Shown here: in pieces, positions 1 through 64,000 of the stretch | Layout of the letters: every line of letters begins with the position of its first letter | How positions within the stretch are numbered: the first letter of the stretch is position 1 | Assembly: GCA_964608515.1 (NCBI GenBank) | Contig: CAZSNS010000004.1 | Coordinates: 1,600-65,599 of the forward strand | Origin: Candidatus Hadarchaeota archaeon | Lineage (GTDB): Archaea; Hadarchaeota; Hadarchaeia; Hadarchaeales; JAGGTB01 | Direction of reading: 5' to 3' | Length of the DNA: 64,000 bases | The notes under the pieces: generated by a model | The model's database searches: none | The model's input: the letters and a program-made list of their open reading frames with translations, nothing else | Told to the model about the DNA's origin: nothing | Program-made: the position numbers and the translations under genes

Positions 1-515
1 TAGGACCCCTCAACCTCTTCCATACAGTATTTTACAGCATCAGACAAATCACCGTTTTTGAAACCTTCCAATAGTTTCTTGCAAAGAAGTTCCGTGTCGG
101 AAGTTGATGAAAGACTTCCAAACTTCTCCTTAAGGTCCTCTCTCAACTGAGTATTGTTAACTAAATTACCATTATAACCAATCGCTATTTTCCTTCCGTT
201 ATGCTCGTCGACATACGGTTGAATATCTTCCCAAAGCTTATCTTTCTCTCCAGAGGTAGCATATCTAACATGGCCAATGCCGACAAAACTTTCTAAGTCC
301 TCTATATCCTTAACTGATCCTCCATTCTTGACGGGGACCAATCCCATTCCATTAACTGTTCTGAACTCATTATCCTGAAAAGTAAGCAGGCCATAAGATT
401 GATGGCCACGATGATTCTGGGAAATCATACCCCAGTATAGAGAAGAAGATACATCGCCTTTCTCAAAATCATATGCTCCAATAATTCCGCACGCTTCTTT
501 TGGATTATCCGACAT
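1..515 (-). CDS. purF: amidophosphoribosyltransferase (PurF), N-terminal part; gene continues past window start
   Basis: Reverse-complement translation from ATG at 513-515 gives MSDNPKEACGIIGAYDF...GIGHVRYATSG. This shows the Ntn Cys nucleophile motif CGI(I/V)G and a conserved PurF block. Purine-biosynthesis genes are adjacent. Confidence 0.6.
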   Translation of the reverse strand, partial: MSDNPKEACGIIGAYDFEKGDVSSSLYWGMISQNHRGHQSYGLLTFQDNEFRTVNGMGLVPVKNGGSVKDIEDLESFVGIGHVRYATSGEKDKLWEDIQPYVDEHNGRKIAIGYNGNLVNNTQLREDLKEKFGSLSSTSDTELLCKKLLEGFKNGDLSDAVKYCMEEVEGS

Positions 516-577
516 TCACATAATCCTTTTCGTGAGATGTTAAATGGTTTTCCATAGAAAATTAGAAAAATAGAAAT

Positions 578-1060
578 TCAAAGACTATCTTTAAGGATCT
601 TATCACTATCTTCAATTCTTTCCCTCAATCGTTCTCGGTAAGATTCTATCCTTTCAGAAAGGGAAGGCTTCTTAAGAGCAAGAATTTTCAAAGCAGCAAG
701 AGCAGCATTCTCCGGATTTAAAACCACAAGAGGTCCGACACCGCTCGGCATTCTTAGAGATGAGAAAATGTCCGATCCTGAAAACTTGTCCGAATAGGGT
801 GGACAAGCTATTACGGGAAAGGTCGTATTCGCATCCACAAAACCAGAGAGGGCATTAGAACGACCTGCTACTGTTATGTATACTATTCCTTCTTCGTCTT
901 CGTATTCTTCTATTATGTTTAGAACTTTTTCTGGTGTCTTATGAGCTGAAGCTATTCTAAGCGTAAAGTCTACATCAAATTCATCTAAGAAATCAGTCGC
1001 GGGCTTAATGAATTCTCGATCCTTTTTGGATCCCAAGATGAATATAACTTCTTCAGGCAC
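578..1060 (-). CDS. purE: 5-(carboxyamino)imidazole ribonucleotide mutase / AIR carboxylase PurE
   Basis: 160 aa with a typical PurE fold sequence (VIFILGSKKD..., ITVAGRSNALSG). It lies in a purine cluster. Confidence 0.75.
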   Translation of the reverse strand: MPEEVIFILGSKKDREFIKPATDFLDEFDVDFTLRIASAHKTPEKVLNIIEEYEDEEGIVYITVAGRSNALSGFVDANTTFPVIACPPYSDKFSGSDIFSSLRMPSGVGPLVVLNPENAALAALKILALKKPSLSERIESYRERLRERIEDSDKILKDSL

Positions 1061-1122
1061 AAGATAAATGATTAGTTAAAAACTATTTAAATTTCTGTGT
1101 AACATTTCCCGGCGCTAAATAA

Positions 1123-2145
1123 TTATAGAGAATTTTTCAAATCTTTAACTACTTTTTTGAGGTCTCTGACTTCAAACAATTTTCTTCCTATGTATTTGTT
1201 TGCACCAGCCTGATACATTTCGCTAACTAACTCTTCTATTCCGAGAGGACTAGGACTTTTATCTACTAGCTTTTTCCAGTTTTTTATCCCTTCGTTTTTC
1301 GCCTTTTCCTTAGCTTCTTTAACTTCATCAACCCAATCAGGTTGTTCTTTCCTGTAAGCTTGCCTCAGTACTTCCTTACTAACTTGAACCGAATCAAAAG
1401 TAAACCTGGCCTCATCGAAAGTTCCAGCAACATCACCGACCACAATATTCCCATCGATATGAAGAAACTCTAGTTTGCCATCATCATGCCTCATACCCAA
1501 ACTCTCTGCCCTTTCTGTAATCGCTTGATTAGACTTATTAGCTAACTCAAAAACTTTTTGAAGAGAAATACCTGAAATCCGTTCAGCCTCTTCATCATCA
1601 ATATACCTATCTTGTTCCTCAAGTTTCGTAGAAGCCTCAACAACAGGATTATCCAAAGAAACAGGACTTTCCGGCCATTCTTTCATGTCCAGTTCTAATT
1701 CTTGAGGAGTGTATCTTCTCCTAGCGGAAGAGCCCTTGGGTATCCTGTTTCGATATATGATTTCAAGTGGGATCAAATAGTTATTTACTGAAGGGTTTTG
1801 AAATTTCGAGTAATCATATTCACCGTTCCTAAATTCCGGTTCTAGTACGTTTACTAGTTTTATGTGCATTTTTTCGGAAGGACTGTCAAGTTCATCTAAT
1901 TTTTTTATCTCGCCGTCTTCTTCTAATCCAAGATAGTGAGTTTTTATCCCTTTCTGTTCTAGTATTTCGAAAGTGTAGGCACCCATAAGTGCTAAGGATT
2001 CACCCTTTCTATCTATGTTTACCGGCATTTCACCCCAATCAAAAACGGAATATCTGTCAGAAAAGTGAAAGATTGCTCGTCCCGGTTTATCAGAAGTAGG
2101 TTCCTTTATTACTTCTAAATCCTTTACACTTCCCATCTTTATCAC
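1123..2145 (-). CDS. purC: SAICAR synthetase (PurC, long eukaryote/yeast-ADE1-like form)
   Basis: 340 aa. Blocks resemble ADE1-type SAICAR synthetase (GSVKDL..., SDRYSVFDW, LIPLEIIYRN, IVVGDVAGTFDEARF). Purine context. Confidence 0.7.
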   Translation of the reverse strand: MIKMGSVKDLEVIKEPTSDKPGRAIFHFSDRYSVFDWGEMPVNIDRKGESLALMGAYTFEILEQKGIKTHYLGLEEDGEIKKLDELDSPSEKMHIKLVNVLEPEFRNGEYDYSKFQNPSVNNYLIPLEIIYRNRIPKGSSARRRYTPQELELDMKEWPESPVSLDNPVVEASTKLEEQDRYIDDEEAERISGISLQKVFELANKSNQAITERAESLGMRHDDGKLEFLHIDGNIVVGDVAGTFDEARFTFDSVQVSKEVLRQAYRKEQPDWVDEVKEAKEKAKNEGIKNWKKLVDKSPSPLGIEELVSEMYQAGANKYIGRKLFEVRDLKKVVKDLKNSL

Positions 2146-2227
2146 TCATATTTTTCTTTAAACTATAATTAAATCTGTTTATCGAAAACGGTTTTATTAT
2201 CACAAAATAAAACGTTTAAAACAACCT

Positions 2228-3328
2228 ATGATTGGTAAGAAAAAGATTGATGAGAAAATTTCCGAGTATGGGGATGACCTAACTATAGGAGTCTTGTGTT
2301 CTCATTCGGCACTCCAAATAATACACGGGGCTAAACTGGAAGGATTTAAAACGATTGGAATTTGTCCGGAAGAGAGGAAAAGAACTTATAATGCATTCCC
2401 CCGGGCCAGACCGGATGAGTTTTTGGAGGTTGATGAATTTGGGAATGTGCTCGATGAGGAGAATCAGGAGAAACTATTGGAGGAGAATACGATTATTATT
2501 CCTCATGGTTCTTTTGTGGAGTATGTGGGTGCTGAGAATCTTTTGAGAGAGTTTGAAGTTCCTATTTTTGGAAATAGAGATTCTTTGAAACAGGAGGGTA
2601 AGAGAAGTAAGCAGAGAGATTGGTTGGAAAAGGCGGGTGTTAGTATGCCAAAGTATTACGATGATCCTTCAGAAATTGATGAGAAAGTTTTTGTGAAATT
2701 TAGTGGGGCTAAAGGCGGAAGAGGTTTCTTTACTGCTAAGTCAGAAGAAGAGTTCGATGAAAAAATACAAGATAGATTGAACGACGGGATTATATCCGAG
2801 GAAGATTTAGAAGATATTGCCATTCAAGAATTCGTTCCCGGTGTAAGGTATTATCCTCATTATTTTTACTCAGTTTTTAACAAACAGGGAGCTGAAGTCG
2901 GTGAAGGTGCTCTTGAAATTCTTGGAATGGACCGTCGGATAGAACCTATTGACGAAGTTTATAGAGGATTGCCTGAAGTTTCCAACGAATTTTTTGATTA
3001 CACCGTGACTGGAAACGAACCTCTAGTAATTAGGGAAAAATTACTCGTTGATCTAGTAGAGATAGGGACAAAAGTAATCGAAGAATCTTCGGAACTTTTC
3101 CCTCCAGGATTAGTGGGTCCTTTTTGTCTTGAAACAGTATATCATCCTGAGAGAGGCTTTACTGTATTTGAAATTTCAGGAAGGATTGTAGCGGGCACGA
3201 ACTTGTTTACTCAAGGGTCTCCTTATTCTTATTATTATTTTGAAGAACCTATGTCTACAGGAAGAAGAATAGCAAGAGAAATTAAGGAAGGAAAAAAAAG
3301 AGAACAGTTAGAGAAAATAATTTACTAA
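2228..3328 (+). CDS. purP: 5-formaminoimidazole-4-carboxamide ribonucleotide (FAICAR) synthetase PurP, ATP-grasp
   Basis: 366 aa. N-terminal IGVLCSHSALQI motif and ATP-grasp blocks typical of archaeal PurP. Confidence 0.7.
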   Translation: MIGKKKIDEKISEYGDDLTIGVLCSHSALQIIHGAKLEGFKTIGICPEERKRTYNAFPRARPDEFLEVDEFGNVLDEENQEKLLEENTIIIPHGSFVEYVGAENLLREFEVPIFGNRDSLKQEGKRSKQRDWLEKAGVSMPKYYDDPSEIDEKVFVKFSGAKGGRGFFTAKSEEEFDEKIQDRLNDGIISEEDLEDIAIQEFVPGVRYYPHYFYSVFNKQGAEVGEGALEILGMDRRIEPIDEVYRGLPEVSNEFFDYTVTGNEPLVIREKLLVDLVEIGTKVIEESSELFPPGLVGPFCLETVYHPERGFTVFEISGRIVAGTNLFTQGSPYSYYYFEEPMSTGRRIAREIKEGKKREQLEKIIY

Positions 3329-3338
3329 AGGTGATGTT

Positions 3339-4547
3339 ATGTCGAAACGTGAAGAAATTGAAAGGTCGAAAGTTCAGGAAATAGCTTCTGAATACGATCC
3401 TGAAAATATTACAATTGGTATTTTCGGTTCTCATTCCGCCTTACCGATTGGTTATTCAGCTAAAAAGGCTGATTTTTCCACGATGATTTTCACAAAAAGT
3501 GGCAGAGAAAGAACCTACGCCGAACACAACTCAGCCTTATATGATGACATTATGGTGCTGGACGATTGGGAGGAAATGCTTTCAGAAGAAAAACAAGGAA
3601 AAATGAGAGAAAAAAACGTAGTGTTTATCCCGAACAGGTCCTTCGTCGTGTATGTGGGTTTAGAAAATATAGAATCCGATTTTAAAGTGCCTCTTTACGG
3701 AGCCAGACACTTATTACGGGCTGAAGAAAGAAACGCATCTCCGCCGAGAAACCAGTATTATTTATTAGAACAATCCGGGATAAGAACACCTAAACTTTTC
3801 GATAATCCTGAAAATATCGATAGACTCTCCGTTGTAAAAGTCCATCAAAAAGACAACCCTCTAGAAAGAGCTTACTTCTACCCCAGCAATCCAGAAGAAT
3901 ACCATCAAATGGCTGAAGAAAAAATTGAATCAGGAGAAATAAGTGAGAAAGGGTTGGAAGAGGCAGCGATAGAGGAATTTATTGTTGGTCCTATGTTGAA
4001 TGCTAACTTTCACTCGTATGCATTGAATCATTCTGATTCGAAAATATTTTCGAACGATATTGATTTGGTTGGTTTCAGTGATCGAGAGCAAACTAACGAG
4101 ACAGGTTTTAGAAACCTTCCTGCTGATTTACAGTTGGAGCTTTCGGAGAAAGATCTTACCCGGACGAATGAGGAAATCTGTCACCAAGGTAAAACTCTTA
4201 GAGAATCGAAACTGGAAATGATTTATGAAACTGCAGAATCACTTATGGAGACTTTAAATGAAGAAGTCCCGCCGGGAATGATTGGGCCGATTGGTATTCA
4301 GGGTGCGGTTCCTACTGATGAGGGTAATCGTCCTGAGTTTGTGGTTTTTGATTTGAGTTTTAGGGTTCCTGGTGATCCTGCGATGGGTCCGACTTCCCCA
4401 TATCTTAGGTATTTGGATGTTAAACATTCTGAAATTTATGGTGAGTTTATGCCTTCCGATTGGAAGGTTGAGGATCCGGTTGATTTGTCAATGCTTGAGA
4501 TAGGAAAAGCTGCGGAAGAAGGAATTTTGGAGAAAATAGTTTCTTGA
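3339..4547 (+). CDS. purP: PurP paralog (FAICAR synthetase family), tandem to the first
   Basis: 402 aa. IGIFGSHSALPIGY N-terminal motif and the same ATP-grasp architecture. It starts 11 bp after the preceding purP. Confidence 0.6.
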   Translation: MSKREEIERSKVQEIASEYDPENITIGIFGSHSALPIGYSAKKADFSTMIFTKSGRERTYAEHNSALYDDIMVLDDWEEMLSEEKQGKMREKNVVFIPNRSFVVYVGLENIESDFKVPLYGARHLLRAEERNASPPRNQYYLLEQSGIRTPKLFDNPENIDRLSVVKVHQKDNPLERAYFYPSNPEEYHQMAEEKIESGEISEKGLEEAAIEEFIVGPMLNANFHSYALNHSDSKIFSNDIDLVGFSDREQTNETGFRNLPADLQLELSEKDLTRTNEEICHQGKTLRESKLEMIYETAESLMETLNEEVPPGMIGPIGIQGAVPTDEGNRPEFVVFDLSFRVPGDPAMGPTSPYLRYLDVKHSEIYGEFMPSDWKVEDPVDLSMLEIGKAAEEGILEKIVS

Positions 4548-4551
4548 ACTA

Positions 4552-5061
4552 TTAATCGTCTTTCTGTGTTTCATCTTCTTTTTCTAGCTTATTTTTTAAT
4601 TCTTCACACCATTCTTCGATCTTTTTTGTTTTCTCTTCCTTGTTTTTCGAAACTTTACTAACCACAAGTTTTCCGATTGGTTTTTGATCATTTGCCAATT
4701 CTTGCATAATAGAGAAAGTGTTTTGGGTTTCATCCGAATCATTTGTATTGAAAAAAGCGATACGGTTATCTGATAAATCAAATCTTTTGAGATAAACCCT
4801 CATAGCCGGCGGTAATTTTCTCGCCCAGACCGGGCAACCAAGTAATACTAAATCATAATCATTTGGCGAAAACTCTGGAGGTTTAATTTCTGTCTCACCT
4901 GCCACCATCGCCTCAACCGCCGATCTTAAAAATCCAAATTTTCCAGTTCTATCTGTTTTGTCTATTATCTCTTCGATTTCTGCATCTAAGAATTCTGCTA
5001 TTTTTTCGGCTACAGATTGAGTTTTTCCTGATCGGGAATAGTAGATTACTAGTGGGTTCAT
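4552..5061 (-). CDS. flavodoxin-like protein
   Basis: 169 aa. N-terminal VIYYSRSGKTQSVAEKIAE FMN-binding loop motif. Confidence 0.55.
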   Translation of the reverse strand: MNPLVIYYSRSGKTQSVAEKIAEFLDAEIEEIIDKTDRTGKFGFLRSAVEAMVAGETEIKPPEFSPNDYDLVLLGCPVWARKLPPAMRVYLKRFDLSDNRIAFFNTNDSDETQNTFSIMQELANDQKPIGKLVVSKVSKNKEEKTKKIEEWCEELKNKLEKEDETQKDD

Positions 5062-5094
5062 TCTGGTTTTTGTTTTGTGTTGGTTTGATAAATG

Positions 5095-5120
5095 TTTTTT
5101 GTTATGGGTGTAACAAAAAA
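5095..5120 (+). repeat. 25-bp palindromic intergenic element, copy 1 (TTTTTGTTA-TGGGTG-TAACAAAAA)
   Basis: Exact sequence read. 9-bp arms with a 6-nt loop and T/A tracts on both sides. Confidence 0.9.
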
Positions 5121-5167
5121 TTTTGAAGAATGTTTTAAAGGATAATAGTAAATTTTAGAACGATTTT

Positions 5168-6556
5168 ATGAATTCGAAAGAAGGATTGACTATTTTAGTT
5201 TTAATTTGGATCATTACTTTGCCCGTATTTCATCATTTTTACCCTTTCGTAGGGGAAGTTACTGATAATCCTTCATACCCTCCTGGGATAGACCATTCTA
5301 CTAGAGAAAATAGGTACAAAAATTACAATCAGTTGGCGAGTAAGATTGATGAAAATATTCCCGTTTTTAATGTTATTGGAAATCATGAATTGAAATCTAT
5401 CGAAAATTATGAGGAAGTTCATAACGATTATTATGGATATTTTCAATACTCGGACAAACCTTCAGCTGCCCCTAATAGTTTATCTCCATATTATTGGTAT
5501 TCCTGGAACCTTAACGGTTACCACTTTATCGCGCTAAATACAAACGAAAATTATACAAATCCATTTCTTCATGGTCACGGCCCTAAACATTTTTTTGGCG
5601 GAGCTTTTTCGATGACCAAAAAACAAATTGAATGGCTTAAGAATAACTTGAAAAAAACTGAAAATCCGACAATCGTCTTTTGTCACGTTCCTCTGGACGG
5701 TTACGGTCTGACAAGTTATGACACTCTCACTAATCAAGAGAAAATAAGAAATATTTTTGAAAAAAGCGGTAAAGTTGCGGCAGTTATTCAGGGGCATACA
5801 CATCATATGGCTAGTCCTGAATATAACGGGTATAAATGGGTTGATAATGGAATTCCTTATTTTTATTTACCAGCTCTAGGCTCACCTCTCGGCGGGCCTA
5901 GATATTCTGTTTTGAATCTAATGCCTGAAAAAAAGAGGATTGAGATTAGAACTGAAGCTATAGAAGAGGTAACTTCTCTTTTTTCGGATGAAAATTGGAA
6001 TGTTTCTTATCAAAAAAATCATGCTGAATCTTTCAAAATAAAAACTAGTTTCCACGTTTCTGAAGGTAAGAATCATTTTACTCTTAGAGACTTAGATTCA
6101 GATGTAGAATATGAAGCTAGTATTGGTTGGGAAAACTATACAGAGAACGAAATGGGAGATGTTGCAAATAAAGTTTTGAAAAAAAGAATTGTTAAAGGTC
6201 AGAGTAAAAATTTCAAGTTTAAACCCACCGAAAGTTTTGATTTCAGTAACATCGCTGGGGAAGATAATAAACCAGTTAAGATAGAGAACGTTAAGACTGT
6301 CGGTGATGTGACTAAGATCATTTACAGTTCAAGCTCCGAACTCTTCAAAACAAATCTCCAAATAAATAATTCAACTTCAAGAAATGTAGAAATTGCTGTT
6401 ATCAACGATTTTCACTCGGGTCCAAAAAGACTAGAATTATTTTCCCAAGAAAATGCAAACCGAATTTTTAAAAAATTTTCAGGAATTGTAAATTCACAAA
6501 AATTCAATTTTGTTGTAAACAATGGGGACTGGATAGACGGTCACCAAGCGAGGTAG
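5168..6556 (+). CDS. calcineurin-like metallophosphoesterase, N-terminally membrane-anchored or secreted
   Basis: 462 aa. Hydrophobic N-terminus, GNHE motif (VIGNHE), and the later GHTHH block of metallophosphoesterases. Confidence 0.5.
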   Translation: MNSKEGLTILVLIWIITLPVFHHFYPFVGEVTDNPSYPPGIDHSTRENRYKNYNQLASKIDENIPVFNVIGNHELKSIENYEEVHNDYYGYFQYSDKPSAAPNSLSPYYWYSWNLNGYHFIALNTNENYTNPFLHGHGPKHFFGGAFSMTKKQIEWLKNNLKKTENPTIVFCHVPLDGYGLTSYDTLTNQEKIRNIFEKSGKVAAVIQGHTHHMASPEYNGYKWVDNGIPYFYLPALGSPLGGPRYSVLNLMPEKKRIEIRTEAIEEVTSLFSDENWNVSYQKNHAESFKIKTSFHVSEGKNHFTLRDLDSDVEYEASIGWENYTENEMGDVANKVLKKRIVKGQSKNFKFKPTESFDFSNIAGEDNKPVKIENVKTVGDVTKIIYSSSSELFKTNLQINNSTSRNVEIAVINDFHSGPKRLELFSQENANRIFKKFSGIVNSQKFNFVVNNGDWIDGHQAR

Positions 6557-6559
6557 ATT

Positions 6560-7003
6560 ATGGAGAATTCCGTAAATTTAGACTCTCATTCCGAGAAAAA
6601 TGTTCTTGGGAGGCGGATAATCGGCGCTATTATTGATATCTTGTTAATCGTGCCGATTACATCCTGGATACTTTATTTTTGTCATAAGTTCGGTTTGATT
6701 GATTTAGGATCTATAGCTTATATTTTAGCAATTGGAACATTTGTCGGCTTATTGTTCATCTACACCTCTCTTTCAGAGGGGAAATCAGGACAAACTTTGG
6801 GCAAAGTAATTGCTAAAATTAAAGTTGTGAAAAAAGACGGGCGCGAATGTACTTATAAAGCATCATTGGTTAGAAACTTAGTCAGAATATTCCCCGACGG
6901 TTTATTTTTATATCTCGTCGGTTTAATTTCCATGATTTTCTCAGATAAGTCTCAAAGACTGGGAGATTACATGGCTAGTACTATTGTGGTGAAAGTTGAG
7001 TAA
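6560..7003 (+). CDS. RDD-family membrane protein
   Basis: 147 aa. RRIIGAIIDILL RDD-like N-terminus plus TM helices. Confidence 0.45.
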   Translation: MENSVNLDSHSEKNVLGRRIIGAIIDILLIVPITSWILYFCHKFGLIDLGSIAYILAIGTFVGLLFIYTSLSEGKSGQTLGKVIAKIKVVKKDGRECTYKASLVRNLVRIFPDGLFLYLVGLISMIFSDKSQRLGDYMASTIVVKVE

Positions 7004-7030
7004 TTTTTTTGTTATGGGTGTAACAAAAAA
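7004..7030 (+). repeat. 25-bp palindromic element, copy 2
   Basis: Exact match. It directly abuts the stop codon at 7001-7003. Confidence 0.9.
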
Positions 7031-7073
7031 TTTGAAGTGGGTAAATTTATTTGTGTTGTCCTGATGAGGATAG

Positions 7074-7631
7074 ATGGAGTCAGATATTTTGGCTGAAGAA
7101 AATGAAGAAGAAATAGAAGAAGAGGTAGAAGAAACCGAAGAAGTAGAAGAAGAGATCGAAGAGGAGCCGGAAGAGGAAGAGCCGCAAGAACTTGATAATA
7201 GTGAAATTGATGCTGTGCCGATGATTATGTGTTCTGACGATTCTGTTTTGATGGAAATTGAAGGAACTGAAATCAAGGAAACAGAGGAAAGGAGTTTTCT
7301 CTTTTCGACAAGTACTGAAAGTCATATGAATCTGAAGTATGTTTGTCCCAAATGTGGAAGACATTACTTCTACGACATGGAGCAAAAAAGACAGGGATGC
7401 TTTATAGCCACTGCAGCTTACGGAACTCCCTTCTCTCAAGAAATAAATGTACTTCGTAGATTTAGAGACTCTTATCTTGTACATAGAGAATGGGGACAGG
7501 AAATTGTTAACATGTATTATACCATCTCCCCGCCGATAGCTAATATTATTGAAAAAGACGATAATCTTAGAAAAATAGTCAGAACTTGCCTAAAACCCTT
7601 AGTAGAGCTCTTCAAAGAAAAAGATTCATAA
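7074..7631 (+). CDS. hypothetical protein: poly-E acidic N-terminus plus CPKC Zn-ribbon and a CFIATAAYG segment
   Basis: 185 aa. EEEIEEEVEE low-complexity run, CPKCGRHYFY, CFIATAAYGTP. Confidence 0.4.
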   Translation: MESDILAEENEEEIEEEVEETEEVEEEIEEEPEEEEPQELDNSEIDAVPMIMCSDDSVLMEIEGTEIKETEERSFLFSTSTESHMNLKYVCPKCGRHYFYDMEQKRQGCFIATAAYGTPFSQEINVLRRFRDSYLVHREWGQEIVNMYYTISPPIANIIEKDDNLRKIVRTCLKPLVELFKEKDS

Positions 7632-7826
7632 AAAATCAAAAACCAGTTCCATTCTTAATATTAGAGATTGGAAAACTCTTCGAAAAATCTAGATTTTAGG
7701 AACTGGATAGGCGTTTTTCGATCCGAGAAGTTAGTGTTTGGTAACAGTTTTCTCACGAATCCTAACTAAACGGGACACTTCATTCAGAATAGAATTTATG
7801 ATAAATAGCGACTCTAATAAAAGAGG

Positions 7827-7855
7827 TTTTTTTGTTATGGGTGTAACAAAAAAAA
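7827..7855 (+). repeat. 25-bp palindromic element, copy 3
   Basis: Exact match. It sits between convergent genes and abuts the stop at 7856-7858. Confidence 0.9.
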
Positions 7856-8416
7856 TCAGGAAATCTTCTCACGTAACGGTCTTATCCTTTCTTCCAACTT
7901 TTTAGAAAATTCTTCATTATCAGTCCAATCATGTCTCAATAAATTTTGGCATTCCTCTACTACCCTTCTGATTCTTTGAAGTTCTTCATTTCCAACTTTA
8001 TCTCGAGAGTCTATCGATAACAAGGAATCGATCTCAGAGTTCAAAGATTCTTCTCGTGTAACCTCAACCCTCTCCAAGACCCCTTTCATAGCTTTCATTC
8101 GGTCTTCTGATGGAAGAATTCCGTCGAAGGAGTATAAGTCGATTTTTTCCCATTTAGGATCGTTGAAAAAGTTATCGAGCGAGTTTTGAGCTGATTTTGG
8201 GATGGCGATTACGCTTTTTCCTAAACGTAAGTGAGGGAGAGGGGTGACGATGCCAGGGTAAAAATTTTCATAGACATTTTCTCGACCGTTTTTGTCCTCC
8301 CTAGTTGTTTTGGAGTTGAAACCGAAGAGTTTTCTATAAAATTTAGTTCTTTTTCCTCCTTTGAATTGGAGGTCGAAACTGTAAACTCGGGCTAATGTGT
8401 TTTTTTCTATTTTCAT
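7856..8416 (-). CDS. hypothetical protein (187 aa)
   Basis: The ORF-track N-terminal extension (CYTHNKK x2) is a translation of the palindromic repeats. The likely real start is the ATG at 8416 (MKIEKN...). Confidence 0.45.
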   Translation of the reverse strand: MKIEKNTLARVYSFDLQFKGGKRTKFYRKLFGFNSKTTREDKNGRENVYENFYPGIVTPLPHLRLGKSVIAIPKSAQNSLDNFFNDPKWEKIDLYSFDGILPSEDRMKAMKGVLERVEVTREESLNSEIDSLLSIDSRDKVGNEELQRIRRVVEECQNLLRHDWTDNEEFSKKLEERIRPLREKIS

Positions 8417-8420
8417 TGAT

Positions 8421-8444
8421 TTTTTGTTATGGGTGTAACAAAAA
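8421..8444 (+). repeat. palindromic element, copy 4 (right A-tract shortened)
   Basis: TTTTTGTTATGGGTGTAACAAAAA, located 5 bp upstream of the start codon at 8416. Confidence 0.85.
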
Positions 8445-8460
8445 TAAAACTTGTGAACCA

Positions 8461-8488
8461 CACACCCACCCCTTCGTTTCGACTGGAG
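8461..8488 (-). promoter_or_regulatory. ORB-like origin recognition box A (inverted)
   Basis: Minus strand reads CTCCAGTCGAAACGAAGGGGTGGGTGTG. That is a TCCAGTnGAAA dyad followed by a G-string. Confidence 0.45.
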
Positions 8489-8514
8489 TATAATAAAAAA
8501 TAAAAAAACAATTA

Positions 8515-8541
8515 TTTTTTTGTTATGGGTGTAACAAAAAA
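8515..8541 (+). repeat. 25-bp palindromic element, copy 5 (inside the AT-rich tract between the ORB-like boxes)
   Basis: Exact match. Confidence 0.9.
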
Positions 8542-8641
8542 TAAATAATAAACATAAGTACAAACAACAGTCAAGAAACAAAACAGAAAACGTCTATTAC
8601 TTATTAATAATAATTTTGCGCGGACACGGACTGATAATGGC

Positions 8642-8666
8642 TTCCAGTGGAAATGGGGGGGTGGGG
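8642..8666 (+). promoter_or_regulatory. ORB-like origin recognition box B
   Basis: TTCCAGTGGAAAT followed by GGGGGGGTGGGG. It matches the archaeal ORB dyad + G-string architecture and is inverted relative to box A across a 150-bp AT-rich tract. Confidence 0.5.
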
Positions 8667-8680
8667 TATGTTTTTCAATT

Positions 8681-9724
8681 TTATCTTGTAACTTCCTGTT
8701 GTTTTATGAATTCGTAAAGTTCTCTAGCTTCTTCGTCTTCTTGGAAGTGTTTTCGGATCGGTTTTACTAGTTTGTTTATATATCTTGATACGTTTTTCTT
8801 GAGATCTAGAGGGTGGAGTTCCCCTTGACGATAATCTTTCTCTAATTCAGAATATTTTTCATAGTTGAGGTCTCCGCCATAATCGTCCTTCCTTTCAATT
8901 TTCACAGTGTCGAAACTTTTGAAAATCAAATGTTTGGTATAATCTAAGATAGGATTTCCTTTGACTTGTTTTTCGGGACAGTAAGCTCCTTCTATTTTTT
9001 CCCAAATTTCTTCTTCAGAATCATGAACAAAAATCGAAGTCGATGGTTTACTCTTACTCATTTTCTCCCCCCCACTTTCACCTTGCAAACCCATCAACAT
9101 GTGATGTGAAACAGTCACAGGCTTCTCCCTACCAATCTTAGGAGCAATATCCCTCGCCAACATGTTCGCCCGTCGCTGATCCTGCCCTAACTGGCACATG
9201 TCCACATCAAGATGAAAAATATCAGTAGCCTGCATGCTCGGATAAAAAACCCAGGCCGCAGGGTTTTCCCCAGCGCTTTCTCTACCAGCTATTTTCAGGG
9301 CTCTTTGGGTTCTGTTTAGGGTGTGGTTTTTGGCTATTTTTAGGACGGTTTTCCAATATTTTTGGTCCATTATTTCGGAGGACCATAATATTTCTACTTT
9401 GTCCATTGGGACTCCGGCGGCTTTCCAAACTTCGATGAAATACTTTCCGACTTTTTGAATTTTTTCTAAATCCCCGTCCATTTTTTCGTTGATCCAGGCG
9501 TACCAATCAGCTAATAATAGCTTGAATCTTACACCGGCTTTGATCATTTTTTTGAGGTTCATTGCTCTGTATACTCCGAAAGCTATGTGTGCTTGGCCGG
9601 ATGGTTCGAATCCGTCGTAGGCTGTGGGGTGTTTTTTTGTTTCGAGTAGTTCTTCTAGTTCTTCGTTTGTGATTATTTCTTCTCCTACGTCTTTGATTAG
9701 GTTGAGTCTTTTTGTTACGTTCAT
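8681..9724 (-). CDS. tyrS: tyrosyl-tRNA synthetase (archaeal type)
   Basis: 347 aa. KMSKS motif and a C-terminus closely resembling M. jannaschii TyrRS (GNPI..., GGDL..YE.LE, ELHP.DLK). Confidence 0.8.
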   Translation of the reverse strand: MNVTKRLNLIKDVGEEIITNEELEELLETKKHPTAYDGFEPSGQAHIAFGVYRAMNLKKMIKAGVRFKLLLADWYAWINEKMDGDLEKIQKVGKYFIEVWKAAGVPMDKVEILWSSEIMDQKYWKTVLKIAKNHTLNRTQRALKIAGRESAGENPAAWVFYPSMQATDIFHLDVDMCQLGQDQRRANMLARDIAPKIGREKPVTVSHHMLMGLQGESGGEKMSKSKPSTSIFVHDSEEEIWEKIEGAYCPEKQVKGNPILDYTKHLIFKSFDTVKIERKDDYGGDLNYEKYSELEKDYRQGELHPLDLKKNVSRYINKLVKPIRKHFQEDEEARELYEFIKQQEVTR

Positions 9725-9834
9725 TGTTTTCCCTTCTTGTTTTGACCGTTGTTATTTTTAATCTGTGTTTGTTGGGAAAATCTACTGTATTATTCCTTTT
9801 TATATGTCTTTTTCCCAAATTGAAGAGGGTGAAG

Positions 9835-10659
9835 ATGAAAAAGAAATCACGATCTATTGCAATTTCTTCCGGAAAAGGGGGAACCGGGAAGACGACACTC
9901 ACGGCAAACCTCGGAATAGCACTAGCAAACGAAGGCCACGATGTCACAATTTTGGACGGTGATCTTAGTATGGCGAATCTTGGAATAGTGCTGGGGATGA
10001 AAAATCCCGCGGTTAGCTTTCTTGATGTCATTTCTGGCGATGCAGAATATGAAGATGCGATATATGAGGATTACGGAGTGAAAGTAATTCCCACAGGTTT
10101 CAGGTTTGAAGACATTCACGAATCTCTATCAAAAGTCGATCAAGACTTAGTAGAAGAAACAATCTCAAAAATATTACGAGAAACCGAATTCTTACTCATA
10201 GACGCACCCGCCGGCATGACAGACACAGCAATCATCTCAATAGCAGCAGCAAGAGAAATGTTACCAGTCACAAATCCAAACTACTCAAGCCTAGTCGACT
10301 GTTACAAAACCATCCGTTTGGCAAATGTTGTAGATACTTGGACTAGGGGCCTGGTGGTAAACCGGATAGGAAGATCCTCAGACATATCAAAAGGAGAGAT
10401 AGAACACTTTATGGGAGAAACTTTAGGATCCCTAAAAATATTGTCAGAGATTCCAGAAGATGAAACAGTCCAAAAAGCGGAAAGAGCCGAAACACCAGTC
10501 ATCATTTACGAACCCGAGGCCCAGGCGTCAAGACAAATATATAAACTTGCAGAAGTCATAACCGGAGAATCAGACTTACCTTACAAACCTTTTGAAGACG
10601 CTGAGATAGACAAAACCGTTGAGAGACTCTCCCGAGCACTTACCGGTTCTAGAAATTAG
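9835..10659 (+). CDS. MinD/ParA-family P-loop ATPase
   Basis: Deviant Walker A SSGKGGTGKTT. The start was reassigned to the ATG at 9835; the track's N-terminal extension overlaps tyrS. Confidence 0.7.
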   Translation: MKKKSRSIAISSGKGGTGKTTLTANLGIALANEGHDVTILDGDLSMANLGIVLGMKNPAVSFLDVISGDAEYEDAIYEDYGVKVIPTGFRFEDIHESLSKVDQDLVEETISKILRETEFLLIDAPAGMTDTAIISIAAAREMLPVTNPNYSSLVDCYKTIRLANVVDTWTRGLVVNRIGRSSDISKGEIEHFMGETLGSLKILSEIPEDETVQKAERAETPVIIYEPEAQASRQIYKLAEVITGESDLPYKPFEDAEIDKTVERLSRALTGSRN

Positions 10660-10666
10660 CATTTTA

Positions 10667-11416
10667 TTATTGTTCGAAACTTTCGGAAGGGATTTTTGTA
10701 AATATTCCGCTTATCCATAAAACCAGAACTATAAATGAAACTATACTTCCTCCTATCAGTCCCAATTGCAAACTGGAAGATTGAAGTATTTGGGCCTGTT
10801 TTGTTCCTAAAAATCCTTCAATAATTGCACCAATTATAATTAATAAAACTACAGAAGGGATCAGATCTTTCACTTCCCTCCCGGCTTTCTTTAATGGTGT
10901 TGTTTTTCGGTTTAGCACTGTTTTGATGCTCCCGATTCCTAGTCTTATTCCACAAGTTGTGGCGATTACATAACCGGTGAGTTCGAAAACTCCGTGAGGT
11001 AATAAAAATGCTAATCCTTGTTGTAATGGCATGCTGGCTTGGGATGTTATATATCCTATCATAAACCCGTTTAACAGTAACGCATAGAGAGAAAAAAGGC
11101 CGAAAGCTGTTCCTAGGCCGATTATTTGTATCGTGCTTGTTAGGTTGTTTCTTGCTAGGAATGTTATCCATTCTATGATTGTTCTTTCCTTTTGTGATTG
11201 GTTTGTTAACATTCTTCTGAAGGGTTCTGTTTGTGATTCGACTAGTTCGTTGATTGGGTTTGAACCTACTTGGTTTGCAATTAGGGCTATTCCTATTGCT
11301 AGGCCGAATATTATTGTTACTGTGATAAGGATGTGTTTATTTTTTCGAATTGATTTTGGGAAGTTTTTTCCAAAACTTTTCTTGGCTTTTTCTTTGAGTG
11401 ACGTTTTTTCGGTCAT
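10667..11416 (-). CDS. SpoIIM-like / DUF95 family integral membrane protein
   Basis: Multiple TM helices and LPHGVFELTGYVIA block. The start was reassigned to ATG 11416 (MTEKTS); the track extension overlaps the upstream gene's 3' end. Confidence 0.45.
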   Translation of the reverse strand: MTEKTSLKEKAKKSFGKNFPKSIRKNKHILITVTIIFGLAIGIALIANQVGSNPINELVESQTEPFRRMLTNQSQKERTIIEWITFLARNNLTSTIQIIGLGTAFGLFSLYALLLNGFMIGYITSQASMPLQQGLAFLLPHGVFELTGYVIATTCGIRLGIGSIKTVLNRKTTPLKKAGREVKDLIPSVVLLIIIGAIIEGFLGTKQAQILQSSSLQLGLIGGSIVSFIVLVLWISGIFTKIPSESFEQ

Positions 11417-11499
11417 TGTTCCAGAGGATTTTTTGATTCTTATCAATAATGAAACCTGCGAATTAAAATAAAAAAGAAAGAAGTGGTGGAATGTCTTTT

Positions 11500-13110
11500 T
11501 TAATCTGTTAGGAGTCTTTCGTACATGTCTGAGTCTACTTCGTTCATCATCGGCAGGTCGGTTACTTCGGCTGCTCTTTCTGTTAGAGCTGCTAGGTCGT
11601 CTCTTCCTGCTAGTTCTAGATCCCATTTTCTAGTTCCTGCTAGTAGTTGTCTTAGTCCTACACCCATTCTGTCGTGTAGGTATGTGTAGACAGCGTGGGC
11701 TCCTGACGGAACCTTGTCATAATCATGACCGCATTCTTCTTTCAACTCGCTAGCTGTGATGTAGAATTTTTCTACTGTATCTCCGTATTTGTCTTCGAAC
11801 TGAGAAGGTAGATTGTCTTCTTCAGCCATCTCGGCGAAATAACTTCCTTTGAATGCAGCTGTTATCGGTGCTCTCGCCATAGTGATGGATTTCACATATG
11901 GACCGTCGCCGAAGTTGGACATGGCTAAAGATTTCAAGATTTGTGTTTCTTGGATAAATCCTCCTGCCATGCTAATGTCCGGGACGTATTTTCCTTTTTC
12001 GTCGAGTATTTTTGCACATTTCATAACTTGGGCTTGTAGATATACTGTAGGTGTACTCATTTCGTTCATCATCGGTACAGGGCTCATTCCTGTTCCTCCT
12101 CCAGCTCCGTCGAAAGTTACATAATCGACTTCTGCGTCGGAGGCTGCTCTCATTGTCCAAGCAACGTCGGCTGGTCTGTAGGCTCCGGTTTTTAGTGTTA
12201 CTTTTTTAGCTCCTTTTTCTCTCAACTGTTCGACGTCTTCCACGAAGTCTCTTCTTTCGGGCATACCTACCCTGCTGTGTCTTTCAAAGGAGTTGATAGT
12301 TCCGTCGCGATATGCTTCTTGAACTGCAGTCTTTTCCGGATCAGGTAGAACGATATATCCTCTATTTTTTAATTCAATAGCTCTATCAATGTCGTCAGTT
12401 CTAACTTCTCCTCCGATAGCCTTTGCGCCTTGGCCCCATTTTCTTTCGATTACGTTTACTTCTAGGTCTGATATTGCGTATTCGTCTACTCCTAGTCTTT
12501 CGTCTTCTACGTTTGTTTGTACGGATACGTCTCCGTGTTTTCCGTCCCAGAATTCTCTGTATTTTTCTATTCTGTATTCAAGATCTGGAGATTTCTCTAT
12601 TTTTCCGTTTGAGAATTTTGCGTCCGGGTCCATTCCGCAAACGTTTTCGCCGATTACTAATATTGCTCCGGATAGTGCTGCTCCTATAGATAGGGCGTCC
12701 CAGTGCCTTTTGGCGACTTGGGTTGATCCATAGGCTCCGGATGCTATGGGCACTTTTAGAGGTATTCCACCCATTTCTGATGAAATATCTACGTTTTTGA
12801 ATATCGCTTCGTCTGGATCTTCTTCGATTCCTCTAGCTCCTCTGAGTCTTGATAAGATGTTTATGTCTGACCAGTCGAGTCCGTAGTTTTTGAGTGATGC
12901 TGCTGTGCTAGTTCCGAATTCTTCTGGTTCTGGGTATAGTACTTCTCTTCCGCGAAAAGCGGAGAGGCTTATTTCACAAAGCACTGGACATTCTTCGATA
13001 CATATAGGACACATGCCACTAGTCGGACTTACGTCTTGTACTCTGGTTCTTGTTCCTGTAGTTGACATTCCGTTTAGATATGATGAATCTTCTGGCACTC
13101 TAGAAGCCAT
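11500..13110 (-). CDS. archaeal glutamate synthase large-subunit-like FMN-binding domain protein (GltB family)
   Basis: 536 aa. GltB central-domain-like blocks and a Cys cluster CPICIEECPVLC. Confidence 0.65.
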   Translation of the reverse strand: MASRVPEDSSYLNGMSTTGTRTRVQDVSPTSGMCPICIEECPVLCEISLSAFRGREVLYPEPEEFGTSTAASLKNYGLDWSDINILSRLRGARGIEEDPDEAIFKNVDISSEMGGIPLKVPIASGAYGSTQVAKRHWDALSIGAALSGAILVIGENVCGMDPDAKFSNGKIEKSPDLEYRIEKYREFWDGKHGDVSVQTNVEDERLGVDEYAISDLEVNVIERKWGQGAKAIGGEVRTDDIDRAIELKNRGYIVLPDPEKTAVQEAYRDGTINSFERHSRVGMPERRDFVEDVEQLREKGAKKVTLKTGAYRPADVAWTMRAASDAEVDYVTFDGAGGGTGMSPVPMMNEMSTPTVYLQAQVMKCAKILDEKGKYVPDISMAGGFIQETQILKSLAMSNFGDGPYVKSITMARAPITAAFKGSYFAEMAEEDNLPSQFEDKYGDTVEKFYITASELKEECGHDYDKVPSGAHAVYTYLHDRMGVGLRQLLAGTRKWDLELAGRDDLAALTERAAEVTDLPMMNEVDSDMYERLLTD

Positions 13111-13253
13111 TTTTATCCTCTTCCCGCATTAGATAGTCTTCTTTTTATTACTTTTGAGAAAGAAATAGGAAACCTTTTTCCTAAGAATCATCTTGCCTAA
13201 AACCCAAAAATCATATTACCACAACAAACAAACAAAAAAATTAGAGAAAAAAC

Positions 13254-14378
13254 ATGACATCAAACAAAATCGGCCTAATAGTAAACCCTATAGCAGGTAT
13301 GGGTGGCAAAGTCGGATTAAAAGGAACAGACGGTCCTGAAATAGTAGAAAAAGCCCGAGAATTAGGCGCGGACCCTGTAGCTCCGGAAAGAGCGGTTAAA
13401 GCATTAGAGAAATTAAAAGAATCAGATATAAACTTCAATATTTTCACCTGTTCTAACGAAATGGGGGAAAAAGAAGCTGAAGAGGCTGGTTTAGAGTTTA
13501 AAATAATTTATGATATTGAATCAGGAAAAACAAATCCTGAAGATACTAAAAGAGCAGCTAAAAATTGTCTGGAGAAAGAAGTAGATATAATTTTATTTGC
13601 TGGTGGTGATGGAACCGCTAGAGATATCCTTGAAGTTATAGATCAAGAAATTCCAATGCTGGGCATTCCCACAGGTGTCAAAATGCATTCAGCAGTTTTT
13701 GCAAATACTCCCGAAATCGGAGGAAGATTAGTAGCTAGATATTTACACGGAAATGGGCTTCCGTTGAGGGAGGCAGAGGTTGTTGACGTCGATGAAGACG
13801 CTTTCCGCCGCAACGAATTGGATACAGATTTGAAAGGTTATGGAAAATCTCCCTATGATCCTAGCTGGGTTCAGGCAGCAAAGTCCCCAACAGTCACATC
13901 CGGTTCAGAGGTTGAAGATCAAGAATCTATAGCAGAATGGATAGTTGAACAAATGGAAGAAGATCGATTATATGTTTTAGGGCCTGGCACCACTACTCGA
14001 GCTGTTGCAGAAGAATTGGGAATTTCAGAATTCACATTATTAGGAATAGATTTGGTTAAGAATGGAAATCTTGTAGCTGGGGATGTTAGGGAAAAAGAAA
14101 TTTTAGAAAAATTAGAACAAAACCCCGAAGCTACCATAATAGTTAGCCCTATCGGTAAACAAGGATTTATCTTCGGTCGGGGGAACCAACAAATCAGTCC
14201 AAAAGTAATCAGAGAAGTGGGTACTGACAATATTCTGATTCTAGCTACTCCGGGCAAACTGGCTGAGACTCCCCAGCTTAAAGTTGACACTGGAGATTCA
14301 GATTTAGACGAAGAATTCCGAGGTTATGCGAGAGTGATTCTAGACTACGGCACGAAAAGACCGATTCCAGTGACTTGA
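13254..14378 (+). CDS. ATP-NAD kinase family protein (NadK-like)
   Basis: 374 aa. IGLIVNPIAGMGG N-terminus and GGDGT motif (FAGGDGTARD). Confidence 0.5.
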   Translation: MTSNKIGLIVNPIAGMGGKVGLKGTDGPEIVEKARELGADPVAPERAVKALEKLKESDINFNIFTCSNEMGEKEAEEAGLEFKIIYDIESGKTNPEDTKRAAKNCLEKEVDIILFAGGDGTARDILEVIDQEIPMLGIPTGVKMHSAVFANTPEIGGRLVARYLHGNGLPLREAEVVDVDEDAFRRNELDTDLKGYGKSPYDPSWVQAAKSPTVTSGSEVEDQESIAEWIVEQMEEDRLYVLGPGTTTRAVAEELGISEFTLLGIDLVKNGNLVAGDVREKEILEKLEQNPEATIIVSPIGKQGFIFGRGNQQISPKVIREVGTDNILILATPGKLAETPQLKVDTGDSDLDEEFRGYARVILDYGTKRPIPVT

Positions 14379-14489
14379 AACTCTAAAATTTTTCCAATCT
14401 CAAAAACAAATCTTTACTATCCTAACAATCAATACTGTAAAAAAGGTGAAAACCCTCTTTTAGAAAGTATTCTCTAAAAAGGTGAATAA

Positions 14490-15947
14490 ATGAAAAACAA
14501 GCTCATAAAAATACTTCCAATTATTATCATTACAGTTTTGATTTCTTACCCTTCAGTAACAGGGGTCGAAAATTCTCATTCCCAAGAATACGAACATGTG
14601 AAGACTTTAACAAACATCGGACCGCGCCTTGCTGGAACGGAAGCGGAAGATGAAGCAGTCCAGTATATTGAAAACGAATTCAAAAACTACGGATTATCCA
14701 CGAACGTTAAAAAATTCCAACTGGAAAACGGTTACATTTTCAAAAAAGGACAATTATCAATCCAAACCCCCTTCAAAGAAAACCTAAAATTTTCACCCCT
14801 CATAAGATCCCCACCCACACAAGGAGAAATAATAGACAATCTAATATACCTCGAAAACGTTCCAGAAAACACAACATCCCTCCAAGACCAAATAATCCTA
14901 ACCCGAAAAAAGAACATATTCGAAATCAAAAAAACACCCACCCAAGCAACAATACTATTCCAAGAAAACAAACCCGACTGGTCAAATATTTGGCCCCCGG
15001 ATTCTTTGAAATCCCCAACTGTGACGGTTTCTTATGAAACAGCTGAATTTTTGATTAAGTTGTTGGAGGGTTCTGATGTGGATAATGTAACGGTTAAGCT
15101 TGAGTTAGATTCGGAGATGAAAACTCTCACTTCACATAATGTGATTGCTACTCTTCCGGGGGAGATCGATGAGACGATAATTGTGAGTGCTCATCATGAC
15201 TCTGTTTTGACGCCAGGGGCTATTGATGATGGCACAGGTGTGGCGATTTTGTTGGAGACTGCTAGAGAATTATCTGACGAGAATTTGTTAAGGACTGTGA
15301 AATTCGTTTCTTTTGGAGCTGAAGAGTATGGACTTATCGGCAGTAAGGAATTTGTTGAGGATGTTGAAAAGGATAAGATTGCAGGTGTTTTAGATTTCGA
15401 TGTTATTGGTCCTGGGTCTTCAAATGGTTTGAGGATTGGTGTTAGAGATTATTTTGAGAAGAGTACTACCCGTTGGCTTGATGTGTATGTTGGAAATGTT
15501 GCTGAGGATAAAGGGTTGAGTTATTCTTTTGGGACTTTCGAGGAGGTGAATGGTTATAGTGATTATGTTAGTTTTATTGAGAAGAATATTCCGGCGACTT
15601 GGATATATTGGGTGTCGGATCAGGATGATGATCCTTTGTGGATGGTTCATACTTCTGAAGATAATTTGGATTTAGTGAGTGAGAATAATTTGAAAGTTAC
15701 TTCTCGTTTTTCTGTTAATTCGGTTACCAGTCTTAGTACTGGCAGAACTCGCGGTTGGTTTTGGGATTATGGTTCGCCTGAAAAAATTTCGATATTTTTG
15801 ATTTTTTCTTCCGCACTTGTTATTGTAGGGATTGCTGGTTCAAGTTATTTGCGTTATGTTCGGAAGAGAAAAAATTGGTTATTGGTGGTCGAGACGGGAT
15901 TGCTTGTGACGATTGGAATATTTGTTTTATATTTCTGGCTGTTTTGA
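14490..15947 (+). CDS. M28-family zinc aminopeptidase, signal peptide plus C-terminal TM anchors
   Basis: HHDSV, DDGTGVA and GAEEYGLIGS metal-ligand blocks typical of M28. Hydrophobic N- and C-termini. Confidence 0.65.
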   Translation: MKNKLIKILPIIIITVLISYPSVTGVENSHSQEYEHVKTLTNIGPRLAGTEAEDEAVQYIENEFKNYGLSTNVKKFQLENGYIFKKGQLSIQTPFKENLKFSPLIRSPPTQGEIIDNLIYLENVPENTTSLQDQIILTRKKNIFEIKKTPTQATILFQENKPDWSNIWPPDSLKSPTVTVSYETAEFLIKLLEGSDVDNVTVKLELDSEMKTLTSHNVIATLPGEIDETIIVSAHHDSVLTPGAIDDGTGVAILLETARELSDENLLRTVKFVSFGAEEYGLIGSKEFVEDVEKDKIAGVLDFDVIGPGSSNGLRIGVRDYFEKSTTRWLDVYVGNVAEDKGLSYSFGTFEEVNGYSDYVSFIEKNIPATWIYWVSDQDDDPLWMVHTSEDNLDLVSENNLKVTSRFSVNSVTSLSTGRTRGWFWDYGSPEKISIFLIFSSALVIVGIAGSSYLRYVRKRKNWLLVVETGLLVTIGIFVLYFWLF

Positions 15948-15997
15948 GCCGTCTAACTTTTTAGTGCTCTCGGTGAAATAGTTTCATAAGGAAGATA

Positions 15998-17185
15998 ATG
16001 TACGAGGATATGTTTGAGGAAGAGATGGGAAAAGAGTCGATTTTTAAAGACCAGTCGATACTTTCTCCGGATTATGTACCTGAAAAGCTTGTTCATAGGG
16101 AAGAAGAGTTTAGGGAATTGGTACAACTGTTCAAACCCGTGTTGGAGGATGAAGCAAGTCAGAGAGTTCTAATCTCAGGCTCTGTTGGGGTTGGAAAAAC
16201 GGCTCTTGCTTCAAGATTTGGCGAGGTATTGGAAAAAGAAGCTAAAAAGAGAGACATGAATCTCACTTATGTTCATGTGAACTGTCGTAAACAGGGAACT
16301 CCTCAGATGGTTCTTCACGATTTGGCTTCTAATTTCCCCCTTACTGTTCCGAAGAGAGGTTTTGCCCCGCAAGAAATCATGAATCATGTGATTGACCATC
16401 TGGAGAAGAAAGATGTTTACCTAACGGTTACTCTGGACGAGTTAGATTACTTTATACGGCAAAACGGTCCCGATTTACTATACTCACTTTCCAGAGCTGC
16501 TGAAGAATCTGACGCGCAGAACAGGGTTAGCATAATAGCTACCTCCTTCTCACCAGACTTTTTGGAAACACTGGACGAAGCAACCCGAAGCACATTCATG
16601 CATAATCTGATAGAAATGGACAAGTATAACTCAGAACAACTCTTCGACATTCTTAATGAGAGAGCAGAAAAAGCCTTCAAACCAGGCACGGTCAAGGAAG
16701 AAACGCTCGATCTAATATCGAATATTGCATCAAGGAGAGGAGATGCAAGATTTGCTTTAGAATTATTATGGTTTTCAGGAAGGATAGCTAACAAAGGAAA
16801 CAAGGAAAATGTCTCACCTAACCATGCAAGAAAAGCAAAATCGGAAATAAATCCAGAAATTAGAAAAGACGTACTCCAAGACCTAAAAAAACACGAGTTA
16901 TTATCTTTACTAGCAATTTCCCGTCGTTTAAAAATTTCTGACGAAGCCTTCGCTCTCACAGGGGATGTAAAAGAAGCTTATAAGATAGTTTGCGAAGAAT
17001 ATGAAGAAGAACCTAGAAAACACGTACAATTCTTGTCCTATATAGACAAACTGGAAAACCTAGGACTGGTAGACACAGAAGAATCCAGAGGCGGACACAG
17101 AGGTCAAAGCCAAAAAATCAGCATATCAGACGCACCACCAGACCTGATGGAAGAAGAAATACAAAAAATCCTAAACAAAAAATAA
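15998..17185 (+). CDS. cdc6: Orc1/Cdc6 replication initiator
   Basis: 395 aa. Walker A GSVGVGKT, AAA+ plus a C-terminal winged helix. Confidence 0.85.
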   Translation: MYEDMFEEEMGKESIFKDQSILSPDYVPEKLVHREEEFRELVQLFKPVLEDEASQRVLISGSVGVGKTALASRFGEVLEKEAKKRDMNLTYVHVNCRKQGTPQMVLHDLASNFPLTVPKRGFAPQEIMNHVIDHLEKKDVYLTVTLDELDYFIRQNGPDLLYSLSRAAEESDAQNRVSIIATSFSPDFLETLDEATRSTFMHNLIEMDKYNSEQLFDILNERAEKAFKPGTVKEETLDLISNIASRRGDARFALELLWFSGRIANKGNKENVSPNHARKAKSEINPEIRKDVLQDLKKHELLSLLAISRRLKISDEAFALTGDVKEAYKIVCEEYEEEPRKHVQFLSYIDKLENLGLVDTEESRGGHRGQSQKISISDAPPDLMEEEIQKILNKK

Positions 17186-17194
17186 CCCAAAACC

Positions 17195-17286
17195 GGGGCG
17201 GTAGTCTAGCTAGGTTTCGGACACCAGCTTCGGGACCAACAAGGCGAAAAAGCTGGAGATCCGGGGTTCGAATCCCCGCCGCCCCA
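17195..17286 (+). tRNA. tRNA-Pro (anticodon CGG) with a 16-nt intron at canonical position 37/38
   Basis: Hand-folded cloverleaf: acceptor GGGGCGG/CCGCCCC, D-stem GTCT/GGAC, anticodon stem CCAGC/GCTGG, loop TTCGGG[intron 17235-17250]A, T-arm CGGGG-TTCGAAT-CCCCG, discriminator A. No encoded CCA. Confidence 0.7.
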
Positions 17287-17301
17287 TCGCACCAAAGGTT
17301 C
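17275..17301 (+). repeat. direct repeat DR1 (3' end of tRNA-Pro plus 15 bp trailer); putative attL
   Basis: CCCGCCGCCCCATCGCACCAAAGGTTC. Repeated at 36903-36929 (26/27 identical) and partly at 37825-37846. Confidence 0.8.
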
Positions 17302-17396
17302 GAATCTTTCCCAATTTTTAGTGAAGGAAAAGGGTCAAGGGGGTTTCAACCTTAAGGACTGTTACAAATCGATTGGAAAAGCCGAATAGTCTCGGA

Positions 17397-17422
17397 TTTT
17401 TTGTTATGGGTGTAACAAAAAA
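17397..17422 (+). repeat. 25-bp palindromic element, copy 6
   Basis: Exact match, 110 bp downstream of the tRNA and abutting the 3' end of the wHTH gene. Confidence 0.9.
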
Positions 17423-17431
17423 TTACTCATT

Positions 17432-17743
17432 TTACTGAGTTTCAACACCAGCGTTTATCATTTCGTTCCATTTTTCTATAACCTCTTGACCATTCTCAGT
17501 TATGGAGAGGACATCACTGTCTTTTCTCCCTATTTCTGGTTCGTCCTTTGCTTCTATAAGATTCATGTCAATTAGTTTTTCTATCCTATCGTAGAGGGTT
17601 TCGTAAGATCCTCCTATTTTTTTCTGTATTTCGGATAATATTCTCTTTTCCTTCTTAACGAATCGAAGAATTTCCACTGTTTTTGAGTTTCGGAGTAGTT
17701 CTTCTAATTTCCGCCTTTTTCTATCTGCAAGTTTTCTACTCAT
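17432..17743 (-). CDS. small winged-helix DNA-binding regulator
   Basis: 103 aa. wHTH-like core (VEILRFVKKEKRILSEIQKKIGGSYETLYDRIEKLIDMNLIE). It is divergent from the ImmA-like gene. Confidence 0.4.
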   Translation of the reverse strand: MSRKLADRKRRKLEELLRNSKTVEILRFVKKEKRILSEIQKKIGGSYETLYDRIEKLIDMNLIEAKDEPEIGRKDSDVLSITENGQEVIEKWNEMINAGVETQ

Positions 17744-17928
17744 TTCATTTCATAATTAATATCCTAAATAAATAAAGTTTACTTAATATGTAAATATTTG
17801 CTCTTATTAGTTTACATATTTACGATATCCGTAAAGAATTAGTTTACATATGGTGTTAAATAGACCAAATAAAGCAAAATTTAAGCGTTAAATATAAATA
17901 ACAGGTAAAGTAAACTTTCTAATGAATT
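17744..17928. promoter_or_regulatory. divergent promoter/operator region with a repeated GTTTAC-containing motif
   Basis: 13-bp direct repeat TTAGTTTACATAT at 17807-17819 and 17839-17851. Inverted AAAGTTTACT (17774-17783) and AGTAAACTTT (17909-17918). The region is very AT-rich. Confidence 0.4.
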
Positions 17929-18849
17929 ATGAAGGCTAAAGAATCTCTATATGATGAATTTGAATGCCTTAGAGTTGGCGAGGGTTTTTCAGAGAAGGAG
18001 GCATTTAGGGAAATTTTAAATCGAGAAGTTAGAAGTAAGTTTACAGATTTAATGAAGGAAATAGAAGACGAGAGGATGTCGCCACCATTTGATTTAAAAA
18101 AAGTGGCTGAAGATTTAGTTTCTCAAGATATAGGAGAAAAAATAGAAGTAATTGAGGAGGATCTTGCTAGAGCCGGTTATGTACGGGAAGATTTTGACAA
18201 TGACGATGGTAAAATAATACATATTGATAAGGATGCTCCGACTTATAGAAAGAATTTTACTTTGGCTCATGAAATTGGACATATATATGGACACCTTATT
18301 ATGAAAAGAAATAAGATAGTCGAATTACGCAAAAATTTAGAAGAAGAATTTTTGGATAATATTGTCGAAAATGTTATGGATGATTTTGCTGGAAGCTTGT
18401 TAATGCCGAAAGGATATATAGAAGATATTGAAGATGAGATAAATAACAATTTGAACTACGATACTCTTATGGATATTTCTAAAAAGTTTAGTGTAAGCAA
18501 GCAGTCTCTAATTATAAGGTTAAATGAATTGGATATACTGGAACATCCTAATATCATTATTCTATTTAAGAATACTTTTTATTTTGACAAAAGGAAACCA
18601 GAAAAGATGAATAGAGATAGGGCTTGGCGTGTTTATTGTCGATCTACCCCTTCCGGATTATTTATCCCAGTCAACGCAAAGGCGGCATCTCTGGGTTTTG
18701 ATGTTGATTATTGGGAAGAGATAAATAGAAGTAATTTTGCCATGCAGGATTTGATAAAAATTGATGGTAATGAAATTGAATTAATCTATAAAGCAAGAAG
18801 GAACAAAAAGTATAGAACTTTACTTAGTTTTGGGAAGATAAGGAAATGA
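17929..18849 (+). CDS. ImmA/IrrE-like HExxH zinc metallopeptidase domain protein
   Basis: 306 aa. LAHEIGHIYGHL (HEIGH). Paired divergently with a small HTH regulator, as in ImmR/ImmA modules of mobile elements. Confidence 0.4.
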   Translation: MKAKESLYDEFECLRVGEGFSEKEAFREILNREVRSKFTDLMKEIEDERMSPPFDLKKVAEDLVSQDIGEKIEVIEEDLARAGYVREDFDNDDGKIIHIDKDAPTYRKNFTLAHEIGHIYGHLIMKRNKIVELRKNLEEEFLDNIVENVMDDFAGSLLMPKGYIEDIEDEINNNLNYDTLMDISKKFSVSKQSLIIRLNELDILEHPNIIILFKNTFYFDKRKPEKMNRDRAWRVYCRSTPSGLFIPVNAKAASLGFDVDYWEEINRSNFAMQDLIKIDGNEIELIYKARRNKKYRTLLSFGKIRK

Positions 18850-18864
18850 ATAACATTTCTTGCT

Positions 18865-21273
18865 TTAGGAATACTCTTCTTCTATTTTTTCCACGATTCT
18901 TTCTTGGATTTTGTCCATTATCTCTACTTTTTTTTCACTTTCCCCTCTTTCACCTATCACATCTACAGTTTCTTTACAAGCCTTTATTATAATATCGGGA
19001 TTTACATCCTCTCTAAATTTCTCAACAGCGGCCGTATTTGCACCACGCTTATCAGGTTCTGAATAGTGTGAAATTTCTGTTGTCCATATATCATCAAAAA
19101 GTTCAAAAAAATCCTCTTTAGAACTAGGTAATTCCTCTCTTGAATATTTATGAATCTCTTCTTCTATTTTTTTGAATATTTCCTCAGTGAGGAGATATTC
19201 TTCTACCTTTCTACTTTTATTCTTTCTCCACTCTTCAAGATAGTTTTCTTTAAGTTTTTCAGTGGGTTTATAATCCATATGGGTTACTACTTTTTCGTTC
19301 TCAATTAAATCTTCTTTCGGTTGATTTAATTCCTCTGCCAAATATTCTAAAAAATTAGTTACAATCTTGCTGACAATAATTTCGTTTTTAGCGTCATCCG
19401 GATGGATGAACAAGAAAAAATTCCATAAGCGTTCATATCTTTCTTCGGATAGCAACTCAATTTCTTTCTGTATGTCTAAGCCTTCACTCCTATTTGTCAG
19501 AGGCTCTAATCTAACTTCGTCATGTTTTTCTTGAATGAATGTTCCTATCTCTTTAGCTTGAGGGTGTCTTTCAGGACAATACACAAAGGTATCCCTTTCC
19601 ACCTTACATTCACTTTCGATTTTTTCTAATTCTTCAGGGGTTGCGTGATAAGTGTCTATAAAATCATTAAGATTACTAGCAAGGTCATTAAAAAGAGTAA
19701 ATGGAATTATTGCTCCTACTTTGTTAAGTTTTCTTTCTTTAAACCTAGTCAGTAATTCATTATCAGCCCTACTTTTTATGTAATGAATCAGTTCGCTATC
19801 AGTAAGATTAAGAATAGACTTTTCTTCACCCTCATAAGGATTAGAGTCCTTAGGTTTTCTCCCTCTTAATAATTTGAGTAACATAGTACTTGCTGCTGCT
19901 TTTGTTTTATGGTAGTATACCCTTTCAGCTAAAGTATGCCTAGTATCCATTATATTGAGTATTTCTGTTATTATATCTCCTTTTTCTGCTCCCCTTTTAC
20001 CATAAATAGATAAACCTAAACGGAGGGGAGAAGTCGTGTCGTATTCAACCATAGAGTTATCTTCTCCTATGATGAAATATCTGAATATTCTCTCGTCATA
20101 CCCTTTCGATTTTATACCGCAGTTTCGTAAGTCCCGTCGAATGTAGTCTAACATATCAGCACAGATAGTATTTCCGACAATATCTGCCATAAAAGGGTGG
20201 AAGATATCTCTTTCAGAAAATTTCTCTAAACTTTTTGAAAGTTTTTCGAATATTTCTTCTACTCTAGGTTGGGATTCACCGTTTTTTACTTCAGATCTAA
20301 TGTTTTCAAGTTTGTCTTCAAAGCTTTCAATTTTACCTGTATGTTTAATTTCATGTTTGAATTTGAGAATAAGGAAGAGCAAGTCTCTAAGATCTTTATT
20401 AGAGATTGGTGATATCCATCTTCCATCATTTTCTTCGGGAAGCCAATCATCCTTCGGATTAACAAGGATTTTTCTAATTTCGCTATTTTCGTCAAAAAGT
20501 AAATACCATAATCTGGGACTTTTTATTTCATCATGCCCTTGAAATTCATCGAACTCATCTTCTAAGGTGTGTCCAAAAGGAATATGGGTTATATCGTGAA
20601 GAAGTGCGGCTATTGAGACAATTTTCTTTATTGATTTCATTTTATTGGAAAATTCTTTGTATGAATCCCTAGTATCTGGATTGGAGTAGTATTTTGAACT
20701 TCCGTTCAAATAAACGTTTAGTTTTCCATCTTCTTTTCTAATATTGTGATGGTATCCCTTATTTTTGTCGTTTAATCTCCACAATCGGTTTTCTTCTACA
20801 ACCTCAACGGTAAAGTTCTCAGAAAGAGTAAGACCGTTTCTCTCGTACTTTTCTTTAAGTGTCGTCGTTTCGGTTTCATTTAAGCTTTCCACTAGATCAC
20901 CTATATTTTCTTCTATAGTAAACAGATACTCATCCAAGAAAATATCAGAAATTTTTGAATTGAATGGTTCGAGATCCAACCTCTTATGGTTTTTCGGTAT
21001 GTTATTACATATTTTTTTAGCTAAATGATATACACCAATTGAATGCTGAAACCTTGTATGTTTGGCTCCTCGGTAAACGAGGTCGGCGAGGTTTAATTGT
21101 TTGAGTCCATCTAATCTTTCAAATTCTTTAGTATCAATTAATTTTTCCGCCAGGCCAGAAAATTCTATGTCTCCCCAGATATTATCTTTATAAATCATTC
21201 TATTCGCACCAGCCATCCCCCTAGAGGAGGGTGATGAGATTTTATGAGTTCGTTTAAATAAAAAACTTACCAT
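18865..21273 (-). CDS. dGTPase/SAMHD1-like HD-domain dNTP triphosphohydrolase with ~300-aa charged C-terminal extension
   Basis: 802 aa. FQHSIGVYHLA (H), AALLHDITHIPFGH (HD), and the DMLDYIRRD motif typical of the Dgt/SAMHD1 family. The conserved N-terminal block (NIWGDIEFSGLAEKLIDTKEFERLDGLKQL) suggests the true start is at ATG 21216 or 21198. Confidence 0.55.
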   Translation of the reverse strand: MVSFLFKRTHKISSPSSRGMAGANRMIYKDNIWGDIEFSGLAEKLIDTKEFERLDGLKQLNLADLVYRGAKHTRFQHSIGVYHLAKKICNNIPKNHKRLDLEPFNSKISDIFLDEYLFTIEENIGDLVESLNETETTTLKEKYERNGLTLSENFTVEVVEENRLWRLNDKNKGYHHNIRKEDGKLNVYLNGSSKYYSNPDTRDSYKEFSNKMKSIKKIVSIAALLHDITHIPFGHTLEDEFDEFQGHDEIKSPRLWYLLFDENSEIRKILVNPKDDWLPEENDGRWISPISNKDLRDLLFLILKFKHEIKHTGKIESFEDKLENIRSEVKNGESQPRVEEIFEKLSKSLEKFSERDIFHPFMADIVGNTICADMLDYIRRDLRNCGIKSKGYDERIFRYFIIGEDNSMVEYDTTSPLRLGLSIYGKRGAEKGDIITEILNIMDTRHTLAERVYYHKTKAAASTMLLKLLRGRKPKDSNPYEGEEKSILNLTDSELIHYIKSRADNELLTRFKERKLNKVGAIIPFTLFNDLASNLNDFIDTYHATPEELEKIESECKVERDTFVYCPERHPQAKEIGTFIQEKHDEVRLEPLTNRSEGLDIQKEIELLSEERYERLWNFFLFIHPDDAKNEIIVSKIVTNFLEYLAEELNQPKEDLIENEKVVTHMDYKPTEKLKENYLEEWRKNKSRKVEEYLLTEEIFKKIEEEIHKYSREELPSSKEDFFELFDDIWTTEISHYSEPDKRGANTAAVEKFREDVNPDIIIKACKETVDVIGERGESEKKVEIMDKIQERIVEKIEEEYS

Positions 21274-21442
21274 TTTAGTTTTAGTTTTGATTTTAATCTT
21301 CGTATTTTCTCTTGATTACTGAAGGGGTTAGATATCTATCAATTATGGAAAAATAAGATAGGAAGGACTTCTTCAGTTGCATGTCGTATTTTTATATTCC
21401 CCAATTTTATTAGTACTGTCCAGTTCTAGAATAAGATGGAAA

Positions 21443-21556
21443 ATGATATGTCCTCATTGCGACATTGAAATGAAATTAGTTGAATCGGAGGGGAATACAG
21501 AGGATAACAAGTGCCCCAAATGTGGTTTTCAAAAAACAGTAATAAGAGACAAGTAG
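21443..21556 (+). CDS. small 4-Cys zinc-ribbon protein (37 aa), below the ORF-track cutoff
   Basis: Hand translation: MICPHCDIEMKLVESEGNTEDNKCPKCGFQKTVIRDK. Two CPxC knuckles. Confidence 0.3.
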   Translation: MICPHCDIEMKLVESEGNTEDNKCPKCGFQKTVIRDK

Positions 21557-21626
21557 TTTTTAATATTTTTTGAAAGAATTGCTTTGCATGATTAAAGGGT
21601 TTGTTTTGGCTATCCCGGTATAATTT

Positions 21627-21968
21627 TTAGGACTCTACTTCTTCTTTATAACGATCATTTACCTGTTTTTGAAAATAAAGGACAAGGCCGATACAAGCAA
21701 ATATTATGGCAAATTGGATTATCAAGACTGCACATAATTTATAAGAGATTATCAGTAAAGAGCCCCTTGCTTCTAGAATCCAACTACCTACACCTATAAT
21801 TATCATTATGGCAATTAATGGTGAAACTGGAATCCAGATACTTACATATTTACGGCGATTATCGAGAGCATTCTTGTAGCGGTCGTTTTCGTGCCTATCG
21901 TAATTGTCCATAAGGGAGTGCTGTGAGGCAGCCCAAGACTGAGCTCTACTAAACACAAAGCCAGCCAA
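21627..21968 (-). CDS. small integral membrane protein (2-3 TM)
   Basis: 113 aa. Hydrophobic segments PVSPLIAIMIIIGVGSWIL and LCAVLIIQFAIIFACIGLVLYF. Confidence 0.4.
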   Translation of the reverse strand: MAGFVFSRAQSWAASQHSLMDNYDRHENDRYKNALDNRRKYVSIWIPVSPLIAIMIIIGVGSWILEARGSLLIISYKLCAVLIIQFAIIFACIGLVLYFQKQVNDRYKEEVES

Positions 21969-22011
21969 GATTCCTAAAGCCGTTAATGTTAAAGGTAGGA
22001 CTTCTATATTG

Positions 22012-22620
22012 TCACTCTCCTTGGTTCTCGATTTCTTCTTCTATCCAATCCAGAAGATTTTTAGCATGAGTTTTAGCTTCCACTTTGAACTTTTTTTTAT
22101 GCCCACTATGGCTCACAGTTTTGGGCTTAATCGCCCCCTCAACACTTTCATATTCTCCCTCATGTTTGTCAAAGATCTCTCTGAGTAAATCCCATAATTC
22201 AGATTCTAGTAAGATATAGTGGTCTTCAACTTCCTCTCCGAATTTTTTAACAAGTTTCTCAAATTTTTTCTTTAAATCCTTAAACATATTACCTTTTAAA
22301 TTACTATATCTGTTAGGTTCTTCAGTTTTCAAAGCTCTAATTAAATAAGTCGCCTGTCCGTCAGTTATGTTAAACTTATTGGTTAACACATCTCTTTCTG
22401 GCTTCCATCCAAATTCTTCACATAAGGGCCATATTATTCTGGCCATAAGCTCCGAGGTACTTGAGGGGCGAGGCTTTTCTGCTGTAATCCACTCAAAAAA
22501 GAACCGTTCCCCCTCCTCTTTCACAGTATCTCTTATAACTTCATCTTCTTCCTCGTCCCCAATCTGAAACTGATTCTTTAAATCTACAAATAGTTCATCA
22601 ATTGATTTCCTATCAGGCAC
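22012..22620 (-). CDS. hypothetical protein
   Basis: 202 aa, charged, no recognisable motif. It lies between the HD gene and the membrane gene on the same strand. Confidence 0.35.
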   Translation of the reverse strand: MPDRKSIDELFVDLKNQFQIGDEEEDEVIRDTVKEEGERFFFEWITAEKPRPSSTSELMARIIWPLCEEFGWKPERDVLTNKFNITDGQATYLIRALKTEEPNRYSNLKGNMFKDLKKKFEKLVKKFGEEVEDHYILLESELWDLLREIFDKHEGEYESVEGAIKPKTVSHSGHKKKFKVEAKTHAKNLLDWIEEEIENQGE

Positions 22621-22857
22621 CTTATTCTCCCCCCACTTCCCAAAGCAAGATAAGTCTGTCTTATTTAAAGTTTTTATGAGTTATTACTGTTTTCCGATGG
22701 TTCTAGTGCCTCGGCGACCTCACCACTTAATATTTAGCCAAGCGTGGTTTCACTTTGTGGAGTTTATCTCCGGTCCCTTTCTCCCTTTGAACCCCTGAAT
22801 AGAGGGCTACTTCGTGGACGATATCGTCTTGGGGAGTAGGAGGAATGCAATGTTTTC

Positions 22858-23664
22858 TTAGCTATCTCTTCTCTCTTCAAAATAGTCTTGAGCTTTCACT
22901 TCAATAGAGAAAGGTTCAATATTTTCACAATCCTCTAAGACAGAGTTCACTTTTTCAATTTCTTCTCTAAGTTCTTCTATTTGTTTCCCCGAAACTTCTT
23001 CCTCATGAACTATCACTAAGATTTTTCCCCCTTCTCTCACTAAAACAGATTCTATATTCATGTGGCCCTTCCATATTTCCTCATCTAGTTCTTCTTGAAG
23101 AATATCATAAACTACTTCTGGTGCTCTACGATTATCAATGTCACATGAATCAGCTATACGGAATAAAGTAGCTAACAATTGGACTTTTATCTCATCTCCG
23201 CAACTGTGAGTACGTTCTGGAATATCATCTAATTCTTCTTCTGAACGATGTCTTTTAACCACTGTCTTAAGACCACTTTCAACAGGATTATCTAAATCAA
23301 ACAAGTAGTTTTGTCTCTTTAATGTATCCCACATTTCACAAGATTTTTCGGCATGACTTTCTCTATCCTCCAAGTTCCCAATATCATGGATCCAAGCTGA
23401 AGCATATAAAATAAAAATTTCTTTTTCATTCAATTCCCCCCCTGACTCTTGATAAATATCAATAACATCATTGAGGTATCCAATAATTCTCTTAGAATGC
23501 TCATAACCGTGATCTGTAAATTTGGGAATTTCTCGCGGTATATATCTCAAAATATAAGTAATTGCCTTTTTTATCACATACAGTTTATGTTCGTATGCAG
23601 TGCTTCCATTTCCCTGATTAGCTAGTTTTTTGTATTTTTGATTATTGTTCCCCATCAACAACAA
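22858..23664 (-). CDS. HD-domain metal-dependent phosphohydrolase/nuclease-like protein
   Basis: 268 aa. H (DHGYEHSKRI), HD (AWIHDIGN), H (HAEKS), H (RHRSEE) and D (RIADSCD) in HD-superfamily order. Confidence 0.5.
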   Translation of the reverse strand: MLLMGNNNQKYKKLANQGNGSTAYEHKLYVIKKAITYILRYIPREIPKFTDHGYEHSKRIIGYLNDVIDIYQESGGELNEKEIFILYASAWIHDIGNLEDRESHAEKSCEMWDTLKRQNYLFDLDNPVESGLKTVVKRHRSEEELDDIPERTHSCGDEIKVQLLATLFRIADSCDIDNRRAPEVVYDILQEELDEEIWKGHMNIESVLVREGGKILVIVHEEEVSGKQIEELREEIEKVNSVLEDCENIEPFSIEVKAQDYFEERRDS

Positions 23665-23866
23665 TTATTGAAATTTGGATAATTAAGCTTTTAACATTGA
23701 ATTTTTAAATAACGAGTTAATTATTCAATATTGAGTTGAAATTTTGAGATGGAAAAAGACTTATAAGATGGATATTATATATCTATTTTGGTAAAAAAAA
23801 TGAAAAGATTTATAAAAAATGAACCTCCTGGTGAGGAAGAGTTTGCAGTGAAGAAAATTACCTGAG

Positions 23867-24157
23867 GTGTTTATATTGGAAGAGATACTATCCGAGGAAT
23901 TGAAGGTGGCATTAAAAGTATTCGAGTACGACAAGAAAAAAAATGAGCCTATTTATCTTAATAAACTCGATGAAGTTATCAATGATGTCAGTAAGAACAA
24001 AATAAGTAGCTCGGTTGACGAACTGTTTGACTTAGGGATAATAAATGCGAAGTGGGAGAAATCAGGGGGTAATTGGGCTAGAGTACTCACTATCAGTGGA
24101 GAAGCTGAGGACTTTTTAGAGGATCTCGACGAGCGAGTAAAGGAATTAGAGGAATAA
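23867..24157 (+). CDS. hypothetical protein (GTG start per track)
   Basis: 96 aa ORF with no motif. Confidence 0.25.
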   Translation: MFILEEILSEELKVALKVFEYDKKKNEPIYLNKLDEVINDVSKNKISSSVDELFDLGIINAKWEKSGGNWARVLTISGEAEDFLEDLDERVKELEE

Positions 24158-24341
24158 AGTTACTACATATGCTTTTTTTTCTTCAAGGTAGATAATTTTA
24201 ATAGCCTAGCTCGCTGTTTAAATTTGGTTTCTATCACTTATCTAGCATTTTTTCGGTTCGATTAATCACTAGAATTTAAAACTGACACTCTATCAAAGAT
24301 GGTTTTAAAAAGGTCAAGCTATAAACTCATTCTGTATATAT

Positions 24342-25457
24342 ATGGGTTTAGACGATTTAGAGAAGTATAAAGAGGAAGGAGAGACCTTTGGCTTAAAAGA
24401 CATAATAGATGAAAAAGAGACTTTTGATTTAAAAGAGGAATTTGAGGAGTTTATTGGAGATCATATCAAAGAACTATCTGAAAAAGATAATATTATTGCA
24501 CTAAAGAGAAAAGGGAATGTTTTTTTTGAGCATTTGAGGGAAAAATTTCCATCTTTAAAAACCCTTGGACATCTTTCACAAAATCATATCCATGTAAAAA
24601 AGGAAGAATTAGACAATTCTAAGATAATAATATTCGATGATTCAATTGATGAGGGAAATAATTTTGGAAATATCATGAAAGTATTTGAGAAACTAAATAT
24701 AAATCCGAAAGAAGTTTTAGTTCTAAATGTAATAGTGAATGAAAATGCAATCGAAAAAATAAAAGAAAAATATCAAGATGGTGACCTAAAATTTTTATAC
24801 CTCGAATCAGTTTCAGATGAGGAATACGGTAAGCTGTATCCTAAATGCATGTTTGGATATATAGATTATATAAATGAATCCTTAAACAAAGATTTTTCAA
24901 TTATTACCTTAGAATTGGATAAGAGAATTAACATTGAAGAGCTTAAAGAATGCTTTAATGAAAAATTTGATATAATGGATTTAGAACATAAATTAGATTT
25001 GGAGAGTTTAGAAAGAAATAAAGAACATATAGTCTCGAAGATTTCTTTGGACGCTGAAAAGTTTTTTAATAATAAAAGGGAAAGTTTCCCAGAAATAGAA
25101 AATATGAAGCAAACGAAAGTAAGAATTTTCTTAAGAGATAGAGAAACTAACAGCTCTATTGATATTATACCAATTTTAATCCCAGAAAATCCTCCTGTAA
25201 TGGAGTGTAAAGATAAAGAGATATGTAAACTTGATGAATTTAAGAAAAAACATCTAGAAAACTCAGAGCCTGATGAAGAATGCTTGGAAAGATACTGTAT
25301 AAAGTGTTTACAAGAAAACCTATCTAAAGATTTCGATAATAAATTTCAAAGCTATTTAATAAAAAAATTGAAAAAAAAGGGTATTCAAATAATGAGAAGC
25401 AAGACTGAATATCCAATAATTCCTGATTATTTCCCCCTTCTTGAATTTCCAACCTAA
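24342..25457 (+). CDS. PRTase-like (phosphoribosyltransferase type I fold) domain protein with Cys-rich C-terminal extension
   Basis: NIIALKRKGNVFFEHL followed by KIIIFDDSIDEGNNFGNIMKVFEKL...VLVLNVIV resembles the PRPP-binding loop (hhhhDDhhxTGxT) of type I PRTases. C-terminus has CKDKEICKLD...CLERYCIKC. Confidence 0.35.
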   Translation: MGLDDLEKYKEEGETFGLKDIIDEKETFDLKEEFEEFIGDHIKELSEKDNIIALKRKGNVFFEHLREKFPSLKTLGHLSQNHIHVKKEELDNSKIIIFDDSIDEGNNFGNIMKVFEKLNINPKEVLVLNVIVNENAIEKIKEKYQDGDLKFLYLESVSDEEYGKLYPKCMFGYIDYINESLNKDFSIITLELDKRINIEELKECFNEKFDIMDLEHKLDLESLERNKEHIVSKISLDAEKFFNNKRESFPEIENMKQTKVRIFLRDRETNSSIDIIPILIPENPPVMECKDKEICKLDEFKKKHLENSEPDEECLERYCIKCLQENLSKDFDNKFQSYLIKKLKKKGIQIMRSKTEYPIIPDYFPLLEFPT

Positions 25458-25981
25458 AAATTATAATCGACTTCATTCAAAATCTCTGGCTTTTGAGATC
25501 TCATTTCTTTGACTTTTTTTACCATATTCTCCTTCTTATTGATTTTTCCTTTTACTAATTAGATGTTTTTGATAGATATTGTTTTCTTTTTGGATTCCAG
25601 TCTTTCTAGGAAGATTTGGATAATAGATTAGAAAAAGTCGAAAAAAGATAATGTATAGCTTCCATAAACCTGATTCAAATAATGTATACACTTCCGAAGC
25701 TTCAGAGAAGAATAAGAGGGGAATTGAACGGTTGATTTTGAAGCCTTGAAGAGATTTTAACCTTCCATTCTCTTTTCATTTTTCGAAAAACGCTATCTAA
25801 TTCTCCGAACCTATATGGCTAGAATTTGGAGGTTAATAGTGTGTTAACTTTTCCGAAATCGGAAAACTATTCGCCTTTTCCTATCGTTTGTTACAAGACT
25901 ATTGGATTTGTCGCTTAGTCTTCTCAATAAATCACTATAAAGAGGAAAATAATATTAGATTCTGATTTAATAGCATAAAAC

Positions 25982-26872
25982 ATGAGCTTACGAGATTTAT
26001 ATTTGGATAGATGGAAACGAGTGAGGGCCGCGGGGATTAAAATATATGATAATAAAGGTCTAGAACAGGCAATTAATTTTATAAATAAAAATTTGAATGA
26101 TCCTCGTAAAATTGCAGGATTGGAAGCTGAACTTCTCTTCTATGATGAGTACAAGGAAAAGCATTCTTTAATACCTACTACGCTGATGGATGATATGCTA
26201 AAATGTGATTTTGCTGGTGATTATAAAGGTGGAGCGGCTCGTTTTGATGTGACGACGAACCCCGAATATAAAGATCTTTCCGAATATGAGAGTCTTCAAG
26301 AGCAGGGAGAATATTATATCGTCGTCGTTGATAGAGAGGGGAAAGATTTCCAAATATTAGATATAAACTTTCCTACATGTTCCTTTTGTGAAGGGTTAGA
26401 GGATAAAAAAGGGAGGCTTATTCCGATAGTAAATATTTCTAAACTTGGTGGAGAGTCAGTATGTAGCTCTCGTTTGAGATTTTCTAGAATATGTTCTTAT
26501 TGTGGAAAAGAAGAGCAGATTGCCTATGATGAACTATTGGAATTTTCTCCTTCATCAATCCGTTATGAGGTGGAGAAAAGATTTGAAGAGCGACTTAGGT
26601 GGGCAGAGGAAGAACGTGGTGAAGAAAAAAGGAAAGAAATAGAGAAAGAATATGAAGAGACATTAGAAGAAGAGCTAGAAGGTTATGCTAGTACTATTAA
26701 AGATTTCTGTAAAAATCAGTATGGAGGAATACCTAGGTTAGTTGGTAGTCCTGGGGGTAAGATGATTCATGGAGAAGTGGTGGAACGCTTTGAGCCCTTT
26801 TGGGTGCATCCGACTATTGATGAGTTTTTTGATCCGTTAGCAATTTCTGATCTTGTTCCCCCCCGTCCATAA
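25982..26872 (+). CDS. hypothetical Zn-finger protein (two CxxC pairs)
   Basis: 296 aa. CSFCEG...CSYCGK, with a charged coiled-coil-like C-terminus. Confidence 0.3.
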   Translation: MSLRDLYLDRWKRVRAAGIKIYDNKGLEQAINFINKNLNDPRKIAGLEAELLFYDEYKEKHSLIPTTLMDDMLKCDFAGDYKGGAARFDVTTNPEYKDLSEYESLQEQGEYYIVVVDREGKDFQILDINFPTCSFCEGLEDKKGRLIPIVNISKLGGESVCSSRLRFSRICSYCGKEEQIAYDELLEFSPSSIRYEVEKRFEERLRWAEEERGEEKRKEIEKEYEETLEEELEGYASTIKDFCKNQYGGIPRLVGSPGGKMIHGEVVERFEPFWVHPTIDEFFDPLAISDLVPPRP

Positions 26873-26975
26873 GTAGAGATAGAGAAAATACTAATGGGTT
26901 ACTGTATTCGGAATAGTCTGGTATTATCTTATTCGTGAAAACCTGTCCGGAAAGTATTGTCCAAAAATAAGTAAA

Positions 26976-27533
26976 TCATATTTTTACTTTTTCAGCTAAA
27001 CTTAAGTTTACCCTTTTCACTTTTTCTGGTTCAGCAAGTTCAAATCTCTCTAATTTTCTGTATAATTCGTTTATCGTACGTTTCCAGCCCCAGTTCGGCC
27101 GATTTCTTTTCCGAAATACTTTGTCCAATTCATTTTCGAAGTAGTCGGTAAGCTCATACTTCTCCAGCTCTTCTTGGATTTCGTCTGCTTTTGAAATGGT
27201 TTCTTTTTCAAAATCGTCACTGTTTGAAACTTTCTCACAAAAGTCAATGATTTCGGAAATCCTGTCAGTTAATGAAACTTCAATATCTAGTATTTTATCG
27301 TTCCAATTTCCTGCTTGTTTGAATATTTCTATAGTATCTTCTATTTCTTCGGTGTTTCCGACATGTTTTCGGTTGTCATCTGATTTTATCGTATCGAATA
27401 TCTCTACCCTGTCGTCCTCTATTATCGGAATATCGAAAATCATCGTTTGGTCATCCATTTCTACACCTCCAAATCCTTCCTCGCCTCCTACTATTAGGAA
27501 CTGTGTTTCTGTACGACCGCTCGTATAATCCAA
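26976..27533 (-). CDS. hypothetical acidic protein
   Basis: 185 aa ORF. Confidence 0.3.
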   Translation of the reverse strand: MDYTSGRTETQFLIVGGEEGFGGVEMDDQTMIFDIPIIEDDRVEIFDTIKSDDNRKHVGNTEEIEDTIEIFKQAGNWNDKILDIEVSLTDRISEIIDFCEKVSNSDDFEKETISKADEIQEELEKYELTDYFENELDKVFRKRNRPNWGWKRTINELYRKLERFELAEPEKVKRVNLSLAEKVKI

Positions 27534-27881
27534 GTTTGCTAAAACTAGATATTCTCCCTGCTTTTTTTCCAGCGAATCCTCTTGAAAAGCTATGAATTCT
27601 TTTTTGCCAATTAAAGGCCTTAAATGTTCTTAAAAAAATAATGAAACCTCCTTTCCTAATGTTATTAAAAAATGATGGCTCTCTGCCGAATTTTAATTAA
27701 TTACTTGGATAGAAGTTGAGGGTTTAAGTGGTTTTTCAAGGGCAATTTATTTAAAAATGGAGTGTTGTTCCCATAGAAGTGGTGGCAGAAAGAGGCTATC
27801 AACCCTGATGAGCACATAGAAACCCTTTTCAAGATATCAAAACTTAATAATGTGAGAAAGAAGTTAACATTAAAGTGAGGG

Positions 27882-28532
27882 GTGTTCTCAGTGGATGAAG
27901 ATTTTTCATTTAACCGTTTATTTTTATGCTTTCCTTTAGTCCTCCCCAATGATATTAATGAGAAGGTGGATGATTTTTTTGAAAGAATTTCCCCTGAAAA
28001 AATTTCAAATATAAAATCGGTGGAGAGGACGGATAAACACGTCTATAAGTTAATAACGGAGGAAAAGAAAGGGGCCTTTCACATTGGAGAGTTGGACACT
28101 ATACATCTAGTTATCAATGATCCCTCACATGCAGATATAGAAAATTTAAACTCAGCACTCAACGACATAGTTGGGCTTTTAAAAAGTGTTCTTGAGATAG
28201 ATAAAATCGAAACAGAAGATGGAACACTGCGGCTAGAGATTGAATCTGACTCGGATTTGGAGAAATATCTATCCAAGCTAATTTCTGAGGAAGATAGAAA
28301 AGGTTTTAGAGAAAATCTAAACTCAGATATTACTGGCTTACAATTTAAGCCTCTTACGGATACGATAGATCGCTTTAGTATAGAAAAGGAAGATGACAAT
28401 CTAGTGGGGGTCTGTGGAAAAAAGTATGACACCAAAATTGAATACGAGGAGGATTTCCTTGAGAGTGAAATTGAAAATGTAATAGAATTTTACGAATCAA
28501 AGTTAAAGGAGGTTCTTGAATATGAACCATAG
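27882..28532 (+). CDS. hypothetical protein, first gene of 3-gene operon
   Basis: 216 aa. GTG start per track; overlaps the next gene by 11 bp. Confidence 0.3.
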   Translation: MFSVDEDFSFNRLFLCFPLVLPNDINEKVDDFFERISPEKISNIKSVERTDKHVYKLITEEKKGAFHIGELDTIHLVINDPSHADIENLNSALNDIVGLLKSVLEIDKIETEDGTLRLEIESDSDLEKYLSKLISEEDRKGFRENLNSDITGLQFKPLTDTIDRFSIEKEDDNLVGVCGKKYDTKIEYEEDFLESEIENVIEFYESKLKEVLEYEP

Positions 28533-29022
28533 AGAATGCTTTACCCCAATAGAAGAGAAACATCTAACAAGGACTCTTGATTTGATAGGAATTGATAAAA
28601 GTCATCCAGAAGACCACACTATGATTTCAGAAACCACAGGACGGTTTGGATTCTTTGCATCTGTTTCGACTTGTGAACCACATCTTAAAGAAGAAGACTT
28701 GTTTGAGAAAGATATTCGAAATAATGTGACCAAAAAAATGAAAGAGAGAGCAAAAAACATCCCGACGTTAAAGAATTCTCTTGAACTTTCGATTAAAAAA
28801 ATGAAAGAATTTCTAAATTCGAAAGATATAAAATATGAATTAGAAGCTGATGTTTGGCAACCTGTGGAGTTTGAGGATAGCGGTGGAGAAAACTCCATAA
28901 CTATTCATATAGAATGTGATGATTTTGATAAAAGGAGAGAGATAGAGGACGAAATTCGAGATATAGTAAGGGAATCTGAAAAAGATGATTTAATCATATA
29001 TACCATGATTAAACGATTTTAG
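28522..29022 (+). CDS. hypothetical protein, middle gene of operon
   Basis: ATG at 28522 is preceded by AAGGAGG 10 nt upstream. 167 aa. Confidence 0.4.
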   Translation: MNHRECFTPIEEKHLTRTLDLIGIDKSHPEDHTMISETTGRFGFFASVSTCEPHLKEEDLFEKDIRNNVTKKMKERAKNIPTLKNSLELSIKKMKEFLNSKDIKYELEADVWQPVEFEDSGGENSITIHIECDDFDKRREIEDEIRDIVRESEKDDLIIYTMIKRF

Positions 29023-29032
29023 GTTGAATATT

Positions 29033-29422
29033 ATGCCGGTTAATCCGAAGGATTTTTTTGAGATTTCGCAAATGTTTACGGCCGAGATTGGTAGTGAGAT
29101 TTCTTATAGAACTGCTATAAACCGTGTTTACTATAGCTTGTTTCATCTTGTGAAAAACACTACTAAGGAGATTGAGGGTTACAAGTACAAAGGGAAGTCA
29201 AAAGATCATGGTATAACCATAGAGGCTGTAAAGGATATTTGCGGTAAAGACATAGCTGATGATTATCAAAGTTTATTTGAAGCAAGGAAAGACAGTGATT
29301 ACAATTTAGACAAAAAGATAGATGAATTAGAATATGATCATTGGAAACATAAATACAAAGAAATAAGTGAAAAATTTCGCAAGGAAGCGCCGGAATATGA
29401 GAAACTTGAGAAGTTCATTTAG
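29033..29422 (+). CDS. HEPN-domain protein
   Basis: Rx6H motif in TAINRVYYSLFH, in an alpha-helical context. It starts 11 bp after the preceding stop. Confidence 0.45.
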   Translation: MPVNPKDFFEISQMFTAEIGSEISYRTAINRVYYSLFHLVKNTTKEIEGYKYKGKSKDHGITIEAVKDICGKDIADDYQSLFEARKDSDYNLDKKIDELEYDHWKHKYKEISEKFRKEAPEYEKLEKFI

Positions 29423-29538
29423 GGATATAGTTTCTGCTGATGATGCTGACTTAAATATTCCACTTTTTTAACGTCACCAGATACATAAATTGATATGAAT
29501 TCTGGCTTCCGACCGATGTTCACAAAAACAAAAGCCGG

Positions 29539-29994
29539 ATGAGACATAAGTCTGATGAGGAAAAAACCGATATAGGAGACGAAGAGATAGATTTAAGAAT
29601 TGACTCAGTGGGAGCTAAAAACGAACTCAAAGAGTTGTTTAAAGAGAAAGAGTTCTACGACCCAGTAAGGGCGAAGGGGGCTTCCGAAGAGGTACAATCT
29701 TGGCCTAAAACGGTCAAGAAACATATGGAGGGATTGATTGGAGAGGAAGTTGATGGTGGTAGGATTGAAAAAAGCTCTACTGGAGGTTTAAATTTTTATC
29801 AGAGAAATTACTGTTCTACGGTCTGCGAAATGAAAAGGAAAGCGAAGAAGAAATGTGATGAAGAAGATGACGAGGCAGCCTGCGAAAAGAAAGAAACGCT
29901 TGGAAAGATTGAAGATGATCTTAACTGCAGTTGTCAAGTAAAGCCCCACCGTACTGAGTATTCCTCTCCAGAAAGATGGAATCGTCCTGCTTAA
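29539..29994 (+). CDS. hypothetical Cys-containing charged protein
   Basis: 151 aa. CSTVCEMK...CDEEDDEAACEK...CSCQ. Confidence 0.3.
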   Translation: MRHKSDEEKTDIGDEEIDLRIDSVGAKNELKELFKEKEFYDPVRAKGASEEVQSWPKTVKKHMEGLIGEEVDGGRIEKSSTGGLNFYQRNYCSTVCEMKRKAKKKCDEEDDEAACEKKETLGKIEDDLNCSCQVKPHRTEYSSPERWNRPA

Positions 29995-30164
29995 TTAACG
30001 GAGGTGAGCTTGTGGATATAGTAGAAGCGACTGGACAAGGTATAGGTGCCTTGATTTTAATTATTGTTTTTTTAAAGTATATTTTACCTGCTCTTTTGAG
30101 TATTTAATAAGTAAGGAGAGTATCTTATTAAGAAAAAGTAATAAATTTGAGAAATTACAAACGA

Positions 30165-30485
30165 TTATCCTAAATTTAGTTCATTTTTAATGTATTCTTC
30201 TACCTTTGGCATTTGTACTTTTAAAAAAATTTCGTCTAGCACATGCCCATAGATAAAATACAATTTGGTAAATCGATTTTCACCAGCAACAAAGACCAGC
30301 TTTATGCCTTTATTACTTAATTTTTTAAGCTCTTTTTCTTTGTTTTTTCCGATTCTTGAGTTAATTCTATCTATCTTTATGGCTATTTCGGGTCTTCTAT
30401 AATCTTTAAGAGCAAAATCAAAATATAAGCTATACCCTGCTAGTTGCCAGTGTTTAAAATATTCAATATTGTTTCGATCTAGCAT
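30165..30485 (-). CDS. small DUF559/Vsr-like (PD-(D/E)xK fold) endonuclease-like protein
   Basis: 106 aa. YSLYFDFAL...EIAIKIDR...KGIKLVFV parallels the YIVDF / IELDG / VLRF blocks of DUF559. Confidence 0.3.
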   Translation of the reverse strand: MLDRNNIEYFKHWQLAGYSLYFDFALKDYRRPEIAIKIDRINSRIGKNKEKELKKLSNKGIKLVFVAGENRFTKLYFIYGHVLDEIFLKVQMPKVEEYIKNELNLG

Positions 30486-30901
30486 TTTTTGGAGTTTCCA
30501 ACGGGGCAGACGAAAATTGCTTATTTTTGTCAGAAAAAACCCTCACTCAACAATTTGTAGTAAGTATTTGAAAAATTTATCAAAAGAGAGGGTTGTCGGT
30601 AAAATTCTAAAAAAATCAAAATTTTAGACTTATAATATTCAGACAAAATAAATAAAAGTCAGATTGTTAAAAGATGGTGAATCCGTCTTATGAAAATAAA
30701 AAAGGGTTAGAAACCTTGCTCGAGGACGGTACCCCAGATATTCTCGAACTCTTTTTGAAGTTAAAAGTATATTTTGGCAGCTTAGTTTTTAAACTCATTA
30801 AAAGATTATTAGTAGAGAATAACTCAACCGATATTTTACTTTCAGGCATCCCTCCCGAAAAGAGATAATTGTTGGAAACTTAATCGATTAAGAGGAGGTG
30901 A

Positions 30902-31198
30902 ATGATGGTATATTATTACATAAAGTGTGTCAACGAAGACGGAGATGGAAATATTGCATCGGTGGGGTATGGTAATGATTTGGACGATAAGATAAATAAG
31001 GATCTTAAGCCGAAAGAAGAGGTTATTTCCGATATTGACGAAGAGGGTCGTTTAGTGAAGACTGCATATTATTCCGATCAAAAGAGAGAATGGGTGACTG
31101 GTGATGAAGTTCACACAGTTGAGGGGGAGTACATAAGAACTGACGGGAACGATATTGAGTCCGATAACCTAGGCGAATTACAGAGTTGTCCGAGCTAA
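30902..31198 (+). CDS. hypothetical small protein
   Basis: 98 aa ORF with GGAGG 8 nt upstream. Confidence 0.3.
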   Translation: MMVYYYIKCVNEDGDGNIASVGYGNDLDDKINKDLKPKEEVISDIDEEGRLVKTAYYSDQKREWVTGDEVHTVEGEYIRTDGNDIESDNLGELQSCPS

Positions 31199-31609
31199 AT
31201 CTTATTGTGAAAGAGGAAAGTTCCATGCTGAATATTCCTAATTAGTCTAAGTAGGAGGTGATTGTTTGGATCGGAAAGTTAGAAAAGCACTTGAGATAAC
31301 GGCTGGTGTGGGTTCAATTGCAGGAACTATACTTTTTGTGGATGAATTTCTTGTTTCTGATTGAATAGTGTTTATAATCGTTACAGGGATATTATGAGTA
31401 GACTTAATTTTCTTGAAAAAAATGGAAAAATAAAAAAGGAAAAATATTACGAAGGTAAAGTTTGTTCTATTAGCTGTTCTATACCTAGCCGTGATAGTAT
31501 TTTTGTAATCATTGTGTTAAATCTAAGAATAAGTATATTTTAGAATTAAATCGGGTGGATTGAGACTTAACATATTAGAGGACTACATTAAAAGACTAAA
31601 TAATTGATT

Positions 31610-32803
31610 TTACAGTTTATTCAAAAGTGTATCGTAAATATCATCAATTGTGGCTTCTAGACCCCAAGCGAAGTTTGCAACTCTTCTGAAAATATCTGAA
31701 GTTATTCGAAATCTATTAGGTCTTCTAAAATTATGATTTAGGTTCTTTTCCCCCTCTACTTTTTCCCTAATCGACTCTAACTTCTCTGCATTTTCCGGTT
31801 TTCCTTCGGTTGGTTTTAATTCATCCATAACTCTTCCAGGAATCATGTTTGAGAAGGATATCCGGAAAATGTAGTCCCAATTTGACCTACCCATTGTGTC
31901 CTGATAAACTTCATTTAATACATTCATTAGTTTCTCTCTATTTTTTGTCAGTATATTAAGCAGTGCGTCTAATCCTCTCTGGTCAAGAAAATCTAGAGAT
32001 CTCTTAAGGAAAAATAATAAATCATCATGACTCAATGAATCCAGTTTATTACTTTGTTCGTAAATCAGCTGTAGCATTCTCGCTCCCTTGGAGAGAGTTA
32101 CAGCCCTATCTTTCATTTTCCAAACTAATGGTAGGAGTTCCTTTACTTCATTTTTGGTTATTTCTTCGTATTCTCCGTCAGAGTCGATTACACCATTATA
32201 TAATTTAGTTCTAATATTCCTTACCGATTCTCTAAAAGGAGAATTACCCACATAGAGGTTATAGATGAGATTGGATCTTTTAAACTCCCTTTCTAAGTCT
32301 TTTGTAGTCCAGAGCTCTACCTCGGGTTTTTCATCAGCTGTTTCTAAAAATGATTGGGTGGCACCCTTTGTATATAAATAGATTTTTCTATCAGCATCTT
32401 GTTGATGGAGTAATTCAAGTTGTGATATATCTTTTTGCATTGGCTTTCTTTTCACTCCGATCAGAATAGTTTCTGAATTATTATCACATTCGAGATCTAC
32501 GCCTTTTTCGTGTGATGGGTCGTTTTCGTGCCGCCATCTTACTTTATATCCTAGGCACTCAAAGTGTATTTTTAAGAGTGCGTGAATCTCTTTTTCCTGA
32601 AAATCGGTCCAAGGGATTTTTGTCTCTTCCCACTCTCTTAGCTCAGGCGGCAGAGATTCTTCCGAGTCCTCATCAAAATTTTCATTCATTTTTATAGGTC
32701 TATCTTCATTTGAGTAGGCTAATGATTTAACTGTAACTAAATAGATGAATAGAATAACTAAGATTTTTTTGATAAGAAAGAGAATTAAAAAACGAAATGT
32801 CAT
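31610..32803 (-). CDS. N-terminally membrane-anchored hypothetical protein with possible restriction-endonuclease-like core
   Basis: 397 aa. N-terminal TM helix. HFECLGYKVRW...KGVDLECDN...ETILIGVKRK resembles Mrr/NERD-like PD-(D/E)xK cores (weak). Confidence 0.3.
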   Translation of the reverse strand: MTFRFLILFLIKKILVILFIYLVTVKSLAYSNEDRPIKMNENFDEDSEESLPPELREWEETKIPWTDFQEKEIHALLKIHFECLGYKVRWRHENDPSHEKGVDLECDNNSETILIGVKRKPMQKDISQLELLHQQDADRKIYLYTKGATQSFLETADEKPEVELWTTKDLEREFKRSNLIYNLYVGNSPFRESVRNIRTKLYNGVIDSDGEYEEITKNEVKELLPLVWKMKDRAVTLSKGARMLQLIYEQSNKLDSLSHDDLLFFLKRSLDFLDQRGLDALLNILTKNREKLMNVLNEVYQDTMGRSNWDYIFRISFSNMIPGRVMDELKPTEGKPENAEKLESIREKVEGEKNLNHNFRRPNRFRITSDIFRRVANFAWGLEATIDDIYDTLLNKL

Positions 32804-33075
32804 TTAAAGTTGAATGTAGTTTCTGTGATGATTTTGAAGAAGAATACGAAGTTAGGGATGAAGCTAGGGAAGCGGGAAGAGAACACTTACTAGAGGAACA
32901 TGATTCGGAATTAAGAGAAAATTATCCTGGTTCGAGAGATAGATGTCAACAAGGATGTGGACACAAAATTGATGAAAACCTCATATGTAAAGGGCCGGAA
33001 AGACATGATAACATAAACTGGTATGCAGGGATATATGCTTCTATAGGAATGGTTGAGGAAGTTAAAGAAGGATGA
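32797..33075 (+). CDS. small Cys/His-rich putative metal-binding protein
   Basis: 92 aa. CSFCDD...HLLEEHD...CQQGCGHK...CKGPERHD. Confidence 0.3.
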   Translation: MSFKVECSFCDDFEEEYEVRDEAREAGREHLLEEHDSELRENYPGSRDRCQQGCGHKIDENLICKGPERHDNINWYAGIYASIGMVEEVKEG

Positions 33076-33416
33076 ATTATTGAAAGAGGCACTACGATTT
33101 AGTTATGAATTAGATTAAGTTATTGATTCCTTTGTTTGTGTTAAGATATGATTGGTTTTAGTATATAAATATAGATAAAGATTTGATAAAAGAAGCTTTC
33201 TTTTTACCATTTCGTATTCAACCTCTTGCAATAATAGATCCTATTTGTAATCGAGGATGCAATATATATAGATTTTCCGAGAAGTCTAAATGGAAATGTC
33301 GGGTTAGGTTGGATTTTTATTTAAGTGTTTATGGGGGCGAGGTAGTTAATATCGAATTTTAATATTGTTCGAAGGGGTACCAATCTCCTTTACCTCCTTT
33401 AGATAAAGATCTTAAA

Positions 33417-33722
33417 GTGGAAGATGAATGGATAAAAACTGATGGAAGTTTTCGGCCGACAAAATCACTCGGTGAGTTAAGGAACGCTAAAGTTTGTATA
33501 ACTGAGTATTTTGCCCCGAGTATTCACTGGGGTGGAATATGGGAGGATAAAAATTATGGGAATAGAATCGACTATGAACCGTTTGATTTGAATGTGGAAA
33601 TTGAACCTAAATCACCACGTAATAGAATTACACATACATATTTAGGGAAATTGGAACCCGGAGGTAAATTTAAACAAAGGAAGGGTTTGATTTCTTTTAG
33701 TTCTCCATTTAAAATATTATGA
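33417..33722 (+). CDS. hypothetical protein
   Basis: 101 aa ORF. Confidence 0.25.
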   Translation: MEDEWIKTDGSFRPTKSLGELRNAKVCITEYFAPSIHWGGIWEDKNYGNRIDYEPFDLNVEIEPKSPRNRITHTYLGKLEPGGKFKQRKGLISFSSPFKIL

Positions 33723-33872
33723 GTGATGTAGAATTGCTAGGATTAATAGCAGTATTTGCCGTAATATTTGGAATGATTTGTAATTGATGGAGTAATCAAT
33801 AATAGAGTCTGCTAGGATTTCCGATAATATTCCTTTAAACGATATATCGGCCGAATCGCCGGAGGGAATCTT

Positions 33873-34802
33873 TTGACTCCTTCTCGTTACAGTAAACAAG
33901 CAAGAAGCAAAGTTCTTAAGGAGGAATTTAATTATCTAGAATCGATGGATATACAATTAAAAGATTCAGAATTAATTACTGATACTGTTAGAAATGTTAA
34001 TGAAGATATTGGGAATATAGTATCTAACGCAGCGTGGGTACTTGATGGGGCTACTAGTCTTTCTGATAAAAATATAACTCCACTAAAAACAGAAGCAAAA
34101 TGGTATGTTGAAAAACTCAATCATTATTTTGAAAATCACATGATGGATAACTCAAGTAAAGAACTTTCTTCAATAGTTAAAGAGTCAATTAAGAAGACAC
34201 GATTAGAGTTCTTTGATTTTTTAGACAAAGAGATAGATGAAGTAGATGAACCAGCTGCTAGTTGTGCCATGGTTAGGTGGGAGAATAATATATTAGAGTA
34301 TTTCGTTCTATGTGACTGCACATTTGTTCTTTTTAGAAACGGAAAGGTGGTAAAAAAAATAACAGATGACAGAATCGACAAGTTCGAAGAAGAGATTAGA
34401 AAAAAAATTAAGCATTTGATTGAAGATAGGAGAATGTCTCTCACGAATGCTCGTAGAAAAGTTTTCCCAATAATCAAAAAAGTTCGGCGTTTAAGAAACG
34501 AGGCAGGGAATTATTGGGTTCTCAGTTTTGACCCAAAAGCTGTAGAAAAAGCAATTCATGATAAGATCGAACTAAAGAAGGGCGATGAAGTCTATCTTTT
34601 TACCGATGGATTTGGTCGTATAGTAGATAAATACTCAGAGTTTGAGGACTGGCAAGAGGCAATTGAATATATAAATAGCCAAGGAGGAGAAAAAGTTTTT
34701 TCTTTGCTTCGAAGAATAGAAAAAAATGATGTGGAAGGAGAAAAATACATTCGAACGAGGGCATCCGATGATGCCACCCTTTCTATTCTAAAGTTTGGTT
34801 AA
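33873..34802 (+). CDS. possible PP2C/SpoIIE-like (PPM-family) phosphatase-like protein
   Basis: 309 aa. WVLDGATS (DGxxG-like), YLFTDGFGR (DGxWD-like), ASDDATL (terminal DN/DD block). Their order matches PPM motifs but the match is weak. Confidence 0.3.
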   Translation: MTPSRYSKQARSKVLKEEFNYLESMDIQLKDSELITDTVRNVNEDIGNIVSNAAWVLDGATSLSDKNITPLKTEAKWYVEKLNHYFENHMMDNSSKELSSIVKESIKKTRLEFFDFLDKEIDEVDEPAASCAMVRWENNILEYFVLCDCTFVLFRNGKVVKKITDDRIDKFEEEIRKKIKHLIEDRRMSLTNARRKVFPIIKKVRRLRNEAGNYWVLSFDPKAVEKAIHDKIELKKGDEVYLFTDGFGRIVDKYSEFEDWQEAIEYINSQGGEKVFSLLRRIEKNDVEGEKYIRTRASDDATLSILKFG

Positions 34803-34845
34803 CTCACTTTAATTACAAAAATTTTAATTAAATTAGGAGGGTAGA

Positions 34846-35949
34846 ATGGGATTTAATGAAGATTTAGTTTTTGAAGAGGAGATTGAGAATCTAGAAATGA
34901 GTGACTCTGTAAATCATGAGGATATTGTTGATTTCCTTCAAAATTTGCCCGAACCAAGAAATATAGAATTTCAAGTAAATATAGCCAACTTAGTACAGAG
35001 AGTGTCTGAATCATCATTTTATCTTGAGAAAATATTAGAAGATGGCTTATCGAAAGATATTCGATTCAAGGCTTTTTATGCTCTTCAAACCTATTACAGA
35101 AGAAATAAGGATTTAAGTGACTTAGAAGAACTTTACAAAAATTATAGTCACATTTTTTCCGACCGAACCATGTACAAAGTCCTCCATTCCGTTCTTCTGC
35201 GTCTAAGAAATAAACCGGAGTCTATTTTCCAAGCAATTGAAGAACAGAGCGTTGTTTTAAACGAAATAAGTGATAATCCCGGTATATATCAAGCAAAAGC
35301 AAATACAATCGTACAAGCAATTGAAGATGGTATTATTTCCGATGATAGGCGGGATCAATATCTTAACGATGCAAAAAAAGCTATCAGAAATGCAATTAGT
35401 ATATGGCCGGATTACGGTAAGTATCATGTGACTCATGGACGGATTTTGAAATTAGAAGGAAAATATGAGGCTGCTCGTGAAGAAATTGAAAAGGGCATAG
35501 ACCTTGAAGAAGCTAATAAGGAAGATTATGCTATTAGAATTGCTAGTTTCCAACAGCACCTTTTAAAAGTTGATTTTGAGGAATACCATAATGAATTAGA
35601 AAAGCAAATTGATAGGGAAGAAAAAAGGGTTGAGAGTTTAAGTAAAGATTTGGATGATGCCTTGCAGGGTTTTCGAAAATCCAATCTACAATTTTTGGGC
35701 TTTTTCGCTGCTATTTTGGGTGGCGTGATAATAACAATGCAAGTAGCTACAAACTATCCAGCAATACAAGCTGGTCCTCTAATTCTAATAATATTTGGAG
35801 GGCTATCTACTTCTTTTGGCTTGTTTAGTTTGATTGTTCCGAGAAAAGAAGAAACAAATCTCGGTCTAAAAATAGTTGGTGTAGGAATACTAATACTATT
35901 ATTCGGATTCATTATTTTGTGGATTCATTATTTTTTTCTCAGTATATAA
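34846..35949 (+). CDS. TPR-like repeat protein with C-terminal polytopic membrane anchor
   Basis: 367 aa. Helical repeat region with W/Y-rich turns, then 3-4 TM helices. Confidence 0.35.
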   Translation: MGFNEDLVFEEEIENLEMSDSVNHEDIVDFLQNLPEPRNIEFQVNIANLVQRVSESSFYLEKILEDGLSKDIRFKAFYALQTYYRRNKDLSDLEELYKNYSHIFSDRTMYKVLHSVLLRLRNKPESIFQAIEEQSVVLNEISDNPGIYQAKANTIVQAIEDGIISDDRRDQYLNDAKKAIRNAISIWPDYGKYHVTHGRILKLEGKYEAAREEIEKGIDLEEANKEDYAIRIASFQQHLLKVDFEEYHNELEKQIDREEKRVESLSKDLDDALQGFRKSNLQFLGFFAAILGGVIITMQVATNYPAIQAGPLILIIFGGLSTSFGLFSLIVPRKEETNLGLKIVGVGILILLFGFIILWIHYFFLSI

Positions 35950-36304
35950 ATAGGGAATCTAATTAGTTTCAATCCGATAAATTTGCCTTTCGGGCTTCCG
36001 AAAATCGTGTTCCTAACTAAACAATGGCAATTTTATGGTTAAGAGATTTTGTAGGATTGCTGTTGCAAGATTTTATTCTCCTTCTAATTTTCGGAAATTC
36101 CAATCTTTTGGAATTTTCGGCAAGCTGATTGGATACTTTCTAGATAGGTAATATTGAGGAAGGGAAAATGAAGACTAAAAAACTGATATTTAAAACCCCC
36201 CGAAACCCTTTAATAAAATAAGTGATGAACTCTGCCTTGGCTCCACTCGTCTTCTTCCTCCCGTGCCAATGCTTTCTTTTTTCTCTCTTTGAAGGACTTC
36301 CAGC

Positions 36305-36589
36305 TCATCGTTTCTCTTTCACCTTGTTCCGCTTTAAATCGATAATGAGCTTCTCCACTCGTAACTCGAAAACGTTCCTCTTGGCTTCCGGATTGTAATC
36401 CTTTTCCACGATCTCTAGGTCGGACAATCTGTTCAATGATTTGTAGAAGCTAATCCTGTTCCCAAGCTCGTCACACTCCTCCCTCAGCTCCATTGCAGTT
36501 TTCGGACCATCCGCTAGGTGTTCCAAGAGCGCCCTGCTATCCTTTAAAGAGATTTCCTTCAGAAGCTTCTCCGTTTCCATTTTCCCCAA
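36305..36589 (-). CDS. small winged-helix transcriptional regulator
   Basis: 94 aa. LLEHLADGPKTAMELREECDELGNRISFYKSLNRLSDLEIVEK is typical of ArsR/TrmB-like wHTH. Confidence 0.45.
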   Translation of the reverse strand: MGKMETEKLLKEISLKDSRALLEHLADGPKTAMELREECDELGNRISFYKSLNRLSDLEIVEKDYNPEAKRNVFELRVEKLIIDLKRNKVKEKR

Positions 36590-36902
36590 TCAAGTGTCCA
36601 AACCCGAATTCAAATGGGCTTGTTGTCTGCCGGGAAACGAAAAAAAGCATAGAAAGAATCTATCTCAGTTGGAAAATATATTGAGGAAATAGAGTTCGTT
36701 TGAGGGCTGTGTTGCGGAAGGGTGAGGGAAAGGAGAAAGGGAAGGATGGAATCAGCATGTATGTCCGCAAAGTCCTAGTTCTTGTAGTTCGGAAGTTTCT
36801 CCGCCCGGTCTGAGAAAAACCTTTATTCCAAGAAGACGCTATTTACTACCGAGAGGGGTTGAAGGCTCTAGAAGGGAGATTCGAACCCGTTCGTAAGGCT
36901 TT

Positions 36903-36929
36903 CCCGCCGCCCCATCGCACAAAAGGTTC
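36903..36929 (+). repeat. direct repeat DR2 (copy of tRNA-Pro 3' end plus trailer); putative attR
   Basis: CCCGCCGCCCCATCGCACAAAAGGTTC versus DR1: 26/27 identical. There is no tRNA body upstream. Confidence 0.8.
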
Positions 36930-37078
36930 TAAACTTGTGTGAAGAGAAAAACCCATTTACCACTTTTTTCGATTTTACTTCTTAAGATACAAAGCTAAAG
37001 GGATTGGAAACAGTATATCTTGAGAACCTGGTTCAACCTTATTCTCATCAAAAAATTGCTTAAACAAAAGAATGTTTT

Positions 37079-37663
37079 TCAAGATTTTTCGAGAGACTTT
37101 CTTATTTTCTTCAATTCTTTCAAAATTTCGGGTTGGAGACCTTCCTCGCTCTCTTCGGTTGCTGTGGTGTAGGGTCCTGTTTCTCGCTTTTTGACTTGGT
37201 TTAGAATAGTTTCTTTGATCTCTTCGTAGTTCTGCACGCAAAATATTTCTGCTTCGGGCAAGGATCTTTGCCCTGAGTGTCCGGCTGTTTCGATCTTGTC
37301 TTTGCCGAGCCCGAAGAACCGGTATATCGGTCCTTGTTCCACTGTCACGTTCATTATGAGTCTATAAGGCACGTTTTGAGATTTTTTGAACCATACACCT
37401 TTTTTGACTATTACTCTGTCTTCGGTCAGTTTGAATGAGATTGAAGAATAAAACTTCGAAATCCAGTAGAGGATGAAAATTGAAGGAGGTAAGAATCCAA
37501 GCCAAGTAAGACCTGTACCGAGAACAGCTTGTTCTCTGGGGAAGAAAAGAAGAAGTATAACTGTAATGAAGAGAGGAATCAACAAGATAAATCCGACATA
37601 GACCCGATAGTAGGTCTTCATACTCGGATCAGGTTTAAACGACTCATTTACTTCTACGGTCAT
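37079..37663 (-). CDS. bacterial-PH-like (YdbS/YdbT, DUF304-type) membrane protein
   Basis: 194 aa. Two N-terminal TM helices then a PH-like domain (VIVKKGVWFKKSQNVPYRLIMNVTVEQGP). Confidence 0.45.
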   Translation of the reverse strand: MTVEVNESFKPDPSMKTYYRVYVGFILLIPLFITVILLLFFPREQAVLGTGLTWLGFLPPSIFILYWISKFYSSISFKLTEDRVIVKKGVWFKKSQNVPYRLIMNVTVEQGPIYRFFGLGKDKIETAGHSGQRSLPEAEIFCVQNYEEIKETILNQVKKRETGPYTTATEESEEGLQPEILKELKKIRKSLEKS

Positions 37664-37824
37664 AAGACTCCCCCGAAACGATTATAGACTTCATATCTTT
37701 TTCAATACGAACGATTTATAAATTCTAGTAAAATCTGAGTTCTCATCTGACTTGTTACTAATAAAGCGAATTTAATCCGCAGACGGTCTCTTAAGAATAC
37801 GTTAAGAACTTTTCGTTCCATTCT

Positions 37825-37846
37825 CCACCCCATCGCACCAAAGGTT
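37825..37846 (+). repeat. direct repeat DR3 (partial third copy of tRNA-Pro 3' end/trailer)
   Basis: CCACCCCATCGCACCAAAGGTT. 19 bp are identical to 17282-17300, including the CACC found in DR1 but not DR2. Confidence 0.75.
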
Positions 37847-38679
37847 TGAGGAATTTCCAATTTTTCAATGTTTGAAAAAGAACAGTTAATGTGACCTGTT
37901 GAAAAGGTATAGCTAGGGTCGGTAAGAATATTTTTGGGGATTATACCCATTTCAATCCTAGGTCTGTCGATGATGGGTGAGTTCTGCTTCTGGCTTTTGA
38001 AGGTGTTTTCTTTTCCGGCTTCTCATTTACTAAATCTCGGTGATCTTCGCACCACCACATGCCGTGCATAAGAAACGCAGCTTCTTTGCCACATATACAA
38101 CACTTTGCCAAACTCAGCACCTCGGTCCAGCCGTCCTTTCACTACAGTTGGAGGGTATTAAAAATCTTCGGCTTTATAAATTAAGACTCCAAATTTTTAT
38201 CTTCAATTCGACTATTAGGCTCCTAAAAACGAGATTATAAACATTCAAGGAAAATTTGGAATTATTTTAATTCTAATAATTCATTTCGCTACAACATTTC
38301 AACATGATTGCTAAGATAAAACATCGAACTTACTGCGAGTTATTTCTCTTCTTCCCCAAAAACCCGAATCAAATTACAAGAACAATTTAATTCCGACATA
38401 CCACTTTATCAATCTCGAAAAACCACTTCTAAGGATTTTAATAACCATTCAAATCTCGATTTATCATTACCAAATTCTGAAAGCTCTCACTTTCAAAAGA
38501 AGATAGAAAGACAAAGCAAAACCTTTCTAAAACAAAAATTAGAAAGAGACGAGAAAAAATTGTTAGAACAACAAAACAAAAGTATTCAAACCCGAAAAAT
38601 ACCTTCCTTATACCTAAATACTAAAATTCCTCCCAAAATAAATTCCAGAAAAAAGACCAAACACAAAGAGGAAAACAAT

Positions 38680-39522
38680 ATGAAAACTCAGCCAGGAAAA
38701 ATAAAAAACATAACTCGGATTGATAATGAAATATTTCTAATAAATTCTCCCGAATATCCAAACTCCAGCTCAATTCTAATCCAAGATGAGATAAACACAC
38801 TTATCGACACAGGGGCAAAAAGAAAAATCTTGAAAAAAATCAAAAAACACATCGACCAAGTCATCAACACCCATTTTCACACAGATCACAACCGCAACAA
38901 CGACCTCTTCAAAAAAGTCAAAATCAGCCAAATCGAAACAGAAGGCCTGAAAGATTTTGATGGATATTTCAAAATAGCAGGAGCTTCAGATCCCGAGTTA
39001 AAAAAAGAAATGAAGAAAAACTCACCTACAAGTAGATTATGGCCGGAAGAAATAGTTCCGCTTGAAAAGGGAGAAGTTTTGGACTTTGGAAAAACCGAAT
39101 GGGAAATAATACATACTCCGGGACATTCTCCTGGTCACTTTTGTTATTATGAAAAAAATAGAAACATTTTACTCGCTGGGGATTATGGGCCGGAAGATTT
39201 TGGTCCTTGGTATGCTTGGCCTTCTAGTGATTTGGAGGATTTTGTGAGTTCTGTTGAGAAAATTATTGATTTGGATCCGGATTTGCTTTTGTCTGGACAT
39301 GCGGGCCCGGTCGAGGGAAATGTAGCTACTGTCATGAAGGAGTATTTGGATATTATTTGGGAGAGGGATGAGTTAATTTCTGATCTTTATGAGAAGGGGA
39401 AGTCTGTTGATGATATTCTTGAAGAAGATATTTTTTATAGTTCTCGAGCTAAAGAAGCACCCATTATCAAATATTTTGCGAGAACTATGATTTCAAAACA
39501 TATCAAAAATCAGCTGACATAA
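38680..39522 (+). CDS. MBL-fold metallo-hydrolase
   Basis: HFHTDH (HxHxDH) motif. The start was reassigned to ATG 38680. Confidence 0.6.
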   Translation: MKTQPGKIKNITRIDNEIFLINSPEYPNSSSILIQDEINTLIDTGAKRKILKKIKKHIDQVINTHFHTDHNRNNDLFKKVKISQIETEGLKDFDGYFKIAGASDPELKKEMKKNSPTSRLWPEEIVPLEKGEVLDFGKTEWEIIHTPGHSPGHFCYYEKNRNILLAGDYGPEDFGPWYAWPSSDLEDFVSSVEKIIDLDPDLLLSGHAGPVEGNVATVMKEYLDIIWERDELISDLYEKGKSVDDILEEDIFYSSRAKEAPIIKYFARTMISKHIKNQLT

Positions 39523-39602
39523 CTAATTGTTTAAAATTAGTAATCCGAGCAAATTTTCTTAGTTCTAGCTAAGAAATTTTAACAAAACTAGAAAAAATAA
39601 TA

Positions 39603-40115
39603 ATGGAGTTCAAAGGAGGTGAGTCAGTGAAAATAGGAATAATGGCCGACACGCATGATCATTTGAATGCTACTGAGAAAGCTATCGGTTTTTTTAACGG
39701 TAAAGGAGTGGAGCATGTGCTCCATGCAGGAGATTTGATTTCTCCATTTACCGCTGGCATGTTTTCAGATTTGGAAGCGGAATTTCACTATGTTTGGGGA
39801 AATAACGATGGCGACCATTTACACACCAATTCTAAATTGGAAGAAATAGGAGCGGACCCCGGAGAAGAATTCAAATCTCTAGAAATAGATGGTCTCAAAA
39901 TAGCGTTATTGCATGGCACCGATAGGAACATAGTCGACTCTTTAGCAAAAAATGAAGAATTTGATTTAGTGGTTCGAGGACATACTCACGAACCAGAAAT
40001 CCAAGAAGATCCTCTAATGATAAACCCAGGACCAACTTCAGGCTATCTAGCCGAAAGACAAACAGTAGCAGTTTTCGACACGGAAAAAATGGAAGGAAAA
40101 ATCTCCGAACTATAA
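39603..40115 (+). CDS. YfcE/MJ0936-family metallophosphoesterase
   Basis: 170 aa. IGIMADTHDH, GDLISP, GNNDGD, GHTHEP. Confidence 0.65.
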   Translation: MEFKGGESVKIGIMADTHDHLNATEKAIGFFNGKGVEHVLHAGDLISPFTAGMFSDLEAEFHYVWGNNDGDHLHTNSKLEEIGADPGEEFKSLEIDGLKIALLHGTDRNIVDSLAKNEEFDLVVRGHTHEPEIQEDPLMINPGPTSGYLAERQTVAVFDTEKMEGKISEL

Positions 40116-40293
40116 TTTAAAAATACAAGAAAAATTTCTCGATTTAAAACCTCAAAAGCGGAGAAATACCGGAAACACTCTCCGAAATACAAAAAACATA
40201 TTGTGAAAAATTTTTCTTACCCTCCTGTTTCAAAAAATAAAAAAGAAAAGTAGAGCTTTATTTTTAAGAATACATCCAAAGAAAGGTGACTAT

Positions 40294-42516
40294 ATGCCAA
40301 CCGAACTATACCTGAAAGGATTATCAGAAAACTCAGGCCCCGGAGACGTGCTGGGAGCCATCGCGAATGAGGCTAATGTTGATGGGGATAGAATAGGGAA
40401 TATAGATATAAAAGGTTCTATAGCCTCTGTTTCCGTCGATGAAGAAATAGCTGATAAAATTCTTGAAGATTTAGAAAAAGTTTCAGGAAAATCAGTCACA
40501 GTTGCCCGTATAGATCGGGAAAATAAAAAATCTCATTTTTTCAAACTCGCAAAATTAGTCGAAATAGAAAGAGAAGAGGAAATGAAAAGACACGAAGAAG
40601 AAATAAAAAATATGTCAGGCCCTGAGAGAGAAGGGAAAGGAAGGGCTATACTTCATTTGAAAGGAAGGGATGAAGGGACGGGATTGGGCGGCAAGTTTTT
40701 GATTAAGTTCCTAAGACAGAGACAGGGTGAAACTCTTCCCGATACCGAGATAAGTATTGGGGACTTAGTAATGCTTTCAAAAGATGACCCTCTCAGAGAA
40801 GACAATCCAACAGGAACTGTATCGAAAAAGACGAACTATTCAATAACCGTCGCTTTTGACAATGAACCCCCAGGATTCCTTTACGGCAAAGGACTTAGAT
40901 GCGACCTATATGTCAACGATATCACATATCAAAGACAACTAGAAGCACTCTCAAGAGTAGTGGAGTCGGAAAACGAAAGAGTTGAGAGCCTCGCAAAAAA
41001 AGCTCTAAAAAAACAAGATATCGAATTTGGAGAAAAAAGAGAAAATATAAAATTTTTCAACGAAAATTTGAACCCTTCACAAAGACAAGCCGTCGGAAAA
41101 GCATTGTCGGCAAAAGATTATTTCCTTATCCACGGCCCGCCCGGGACTGGTAAGACTGTAACTTGTGTTGAGGTTGCTAGGCAACTGGTGGAGGAGGGGG
41201 AGGATGTTATTTGCACTGCTGATTCTAATACCGCGGTAGATAATTTAGTGGAATGGTTAGCGGAGGCTGGGGAGAAAGTTGTCAGAGTTGGTCATCCTGC
41301 TAGGGTGACTCCAACTTTAAGAAGTCATACTTTAGATGAAATTGTTCAACAAAATGAAAAATATCAGGAAAGTCAGGAGCTCAGAGAAAAAGCAAATGAT
41401 TTGATGGATAAGCAAGACGACCTAACTCACCCGAGTGGAAGATGGAGAAGAGGGATGAGCGATGAAAAAATAAAAGCTCTAGCCGAAAAAGGAAAAGGTT
41501 CGAGAGGAGTGTCCTCCTCCAAAATAAAGGAAATGGCTTCATGGTTAGAAATTCAGGAAAAAATCAACAATATTTTCTCAAAAATAGAAAGACTCGAGGA
41601 TGAAGCTGTGAATGAGATCTTGGAATGGGCAAATATAGTTTGCGCCACAAATTCCGGTTGCGGCTCTGAGTTATTGTCTGGTAAAGAATTTGACACGGTA
41701 GTAATAGACGAAGCCACTCAATCAACCGAACCGAGCTGTTGGATACCAATAACCCTAGCCAAAAAAGCGATAATGGCTGGAGATCACAAACAGCTTCCGC
41801 CCACAATTCTAAGCGAAAAAGCTAAAGAATTGAACCAAACGTTATTCTCTTCTCTTATAGAGAGATATGGAGAAAGAATCAGAAACATGTTAAAAATCCA
41901 GTACAGAATGCACGAAGATATTATGAATTTTTCAAATCACGAATTTTACGACGGGGTTTTAGAGGCTGATGATTCTGTGGCTAAGCATACTTTGAATGAT
42001 TTGATTGATTTTGAATCGGAAGGAGAGAATTGGTGTGAAAATGCGATAGCTCCGGATGTTCCTGTTGTTTTTGTTGATACTGTTGATATTGAAGCTGGTG
42101 AAAGGACCAGAAAAGGTTCTACTTCGAAAGAGAATCCTAAAGAAGCTGAACTTGTAGAATCAGTGGTTTCCAGACTTTTGGATACAGGTTTGGAGTCAGT
42201 CGATATTGCTGTGATTACCCCTTATGATGATCAAGTTGATTTGATAGACAGAAAATTAGATTTAGAAGATTTGGAAGTCGATACTGTCGACGGTTTTCAG
42301 GGGAGAGAAAAAGAAACTGTGATATTGTCTCTGGTCCGCAGTAATAGTAACGATAATATTGGGTTTTTAGAAGATGTTCGAAGACTAAATGTTTCTCTGA
42401 CAAGAGCTAAACGAAAATTGGTGATTATAGGGGATTCTTCAACTATAAGCGGACATGAAACTTATTCGAACTTGCTTGATTATGTCTCGGAAGTGGGAAA
42501 AATATTAAGATTATAG
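40294..42516 (+). CDS. Upf1-like superfamily-1 DNA/RNA helicase
   Basis: 740 aa. GPPGTGKT, VIDEATQ, GDHKQLPPT, VDGFQGREKE, SLTRAKRKLVIIG. Confidence 0.75.
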   Translation: MPTELYLKGLSENSGPGDVLGAIANEANVDGDRIGNIDIKGSIASVSVDEEIADKILEDLEKVSGKSVTVARIDRENKKSHFFKLAKLVEIEREEEMKRHEEEIKNMSGPEREGKGRAILHLKGRDEGTGLGGKFLIKFLRQRQGETLPDTEISIGDLVMLSKDDPLREDNPTGTVSKKTNYSITVAFDNEPPGFLYGKGLRCDLYVNDITYQRQLEALSRVVESENERVESLAKKALKKQDIEFGEKRENIKFFNENLNPSQRQAVGKALSAKDYFLIHGPPGTGKTVTCVEVARQLVEEGEDVICTADSNTAVDNLVEWLAEAGEKVVRVGHPARVTPTLRSHTLDEIVQQNEKYQESQELREKANDLMDKQDDLTHPSGRWRRGMSDEKIKALAEKGKGSRGVSSSKIKEMASWLEIQEKINNIFSKIERLEDEAVNEILEWANIVCATNSGCGSELLSGKEFDTVVIDEATQSTEPSCWIPITLAKKAIMAGDHKQLPPTILSEKAKELNQTLFSSLIERYGERIRNMLKIQYRMHEDIMNFSNHEFYDGVLEADDSVAKHTLNDLIDFESEGENWCENAIAPDVPVVFVDTVDIEAGERTRKGSTSKENPKEAELVESVVSRLLDTGLESVDIAVITPYDDQVDLIDRKLDLEDLEVDTVDGFQGREKETVILSLVRSNSNDNIGFLEDVRRLNVSLTRAKRKLVIIGDSSTISGHETYSNLLDYVSEVGKILRL

Positions 42517-42922
42517 AATTTTTCTAAGAATCCTGTAGTTTTTTGGATTAAGGTCTATCTTTTTTGTTTGGAAAGCGTGTTAATTTCCAACTTTGTATTT
42601 CAATATTAGCCAAGTTACGAGCAAGATTGCTCCAATTCCAACATATAGCAAACCTTTCCTTAAATACGAAGGATATGAGTTGTTCACTTGCGTCAGAGAA
42701 AATACTGATAGGGACAAAATCTTCTCATAGTGATGATTTTCATTCTGATTTGGAGTCTTTACCGTTTTTTTCATTGGAACCGTTTCAACTTTTACTTTAG
42801 ATATTTAAAATGATGTTACTTTCTATTGGAGAATAATTTTTCAGATTTTTTGAAAATAAAAATAATTAAAAACTTTCATTAAGGAAGTTTTTACAGTATC
42901 AGTTTGTTGAAAAGGGAAAAAA

Positions 42923-43972
42923 ATGAAAGAAGAATCTAAAAACGATAAAATTGCTGAAAATATTTTCGAGACTATTGGAAACACTCCCTTAGTGAAATTG
43001 GAAAAGCTACCCGAATTAGATGAAAGAAACGGTTCTATTTTAGGCAAACTTGAAATGTTCAACCCTACAGGGAGCTTGAAGGATAGGATATATTACAAAA
43101 TGATTACCGAAGCTATGGAAAGAGGGGAGCTAGAACCTGGAATGAGTATAATTGAGGCTTCAACAGGAAACGCTGGAATTGCTTGCTCCTTCACTGGAAA
43201 CCTGCTCGGTTTCGACGTAACGATCGTAATGCCTGAGGGTATGAGTGAAGAGCGACAAAAAATTATGGAAGCATATGGAGCAAATCTACTCTTCACCCCG
43301 GGAGGCGAAAGCGACGTAGATTTAGCTCTTGAAAAAGTACAAGAAATGAAAGATGAAAACCCAGGCCAATATTGGGAACCTGGCCAGTTTGAGAATGAGG
43401 ATAATCTTTTAGCTCATTATGAGACTACTGGTCCGGAGATTTGGGATCAAACTGATGGGGATTTAGATGCTTTTGTTGCCACTCAAGGGACGGGGGGGAC
43501 TATTTCGGGCATTGGTAGATTTTTGAAGGAGAAGGATTCCTCTATAAAACTTTATGCTGGAGAGCCTGAGGAGGCTCCGCTTCTTTCGGAGAGACAGTGG
43601 GGTAGTCATCGTATCGAAGGGATTGGGGATGGTTTTGTTCCGAGAAATCTTGATTTGTCAATACTGGACGGGATTATAACTTCTCGTTCTCAAGAATCGA
43701 TTGAAATGGCTCAACGTTTATCTAGAGAAGAAGGGCTTTTTTGTGGGATTTCTTCTGGGGCCAATGTTGTGGCTTGTCTTAAGCTTATGGAAGAGCATGA
43801 GGATTTCGATAGAATTGTGACCATGATTAACGATTCTGGTGAGAGATATTATTCTACGCCGTTGTGTGGTGTGGAGAAAGAGCTTGATGTTCCGGATAGG
43901 GAACATCCGATGGATGAGTACACTATTAAACAGCTTGATAAGTATCAGGAAGATTGGGAAATTATTAGGTGA
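42923..43972 (+). CDS. PLP-dependent cysteine synthase / cystathionine beta-synthase family enzyme
   Basis: GSLKDRI lysine motif and SIIEASTGNAGIA glycine-rich loop. Confidence 0.7.
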   Translation: MKEESKNDKIAENIFETIGNTPLVKLEKLPELDERNGSILGKLEMFNPTGSLKDRIYYKMITEAMERGELEPGMSIIEASTGNAGIACSFTGNLLGFDVTIVMPEGMSEERQKIMEAYGANLLFTPGGESDVDLALEKVQEMKDENPGQYWEPGQFENEDNLLAHYETTGPEIWDQTDGDLDAFVATQGTGGTISGIGRFLKEKDSSIKLYAGEPEEAPLLSERQWGSHRIEGIGDGFVPRNLDLSILDGIITSRSQESIEMAQRLSREEGLFCGISSGANVVACLKLMEEHEDFDRIVTMINDSGERYYSTPLCGVEKELDVPDREHPMDEYTIKQLDKYQEDWEIIR

Positions 43973-43973
43973 A

Positions 43974-45338
43974 TTATTTAATCCCAGCTTTTCTCATTAT
44001 TCCTCTAGCAGCTAGTATTCCTGTGACGCTTGCGTTGATAATGTCTCGGGAAAGTCCGGCTCCGTCTCCTGCTACGAATAAGTTCTCCATATCGGTTTCC
44101 ATATTTTCATCCACTTGAATTTGCATAGCGTAAAGTTTGACTTCAGGTGCATATAGAAGAGTGGAGTTTGAAGCTACTCCAGGAATCACATTATCTAATT
44201 GGTCTAACCCTTCTCTCAAGTTTGTCACGATTCTTCCTGGAAGTGCCATTGAAATGTCGCCTGGTGTGACACTTCTCAGAGTTGGTTCTATGTGTCCTCT
44301 TTCGATCCTGCTTAGGGTTGATCTTTGTCCCTGTCTTAAGTCTCCTAATCTTTGAACGACTGGTTTTCCTCCTCCGATTGTTGTCGCGAGATTGCCGATT
44401 GATCCTCCATAGGCGGTGGTGTCGGTTACGGGTTCGGTGAGGGTGACTCTTGAAAGGAATGCGAAATTAGTATTTTCAGATTTTTTGTGCCGAAAGCTGT
44501 GACCGTTGACGCCTATGTGGTTGTCGTATTTTTCTTCTACTACGAATCCTTGGTGATTGGTACAGAAGGTTCGGACGAAGTCGTCGAAAGTTTTTGTTCT
44601 TATGTGAAATTTTGGATCTCTGCTTACTTCCACTGCCGGTTCCATAACAATTGACGGTACTTCCACACGAACCCCTACATCTATAGCTCCGTGTGATAGG
44701 GACAAGCCTAATTTTTGCGCCTGTTTAGAAAACCATATCGCACCCGATCTTCCTGGAGCTGCAAGGATATAATCTGCTTCTATTTTTTCCCCATCTACAA
44801 TTATCCCGTTTTGCACGATATCTTCTACTTTAGATTTCAGTTCGAACTCTACACCTTTGCTTTCTAAATCTTTCTTGTAAGATTCGATAATGTCCGGTAG
44901 ATTTTCAGAACCGATGTGTCGTTGCTTGATAGGGATAAACTTAACATCTGCAGCGGCTGCTTTCCGGGCTAATTCTTCGGTTCCGGAAGTTTTCTTATCA
45001 TAAATCCGGTCCGGAGCTCCGTGTTTTTGAAAAATTGAATCTACATGATCAATCAATTCATAAGCTTCGTCCATATTTACAAACTGAGTAAGGTCACCAC
45101 CGATGTAAGGACTGAGATTTAAAGTCCCGTCCGACATACCTCCCGCCCCTCCTAAACCTCGCATCACATCACAAGGTTCACACTGGACACACTCGGCCGT
45201 ATCAGCAGCTGGACAATCTCTTTCAAGAATTGACTTACCCCTTTCAATAATTTTTATCGATAAGTCAGAGTTTTCTGCTAGTTCTTCAGCAGCGAACAGT
45301 CCGGCTGGTCCGGCTCCGAAGATGATAACATCAGTCAT
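43974..45338 (-). CDS. FAD-dependent oxidoreductase (NAD(FAD)-utilising dehydrogenase family)
   Basis: VIIFGAGPAGLFAA dinucleotide-binding motif. 454 aa. Confidence 0.55.
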   Translation of the reverse strand: MTDVIIFGAGPAGLFAAEELAENSDLSIKIIERGKSILERDCPAADTAECVQCEPCDVMRGLGGAGGMSDGTLNLSPYIGGDLTQFVNMDEAYELIDHVDSIFQKHGAPDRIYDKKTSGTEELARKAAAADVKFIPIKQRHIGSENLPDIIESYKKDLESKGVEFELKSKVEDIVQNGIIVDGEKIEADYILAAPGRSGAIWFSKQAQKLGLSLSHGAIDVGVRVEVPSIVMEPAVEVSRDPKFHIRTKTFDDFVRTFCTNHQGFVVEEKYDNHIGVNGHSFRHKKSENTNFAFLSRVTLTEPVTDTTAYGGSIGNLATTIGGGKPVVQRLGDLRQGQRSTLSRIERGHIEPTLRSVTPGDISMALPGRIVTNLREGLDQLDNVIPGVASNSTLLYAPEVKLYAMQIQVDENMETDMENLFVAGDGAGLSRDIINASVTGILAARGIMRKAGIK

Positions 45339-45401
45339 GTTTAGCCCTCACAAAATAATGGCTTCTGTATAAAAAAATTACCAATCCCGTGTAAACCAAA
45401 A

Positions 45402-46175
45402 TTATTCCTTCAAATTCTCTAGCTCGCCCAAAAAAGTCCCATCAAGCAAATGAACTTCAGCCCGATCCAAATCCACAGCATCCGACTTAAAAAGAGGACC
45501 TAAAAGATCCTCCGGAATCTCCCTATTGAACGCACCTCCACCCACTAACTTACTAAAAGCAGGAACAATCATAACCTCTGGCCCTTCTCCTTCTACAACT
45601 TTTCGAAGATTTTCCGGTAAATTCTCAATTTTTAGTTTCGTTTTAATCCAAGCCGATTCTTTAGCTTTACCACCAAGATCATCTCTAAACTCAATCGTGG
45701 GATGATTATGACCCATCACCAAAAAATCGGCTCTAATCAGGTCTTCTCCAGGCCAAGCATGTCCGTGTAATAATCCGATTTTTCCTTCTCCGATTGTTGT
45801 GCCTTTTGCTTCGTGTAGTTTTACATCTCTAGGGATTAGTCCTTCGATGTCTCCGTCATGGTTTCCAGGTGTGATTTCTACTTTTACCTCTTTGCTCAGG
45901 TCTGCAAAAAAGTCGGGTAAATATTCCCATTCTTCCCAGCTCGTAACTGGAATATTGTGTTTTACATCTCCCAGAAAAAACAATCTGTCCGCCCCTTCGT
46001 CGTTAATAATTTCAAACAAACGGTTCTGTACTTCGGGGACACGGTTTGGGATCTCGATTCCCTTTTTAGCCAGCTCTGCTGCGAGCCCTAAGTGAAGGTC
46101 GCCTACGGCTATAACTATCTCATCATCAAGCACGATTCTTAGCGCTGGAGTGTCGTGGATAGGTATTATTTTCAT
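45402..46175 (-). CDS. calcineurin-like metallophosphoesterase
   Basis: GDLHLG, GDVKHN, GNHD, GHNH motifs. Confidence 0.55.
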   Translation of the reverse strand: MKIIPIHDTPALRIVLDDEIVIAVGDLHLGLAAELAKKGIEIPNRVPEVQNRLFEIINDEGADRLFFLGDVKHNIPVTSWEEWEYLPDFFADLSKEVKVEITPGNHDGDIEGLIPRDVKLHEAKGTTIGEGKIGLLHGHAWPGEDLIRADFLVMGHNHPTIEFRDDLGGKAKESAWIKTKLKIENLPENLRKVVEGEGPEVMIVPAFSKLVGGGAFNREIPEDLLGPLFKSDAVDLDRAEVHLLDGTFLGELENLKE

Positions 46176-46227
46176 TTTAACCCTTGAACAATTAAGAAAA
46201 ATATCCTGACCTAAATTAAGCTAAGGA

Positions 46228-46252
46228 TTTTTGTTATGGGTGTAACAAAAAA
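46228..46252 (+). repeat. 25-bp palindromic element, copy 7
   Basis: Exact match. Confidence 0.9.
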
Positions 46253-46374
46253 TGGTGAATACTCCAAAACATCTTTAGCCATTATAACAATTACGAGAAG
46301 AATTTGTTCAATTTTTCGCAGTGTATGTGTTTTACAGCTTAAAAATCGATGTTTAGATAGAGATTATAGGTCTC

Positions 46375-46722
46375 TCAATCGTTTTCACGTGATATATAGG
46401 ATTTCAAATCCTCAACCACTTCCTCAAGCAAGTCAAGTTTCAGCTTTCCTATTTTCTCCTGTATGTCTTCATGCTTGAGGGTAATAATAACCCAAGGGGC
46501 GACATAGCTCTTTTTTGGAGCGCTACCCTTTATCCAGTGCTCTTCTCTTATCTCGATAACCTCTTCCCTTTTCCTAGTAGTCAAAGTGGCAGCTAAGTAC
46601 TCTTCTCCGTGAAACGGATGCTTTTTATTACTCAAGACCACCCATGGCCTGGGCCTGACCACGGATTTGAACGGTTCAGGACCCCAGACAACGTCTCCGC
46701 GACTGTAGGACAGATTTATCAC
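46375..46722 (-). CDS. possible MazF/PemK-like toxin
   Basis: 115 aa. SRGDVVWGPEPF...RPWVVLSN resembles the RGDIxxVDF...RPxLVLS N-terminus of PemK/MazF. Confidence 0.3.
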   Translation of the reverse strand: MINLSYSRGDVVWGPEPFKSVVRPRPWVVLSNKKHPFHGEEYLAATLTTRKREEVIEIREEHWIKGSAPKKSYVAPWVIITLKHEDIQEKIGKLKLDLLEEVVEDLKSYISREND

Positions 46723-47120
46723 TCCCGATCGAGCCAGTCTTCCTCGAGTTCTTCACCGAGCTTCTCGTTTGCAGTCTTTGTCCCGTAAACTTCGGATGCC
46801 AAGGTCGCTATTTTATCGTCCTCGGCTAAGGCCCAGTAGTTACCTTTGTGTCTCACCAGTCCTTTCTCCTTCAGTCTGGAGAGTGTCACTCCTATGCTTC
46901 CTTTTTTAATTCCGGTAGCTTCCATTATTTCCTTCCTTGTGAAGGCTTTGTCGGGGTTTTTCAGGAGGAATTTCAGAGTTTTTCCGGCGTTCGTTCCCTC
47001 CTCTATTTCGAGTGCTTTTTCTGGAGCCTTTTTGAACTGATCGATACTCACGGGCATATTGTGTAACAATATGTAACTAAAAGTAATAAAAGTTGAGGAT
47101 CGGGTGGGGAAAACGATCAA
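46719..47120 (-). CDS. winged-helix regulator (candidate antitoxin)
   Basis: 133 aa. FTRKEIMEATGIKKGSIGVTLSRLKEKGLVRHKGNYWAL. Overlaps the downstream gene by 4 bp. Confidence 0.4.
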   Translation of the reverse strand: MIVFPTRSSTFITFSYILLHNMPVSIDQFKKAPEKALEIEEGTNAGKTLKFLLKNPDKAFTRKEIMEATGIKKGSIGVTLSRLKEKGLVRHKGNYWALAEDDKIATLASEVYGTKTANEKLGEELEEDWLDRE

Positions 47121-47238
47121 AGGATACTTGCGACATTATCCGCTCAAGTGAAGCTTATCCACGATATAATAACTGTAAGATCGGGAAAAAGCCATTTACT
47201 GCGGTCCTAATGAAAGGTTACGGGCAAAAAATCCCTAA

Positions 47239-47264
47239 TTTTTTGTTACACCCATAACAAAAAA
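47239..47264 (-). repeat. 25-bp palindromic element, copy 8 (only copy in reverse orientation, loop CACCCA)
   Basis: TTTTTTGTTACACCCATAACAAAAAA. Confidence 0.9.
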
Positions 47265-47313
47265 TACACTATTAAAACCGACAATCGAAAATACAATTGT
47301 CTGAAAAGGTAAA

Positions 47314-47796
47314 ATGATAAAAAATCCTCACGAACCCGGTCTAGGACCGGAACATCCCTACGGGGATTTCATCCAGTTCTTAATGTTCGTACTATTTTTC
47401 GTAATCTTGGGGTTAGATTCTTTCATATATGGTTTCTCCACTCTGAGTGATTTACTTCCTTTATACATTCGTGTGGTTATTTCCATTCCCGTTTTTGTTT
47501 TAGGCGGATATTTGGCAGTTAAGTCACATTTTGTAATTTTTAGAATTGAAGGCGAAGACGAACTTGTCGAAAAGGGCCTTTATTCGTTAGTTAGGCATCC
47601 GATGTATCTTGGAGGGCTTTTGTTTTTCTTGGGATTTGTTATTCTCACTTTCTCAATTTTGTCTTTTTTGATATGGTGTGGACTGTTTGCGGTTTATGAT
47701 TGGTTGGCCTCCTATGAGGAAAACGAACTAATCCGATTGCTTGGTGAAGAATACGAGAAATATCAAGAAGAGGTACCAAAATGGATTCCAGTTTAA
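47314..47796 (+). CDS. ICMT/phospholipid methyltransferase-family membrane protein
   Basis: LVRHPMYLGGLL signature and TM helices. Confidence 0.6.
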   Translation: MIKNPHEPGLGPEHPYGDFIQFLMFVLFFVILGLDSFIYGFSTLSDLLPLYIRVVISIPVFVLGGYLAVKSHFVIFRIEGEDELVEKGLYSLVRHPMYLGGLLFFLGFVILTFSILSFLIWCGLFAVYDWLASYEENELIRLLGEEYEKYQEEVPKWIPV

Positions 47797-47861
47797 GATT
47801 CTTTTTGTTTAATTCCGATTATCAGAATTTTTCGGGCTAGATTCTTTTCAAATTAGTTTTA

Positions 47862-49679
47862 TTAAATCAAGTCTTCCATATTTAGTTCTTCCAGTTTTTC
47901 TTTAGTAGGTCCGGTCTTATCCCAGCCTCGAATTTTGTAATATTTATCGATTGTTTTTTGCAAATCTTTTTCAGGCACGGTTTTATTTGCACTAGAGCCT
48001 TGGGGCATTGGTTCTTCGAATCTTTTCGGCAAGTGGTCTTTTTCCTTTCCAATACCTTCTCTGCTTGCGAGCATTTTCAAGAGGTTGATGTTACGTTCGC
48101 CGATTTTCAACATCTCTTCTTTTCCGATTTCCATTCCGGTCGCTGCTTCGTGTATTTCCCGAATCTCTGGATAGGTATAGGCTCCATTGGAGTAAGCTAC
48201 CCAAGCTGTATAAGCACAAACGATAGAGGAGTTTGAGAAAGATACTACTTCTTCATAAATTTTGCAAAATTCTGGTTTTGATTCTAGATCAAATCTGTCA
48301 ATAGGTTCTTCAATTTCTAATTCCTCAGGATGAGTCTTGAAAGTATCATGTAAAACTTCCATATGATTAGCCCCTCTAGGAGTAACCGAATAGGTCAAAG
48401 CCAACGCGTTCTTACCCCGCGGCTCGTGCATCGGAATTTCTTGACCTTTTACCTCCATTGCAAAATCAGCATCGACTTTCTCAGAAACTTTATCGATCCC
48501 ATTGGCTAACATATCACCAATACCTTCACGATGTGCGATTTTATCAACCAATTCAACCATCTTTTCCGCGTCTCCCCACTCAATATCTTCATCAATCAAC
48601 CCTTTTTCCGAAGCTTCCATCGCAAAAGCAATGGTATCACCCGTACTAATAGTGTCCAAACTATAACGGTTACATTTTTGATTAGCCAAAGCAATAGCGT
48701 CCAAATTATCATTCATACACAAAGAACCAAAAGCTCCAATGGTCTCATATTCAGGACCGCCGTATTTTTCCTCAACTTTCTCTTCATTGAATTGGGTTTT
48801 TACCACTCTTTTACATCTAACTGGGCATCCTGCACAAGTGTCTCTTTCTTCTAGGATTTTTTTGTACATTTCCTCGCCGCTAATTTTTTCTGCGCCGTCA
48901 AAAACTCCTTCTTGAAAATTTTTAGTAGGTAAGACACCCGTTTCGTTCAAACTGGTGACAACACCAGAGGAACCGTATTTTCCCCACTCGATCGCTGGAG
49001 ATAATTTTTCCACATATTCCGAACGGATTTCTTTCAACTTCTCTTCATCGTCAATGGGCTTATCTAAGTTCCCGTCGACTAGAACGGCTTTTAATTTTTT
49101 TGAACCCATTACGGCGCCAAATCCTGGTCTTCCTGCTGCTCTATTTCTATCATTTATTACGCAAGCAAATTTGACTAGGTTTTCTCCTCCGATTCCAATA
49201 CTTGAAACTCTCCCACCGTCATGCTTATCCTTAAGTTCCTTTTCGGTTTCAGCGACATCCTTACCCCAAAGATTCTCAGCGTCGTGAATATGCCCTTCAC
49301 CATCAATCAAAGTTACATATTTCGGAGAGTCAGCTTTTCCCCTAACAATAATTCCATCATATCCTGACTGTCCAATTTGATGAGCGAAGAAACCACCCGC
49401 ATAAGAATCATTCACACTACTAGTTTTTGGAGACTTAGCCATAACCACATGCCTACCGGCACCAGGTACTCCGGTCCCTTGAAGAGGACCAGTTGCAAAA
49501 ATTAGAATATTTTCCTCACCTAGAGGGTCTTCTCCACCTTCTAACTCTTCCCAGAGTATTCTGGCACCAAGTCCACGTCCTCCTAGGTATTTTTCTATCC
49601 ATTCTTCTGGAATATTATAGTCCTGAATTTCATTATCGGAAAGATTTATATCTAAAAATTTTCCAAATAATCCTTTCAC
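47862..49679 (-). CDS. aor: tungsten-containing aldehyde:ferredoxin oxidoreductase family
   Basis: 605 aa. Close block similarity to P. furiosus AOR (FGKFLDINLS..., RNRAAGRPGFGAVMGSKKLKA, EPMPQGSSANKTV, KYYKIRGWDKTG). Confidence 0.8.
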   Translation of the reverse strand: MKGLFGKFLDINLSDNEIQDYNIPEEWIEKYLGGRGLGARILWEELEGGEDPLGEENILIFATGPLQGTGVPGAGRHVVMAKSPKTSSVNDSYAGGFFAHQIGQSGYDGIIVRGKADSPKYVTLIDGEGHIHDAENLWGKDVAETEKELKDKHDGGRVSSIGIGGENLVKFACVINDRNRAAGRPGFGAVMGSKKLKAVLVDGNLDKPIDDEEKLKEIRSEYVEKLSPAIEWGKYGSSGVVTSLNETGVLPTKNFQEGVFDGAEKISGEEMYKKILEERDTCAGCPVRCKRVVKTQFNEEKVEEKYGGPEYETIGAFGSLCMNDNLDAIALANQKCNRYSLDTISTGDTIAFAMEASEKGLIDEDIEWGDAEKMVELVDKIAHREGIGDMLANGIDKVSEKVDADFAMEVKGQEIPMHEPRGKNALALTYSVTPRGANHMEVLHDTFKTHPEELEIEEPIDRFDLESKPEFCKIYEEVVSFSNSSIVCAYTAWVAYSNGAYTYPEIREIHEAATGMEIGKEEMLKIGERNINLLKMLASREGIGKEKDHLPKRFEEPMPQGSSANKTVPEKDLQKTIDKYYKIRGWDKTGPTKEKLEELNMEDLI

Positions 49680-49756
49680 TTTACCCCGATAAAGAATTGT
49701 TTTACCGCAGATTTTAAGTTTTGTTCGAAATCAATTCCCGATTTTTTGGATAAGGT

Positions 49757-50383
49757 TCACTTTTTTTTCAAATAGTTGATTATGGTTGAGTGTTCTTCTT
49801 CGCCTATTTTTGTGCTTTCTTTTAAGTAGTCGACTAGTTCTGTGATGGTGTAGCATGAGTGTAGTTTTATATCATCTTTCTCTAGTTTTTCTTTAGCTCC
49901 TTCTTCTCTATCCAGTATGACTACTGCGTGGTTTACCTTTCCTCCTTCCTCTCTTACGGTTTCAGCCGCTTCCTTTATGCTCCCACCAGTTGTAGTGACA
50001 TCATCTACGAGAATTAATTCTCCTTCTTGGAATTTTCCTTCTATTCCTTTCTTTCGCCCGTGAGATTTTTCCTTCTTCCTGACATAGAGAAGTGGTAAAC
50101 GTAATTTTTGACTTATCAAAGTCGCAATAGGTAGTCCCGCAGTAGGCACTCCTGCAATTTTGAAATAATCTTTTTTTATTTCTTCTCTAATCATATCGGC
50201 ACAAACATCTGTAACCTTATCAAACAAGTTTGGATGAGAAGGCATCACCCTCAAATCCACATAATAAGGACTAGTTTTTCCAGAGGTAAGAGTAAATTCT
50301 CCAAACTTAATACCGTCAATCTCATACAAACTAATCGCTATACCTTTCTTTCTCCCAATACTTTCTCTAGAATCATCACTCAT
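49757..50383 (-). CDS. pyrE: orotate phosphoribosyltransferase
   Basis: LILVDDVTTTGGSI PRPP motif. Pyrimidine cluster. Confidence 0.75.
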   Translation of the reverse strand: MSDDSRESIGRKKGIAISLYEIDGIKFGEFTLTSGKTSPYYVDLRVMPSHPNLFDKVTDVCADMIREEIKKDYFKIAGVPTAGLPIATLISQKLRLPLLYVRKKEKSHGRKKGIEGKFQEGELILVDDVTTTGGSIKEAAETVREEGGKVNHAVVILDREEGAKEKLEKDDIKLHSCYTITELVDYLKESTKIGEEEHSTIINYLKKK

Positions 50384-50389
50384 CTAAAA

Positions 50390-51124
50390 TCACTCTTCCA
50401 AAGTTTCGTTAATCTCATCCCTAATCCTAGCAGCAGAACCCCCAGGAGAATCAGAAGTATAAATAGCTCTCCCAACAATCTCATAATCCGCACCAAACCT
50501 AATAGCATCACCAGCCTTACCACCCTGCGCACCAATCCCAGGAGTCAAAATCAACAAATCATCACCAGCCCTAGAACGCAAATCCCTAACTTGCTCAGGC
50601 CTCGTGGCCGGGCCGATTATTCCTGTTGCGTTTACTTCTTTGGATAAGTCTAGGAGTTGATCGCTCACTGGTTGGATAAATTGTTCTCCTCCTGGGTGTG
50701 ACATATTTGAAACTACGAAGACTCCTTTTCCGTCTTCTTGTTTTGCGGCTTGGATTATTGCTTCAAGGCTGTCTTTTCCTGTAAATCCATGGCTAATTAC
50801 TGCGTTTGCTCCTGCATTGTATGCTCTTTTGGCGATTTGTTGGCTAATATGAGGTACATCTGCAATTTTGAAATCTGAGATTATTGGAATGGAAGTTTTT
50901 TGACTTATTTCTGTGATAATTTCTATTCCTGTGTTTAGGACAAGTGAATAACCTATTTTCACTCCAGCAATATAGTTGGAAGTTTCTTCTAACACATCTA
51001 GGCATTTTTCTCTTACTTTCTTTTTGCCAGTGTTTTCTTCGGAGACATCAAGGGCTAGGATTAGTCTTGAATCGTTGGCTTCAGTCTTTTCTTTAAATGT
51101 TTCTCTAAATTTTTCTCCGACCAA
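50390..51124 (-). CDS. pyrF: orotidine-5'-phosphate decarboxylase
   Basis: RLILALDV and the IISDFKIADVP lysine block. Confidence 0.7.
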   Translation of the reverse strand: MVGEKFRETFKEKTEANDSRLILALDVSEENTGKKKVREKCLDVLEETSNYIAGVKIGYSLVLNTGIEIITEISQKTSIPIISDFKIADVPHISQQIAKRAYNAGANAVISHGFTGKDSLEAIIQAAKQEDGKGVFVVSNMSHPGGEQFIQPVSDQLLDLSKEVNATGIIGPATRPEQVRDLRSRAGDDLLILTPGIGAQGGKAGDAIRFGADYEIVGRAIYTSDSPGGSAARIRDEINETLEE

Positions 51125-51130
51125 TTTTAC

Positions 51131-51604
51131 CTACTCCGAGAATTGATCGAACAGCTCATCTTCTTCCGTTATTCTTTCACAATAGGTACATCGTAAACTT
51201 ATCGGTGTTTCGCTAACTACTTCAAATTTTAGTTGCGTTGGTTCGGAAGTGTTGGTAATACATGCTGGATTAGAGCATTCCACAACGCCTTCGATTATTT
51301 CAGGAAGTTCAACTTCCTTCTTTTCCACGACTTCATAGTTTTCAATTACGTTGATTGTAGCGGTCGGCGCTACCAAAGCTATTTGGTTAACCTCTTCCTC
51401 TTCCAGCTCTCGACCTTCGATTTTTACAATATCTTTTTCACCGAGCTCTTGACTAGGCACGTTCATCAAAACCGAAACAGTATCTTCAGCGCCTGGAGTT
51501 ATTCCTAAAATCTCTAAAACAGTCAAAGCTCTCCCTGACGGTATATGATCAATTACGGTTCCAGCCTCAATCTTGCTAACTCTCAATTTTTCTTTATCTA
51601 CCAT
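51131..51604 (-). CDS. pyrI: aspartate carbamoyltransferase regulatory subunit
   Basis: 157 aa. C-terminal Zn domain CSNPACIT...CTYCE. Confidence 0.8.
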   Translation of the reverse strand: MVDKEKLRVSKIEAGTVIDHIPSGRALTVLEILGITPGAEDTVSVLMNVPSQELGEKDIVKIEGRELEEEEVNQIALVAPTATINVIENYEVVEKKEVELPEIIEGVVECSNPACITNTSEPTQLKFEVVSETPISLRCTYCERITEEDELFDQFSE

Positions 51605-51608
51605 GTTA

Positions 51609-52550
<942 letters not shown>

Positions 52551-52592
52551 TTATTTTAATTAAATATTTCCACTCAATCTAAAAGGGGTAGT

Positions 52593-53891
52593 TTGAAAAA
52601 AGTTGACCTTTGTCTCAAAAACGGGAAAATTCCCACATCTAACTCTTTGGTAGAAGCGGGAATAGCAATTGACGAAGGAAAAATAGTTTCCATATCTAAG
52701 AAATCCTCCTTGCCCGACTCTGAGGAAACAATTGATGTTGAGGGGAAACTCATTCTTCCTGGAGTGGTAGATACTCATGTTCACTTTCGAGACCCTGGGT
52801 TTCCTGAGAAAGAAGATTTTTCAACTGGTTCTAAAGCTGCGGCAGCTGGAGGGGTTACAACGGTTTGTGATATGCCTAATACGTCTCCGAAGACAGATAG
52901 TCGTGAAAAATTTAGAGAAAAAAAAGCGATAGGAGATAAGAAATCTTATATCGACTTCGGTTTGCATGGGATGTTTACTTCCGCCATTAAAGAGGGAAAA
53001 AAATTACTTGAAGAGGGTGCGGTTTCTCTAAAACTTTACCCGGAGATTTGTGACGATTCTAAAATTTCCGAAGTTAGCGATGAGCAAGCAATAATTACAA
53101 TCCATCCTGAAGATCCGACTTTTTTGAGTGAAGGGCAGAACTCGGGCGATGTTGATGACTTTGTTGAATCTCGACCGGATAAGGCTGAGGTTTCGGAGAT
53201 ATTTAGAATATTGAGTATGGTTTCGAACTTTCAGCCTCATTTTTGCCATATTACAACTGAAGAGTCGCTAAGCGTTATTACCAGAGCTAAATCCGATAAG
53301 GGTATTTCTTGTGAAGTGACTCCTCATCATTTGTTCTTAGATCGTTCACATCTTAGAAAATTTGGACCTATTGCGAAGACGTATCCTCCTGTGCGTTCCG
53401 AATTTGATAGGGAGAAACTTTTGTCCGGACTTGAAATGGGTCTTATAGATATTGTAGCTACTGATCACGCTCCTCATACTCTTGAAGGGAAGGAAAAAGA
53501 CATGATTAAAGCCCCTCCTGGAATAGCGGGTATAGAAACGTCACTTCCTCTCCTTTTTACACTGGTGGAGAAAGGCAAACTTTCCCTGTCTAGACTGATA
53601 GAATCGATGTGTTTGGAACCTGCTAGAATTTTCGGACTAAAAAATGAAAACGGTATCCAAAAAGGTGTTTTAAAGCCGGGTGCAGATGCAGATATCGTGG
53701 TTTTAAATCAAAACAAGACTTGGAAAATAAAAGGTAAAGACTTACACGGAAAAACCAAATTCACACCATTTGAAGGTAGAAAAGTCAATGGCAAACCAGA
53801 ACTCACCCTAGTAAGAGGAGAAAAGGTGTACCAGAAAGGAAAAATAGTAGGTGAAAAAGGAAATGGAAAATTCATCCCCCGTAGAACATAA
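52593..53891 (+). CDS. pyrC: dihydroorotase (TTG start per track)
   Basis: VDTHVHFRDPG metal-binding motif and the DHAPH block. Confidence 0.7.
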   Translation: MKKVDLCLKNGKIPTSNSLVEAGIAIDEGKIVSISKKSSLPDSEETIDVEGKLILPGVVDTHVHFRDPGFPEKEDFSTGSKAAAAGGVTTVCDMPNTSPKTDSREKFREKKAIGDKKSYIDFGLHGMFTSAIKEGKKLLEEGAVSLKLYPEICDDSKISEVSDEQAIITIHPEDPTFLSEGQNSGDVDDFVESRPDKAEVSEIFRILSMVSNFQPHFCHITTEESLSVITRAKSDKGISCEVTPHHLFLDRSHLRKFGPIAKTYPPVRSEFDREKLLSGLEMGLIDIVATDHAPHTLEGKEKDMIKAPPGIAGIETSLPLLFTLVEKGKLSLSRLIESMCLEPARIFGLKNENGIQKGVLKPGADADIVVLNQNKTWKIKGKDLHGKTKFTPFEGRKVNGKPELTLVRGEKVYQKGKIVGEKGNGKFIPRRT

Positions 53892-54681
53892 GCCAACAGT
53901 AGTACCCATAAACAATATTGTGAAAGAAACCCCCAAAATCAGAACAATTTACACAAAAGCACCAAAAATCACCTCCACAACAACTCCAGGACAATTCATA
54001 ATGGTATGGGTAATAGGAGAAGACGAAATCCCAATGGCCGTCTCAACCGCTGAAGAGGATGGAACTGTCAGCTTTTCAGCCGAAAAAATAGGAGACGCAA
54101 CAACAAAACTTCATAAACTGGAAGAAGGCGACCTCGTAGGACTTCGAGGGCCTTATGGAAATGGGTTTGACTTGTCCGGAGAAAAATTGTTAATGATTGG
54201 TGGAGGTTGTGGAATGGCACCCCTTGCCATTACCGCTGAGAGAGCGGTGGAAAAGGGTAAAGATGTTACGGTTATAATATCGGCTGAGTCCGAAGAGGAT
54301 CTTTTGTTTAAATCAAGGATTGAGAGCTTAGATGCGGAATTATTGCTTGGTACTGAGGATGGTTCCGCAGGAGTTGAAGGTGTTACCACGGACGTTTTAC
54401 GACAGGAATTACCGGAGGAAGATTATGATTCTTGCTTAATTTGCGGGCCAGAACGGATGATGGTTGCAACTGCTGAGTTTATTGAAGAAAGGGGTATTCC
54501 CTTGCAGATAAGTTTGAACAGGTATATGAAGTGCGGTTTTGGTCTTTGCGGGTCTTGTTCTTTGGACCCTTCGGGTTTGAGAGTTTGTGAGGAAGGTCCT
54601 GTTTTTACCTATGAGGAGATTAAAGATTCGGAGTTTGGAGAATATAAGAGGGATGCGGCCGGTAGGAAAACTGAAGTTTAA
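53851..54681 (+). CDS. pyrK: dihydroorotate dehydrogenase electron-transfer subunit (FAD/2Fe-2S)
   Basis: C-terminal CGFGLCGSC cluster and a ferredoxin-reductase-like fold. The 5' end overlaps pyrC; the real start may be the ATG at 53863. Confidence 0.7.
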   Translation: MKKEMENSSPVEHKPTVVPINNIVKETPKIRTIYTKAPKITSTTTPGQFIMVWVIGEDEIPMAVSTAEEDGTVSFSAEKIGDATTKLHKLEEGDLVGLRGPYGNGFDLSGEKLLMIGGGCGMAPLAITAERAVEKGKDVTVIISAESEEDLLFKSRIESLDAELLLGTEDGSAGVEGVTTDVLRQELPEEDYDSCLICGPERMMVATAEFIEERGIPLQISLNRYMKCGFGLCGSCSLDPSGLRVCEEGPVFTYEEIKDSEFGEYKRDAAGRKTEV

Positions 54682-54684
54682 TTT

Positions 54685-55587
54685 TTAGTGAGCTTCTCCT
54701 ACTAGGTTTTCTATTTTTTTGGTTTGGATTTTTTCTTTTGCTTCTTCGCAAACTTTTTCGAAAATTTTTAAATCTCTCTGCATTATTCCGGTTCCTATTT
54801 CTACTGCTGAGGCTCCTGCGAGAATATATTCTAGCATATCTTCGCCTGTTGTTATTCCGCCTGCTCCTATTATCGGAATATTTGTTTCCTCAAAAACTTC
54901 ATAAACTAGACGGACTCCTACAGGTTTTATTGCGGGACCTGATAGTCCTCCTGTTTTATGTCCTAGAACTGGTTTTTTGGCTGTGGTGTCTATTGTCATT
55001 CCTGGCAAAGTATTTGTTAAAACGATAGCGTTAGCTCCAGCTTTCTCAACTGCTTTCGCCACATCTACCAGGTTAGGAATATGCGTGTTTCCGGGTAGTT
55101 TTGCCCATATCGGAATATCGTAATTTTTACTGATTTTCGTTATTTTTCCAGCAAGTTCGGGATTTTGCCCGATTAGTGATAATCCTTCTGCGTGAGGGCA
55201 GGAAAGATTTAACTCTACGGCGTTAACTTTAGCTTCAATCATTTTTTCTGCTAGTTCTTCGAAATCTTTCCGATTTTCTCCGAAAATACTTCCAATAACT
55301 GTTCTTCCCTCCCCCTTCACTGATTCAATTTCTTCCATCATGTTTTCTATTCCTGGATTTGGAAGACCCATTGCATTGAGTAATCCGCAAGGAGTTCCCA
55401 CGACATTCGGACCCTTATAACCCTCTTTTGGTTGGAGACCTACAGTTTTGGTGATGACTCCGCCGGCTCCGGATTTCCAGACTCTTTCTAGGTTTGCTCC
55501 TGTTTGCCCTAGGATTCCTGCGGCTAGAAGTGTTGGGTTTCTAAGTTCAAGATCACCCACGTTTACGGATAGATCGATTTCTGACAT
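54685..55587 (-). CDS. pyrD: dihydroorotate dehydrogenase catalytic subunit (class 1B)
   Basis: 300 aa. NPTLLAAG, GAGG.TKTV, NLSCPH blocks. Confidence 0.8.
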   Translation of the reverse strand: MSEIDLSVNVGDLELRNPTLLAAGILGQTGANLERVWKSGAGGVITKTVGLQPKEGYKGPNVVGTPCGLLNAMGLPNPGIENMMEEIESVKGEGRTVIGSIFGENRKDFEELAEKMIEAKVNAVELNLSCPHAEGLSLIGQNPELAGKITKISKNYDIPIWAKLPGNTHIPNLVDVAKAVEKAGANAIVLTNTLPGMTIDTTAKKPVLGHKTGGLSGPAIKPVGVRLVYEVFEETNIPIIGAGGITTGEDMLEYILAGASAVEIGTGIMQRDLKIFEKVCEEAKEKIQTKKIENLVGEAH

Positions 55588-55680
55588 CCATTTTTTTATT
55601 TATTTCATGTTCCTAATAGTTTCTTTAATAGGAAATTCTGCGGAAATTTTTTAGGTAGGTTTTACATCAATCTTTTCTGT

Positions 55681-57384
55681 ATGACGAGATTCTTATTTGT
55701 AACCGGGGGCGTACTTTCAGGGATAGGAAAAGGCGCCGTTGCGGCATCAGTAGGAAAGGCATTCCAATTTCGAAGTCTAGATGTTGACATGATTAAGATA
55801 GATCCTTACTTGAATGTTGATCCAGGAACTCTCAACCCGATAGAGCATGGTGAGGTTTTCGTTACTGATGATGCGTGGGATTTTCAACCATCTCAAGATT
55901 CCTCGTTTACAATTGCTGAAATAGATCAGGATTTCGGAACTTACGAAAGATTTCTAGACAAAACGATGCATCCGAGAAATAATATAACCAGCGGACAGGT
56001 TTACCTGTCGGTTTTGTTGCAAGAGAGAGCTGGAAGTTATCTAGGTAGAACAGTACAAATAATTCCTCACATTACGGACGAGATAAAAGATAGAGTAAGA
56101 GCAGTGGCAGAAAGAAATGATCCCGATATACTAATCTCGGAAATAGGAGGAACAGTAGGAGATATAGAAGCAAGTCCTTTCCTAGAAGCCATTAGACAGC
56201 TAAGAATAGAAGAAACTGACGATTCAACCGGTCTTATTCATGTAACTCTAGTTCCATACTTGGAAACTATCGGCCAATTGAAAACAAAACCCACCCAACA
56301 TAGCGTTAAAACTTTGCTTTCAGCAGGACTGCAGCCAGATATGATAGTTGGAAGGAGTGATAGAGAACTTTCCGACACCGCTCAAGAAAAAATAAGCCTA
56401 TACGGCAATGTTCCTAAAGAAGCTGTGATTTCAGATCCCAGAATGGATGTTCTTTACGAACTTCCGTTGCTGTTTGAGAAACAAGGTGTGGGGGACTATC
56501 TTTGTGATATTTTAAGGATTCGAGCGAGAACTCCTGAGATTTCGGATTGGGAGGAGACTGTTCAGGAATTCAAGGAAGCTGATGAAGAGGTCCGTATAGC
56601 TATGCCTGGTAAGTATACTCAAATTCTAGACAGTTACATTAGTATTAATAATGCTTTGAAACATTCTGCAGCGAAGCATGGTGTTGATTTAAGTATAGAA
56701 TTTGTTGATACGGAACCTTTTGAGGAGAACCCATCTAAGCTGGAAGTTTTAGAGCAATATGATGGTGTAGTGTTGACGCCAGGATTTGGAACACGAGGAG
56801 CTGAGGGTATGATTAAAGCCTCTAGAAAGGTTTTATCTACAAATATTCCGTTTTTGGGTATTTGTTTCGGCGCGCAATTACTTTTCATCGCTTATTGTCG
56901 AGAAAAAGGTTTAGAAAATGCCAATAGTACTGAAGTTGATTCTGACACTCCACATCCTGTCGTAGATTTACTGCCCGAGCAGAAAGAAATCTCCAAAAAA
57001 GGAGGAACTATGAGGTTAGGTGGACAGGAGGTTATAATTAAACCAGGTACAAGAATGCACGAAGCGTATGATAAGAAAAAAGTCGTAGAACGTTTCCGTC
57101 ATAGATACCATCTCATACCCGAATATGTAGAGCGGATGAAAGATGAAGGCTTAATACTTTCCGGAACAGATGAGGAAGGAAGAATTGTCAACGTTGTTGA
57201 GATGGAAGGGGATCATTGGGTAGTGGGGGTTCAGTTCCATCCTGAATTTACCTCACGTCCTGGTAATCCAAATCCGGTTTACCTTTCCTTTGTAGAGGCT
57301 GCATTGAAGAATAAGAGAGAATCCGGGTCTAAAAAATCCGGAAAATCAGGCGATGATTTAGGAATAAAGAGTGTTGAACCCTGA
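55681..57384 (+). CDS. pyrG: CTP synthase
   Basis: 567 aa. N-terminal [13 protein letters not shown] and a C-terminal GATase GICFGAQ. Confidence 0.85.
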
Positions 57385-57453
57385 GATACAATAGGATTTT
57401 ATTAACTTCATAAGTAATTTTTTAATAGATGGAACTAGCCTTAGGGGGATATT

Positions 57454-58200
57454 TTGAGTTCTATTGAGAAAGTTGCCAAAATTTTGAAAGATTCGGAAAC
57501 GGCTGTAGCTTTTACTGGAGCAGGCATTTCTACAGAAAGTGGTGTTCCTGATTTTAGAAGTCCTGGAGGAGTTTGGGATAGATTTGATCCGGACCTTTTC
57601 ACTATTCAAAAGCTGAAATCGGACCCTGAAGGTACTTGGGAGAAACTTGTCCAGGTTGGGGAAGAGATGATGGATGAGGAGATAAAACCAAATCCTGGAC
57701 ATTTAGCACTGGCAGATTTGGAAGAGTTAGGAATTTTGGAGGCAGTGATAACTCAAAATGTTGATAATTTGCATCAAGAAGCCGGAAATTCTCCTAATAA
57801 TGTGATAGAGGTTCATGGAAATTTGAGAAAATTAGAATGCATGAATTGTGGCGAGAGGAGAGACTTTTCGGAAGAATTAGAGGAAATACCGCCAACTTGC
57901 AATGATTGCAGTTCTATTATGAAACCGGCGGCAGTGTTATTCGGTGAACAATTACCTCAAGAAGCGTTGTTGAGGTCCCAATCACTTTCTGAGAAATCAG
58001 ACGCTTTTCTAGTTATTGGCTCATCTCTCACAGTCCAACCAGCAGCGTCTTTTCCTTCTAAAGCAGCTCAGACCGGTGCAGAGTTAATAATCGTAAATCG
58101 AGATCCCACACCACTAGACGACAAAGCAGAAGTTGTACTCCAAGGGAACGCGGGAGAAATTTTGCCGAAGATAGTCAAAAAAATCAAAGAACTCCAATAA
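57454..58200 (+). CDS. NAD-dependent protein deacylase Sir2
   Basis: GAGISTESGVPDFR, two CxxC zinc pairs, HG.L motif. Confidence 0.75.
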   Translation: MSSIEKVAKILKDSETAVAFTGAGISTESGVPDFRSPGGVWDRFDPDLFTIQKLKSDPEGTWEKLVQVGEEMMDEEIKPNPGHLALADLEELGILEAVITQNVDNLHQEAGNSPNNVIEVHGNLRKLECMNCGERRDFSEELEEIPPTCNDCSSIMKPAAVLFGEQLPQEALLRSQSLSEKSDAFLVIGSSLTVQPAASFPSKAAQTGAELIIVNRDPTPLDDKAEVVLQGNAGEILPKIVKKIKELQ

Positions 58201-58262
58201 AATAATGAAAAATGAACAATAGACATACTTATCAAGCTTAACGGAACCAAAAGAGGAGAAAA

Positions 58263-58769
58263 ATGATAAGAGAATTCAAAGGAAAAAAACCCGAAATAGC
58301 AGACTCAGCATACATAGACGAAAACGCCGTGGTAATAGGAGATGTGAAAATAGGAGAAGACAGCAGCGTGTGGCCGGGTGCGGTTATTCGTGGTGATGGT
58401 GGGCCTATAGAGATTGGGGAGGGGACTAGTATTCAGGATAATGCGGTTGTTCATGTGAATGTGGGGAGTTATTCGGAGATTGGTGATGGTTGTACTGTTG
58501 GTCATGGTGCGGTTGTTCATGGTCAGGAGGTTGGTGATAGGGTTCTCATTGGTATAAATGCGACGGTTTTGCAAGGGGTTAAAATTGGTAAAGAATCTAT
58601 CGTAGCTGCTAATAGTTTAGTTATGGAGGGTACGGAAATCGCTGAAAGATCTTTTGTAGCTGGTAGTCCTGCTGAAGTGAAGAAGCAGTTGGATGATGAT
58701 CAAGTTGGGAGAATAGAGTTGGCTTCTGATCATTACTCTGAGTTAGGTAAGGAATATATGTCAGAATAG
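58263..58769 (+). CDS. gamma-carbonic-anhydrase-like hexapeptide-repeat protein
   Basis: 168 aa left-handed beta-helix repeats. Family of ferripyochelin-binding/PaaY-like proteins. Confidence 0.6.
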   Translation: MIREFKGKKPEIADSAYIDENAVVIGDVKIGEDSSVWPGAVIRGDGGPIEIGEGTSIQDNAVVHVNVGSYSEIGDGCTVGHGAVVHGQEVGDRVLIGINATVLQGVKIGKESIVAANSLVMEGTEIAERSFVAGSPAEVKKQLDDDQVGRIELASDHYSELGKEYMSE

Positions 58770-58851
58770 GTTTAATTGGTTTTACTCTTTTCGTATTTTT
58801 CGAAATTATTTTTATTAAGAAGAAAGGTACACCTTCTACAAGAGGAGAAAG

Positions 58852-61179
58852 ATGACAGATAAAAATGTTGCATGGTTCGAAGATCTTACTAAGGCCGATG
58901 TAGAGATTGCTGGTGGAAAAGGTGCTAGTCTCGGTGAGATGATAAACGCTGATTTGCCAGTTCCTCCAGGTTTTGCAGTGACTGCGCAAGCTTATGAAAG
59001 ATTTGTTCACGAGGCAGGGATTATCGAAGAAATAAACGAGCTTTTAGGCGAAGTAGATGTGGATGATTCCGAAGGTTTGAGTGAAACAGGTGAAAAAGTT
59101 AGAAACATGATTTTGGAGGCTGAAATGCCGGCCGAGGTCAGAGAAGATATTTTAGAGGCTTATCGAGAGCTTTCCGATCGAAGTCAAGAACCCGACGTTT
59201 CTGTTGCTGTTAGATCTTCTGCTACAGCAGAAGATATGCCAGACGCATCTTTTGCAGGGCAACAAGATACGTATCTTAATGTAAGCGGTGAAGAAGAGCT
59301 TCTAGAAAATATTCAAAAATGTTGGGCGTCTCTTTTCACTGACAGAGCGATATTTTATAGAGAAAAAAATGACTACGCTCACGACCAGGTTTTGATTTCA
59401 GTACCAGTACAAAAGATGGTTAATGCGGAAAAGGCAGGGGTAATGTTCACTTCACACCCCTCGACAGGCGACAAAGAAAAAGTAGTTATCGAAGCAAACT
59501 GGGGACTTGGAGAAACGGTCGTTTCCGGTTCCGTAACTCCGGATACTTACGTGGTGAATAAGGAAACACAAGAAATCATGGACGTAACAATTGGATCCAA
59601 AGAAGCAACAATTACACGAGACCCGGAAACGGGAGAAACTATAGAAGAGCAAACACCCTCCGAAAAAAGAGAAGCTCAAGTCATAAACGAAGAAGAAGCT
59701 GCAGAATTAGCAGAACTCGGAGCGAAACTAGAAGAACACTATGGCCGACCGCAAGATGCAGAATGGGCTAAAGAAAATGGAAAAATGTATCTAGTCCAAT
59801 CAAGACCTATCACAGTACTTTACGGAGAAGAGGAAGAAGAAACTGAAGAAGCGGGAGAATTAGGAGAAGTTCTTGTCAAAGGATTAGGCGCTAGCCCTGG
59901 CAGAGGTTCAGGAAAAGTAAAAGTCATACCAAGTGCAGACGAAATTGGCAGAGTAAAAGAAGGCGACATCTTAGTAGCTGAAATGACCGCACCCGATTGG
60001 GTTCCGGCCATGAGAAGAGCTAAGGCGATTGTTACTGATGAAGGTGGCACTACTTGTCATGCTGCTATTGTTTCTAGAGAGTTAGGTACTCCCGCGGTTG
60101 TTGGTACTGGTAACGCGATGGAAATTTTGGAAGAAGAAATGGGAGTTACAGTTGATGGTTCTTCAGGTGTTGTTTACGAGGGAATAGAGAAAGAAAAAGA
60201 AGAACAGGAGAAGGAGAAAACTGGACCTACAGAAGCAGTTACCCCTGTAATACCAACTGCCACGCAGGTGAAAGCTAATATTAGTCTTCCGGATGTTGCT
60301 GAGAAGGTAGCTAGAGAGACCGAACCAGATGGTGTTGGTCTTCTTCGAGCGGAACATATGCTTCTCACTATTGGAAAGCATCCACGAAAGATACTGGAAG
60401 AAGGCGGAGAAGATGAAATGTTGGAACAATTCGCAGACGGTATTCACACTGTTGCGGAAGCAGTTTCACCACATCCTGTTTATTACAGAACTCTTGACTT
60501 GAAAACTGCCGAATTTAGAAATCTTGAAGGTGGAGAAGACGAACCGGAAGAACCGAATCCGATGATAGGATGGCGAGGTGTGCGAAGATTCGTAGATCCA
60601 GACAATCCCAAAGAACAAGAAATTCTAAAAATCGAACTTAGAGCGATAAAACAAGTAGCAGAAGAAGGTTTGGATAACGTAGGAGTAATGCTCCCGATGG
60701 CTCAACACCCTGATGAATTAAAGAGATTCAAAAGAGTTGCCAGAGAGGTTGGTTTAGAACCTCACGAAGATTTTGATATAGGTATCATGATAGAAATTCC
60801 AGCAGCTGCTTTGATTATCGAAGAATTTATCGAGGAAGGAATAGACTTTGTGAGTTTCGGAACTAACGATTTGACCCAATTCACACTAGCTGTCGATAGA
60901 GACAATGAGAGAATTGCAAGACTTTACGATGAAAGACATCCAGCAGTACAAAAACTGATCAAAAGAGTAATCAAGAAATGTAACGAAGCAGGAGTTGAAT
61001 CCAGCATCTGTGGACAAGCAGGAAGCTATCCAGATGTTGTCAAAAAACTAGTCAACTACGGTATAACTAGCGTATCAGCAAATCCGGACGCAGTTCAAGA
61101 AGTTAGAAAAATGGTCAACAGAACAGAAAGACAAATAATGCTTTCCAAAGCTAGAGAAGATGTGGAAGACGAAGAATAA
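58852..61179 (+). CDS. ppsA: phosphoenolpyruvate synthase (pyruvate, water dikinase)
   Basis: 775 aa. ATP-grasp N-terminus, central TTCHAAIVSRELG phospho-His motif, C-terminal PEP-utilising domain. Confidence 0.85.
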   Translation: MTDKNVAWFEDLTKADVEIAGGKGASLGEMINADLPVPPGFAVTAQAYERFVHEAGIIEEINELLGEVDVDDSEGLSETGEKVRNMILEAEMPAEVREDILEAYRELSDRSQEPDVSVAVRSSATAEDMPDASFAGQQDTYLNVSGEEELLENIQKCWASLFTDRAIFYREKNDYAHDQVLISVPVQKMVNAEKAGVMFTSHPSTGDKEKVVIEANWGLGETVVSGSVTPDTYVVNKETQEIMDVTIGSKEATITRDPETGETIEEQTPSEKREAQVINEEEAAELAELGAKLEEHYGRPQDAEWAKENGKMYLVQSRPITVLYGEEEEETEEAGELGEVLVKGLGASPGRGSGKVKVIPSADEIGRVKEGDILVAEMTAPDWVPAMRRAKAIVTDEGGTTCHAAIVSRELGTPAVVGTGNAMEILEEEMGVTVDGSSGVVYEGIEKEKEEQEKEKTGPTEAVTPVIPTATQVKANISLPDVAEKVARETEPDGVGLLRAEHMLLTIGKHPRKILEEGGEDEMLEQFADGIHTVAEAVSPHPVYYRTLDLKTAEFRNLEGGEDEPEEPNPMIGWRGVRRFVDPDNPKEQEILKIELRAIKQVAEEGLDNVGVMLPMAQHPDELKRFKRVAREVGLEPHEDFDIGIMIEIPAAALIIEEFIEEGIDFVSFGTNDLTQFTLAVDRDNERIARLYDERHPAVQKLIKRVIKKCNEAGVESSICGQAGSYPDVVKKLVNYGITSVSANPDAVQEVRKMVNRTERQIMLSKAREDVEDEE

Positions 61180-61221
61180 TTCCAAAACCTTTCAATATCT
61201 TTAAAAACGGCTAATAATCCT

Positions 61222-62235
61222 ATGGATTCCAGATACGATCTCGAACCTGAAACCGTCAAAAAATTCCTAAAAGAAAAAGAAGTGAAAAAAGTAGCCATAC
61301 AGATACCTAACGGATTAAGACCCGGAATTAAGAAGATAAAAAAAATTATCACAAATCAAGGAACCGAACCAGTTTTTTTAGCCACAAGTTGTTACGGCGC
61401 TTGCGATATTGCCGATAAAGAAGCTGAAGAATTAGGATGCGACGCTCTAATACATTATGGCCATTCCACTATGGAGATTCAAACAAAACTTCCTATTCTT
61501 TTTGTAGAGGCTAGAATGCAAGTTGATCCTTTAAATGTTTTACAGGAAGCTATTCCGGTTTTGAAGGGAAAAAAATGGGGTTTGATAACGACTGTTCAAC
61601 ATATTCACTTTATTGAGAAAGTTCAGGAGTATCTTGAGAATGAAGGGATTGAATCTTTTATTGGTGAGGGTGGACCTAGAGCGAATTATGCAGGGCAAGT
61701 TTTAGGTTGTGATTGGGGTAGTGCGAGGTCTGTAGTTGAGAATGTTGATGGGTTCCTTTACATAGGTACTGGAGAATTCCATCCTTTGGGAGTGGGTCTT
61801 GCTACAGGTGAAAAGGTGGTTTCGATAAATCCTGTAACTGAGGAATTCGAAAAATTAGAACCGGAATTAGATGATTTTTTAAAGAAAAGAATGGCTTTAA
61901 TTGCAAGAGCAGAATCTGGGGAAGAATTTGGGATTTTAGTGAGTACTAAAAATGGGCAAAATCGTTTGGAGTTGGCAGAAAAATTATGTACGGAATTGGA
62001 AGAAAACGGTTATAATTCTTATATTCTTGCTTTTGATGATATAAGTTTGGAAGTTTTGGAAGATTTTCAACTTGATGCATATGTTAATACTGCTTGTCCT
62101 AGAATACCGTTCTCAGATCAAGATTTGGTTCAAAAACCAGTCCTGACCCCGTTTGAGGTTAGAGTAATGTTAGGCGAGGAGGAGTGGGAGGAGTATAAAC
62201 TTGACGAATTTTCCACCGGTTCTGAAAATGGATGA
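61222..62235 (+). CDS. dph2: diphthamide biosynthesis enzyme Dph2
   Basis: 337 aa. Typical Dph2 three-domain signature with conserved Cys. Confidence 0.65.
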   Translation: MDSRYDLEPETVKKFLKEKEVKKVAIQIPNGLRPGIKKIKKIITNQGTEPVFLATSCYGACDIADKEAEELGCDALIHYGHSTMEIQTKLPILFVEARMQVDPLNVLQEAIPVLKGKKWGLITTVQHIHFIEKVQEYLENEGIESFIGEGGPRANYAGQVLGCDWGSARSVVENVDGFLYIGTGEFHPLGVGLATGEKVVSINPVTEEFEKLEPELDDFLKKRMALIARAESGEEFGILVSTKNGQNRLELAEKLCTELEENGYNSYILAFDDISLEVLEDFQLDAYVNTACPRIPFSDQDLVQKPVLTPFEVRVMLGEEEWEEYKLDEFSTGSENG

Positions 62236-62239
62236 TAAT

Positions 62240-62848
62240 ATGAAGAAAAAAGAACTGGAGATTAAATTACAAAAATTATCTTCTCATCCCAATCCCAAAC
62301 CCGAACTTGAACAATATATGACACCGGGAGATGTAGCGGCTAGTTTACTGAGATTGGCTTACAATCACTCTTCTATAGAAGGAAAGGATATCTATGATTT
62401 AGGTTGTGGAACCGGTCGCCTTGCGATTGGTGCTGCTTTACTTGGAGCTCAAAACGTAGTAGGTATAGATATAGATGAAGAAGCTCTGGAAATTGCAAGA
62501 GAAAATGCTCAGAAAGCTGGTGTCGATGTTGAATGGAAGCGTGCAGATGTTAGCGAATTGGATATGCCAGAGGTTTCAACTGTCATCCAGAATCCCCCTT
62601 TTGGCGTCCAAAAAAAGGGAGCGGATATGGTTTTTTTAAAAAAAGCGGTTCAGTTAGGAAGAGATATTTATTCTATACATAAAGCGGTGCCAAAGAACAG
62701 GGATTTTATATCCGAACAGACTAAAGAAATAGGTGGAAAAATAACACATAGGGTAGAAAAAGAATTTCATATACCTGCCCAGTTTGATTTCCACACTCAA
62801 GAAGTATATAGGTTTAAAGTTGACCTTTATAGAATTGTTAGGAGGTAG
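62240..62848 (+). CDS. METTL5-like N6-adenine RNA methyltransferase
   Basis: DLGCGTGRL SAM motif and NPPFG catalytic motif. The start was set at the ATG immediately after the dph2 stop. Confidence 0.6.
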   Translation: MKKKELEIKLQKLSSHPNPKPELEQYMTPGDVAASLLRLAYNHSSIEGKDIYDLGCGTGRLAIGAALLGAQNVVGIDIDEEALEIARENAQKAGVDVEWKRADVSELDMPEVSTVIQNPPFGVQKKGADMVFLKKAVQLGRDIYSIHKAVPKNRDFISEQTKEIGGKITHRVEKEFHIPAQFDFHTQEVYRFKVDLYRIVRR

Positions 62849-62855
62849 ATAGAAA

Positions 62856-63437
62856 ATGACAGATGAGATTAAATCCGGAGACTTTGTAGTTCCAGGCGAT
62901 TTTCTGGCTACGGTAGAAGAATTCATCCCAAATGAAGGAGTTTACGAAGAAGGACATAACGTATACTCTTCTCGGACAGGTGTAGTTCTCAAAGATGCTG
63001 ATTCTAAAAAAATATCTGTACATCCAAAAACAGGAACTCCGCCAATTATCAAAAATGGCGACATAGTGATAGGTACAATTGATCAAATAAGAGGACAAAT
63101 TGCAAATGTGGATATCGCAGCGATTCGGGGTAATGAAGATAGAGAAACTTCATTTTCGGGCGATTCGATAATTCATATATCTAATATTTCTGATGACTAC
63201 GTTGAAGAGATTGAGGATGAGTTTAAACCAGCTGATATCGTGAGAGCTAAAGTTACTGATTTGGGAAAAAATTCGGTAAAACTTACGACAGTTGATGATA
63301 GTCTTGGAGTTCTAGTGGCGTTTTGTTCGGAGTGTAGATCCGAACTTGAGAAGGATAATTCAAAATTGAAATGTCCGAACTGTGGAAGTGTTGAAAAACG
63401 GAAAATCGCTAACGATTATCGTCAGGGTATTTTGTGA
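62856..63437 (+). CDS. csl4: exosome complex RNA-binding subunit Csl4
   Basis: S1-like domain plus a C-terminal CxxC...CxxC zinc ribbon. It is adjacent to rpoL, as in many archaea. Confidence 0.7.
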   Translation: MTDEIKSGDFVVPGDFLATVEEFIPNEGVYEEGHNVYSSRTGVVLKDADSKKISVHPKTGTPPIIKNGDIVIGTIDQIRGQIANVDIAAIRGNEDRETSFSGDSIIHISNISDDYVEEIEDEFKPADIVRAKVTDLGKNSVKLTTVDDSLGVLVAFCSECRSELEKDNSKLKCPNCGSVEKRKIANDYRQGIL

Positions 63438-63649
63438 AAATGTCTGAAACCAAACGCGTCTTAAAATTCCCAATTGAAGATAGTAATCAACTGGTTGAGT
63501 TAGTTGAAGGACTGACTGAGATAAAAGTAGATATGGATGTAGATTCAACTCCCTCTTCAATAGAGATTTGTGTTTACGGGTCAGAGCAAAAAGTTAAAGG
63601 TGCAGTTGAAAAGATTAAAAAACTAGTTAAAGAATCCAAATCATCTTAA
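63434..63649 (+). CDS. small hypothetical protein (71 aa)
   Basis: ORF overlapping the csl4 stop by 4 bp. No motif. Confidence 0.35.
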   Translation: MKMSETKRVLKFPIEDSNQLVELVEGLTEIKVDMDVDSTPSSIEICVYGSEQKVKGAVEKIKKLVKESKSS

Positions 63650-63696
63650 AACATTAATACTTTAAATGAAAAAAGCACTCTTTCACTGGTGTCATT

Positions 63697-63978
63697 ATGG
63701 AAGTAGAACTGTTAGAAAAAGAAGGAACGAAAATGAAACTTAGAATCGTGGGAGAAGGACACACCTTTTCGAATGTCCTCAGAAAGAAACTCCACGAGGA
63801 TGAAAGAATAGAAACTGCGGCTTATAATATAGCTCATCCGTTACTTTCCGACCCAGAGCTTCATGTTAAGACGGAAAAGAAGAAATCTCCGAAAAGAGCG
63901 TTGATAAGAGCGGCGGACGAATTATCAGATGAGTACGGAGAAGTAAAAAAGAAGCTTGAGAAGGCGTTAGAAGAGTGA
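63697..63978 (+). CDS. rpoL: DNA-directed RNA polymerase subunit L (Rpb11 homolog)
   Basis: GEGHTFSNVLRKKL...ETAAYNIAHPL matches the RpoL signature G.HT.GN.L...L...V.FAGY..PHPL. Confidence 0.7.
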   Translation: MEVELLEKEGTKMKLRIVGEGHTFSNVLRKKLHEDERIETAAYNIAHPLLSDPELHVKTEKKKSPKRALIRAADELSDEYGEVKKKLEKALEE

Positions 63979-64000
63979 TTTCAGAGTGGTTTTCTGATTT

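Follow-up and report, generated by a model that had tools for sequence, protein, structure and literature searches.

Genes and Features at the Locus

The window, a stretch of 64,000 nucleotides from a Candidatus Hadarchaeota archaeon (contig CAZSNS010000004.1), contains a low-GC, tRNA-integrated island of ~19.6 kb that lies between the tRNA gene and direct repeats of this gene's 3′ end; one repeat is at 36907 and a further copy at 37825–37865. Three minus-strand genes lie inside the island, where the initial annotation had located them; it had read them as a single system of an HD-domain enzyme, a 202-aa protein and a small membrane protein. The same island holds two plus-strand genes upstream of the HD gene, coding for a small winged-helix-like (wHTH) protein and a PRTase-like protein (Table 1).

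Table 1. Coordinates of the features discussed in the text, numbered from the first nucleotide of the window
Feature	Position	Strand	Details
tRNA gene and att-like 3′ end	17195–17319	+	tRNA at 17195–17286; Rfam tRNA, 52 bits; direct-repeat family D1; left border of the island
113-aa ORFan	21627–21968	−	TTG start; two clear hydrophobic segments; T-rich tract downstream
202-aa ORFan protein	22012–22620	−	GTG start; acidic/basic, predicted helical; outside the conserved cassette
Spacer between HD-CE stop and 202-aa start	22621–22857	−	237 bp; noncoding; 44% GC
HD phosphohydrolase of the HD-CE family	22858–23655	−	265 aa from ATG 23655 (public call); ORF reaches TTG 23664 (22858–23664, 268 aa)
Divergent promoter region, HD-CE/wHTH	23656–23866		TATA-like boxes and inverted repeat
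96-aa winged-helix-like protein	23867–24157	+	GTG start; invariant neighbor of stand-alone HD-CE genes
371-aa PRTase-like protein	24342–25457	+	ERKG motif; putative PRPP-loop IIIFDDSIDEG; four invariant Cys
Direct repeat of the tRNA 3′ end	36907–36947	+	CCCGCCGCCCCATCGCAC[A/C]AAAGGTTC; marks the island's right border

All three minus-strand ORFs were recovered at their original coordinates. When the island was shuffled 200 times, no ORF reached 202 aa, but ORFs of 113 aa or more turned up at a rate of 0.48 per shuffle, so the length of the shortest ORF is not significant by itself. The codon-usage log-odds were +0.27 bits per codon for the HD ORF and +0.24 for the 202-aa ORF when read in frame, compared with −0.5 to −0.65 out of frame; the corresponding values for the 113-aa ORF were ~0 and −0.6. 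The two hydrophobic segments of the 113-aa protein agree with its earlier description as having two or three transmembrane segments.

The spacing of the three genes had been called short, which holds for the 43 bp between the 202-aa and 113-aa genes but not for the 237 bp between the HD and 202-aa genes. This longer, noncoding spacer contains a TATA-like box, TTTAAATA, ~40 bp upstream of the 202-aa start and a Shine–Dalgarno-like site, GGGGGGAG, for the same gene. Its predicted RNA fold has a z score of −2.0, with a long-range helix pairing the 5′ end with the Shine–Dalgarno site. No oligo-T tract was found in the spacer sequence after the HD stop, and because an oligo-T terminator between the two genes is missing, read-through cotranscription from the HD gene into the 202-aa gene may take place in this genome. 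Rfam gave no RNA family in the spacer or in the promoter region on the other side of the HD gene, and a scan with a sigma-70 promoter and terminator model, which is not applicable to archaea, performed at chance level.

The 202-aa and 113-aa Genes Form an ORFan Pair

A word-indexed search of 5.8 billion clusters with the 202-aa protein returned only the protein itself, and HMMER, run exhaustively over 1.84 billion representatives, found no true homologue beyond it. One HMMER match with an E value of 2.6e-14 was spurious, a 58-aa translation of tandem repeats in which eight weak repeats summed to the score. The protein had no family match in Pfam, PADLOC, NCBIfam or PHROGs and no match in the PDB, and a single-sequence AF2 model reached a mean pLDDT of 56, too low for fold comparison. 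For the 113-aa membrane protein, the searches of Pfam, PADLOC and NCBIfam produced only subthreshold noise. Neither protein had a relative among viral contigs, plasmids and phages, and both were absent from all of the ~40 loci encoding relatives of the HD protein, contrary to the co-conservation expected of a functional triad.

The two genes, 43 bp apart, probably constitute a bicistronic unit. As far as their sequences tell, they are a lineage-specific ORFan pair with promoter-like elements of its own, and we consider the pair separate from the HD unit because the intervening 237 bp are noncoding and carry a TATA-like box and because homologues of the pair are entirely lacking. The flagged triad is best read as two unrelated transcription units: the pair is tied to the HD enzyme by position alone, and none of the evidence connects the membrane protein to it. 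Two of the three originally flagged genes are true ORFans and as such beyond interpretation by homology.

The HD Protein Belongs to the HD-CE Family

The description of the third gene as HD phosphohydrolase-like was borne out by a match to the Pfam family HD-CE (PF24391; CE for conflict effector), which covers residues 47–222 and scores 88.2 bits (cut-off 27) with an E value of 9.3e-25; precomputed matches to PF24391 are also present on P0002/P0003. The protein combines an all-helical HD domain with a small C-terminal alpha/beta region. Homologues were found in at least 14 loci, and in an alignment of 13 of them residues H49, G50, H53, H90, D91, H101, H136, D169 and C171 are invariant, leaving the metal-binding pattern H...HD...D of the HD superfamily intact (H53, H90–D91 and D169). 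The pattern H..HD..H..H..D fits two-metal HD enzymes, nucleases among them. The predicted activity is that of a metal-dependent nucleotide phosphohydrolase. An AF2 model computed from a two-sequence alignment had a mean pLDDT of 43, too low for comparison of the active site or the fold, and sequence and profile searches of the PDB with the cassette proteins gave only weak and generic HD, PRTase and wHTH matches.

No NCBIfam model matched the HD protein, in agreement with the earlier remark that it lacks an obvious housekeeping identity. The MptB-type housekeeping HD phosphodiesterase of methanogens was rejected as an identity in view of the sporadic distribution of the gene and the lack of NCBIfam matches. 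The dGTPase models of NCBIfam and PADLOC, representing antiphage dGTPases of the SAMHD1 type, likewise left the protein unmatched, and the weak dGTPase matches seen in the region belong to a neighboring 802-aa protein. More distant HD-CE domains make up the N-terminal part of proteins with an nSTAND3/NACHT NTPase and TPR repeats (loci L025, L029 and L033), and on Clostridium botulinum plasmids HD-CE is paired with a TPR gene. HD or PRTase effectors are not mentioned in two STAND papers from eLife and one from Nature (2026).

A Conserved, Probably Mobile Cassette of the HD Gene and Its Upstream Partners

We collected homologous loci with pattern-seeded scans centered on HD-CE, and the co-occurrence counts given here cover HD-CE-bearing loci. 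Word-indexed homology searches with the 202-aa, HD and wHTH proteins retrieved only the queries and one HD homologue, and missed the wHTH protein of the closest locus (L001) despite its 57% identity. The identities to L001 are 40% for HD-CE and 35% for the PRTase-like protein, and Methanoregula genomes and metagenome contigs likewise encode conserved versions of all three proteins. An HMM scan of all loci placed a wHTH gene next to HD-CE in 14 of 14 assessable loci; the PRTase-like gene adjoins the wHTH gene in 10 of 12 (the window and nine others) and is missing from L009 and L010. The adjacency of the genes is kept although their order and orientation differ between lineages: HD-CE(−)|wHTH(+) PRTase-like(+) in the window, PRTase-like(+) wHTH(−)|HD-CE(+) in L001, and PRTase-like(−)|wHTH(+) HD-CE(+), with gaps of 9–21 bp, in Methanoregula. 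In L001, the place downstream of the HD gene that the ORFan pair occupies in the window is taken by a convergent purC gene.

In each of the ten foreign loci, the GC content of the cassette is ~10–18 points below that of the DNA flanking it upstream. In most of them it is also lower than on the downstream side, but in L004, L005 and L011 the cassette and the downstream DNA are close in GC. The cassette adjoins type I restriction-modification HsdS/HsdM genes in L004–L006, and PIN, Fic and RhuM genes are found near the cassette loci. In L001, it sits between purQ/creatininase-family and purC genes within a purine-biosynthesis cluster, a possible hint of metabolism. Comparison across these loci establishes the HD gene as one leg of a conserved and, judged from sequence, horizontally mobile cassette that also comprises the upstream wHTH and PRTase-like genes.

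The wHTH protein is the best conserved component, with a mean pairwise identity of 0.66 compared with 0.46 and 0.33 for HD-CE and the PRTase-like protein, respectively. Its assignment as a winged helix comes from many weak matches (E values of 0.005–0.1): 9 of the 14 family members weakly matched the TBPIP wHTH, and PadR, Lrs14 and the wHTH-PRTase_assc profile PF24409 were also seen, the last one below threshold and in 1 of the 14 members (E value 0.046). The PRTase-like family has invariant residues K57–G58 in a PPi-loop-like ERKG motif, D100 and G105 in the putative PRPP loop, and C289, C295, C319 and C322 in the C-terminal region. The window protein has other residues in place of the Thr residues of the canonical PRPP loop. 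Matches of the family to UPRTase, Pribosyltran and HGPRT models were subthreshold and confined to the region of the two loops. The PRTase-CE profile PF24390 matched 2 of 10 family members below threshold, with a best E value of 3.4e-4, and the window protein had no match to it at E ≤ 0.1. Of the PADLOC models, PRTase_III-A matched the window protein with an E value of 6e-5 (2.6e-6 for the best member) and ShosT with 5e-3 (6.7e-4 for the best member); at the system level, PADLOC called nothing for the window cassette. PHROGs returned no match for any of the triad or cassette proteins.

Between the divergent HD-CE and wHTH genes, a TATA-like TTTAAAAA is located ~50 nt upstream of the HD-CE ATG on the minus strand, and TTTATAAA (23809–23816) ~50 nt upstream of the wHTH GTG. 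An inverted repeat with TTGAAT/ATTCAA half-sites at 23693–23732 hints at an operator, and a similar palindrome of the TTGAAT type is present in the equivalent region of L001.

Comparison with Known Conflict Systems

To our knowledge, HD-CE and PRTase-CE-type effectors have so far been predictions of comparative genomics, with Calcineurin-CE being the sole sister family for which dNTP depletion has been demonstrated. The HD-CE/PRTase-CE conflict-effector systems were reportedly described by Nicastro, Burroughs, Iyer and Aravind in 2023, who are said to have named HD-CE as a nucleotide-targeting effector. The window cassette resembles them in that its HD protein is a genuine member of HD-CE, paired with PRTase-like and small wHTH-like proteins, a set of domains that recurs in the Pfam names, and in that HD-CE relatives occupy the effector positions of STAND and TPR proteins. 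It differs in that, as compared by Pfam profiles, its PRTase-like and wHTH proteins are subthreshold relatives of PF24390 and PF24409, and in that three stand-alone proteins are found here, in methanogenic archaea, with a four-Cys C-terminal region on the PRTase-like protein. The N-terminal HD-CE domains of antiviral STAND (Avs/NLR-like) proteins are of the same effector family, but the window protein has neither an NTPase nor a repeat sensor, and its regulation would therefore come from separate proteins.

The best PADLOC match points to retron type III-A (Retron-Eco11), with which the cassette shares a PRTase-like domain that has a degenerate PRPP loop and is coupled to a winged helix. In retron-Eco11, the PRTase is a toxic effector that needs PRPP binding and depletes PRPP (PMC12746101). 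Unlike there, the wHTH is a separate gene here and an HD-CE enzyme is present; no RT domain was found in the neighboring ORFs, and Rfam showed no retron RNA (msr/msd) near the cassette. The weak ShosT match suggests a similar likeness to ShosTA, whose PRTase-like toxin requires PRPP binding for toxicity (PMC12961424), but here the partner genes code for wHTH and HD-CE, and no DprA/SLOG-like ShosA partner was found by Pfam and PADLOC among the cassette neighbors. PUA-Calcineurin-CE-HAD follows the logic predicted for the cassette: a conflict-effector phosphoesterase and another enzyme active on nucleotides, together with a small module for sensing or regulation, collapse the nucleotide pools, dNTP depletion by Calcineurin-CE having been shown experimentally (PMC12871103). 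That bacterial system uses calcineurin and HAD folds and a PUA sensor, whereas the archaeal cassette has unrelated HD and PRTase-like folds and a wHTH.

Interpretation and Alternative Readings

We favor, with a probability of roughly 0.6, the reading that the locus carries a horizontally mobile, nucleotide-targeting cassette of predicted defense or toxin-like function within the tRNA-integrated island, the ORFan pair being a separate unit. The defense role, the toxicity and the substrate are all predictions. HD-CE would act as a metal-dependent phosphohydrolase effector whose targets are nucleotides or perhaps nucleic acids. Binding of PRPP or nucleotides is predicted for the PRTase-like protein, which would serve either as a second effector that depletes PRPP or nucleotides, like those of retron-Eco11 and ShosT, or as a nucleotide sensor. 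The wHTH protein, always encoded in the middle, either at a promoter shared by divergent genes or directly upstream of HD-CE, would hold the system off until infection through repression, direct binding or both.

The original proposal, an abortive-infection-type operon of the HD enzyme, the 202-aa protein and a membrane protein acting as effector or anchor, is highly improbable. It was right about the defense-like character of the HD gene, whose family stands in the effector position of conflict systems, but took the partners from the wrong side of the gene. Co-direction of the genes, the 43-bp gap within the pair, the lack of an obvious oligo-T terminator after the HD gene and the defense-rich island speak for it; the model nevertheless fails because the 202-aa and membrane proteins are without homologues at any HD-CE locus and because HD-CE has other, strongly conserved partners, and the spacer has its own TATA-like box and Shine–Dalgarno site. 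Very unlikely, too, is a regulated pathway of nucleotide salvage or nucleoside metabolites in which a nucleotide made from PRPP by the PRTase would be dephosphorylated by the HD enzyme, with the wHTH as the regulator of the pathway. The conserved PPi- and PRPP-loop residues and the purine-gene setting of L001 are compatible with such a pathway, but the cassette is sporadic, its GC content lies 10–18 points below that of neighboring DNA and its insertion sites differ; furthermore, NCBIfam housekeeping matches are lacking, the HD-CE family is otherwise attached to STAND and TPR immune architectures, and the best library matches of the PRTase are defense effectors.

Two further alternatives stay closer to a mobile conflict cassette. 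We regard it as unlikely that the wHTH and HD-CE genes, with or without the PRTase-like gene, serve as a type II toxin-antitoxin or addiction module, stabilizing mobile elements rather than acting against viruses, with the wHTH as an autorepressing antitoxin and HD-CE as the toxin. In most loci, those of the Methanoregula type, a co-oriented small gene of DNA-binding type indeed lies directly upstream of the enzyme gene with the short gaps given above, but in the window and L001 the two genes are divergent and not operonic. L009 and L010 have a two-gene core that lacks the PRTase-like gene, the GC content is low relative to the flanks, the window copy is within an integrated element, and PIN and Fic modules are close by. 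Against this stand the conservation of the wHTH above that of the other components, which is atypical of antitoxins, and the presence of HD-CE relatives in STAND/TPR sensor proteins typical of immunity; toxin-antitoxin and abortive-infection functions can, moreover, coexist. Not very likely either is the same defense cassette with HD-CE as a DNA or RNA nuclease (Cas3''/Cas10-HD-like or YhaM-like) instead of a free-nucleotide hydrolase. The residue pattern would allow this, but the family was reportedly named by its authors as an effector aimed at nucleotides. Weak profile matches to the YhaM 3′–5′ exoribonuclease and Cas10 HD domains are offset by equally weak ones to cyclic-nucleotide phosphodiesterases, an exopolyphosphatase and a dNTP triphosphohydrolase. 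Characterized N-terminal effectors of STAND proteins are often nucleases (PMC10907252), but the pairing with a PRTase-like protein suggests nucleotide chemistry.

A more specific version of the favored reading, which we hold tentatively and consider possible rather than likely, sees in the cassette an uncharacterized archaeal immune system in which HD-CE and the four-Cys PRTase-like enzyme would be restrained by the unusually conserved 96-aa wHTH protein, and in which solo wHTH copies of viruses, such as the one at 4989–5288 of L044, would be decoys or antidotes. If true, no earlier HD-CE/PRTase system of nucleotide depletion would have been defined in archaea, and this one would come with a viral countermeasure built in. 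The compactness of the cassette (2.6 kb and three genes) and the very consistent pairing of wHTH with HD-CE could make it a tractable archaeal model for how HD-CE acts, what the PRTase-like protein senses or consumes and how so tiny a wHTH controls both. Solo wHTH copies were found in archaeal viruses at two loci, L044 and L045.

Partners of the HD gene

We confirmed all three minus-strand ORFs of the initial annotation, in which an HD gene was read as one unit with genes for a 202-aa protein and a small membrane (TM) protein; the claim that the HD gene lacks a housekeeping identity was borne out, as its product had no housekeeping match in NCBIfam. By sequence, the protein is a clear member of the Pfam family HD-CE (PF24391; 88 bits, cut-off 27 bits). 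The HD-CE alignment has invariant H49, G50, H53, H90-D91, H101, H136, D169, and C171, indicating an intact HD metal center with extra histidines, and the C-terminal ~65 residues are predicted by a low-confidence model to form a beta-beta-alpha-beta unit.

The only close homologue found in a word-indexed search was P0003 (40% identity), encoded in a Methanobacteriota MAG (locus L001). Its gene is flanked by one for a 93-aa protein and one for a PRTase-like protein, whose sequences share 57% and 35% identity with the products of two plus-strand ORFs beside the HD gene in the window; downstream of the P0003 gene lies a convergent purC, and no 202-aa or TM gene. We scanned GTDB genomes and JGI metagenomes, pattern-seeded with HD-CE alignments, and searched six-frame ORFs from the resulting about 40 loci with HMMs of the three cassette families (HD-CE, small protein, and PRTase-like). 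The small protein adjoined HD-CE in all 14 loci that had both a close stand-alone HD-CE and sufficient flank, and the PRTase-like gene adjoined the small protein gene in 10 of 12; L009 and L010 hold the two-gene core only. Relatives of the 202-aa and TM proteins, or of the 802-aa and M78 proteins encoded nearby, were found in none of the about 40 HD-CE loci. Gene orientation varies by lineage, with the small gene in the middle every time; in Methanoregula-type loci it precedes HD-CE by 9–21 bp, with the PRTase-like gene transcribed divergently. Downstream of the PRTase-like gene, Methanoregula loci repeatedly carry members of two uncharacterized ORF families, which could belong to a larger mobile element or reflect synteny common to these loci. 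L014 alone has a further two co-directional ORFs, of 261 and 200 aa and without a Pfam match, that overlap the stop of HD-CE; a Fic/DOC gene comes after them.

Among the three, conservation is highest in the small protein (mean pairwise identity 0.66 vs. 0.46 for HD-CE and 0.33 for PRTase-like), which has many weak winged-helix matches: TBPIP wHTH (9 of 14 members), PadR, Lrs14, and PF24409 "wHTH-PRTase associated." A TTGAAT/ATTCAA inverted repeat in the window, to which L001 has a similar counterpart, is by sequence a weak candidate for an operator. Two IMG/VR viral contigs (L044 and L045) carry a solo wHTH homologue, 47% identical to the L009 copy, among large virion-like ORFs and with no HD-CE or PRTase gene within 5 kb; that it is a viral antidote, a decoy (anti-defense), or a viral regulator is only a lead. 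The PRTase-like alignment has an invariant PPi-loop-like ERKG, a D100..G105 PRPP loop, Y173, and R261, and four invariant cysteines in the C-terminal third. Its subthreshold matches (UPRTase, Pribosyltran, PRTase-CE, HGPRT, and PADLOC PRTase_III-A, ShosT, and PsyrT) are limited to the PRPP-loop region.

A mobile, putative conflict cassette

In 10 of 10 foreign loci, cassette GC was ~10–18 points below the upstream flank; in most it was below both flanks, and in L004, L005, and L011 near that of the downstream flank. Insertion sites vary, from a purine operon (one locus) to the side of type I R-M HsdS/HsdM (three loci). Low GC, varied sites, and nearby PIN, Fic, and RhuM genes together mark the cassette as accessory and horizontally mobile.

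In nSTAND3/NACHT NTPase + TPR proteins, more distant HD-CE domains are N-terminal, where STAND immune receptors have their effector. On Clostridium botulinum plasmids, such domains are paired with a TPR gene; the pCLJ pair, which is conserved across 15 Clostridium plasmids, resembles a STAND-like arrangement split in two, with the same effector family. Calcineurin-CE, HD-CE, and PRTase-CE were reportedly introduced together by Nicastro et al. in 2023 as immune effectors predicted to degrade nucleotides. The "CE" in these names means conflict effector, and Calcineurin-CE with a HAD partner was shown to collapse dNTP pools (PMC12871103). The PRTase-like effectors of retron-Eco11 (PMC12746101) and ShosTA (PMC12961424) act through PRPP.

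Judged by sequence, the real feature is probably an archaeal variant, and a divergent one, of the HD-CE/PRTase/wHTH conflict systems that were named on computational grounds. In such a system the wHTH protein, encoded at a putative bidirectional promoter, would repress and/or bind both enzymes; upon infection, nucleotides or PRPP would be degraded by HD-CE, joined by the PRTase-like protein in loci that encode it, or HD-CE might cut nucleic acid, either leading to replication arrest. A toxin–antitoxin or addiction module would be compatible with this defense reading. A salvage pathway is disfavored by the distribution and GC of the cassette, and the triad as one unit fails on co-conservation. 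The initial observation stands in part; its interpretation was right in its defense flavor and wrong in its choice of partners.

The 202-aa/TM pair

The short gaps of the initial annotation hold between the 202-aa and TM genes (43 bp) but not between the HD and 202-aa genes (237 bp). Shuffling the island 200 times never produced an ORF of at least 202 aa and produced, per shuffle, 0.48 ORFs of at least 113 aa. Scored by codon-usage log-odds, with confident window genes as the training set, the HD ORF and the 202-aa ORF were clearly positive in frame; the 113-aa TM ORF scored as neutral in its own frame and negative in the others. In the TM frame, a hydrophobic VLPLTLTALGI extends upstream of the annotated TTG up to the preceding stop with no ATG, GTG, or TTG between, which makes both the actual start and a possible third TM segment uncertain.

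Higher in GC (44%) and noncoding in all frames, the 237-bp spacer holds TTTAAATA ~40 bp upstream of the 202-aa GTG start, followed by GGGGGGAG, giving the pair its own promoter-like signals. As no oligo-T tract is present downstream of the HD stop, read-through into the 202-aa gene may occur. In the predicted spacer fold (z = -2.0), UCCUCCUACU near the 5' end pairs with AGUGGGGGGA, the Shine–Dalgarno-like site of the 202-aa gene; only in read-through transcripts could this pairing mask the ribosome-binding site.

The 202-aa protein had zero matches in Pfam, NCBIfam, PADLOC, PHROGs, and PDB and no relatives among the viral contigs, plasmids, and phages searched. A 5.8-billion-cluster search returned only itself, and an exhaustive search of 1.84 billion representatives itself and one tandem-repeat artifact. 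The artifact, P0008 (E 2.6e-14), is a 492-aa library protein of 58-aa tandem repeats and was rejected as a relative, its score summing eight weak matches over repeats. The TM protein had no relatives in the collections searched or in HD-CE loci. Both proteins are ORFans, and the pair is an uninterpretable ORFan unit.

The surrounding island

The window is archaeal chromosome, with genes such as those for Orc1/Cdc6, a tRNA synthetase, and NAD kinase. The 3' end of a tRNA with trailing bases (CCCGCCGCCCCATCGCAC.AAAGGTTC) recurs as two direct repeats, and these repeats bracket a low-GC stretch, placing the triad in an integrated element of ~19.6 kb, the island of the initial annotation. The third copy possibly marks a second remnant of ~0.9 kb. 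Of the ORFs of at least 110 aa, none was identified as an integrase.

Features in the window and, where a locus is named, in foreign loci
Feature	Position	Strand	Remark
tRNA	17195-17286		left island border; 17195-17319 with the att-like sequence at the 3' end
tRNA 3'-end repeats	36907-36947; 37825-37865		
Second small winged-helix protein	17435-17743	-	Pfam HTH_45 8e-6, PadR-like
M78/IrrE peptidase	17929-18849	+	best match CapP, 1.6e-20
802-aa protein	18865-21273	-	dGTPase/SAMHD1-like HD motif; PADLOC dGTPase 9.5e-7; phrog_35128
59-aa CxxC...CxxC zinc-ribbon ORF	21377-21556	+	TiaS-type Zn ribbon, E 2e-4
TM gene	21627-21968	-	
Extension in TM frame	21969-22040	-	
202-aa gene	22012-22620	-	
HD/202-aa spacer	22621-22857	-	
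HD-CE gene	22858-23664	-	
Inverted repeat	23693-23732		
Small wHTH gene	23867-24157	+	
PRTase-like gene	24342-25457	+	
Mrr-like nuclease	31610-32803	-	island
PP2C phosphatase	33873-34802	+	island
TPR protein	34846-35949	+	island
~165-aa family	L005 2988-3767; L006 5001-5504; L014 1798-2349		MADF...ETWADTVPALA
~190-aa family	L005 3691-4260; L014 3144-3737		ends GWR[YF]Y
Two extra ORFs	L014 6717-8085		
470-aa HD-CE, then 516-aa TPR protein	L043 5989-9041		C. botulinum plasmid pCLJ
Solo viral wHTH	L044 4989-5288		

Within the island, the 802-aa gene is convergent with the M78/IrrE peptidase gene, the two being another candidate defense pair; the Mrr-like nuclease, PP2C phosphatase, and TPR protein are further defense-like candidates. 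The second winged-helix gene adjoins the tRNA/att site, and its product is a weak match to the wHTH profile of the cassette (E 6e-4). The zinc-ribbon ORF lies between the TM and 802-aa genes, in convergent orientation.

Follow-up and report, generated by a model that had tools for sequence, protein, structure and literature searches.

A rare cassette of phosphoribosyltransferase-like, HD-CE, and winged-helix genes in a GC-poor archaeal island, with a possible role in nucleotide-depleting conflict

A divergent phosphoribosyltransferase (PRTase)-like protein of 371 aa, encoded in a variable island of a Candidatus Hadarchaeota archaeon, appears from sequence comparison to form a mobile three-gene cassette with two partners encoded upstream of it, an HD-CE phosphohydrolase (CE, conflict effector; PMC12871103) and a small winged-helix-like (wHTH) protein (Table 1; positions are those of the window, the whole 64,000-nucleotide stretch of DNA that was analyzed). 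The reading we favor, at a probability of roughly 0.55, is that the cassette would be an antiviral or abortive-infection module that combines a conflict-effector-type PRTase with HD-CE and wHTH proteins and collapses nucleotide supply. The cassette belongs, as a divergent branch, to the PRTase-CE/HD-CE "conflict effector" theme, which was defined by computation. Attack on the nucleotide pool is an emerging immune strategy, with dNTPases, Calcineurin-CE/HAD, the retron PRTase, and ShosT as examples. To our knowledge, no experiment has yet addressed HD-CE or PRTase-CE effectors themselves, and hardly any archaeal examples are known. The locus presents a compact three-gene archaeal cassette, backed by gene fusions in other genomes and with catalytic-motif targets at D99/D100, R56/K57, H93/D94, and the Cys4 site. 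It also corrects the pairing of genes that would have gone to the bench on a reading of the sequence alone.

Table 1. Positions in the window of the cassette genes, their predicted domains and motifs, and the surrounding island.
Feature	Position	Strand	Basis or remark
Intron-containing tRNA, upstream of island	17195-17286		Rfam
Att-like core repeats	17274-17303, 36902-36930, 37825-37846		Direct repeats
Variable GC-poor island carrying the cassette, ~20.6 kb	17305-37940	.	Synteny break, repeats, GC
HD-CE phosphohydrolase, 268 aa	22858-23664	-	PF24391 88.2 bits (cut-off 27), E = 9.3e-25
AT-rich divergent intergenic region between HD-CE and wHTH genes, 202 bp	23665-23866	.	Divergent layout recurs
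Winged-helix-like (PadR-like) protein, 96 aa	23867-24157	+	Ends 184 bp upstream of PRTase gene
PRTase-like ORF, 371 aa	24342-25457	+	Stop codon included
Predicted type I PRTase domain, residues 1-178 (core ~25-178)	24342-24875	+	Pfam, PADLOC, AF2/Foldseek, family profile
Predicted PPi loop R56-K57-G58	24507-24515	+	Alignment conservation
PRPP loop K94...G105	24621-24656	+	Alignment conservation
C-terminal alpha+beta domain, residues 178-371 (~190 aa), with K259-x-R261 and Cys4	24873-25457, including stop	+	AF2, alignment
Cys4 site C289, C295, C319, C322 (Cx5C...CxxC)	25206-25307	+	Alignment
Gap between 371-aa and 296-aa genes, 524 bp, with T-runs	25458-25981		
Cys-containing protein, 296 aa	25982-26872	+	Judged a separate neighbor, outside the cassette

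A type I PRTase layout had been read into the 371-aa protein by an earlier note on this DNA, and this assignment survived profile, structure, and family tests: the predicted fold holds as a genuine but divergent type I PRTase. The single sequence lies below every Pfam cut-off, with UPRTase (PF14681) as its best match (23.7 bits against a cut-off of 27, E = 3.8e-5); the Pfam scan gave no match to PF00156 and none at E ≤ 1 to PRTase-CE (PF24390). The PF00156 profile that the note had proposed as a check thus misses the protein itself but recognizes relatives above threshold (P0011, 53.3 bits; P0029, 41.8; P0037, 33; P0033, 32.2). Searched alone against PDB sequences, the protein found no meaningful match (best tenascin, E = 0.49). 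The family profile reached HGPRT/PRTFDC1 at E = 4e-7. Structure prediction bore the assignment out as well. The AF2 model (pLDDT 86.5, pTM 0.83) displays a Rossmann-like parallel beta-sheet core with flanking helices, and the top 50 Foldseek matches to the N-terminal domain were all PRTases, aligned over ~130–165 columns and including UPRT (3g6w, E = 1.4e-4), HGPRT, and APRT.

The motif quoted in support of a PRPP loop is present, as K94-IIIFDDSIDEGNNFG-109 and V125-LVLNVIV. The loop reads I95-I-I-F-D99-D100-S-I-D-E-G105 (F98-D99-D100-S101-x3-G105), with F98, D99, and D100 kept in 33–34 of 34 aligned family members and G105 in 32 of the 34. R56, K57, and G58, kept in 28–30 of 30 members, follow a model strand at residues 50–53, a position from which we infer that they probably form the PPi loop. 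Conservation does not extend to the threonines of the canonical TG-x-T segment that binds phosphate in this loop, which leaves catalysis by the family putative.

The long C-terminal extension that had been noticed is real and forms a domain of its own (AF2 pLDDT 82.7); of the several CxxC motifs ascribed to it, only one, C319-IK-C322, is there. This motif belongs to the Cys4 arrangement, and one Arg and four Cys residues are invariant among 22 members of the Cys branch (alignment A5), consistent with a candidate metal site that probably binds Zn. A fold search with the domain alone returned no PDB match at E ≤ 0.001, the best being DUF302 at 0.018, and a BFVD search returned generic PRTases only. 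The DUF302 match and others to helix-grip/START-like folds were dropped as weak, with rmsd values of 9–18 Å.

The two flanks of the gene had been described as free of ORFs, which applies downstream, where the gap holds only minus-strand ORFs of 50–51 aa; the upstream flank contains the wHTH gene, with the HD-CE gene beyond. Homologues of the 96-aa protein (30–55% identity) directly adjoin PRTase-like genes in L009, L010, L011, L012, L004, L005-8, and L014, and in P0032 (L016) the wHTH is fused N-terminally to the PRTase-like protein. In all, eight non-redundant loci have a conserved wHTH-like partner gene of ~95–100 aa next to the PRTase-like gene, and a ninth has the two fused. Matches to a winged-helix fold are weak (Pfam DUF7887/PadR-type; Pex/PadR in the PDB at E = 0.08), and the PADLOC models neither matched the wHTH nor recognized the cassette. 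We regard the 96-aa protein as a conserved component with a putative adaptor or regulator role in the cassette.

The HD-CE protein carries predicted metal-binding motifs at H52/H56, H93-D94 (WIHDIG), H104, H139, and D172. Besides the window, L009, L004, and L005-8 have homologues next to their PRTase-like genes, and a single polypeptide, P0023 (L014), joins HD-CE to the PRTase-like domain, giving four loci with adjacent genes and a fifth with a fusion. HD-CE is not present in L010 and went undetected in L001 and L016, two loci whose PRTase-like gene comes with an OPRT-like/OMP-decarboxylase-like pair; the HD-CE HMM gave no match to a 439-aa neighbor in L016 despite its LSHDIGY motif. Among plasmids, HD-CE was found only in Clostridium HD-TPR contexts that lack a PRTase. 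The divergent arrangement of wHTH and HD-CE genes recurs in L009, L004, and L005. In the window, the intergenic region between them contains imperfect inverted repeats at 23693-23732 and is presumed to be a shared promoter/operator region; no convincing operator common to the loci was found in the wHTH upstream regions of eight loci.

The cassette lies in an island whose flanks are 80–90% identical to those of a close relative without it. Synteny with this relative, which has other cargo at the site, stops at 17304 and restarts at 37941, and the GC content of the island is 0.344 against 0.385 and 0.398 in the flanks. Lower GC than in the flanks was seen for the cassette in every locus. Island neighbors include Mrr_cat, HEPN-like, M78 peptidase, and dGTPase-like HD proteins, and other family loci adjoin MmeI-type or DUF1156/DUF499 modification genes. 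The defense context suggested earlier was supported, the setting being that of a defense or conflict island. Host features seen in the window are Cdc6/Orc1, an intron-containing tRNA, and acidic proteins; together with the occurrence of the sole homologue of the downstream 296-aa gene in Methanonatronarchaeum, they suggest a halophile-like archaeon.

The PRTase-like family is rare: 1.84 billion representatives contained 36 clusters of it, and its close subfamily had one match among 185,579 species genomes. Via this subfamily, relatives were located in one genome locus and three metagenome loci; viral contigs contained no loci with such relatives, and plasmid and phage collections, searched by tblastn with the PRTase-like protein, were likewise without a match. 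A word-indexed homology search with the 371-aa protein retrieved only itself, and a search with the family alignment retrieved at least 10 proteins. Pfam matches among the 36 members were to Pribosyltran in 24, UPRTase in 20, and PRTase-CE in 16, the last mostly below threshold.

In the mechanism we favor, the PRTase domain would bind PRPP or a nucleotide and would either consume PRPP or run the reverse reaction on nucleotides, and the HD-CE enzyme would hydrolyze nucleotide phosphates. The winged-helix protein, whose gene diverges from that of HD-CE and which one relative has in fusion with the PRTase, may be a DNA-binding regulator or sensor that silences the enzymes until infection. The Cys4 domain could serve as a regulatory or partner-binding module, and the C-terminal domain may be a sensing or regulatory element. 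From the P0023 and P0032 fusions, direct contacts between the proteins would be expected. The nearest tested analogues are the PRTase/wHTH pair of type III retrons and ShosT; nucleotide or PRPP depletion is the likely function.

A different division of labor, possible though on balance unlikely, would make the PRTase-like domain a non-catalytic sensor of PRPP or nucleotides in the manner of PurR and PyrR, which together with the wHTH represses HD-CE as the sole effector; on this view the cassette remains a mobile module for stress or defense, but its PRTase would be a receptor instead of an enzyme. PRPP-loop conservation is also found in the non-catalytic PurR and PyrR, and Bacillus subtilis PurR/PyrR share with the cassette a winged helix and a PRTase fold with a conserved PRPP loop. 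The wHTH-PRTase order, seen only in P0032, is the domain order of PurR, the wHTH and HD-CE genes are always divergent neighbors, and the poor conservation of the TG-x-T threonines would suit a sensor. The family profile does match B. subtilis PurR (E = 0.04) and PyrR (0.085), but not significantly, and catalytic PRTases score far better (4e-7 vs 0.04). The L009 cassette sits between purQ and purC; since it is a low-GC insertion there (0.317 vs 0.45–0.47), this pur context looks incidental. Further points against a sensor are the P0023 fusion, which suggests coupling of HD-CE to a second enzyme, and the fact that characterized defense PRTases work via PRPP. The cassette is also rare and mobile, unlike the housekeeping PurR and PyrR, and has the Cys4 domain and HD-CE in addition.

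Rather improbable, in our assessment, is a module that makes nucleotides instead of depleting them, in which the PRTase-like enzyme uses PRPP to build an unusual nucleotide, either a signal or a precursor of a modified base, HD-CE trims or degrades the product, and the OPRT-like/OMP-decarboxylase-like pair supplies or processes it in other loci. A specifically related pair (33% and 43% identity, respectively) does occur in the unrelated loci L001 and L016, and both the PPi loop and the PRPP loop, which forward phosphoribosyl transfer requires, are intact. The window, however, lacks the pair and shows neither an evident receptor or effector for a signal nor a recognizable base-binding hood subdomain. 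The proposal is speculative and drawn from context alone.

The earlier note had instead paired the PRTase-like protein with the 296-aa Zn-finger protein encoded next downstream, a two-gene system that now appears very improbable. Both ORFs exist, adjacent and on the same strand, and the 296-aa protein has the two CxxC motifs ascribed to it (C133-SF-C136 and C171-SY-C174). The second of these is incomplete in the sole homologue, where CSYC aligns with CSYD; this homologue (P0045, 33% identity, Methanonatronarchaeum sp. AMET-Sl) has pleolipovirus-like provirus genes (Viral_env_HRPV/VP3) and a type IIG RM gene beside it, and its neighborhood lacks a PRTase. The 296-aa gene is also absent from all nine other non-redundant family loci, and the T-run-containing gap that separates it from the PRTase-like gene gave no Rfam match and no structured RNA or retron ncRNA, with intergenic fold z-scores of about 0. 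On this distribution, it is judged to be an unrelated neighbor of the cassette. Scarcely credible, too, is that the protein is a common PRTase of salvage or biosynthesis (Upp/Hpt/Apt/PyrE/Prs) whose tail happens to be unusual; an ordinary salvage enzyme was what the earlier note had named as a refutation of its reading. The UPRTase match and the sole NCBIfam match, to the PRPP synthase PRK00553, fall far under curated cut-offs (23.7 vs 27 and 19.7 vs 484 bits), the family is rare as counted above, and the gene is carried by a GC-poor island missing from the close relative.

Among known systems, the closest frame for the favored nucleotide-depleting module is the PRTase-CE/HD-CE theme (PF24390/PF24391). 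HD-CE, PRTase-CE, and Calcineurin-CE were reportedly defined computationally by Nicastro, Burroughs, Iyer, and Aravind in 2023 (NAR 51:11479), who are said to describe PRTase-CE as an effector in mobile conflict neighborhoods, often with other nucleotide-targeting CE domains. The cassette resembles this theme in its bona fide HD-CE neighbor (88 bits), in its mobile, defense-island-like context, and in the association of PRTase with HD-CE in the window, L009, L004, and L005 and by fusion in P0023. By Pfam scores, P0025 alone passes the PRTase-CE cut-off (33 bits); the 371-aa protein has no PF24390 match, and most matching relatives score 16.7–24.7 bits against the cut-off of 27. The present branch further differs in adding the Cys4 C-terminal domain and an obligate small wHTH partner.

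The comparison with defense-associated PRTases proposed in the earlier note yielded weak matches to two of them. The best match in the PADLOC defense library was PRTase_III-A (E = 6.1e-5), spanning only the PRPP-loop region, and the ShosT model matched at 14.7 bits (E = 5e-3). ShosT is a non-canonical PRTase toxin for which PRPP binding is essential for toxicity (PMC12961424). In ShosTA, this toxin is controlled by a nucleic-acid-binding partner, a scheme that the cassette would share; the domain architecture is different, and PADLOC found no ShosA/DprA among the cassette neighbors. A CE effector acting with a second phosphohydrolase is known from PUA-Calcineurin-CE-HAD, a two-enzyme dNTP-depletion cascade of the dNTP-depleting Calcineurin-CE family (PMC12871103). 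It offers a template for PRTase plus HD-CE by analogy only, given its calcineurin and HAD folds in place of PRTase and HD and its PUA sensor.

In type III retrons, a PRTase-like effector is paired with or fused to a winged helix (Mestre et al. 2020, PMC7736814), and activation of Retron-Eco11 lowers PRPP by ~50% (PMC12746101). The cassette likewise combines a PRTase-like protein with a separate or fused winged-helix partner, and it too would act on nucleotide supply. In contrast to these retrons, the scanned island ORFs contained no RT domain and Rfam found no retron RNA, the motif Gx14PNNxP (PMC12746101) occurs in none of the 36 family members, and the wHTH is N-terminal or separate rather than C-terminal, with HD-CE and Cys4 present instead. 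A bolder version of the favored reading, which we consider quite unlikely, would make the cassette the counterpart, mainly in archaea and without an RT, of the PRTase and winged-helix effector pair of type III retrons, in which the new Cys4 domain senses infection and PRTase and HD-CE form a coupled sink. HD-CE could, for example, convert NTP to NMP and PPi, from which the PRTase would generate free base and PRPP, or PRPP would be drained. If true, such a sink would be a form of nucleotide-dismantling immunity that no system has yet been shown to use, and it would join the small number of known archaeal abortive-infection mechanisms.

The 371-aa protein is a PRTase by fold and by its conserved ligand loops. 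Its single sequence remained below threshold against Pfam (UPRTase, E=3.8e-5, 23.7 bits, cut-off 27) and PADLOC (PRTase_III-A, E=6.1e-5; ShosT, E=5e-3), and a search through a word index of 5.8 billion proteins retrieved nothing beyond itself. Exhaustive phmmer searching of 1.84 billion cluster representatives gathered 36 related clusters, most of them 300–370 aa long with alignments spanning both protein halves. At E≤0.01, PF00156 was matched by 24 of these 36 members, UPRTase by 20, and PRTase-CE by 16. An AF2 model built from the family alignment was confident (pLDDT 86.5, pTM 0.83) and bore out the PRTase call of the earlier note, with an N-terminal domain superposing solely on type I PRTases (UPRT 3g6w, E=1.4e-4; HGPRT; APRT), and a PDB search with the family profile returned HGPRT/PRTFDC1 at 4e-7. 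Conservation across the family peaks where a PRTase that binds its ligand should be conserved: R56-K57-G58 comes after the first core strand, at the PPi-loop position, and the PRPP loop reads F98-D99-D100-S101-I102-x-x-G105; the motif originally quoted is present as K94-IIIFDDSIDEGNNFG and V125-LVLNVIV. Catalysis cannot be assumed, as conservation does not extend to the threonines of the canonical TG-x-T turn. Two relatives carry extensions: P0011 (507 aa) has an additional canonical PRTase domain at its N-terminus (PF00156, 53 bits), and P0007 has an N-terminal transmembrane segment that is encoded as a separate 137-aa ORF in locus L010 (359–772).

Modeled alone, residues 178–371 gave a confident fold (pLDDT 82.7), an antiparallel sheet packed on a long helix, with a conserved K259-x-R261. 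Several CxxC motifs had been described in this tail; there is one (C319/C322). Both of its cysteines, together with the upstream C289 and C295 (spacing Cx5C), are invariant in a branch of 22 family members, and the domain probably binds Zn. One sub-branch lacks these four cysteines entirely; C169, C204, and C314 are not conserved. Solved structures yielded no significant match to this region (best DUF302, E=0.018), which leaves the domain unassigned, and a START/Bet v 1-like identity was rejected at an rmsd of >9 Å.

Judged by gene context in other genomes, which we regard as decisive, the true partners of the PRTase are two neighbors overlooked in the earlier note. The 268-aa protein is a clear HD-CE phosphohydrolase (PF24391, 88.2 bits, E=9e-25) with its H...HD...H...D residues intact. 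The 96-aa protein is a small winged-helix-like (wHTH) protein, a fold weakly supported by PadR/DUF7887-type Pfam matches and PDB entry Pex at E=0.08. The wHTH gene directly adjoins the PRTase-like gene in L004, L005-8, L009 (a Methanobacteriota MAG), L010, L011, L012, and L014, and HD-CE is a neighbor of these two genes in the window, L004, L005-8, and L009. Two independent fusions back this three-gene linkage: P0032 (L016) joins wHTH to the N-terminal end of the PRTase-like protein, and P0023 (L014) joins HD-CE to the PRTase-like protein. Wherever HD-CE is a separate gene, it and wHTH are divergent and 192–382 bp apart, with the PRTase gene on either side depending on the locus. In two unrelated metagenomic loci in which HD-CE was not detected (L001 and L016), the PRTase-like gene adjoins an OPRT-like/OMP-decarboxylase-like pair (L001, 6307–7800; L016, 4199–5717) whose two members are specifically related between the loci, at 33% and 43% identity, respectively. 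Both genes are divergent, far below NCBIfam pyrE/pyrF cut-offs, and the pair may take the place of HD-CE as a partner module.

Features of the island and of the PRTase cassette, in window coordinates
Feature	Position	Strand	Remarks
tRNA/core region	17195-17304		intron-containing tRNA; att-like core at 3′ end and flank
att-like core	17274-17303		first copy
att-like core repeats	36902-36930; 37825-37846		~19.6 and 20.5 kb downstream of first copy
Island	17305-37940		synteny break with relative
wHTH (HTH_45/PadR-like)	17432-17743	-	island edge
IrrE/M78-peptidase	17929-18849	+	island edge
802-aa HD protein	18865-21273	-	weak dGTP-triphosphohydrolase/anti-phage dGTPase matches, E=1e-7 to 9e-3
268-aa HD-CE ORF	22858-23664	-	just beyond 96-aa ORF
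96-aa wHTH-like ORF	23867-24157	+	ends 184 bp before 371-aa gene
371-aa PRTase-like ORF	24342-25457	+	
Downstream gap	25458-25981		524 bp, between 371-aa and 296-aa genes
296-aa ORF	25982-26872	+	
HEPN-like protein	29024-29422	+	phrog_5176, E=2.8e-12
Mrr_cat restriction-endonuclease-domain protein	31610-32803	-	
PP2C phosphatase	33873-34802	+	

The 371-aa and 296-aa ORFs both lie where first reported. Of the ORF-free flanks of ~500 bp also described, the downstream gap stood, with neither a long ORF nor an Rfam match and with ordinary folding (z = -0.61 plus strand, +0.02 minus strand); the upstream flank did not, as it holds the wHTH gene with HD-CE beyond. From T-runs 3′ of both the 96-aa and 371-aa genes and a TTTAAAAA box ~35 nt ahead of where the 371-aa gene starts, we infer separate transcription units.

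The cassette occupies a mobile, strain-variable, GC-poor setting. The window is archaeal by its markers (Cdc6/Orc1, an intron-containing tRNA, uniformly acidic proteins), and an att-like core of ~28 nt (CCCGCCGCCCCATCGCACCAAAGGTTC) at the tRNA recurs twice downstream. A relative with 80–90% nucleotide identity (GCA_964400045.1) shares synteny with the window as far as exactly 17304 and once more from 37941 on, and in between it carries a different 7.9-kb cargo without the cassette. No integrase gene was recognized. GC content is 0.344 in the island and 0.306 in the cassette, which is below its flanks in every other locus too. In L009 (JBDRDL010000077.1, 9965–12293), the cassette (GC 0.317 versus 0.45–0.47 in the flanks) sits between a purS-purL-purQ/creatininase-like block and purC; given this GC difference, the purine context appears to mark where the cassette was inserted and not a functional link. 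Other family loci border on MmeI-type or DUF1156/DUF499 modification genes, and no relatives of the PRTase-like protein were found in viral contigs or in phage or plasmid collections. The divergent wHTH and IrrE/M78-peptidase genes at the island edge form an arrangement typical of mobile-element regulatory switches. The dGTPase-like HD gene is a possible second nucleotide-depleting gene, and the HEPN-like, Mrr_cat, and PP2C proteins are further defense-like cargo. A 20-nt hairpin (TTTGTTATGGGTGTAACAAA) occurs in eight exact copies (5098, 7008, 7831, 8423, 8519, 17400, and 46230 on the plus strand; 47242 on the minus strand; 0.01 expected by chance), all in the spaces between listed ORFs (minimum 100 aa) and mostly with T- or A-runs on their flanks. 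The hairpin also occurs in the relative's contig (L017) and is missing from the inside of the island. It resembles a terminator or REP-like element specific to this genome.

We favor, at a probability of roughly 0.55, a nucleotide/PRPP-targeting abortive-infection module. The proposed roles are PRPP consumption or reverse cleavage of nucleotides for the PRTase-like enzyme, hydrolysis of nucleotide phosphates for HD-CE, regulation or sensing for the wHTH protein, and a regulatory or interaction function for the Cys4 domain of the tail. The main rival, distinctly less probable, follows the PurR pattern: the PRTase fold would only sense PRPP or nucleotides and control wHTH-mediated repression of HD-CE. 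Synthesis of an unusual nucleotide by the cassette is more doubtful still, and a housekeeping salvage enzyme is very improbable.

Equally improbable is the pairing of the PRTase with the 296-aa gene as a Zn-finger partner, the point on which the earlier note erred, its PRTase call being right and its defense flavor plausible. That gene occurs in none of the other PRTase-like family loci compared; its single detectable homologue (33% identity), in Methanonatronarchaeum sp. AMET-Sl (L013, CP122958.1, 566721–583509), lacks the second CxxC and neighbors a gene for a 1152-aa type IIG RM enzyme as well as the Viral_env_HRPV and VP3 domain genes of a pleolipovirus-like provirus. On these grounds, the gene is an unrelated island neighbor. 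The block conserved between the two proteins (AGLEAE...DFxGDY...RFDVTTN...ILDINFP) gives a hint of a nuclease-like core and not of a Zn ribbon.

Among known systems, HD-CE and PRTase-CE were reportedly also named in the 2023 work of Nicastro et al., as predicted nucleotide-degrading immune effectors. Their Pfam entries, PF24391 and PF24390, are consecutive. "CE" denotes "conflict effector" (PMC12871103), and that source credits the definition of Calcineurin-CE to Nicastro et al. 2023 (NAR 51:11479). By Pfam threshold, the window protein falls outside PRTase-CE, its relative P0025 inside, and many relatives just below the cut-off; a divergent branch is the most fitting description of the family. 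The nearest experimentally studied analogues are ShosT, whose toxicity needs PRPP binding (PMC12961424), and the retron type III PRTase-like effectors, which, like the protein studied here, are paired with a winged-helix protein, either separate or fused (PMC7736814); activation of Retron-Eco11 decreases PRPP (PMC12746101). Membership in either system was rejected, the locus having no RT, ncRNA, or Gx14PNNxP motif and no ShosA. Overall, the locus belongs to a class of conflict systems already predicted to target nucleotides, of which it is a rare, divergent, and probably archaeal variant.
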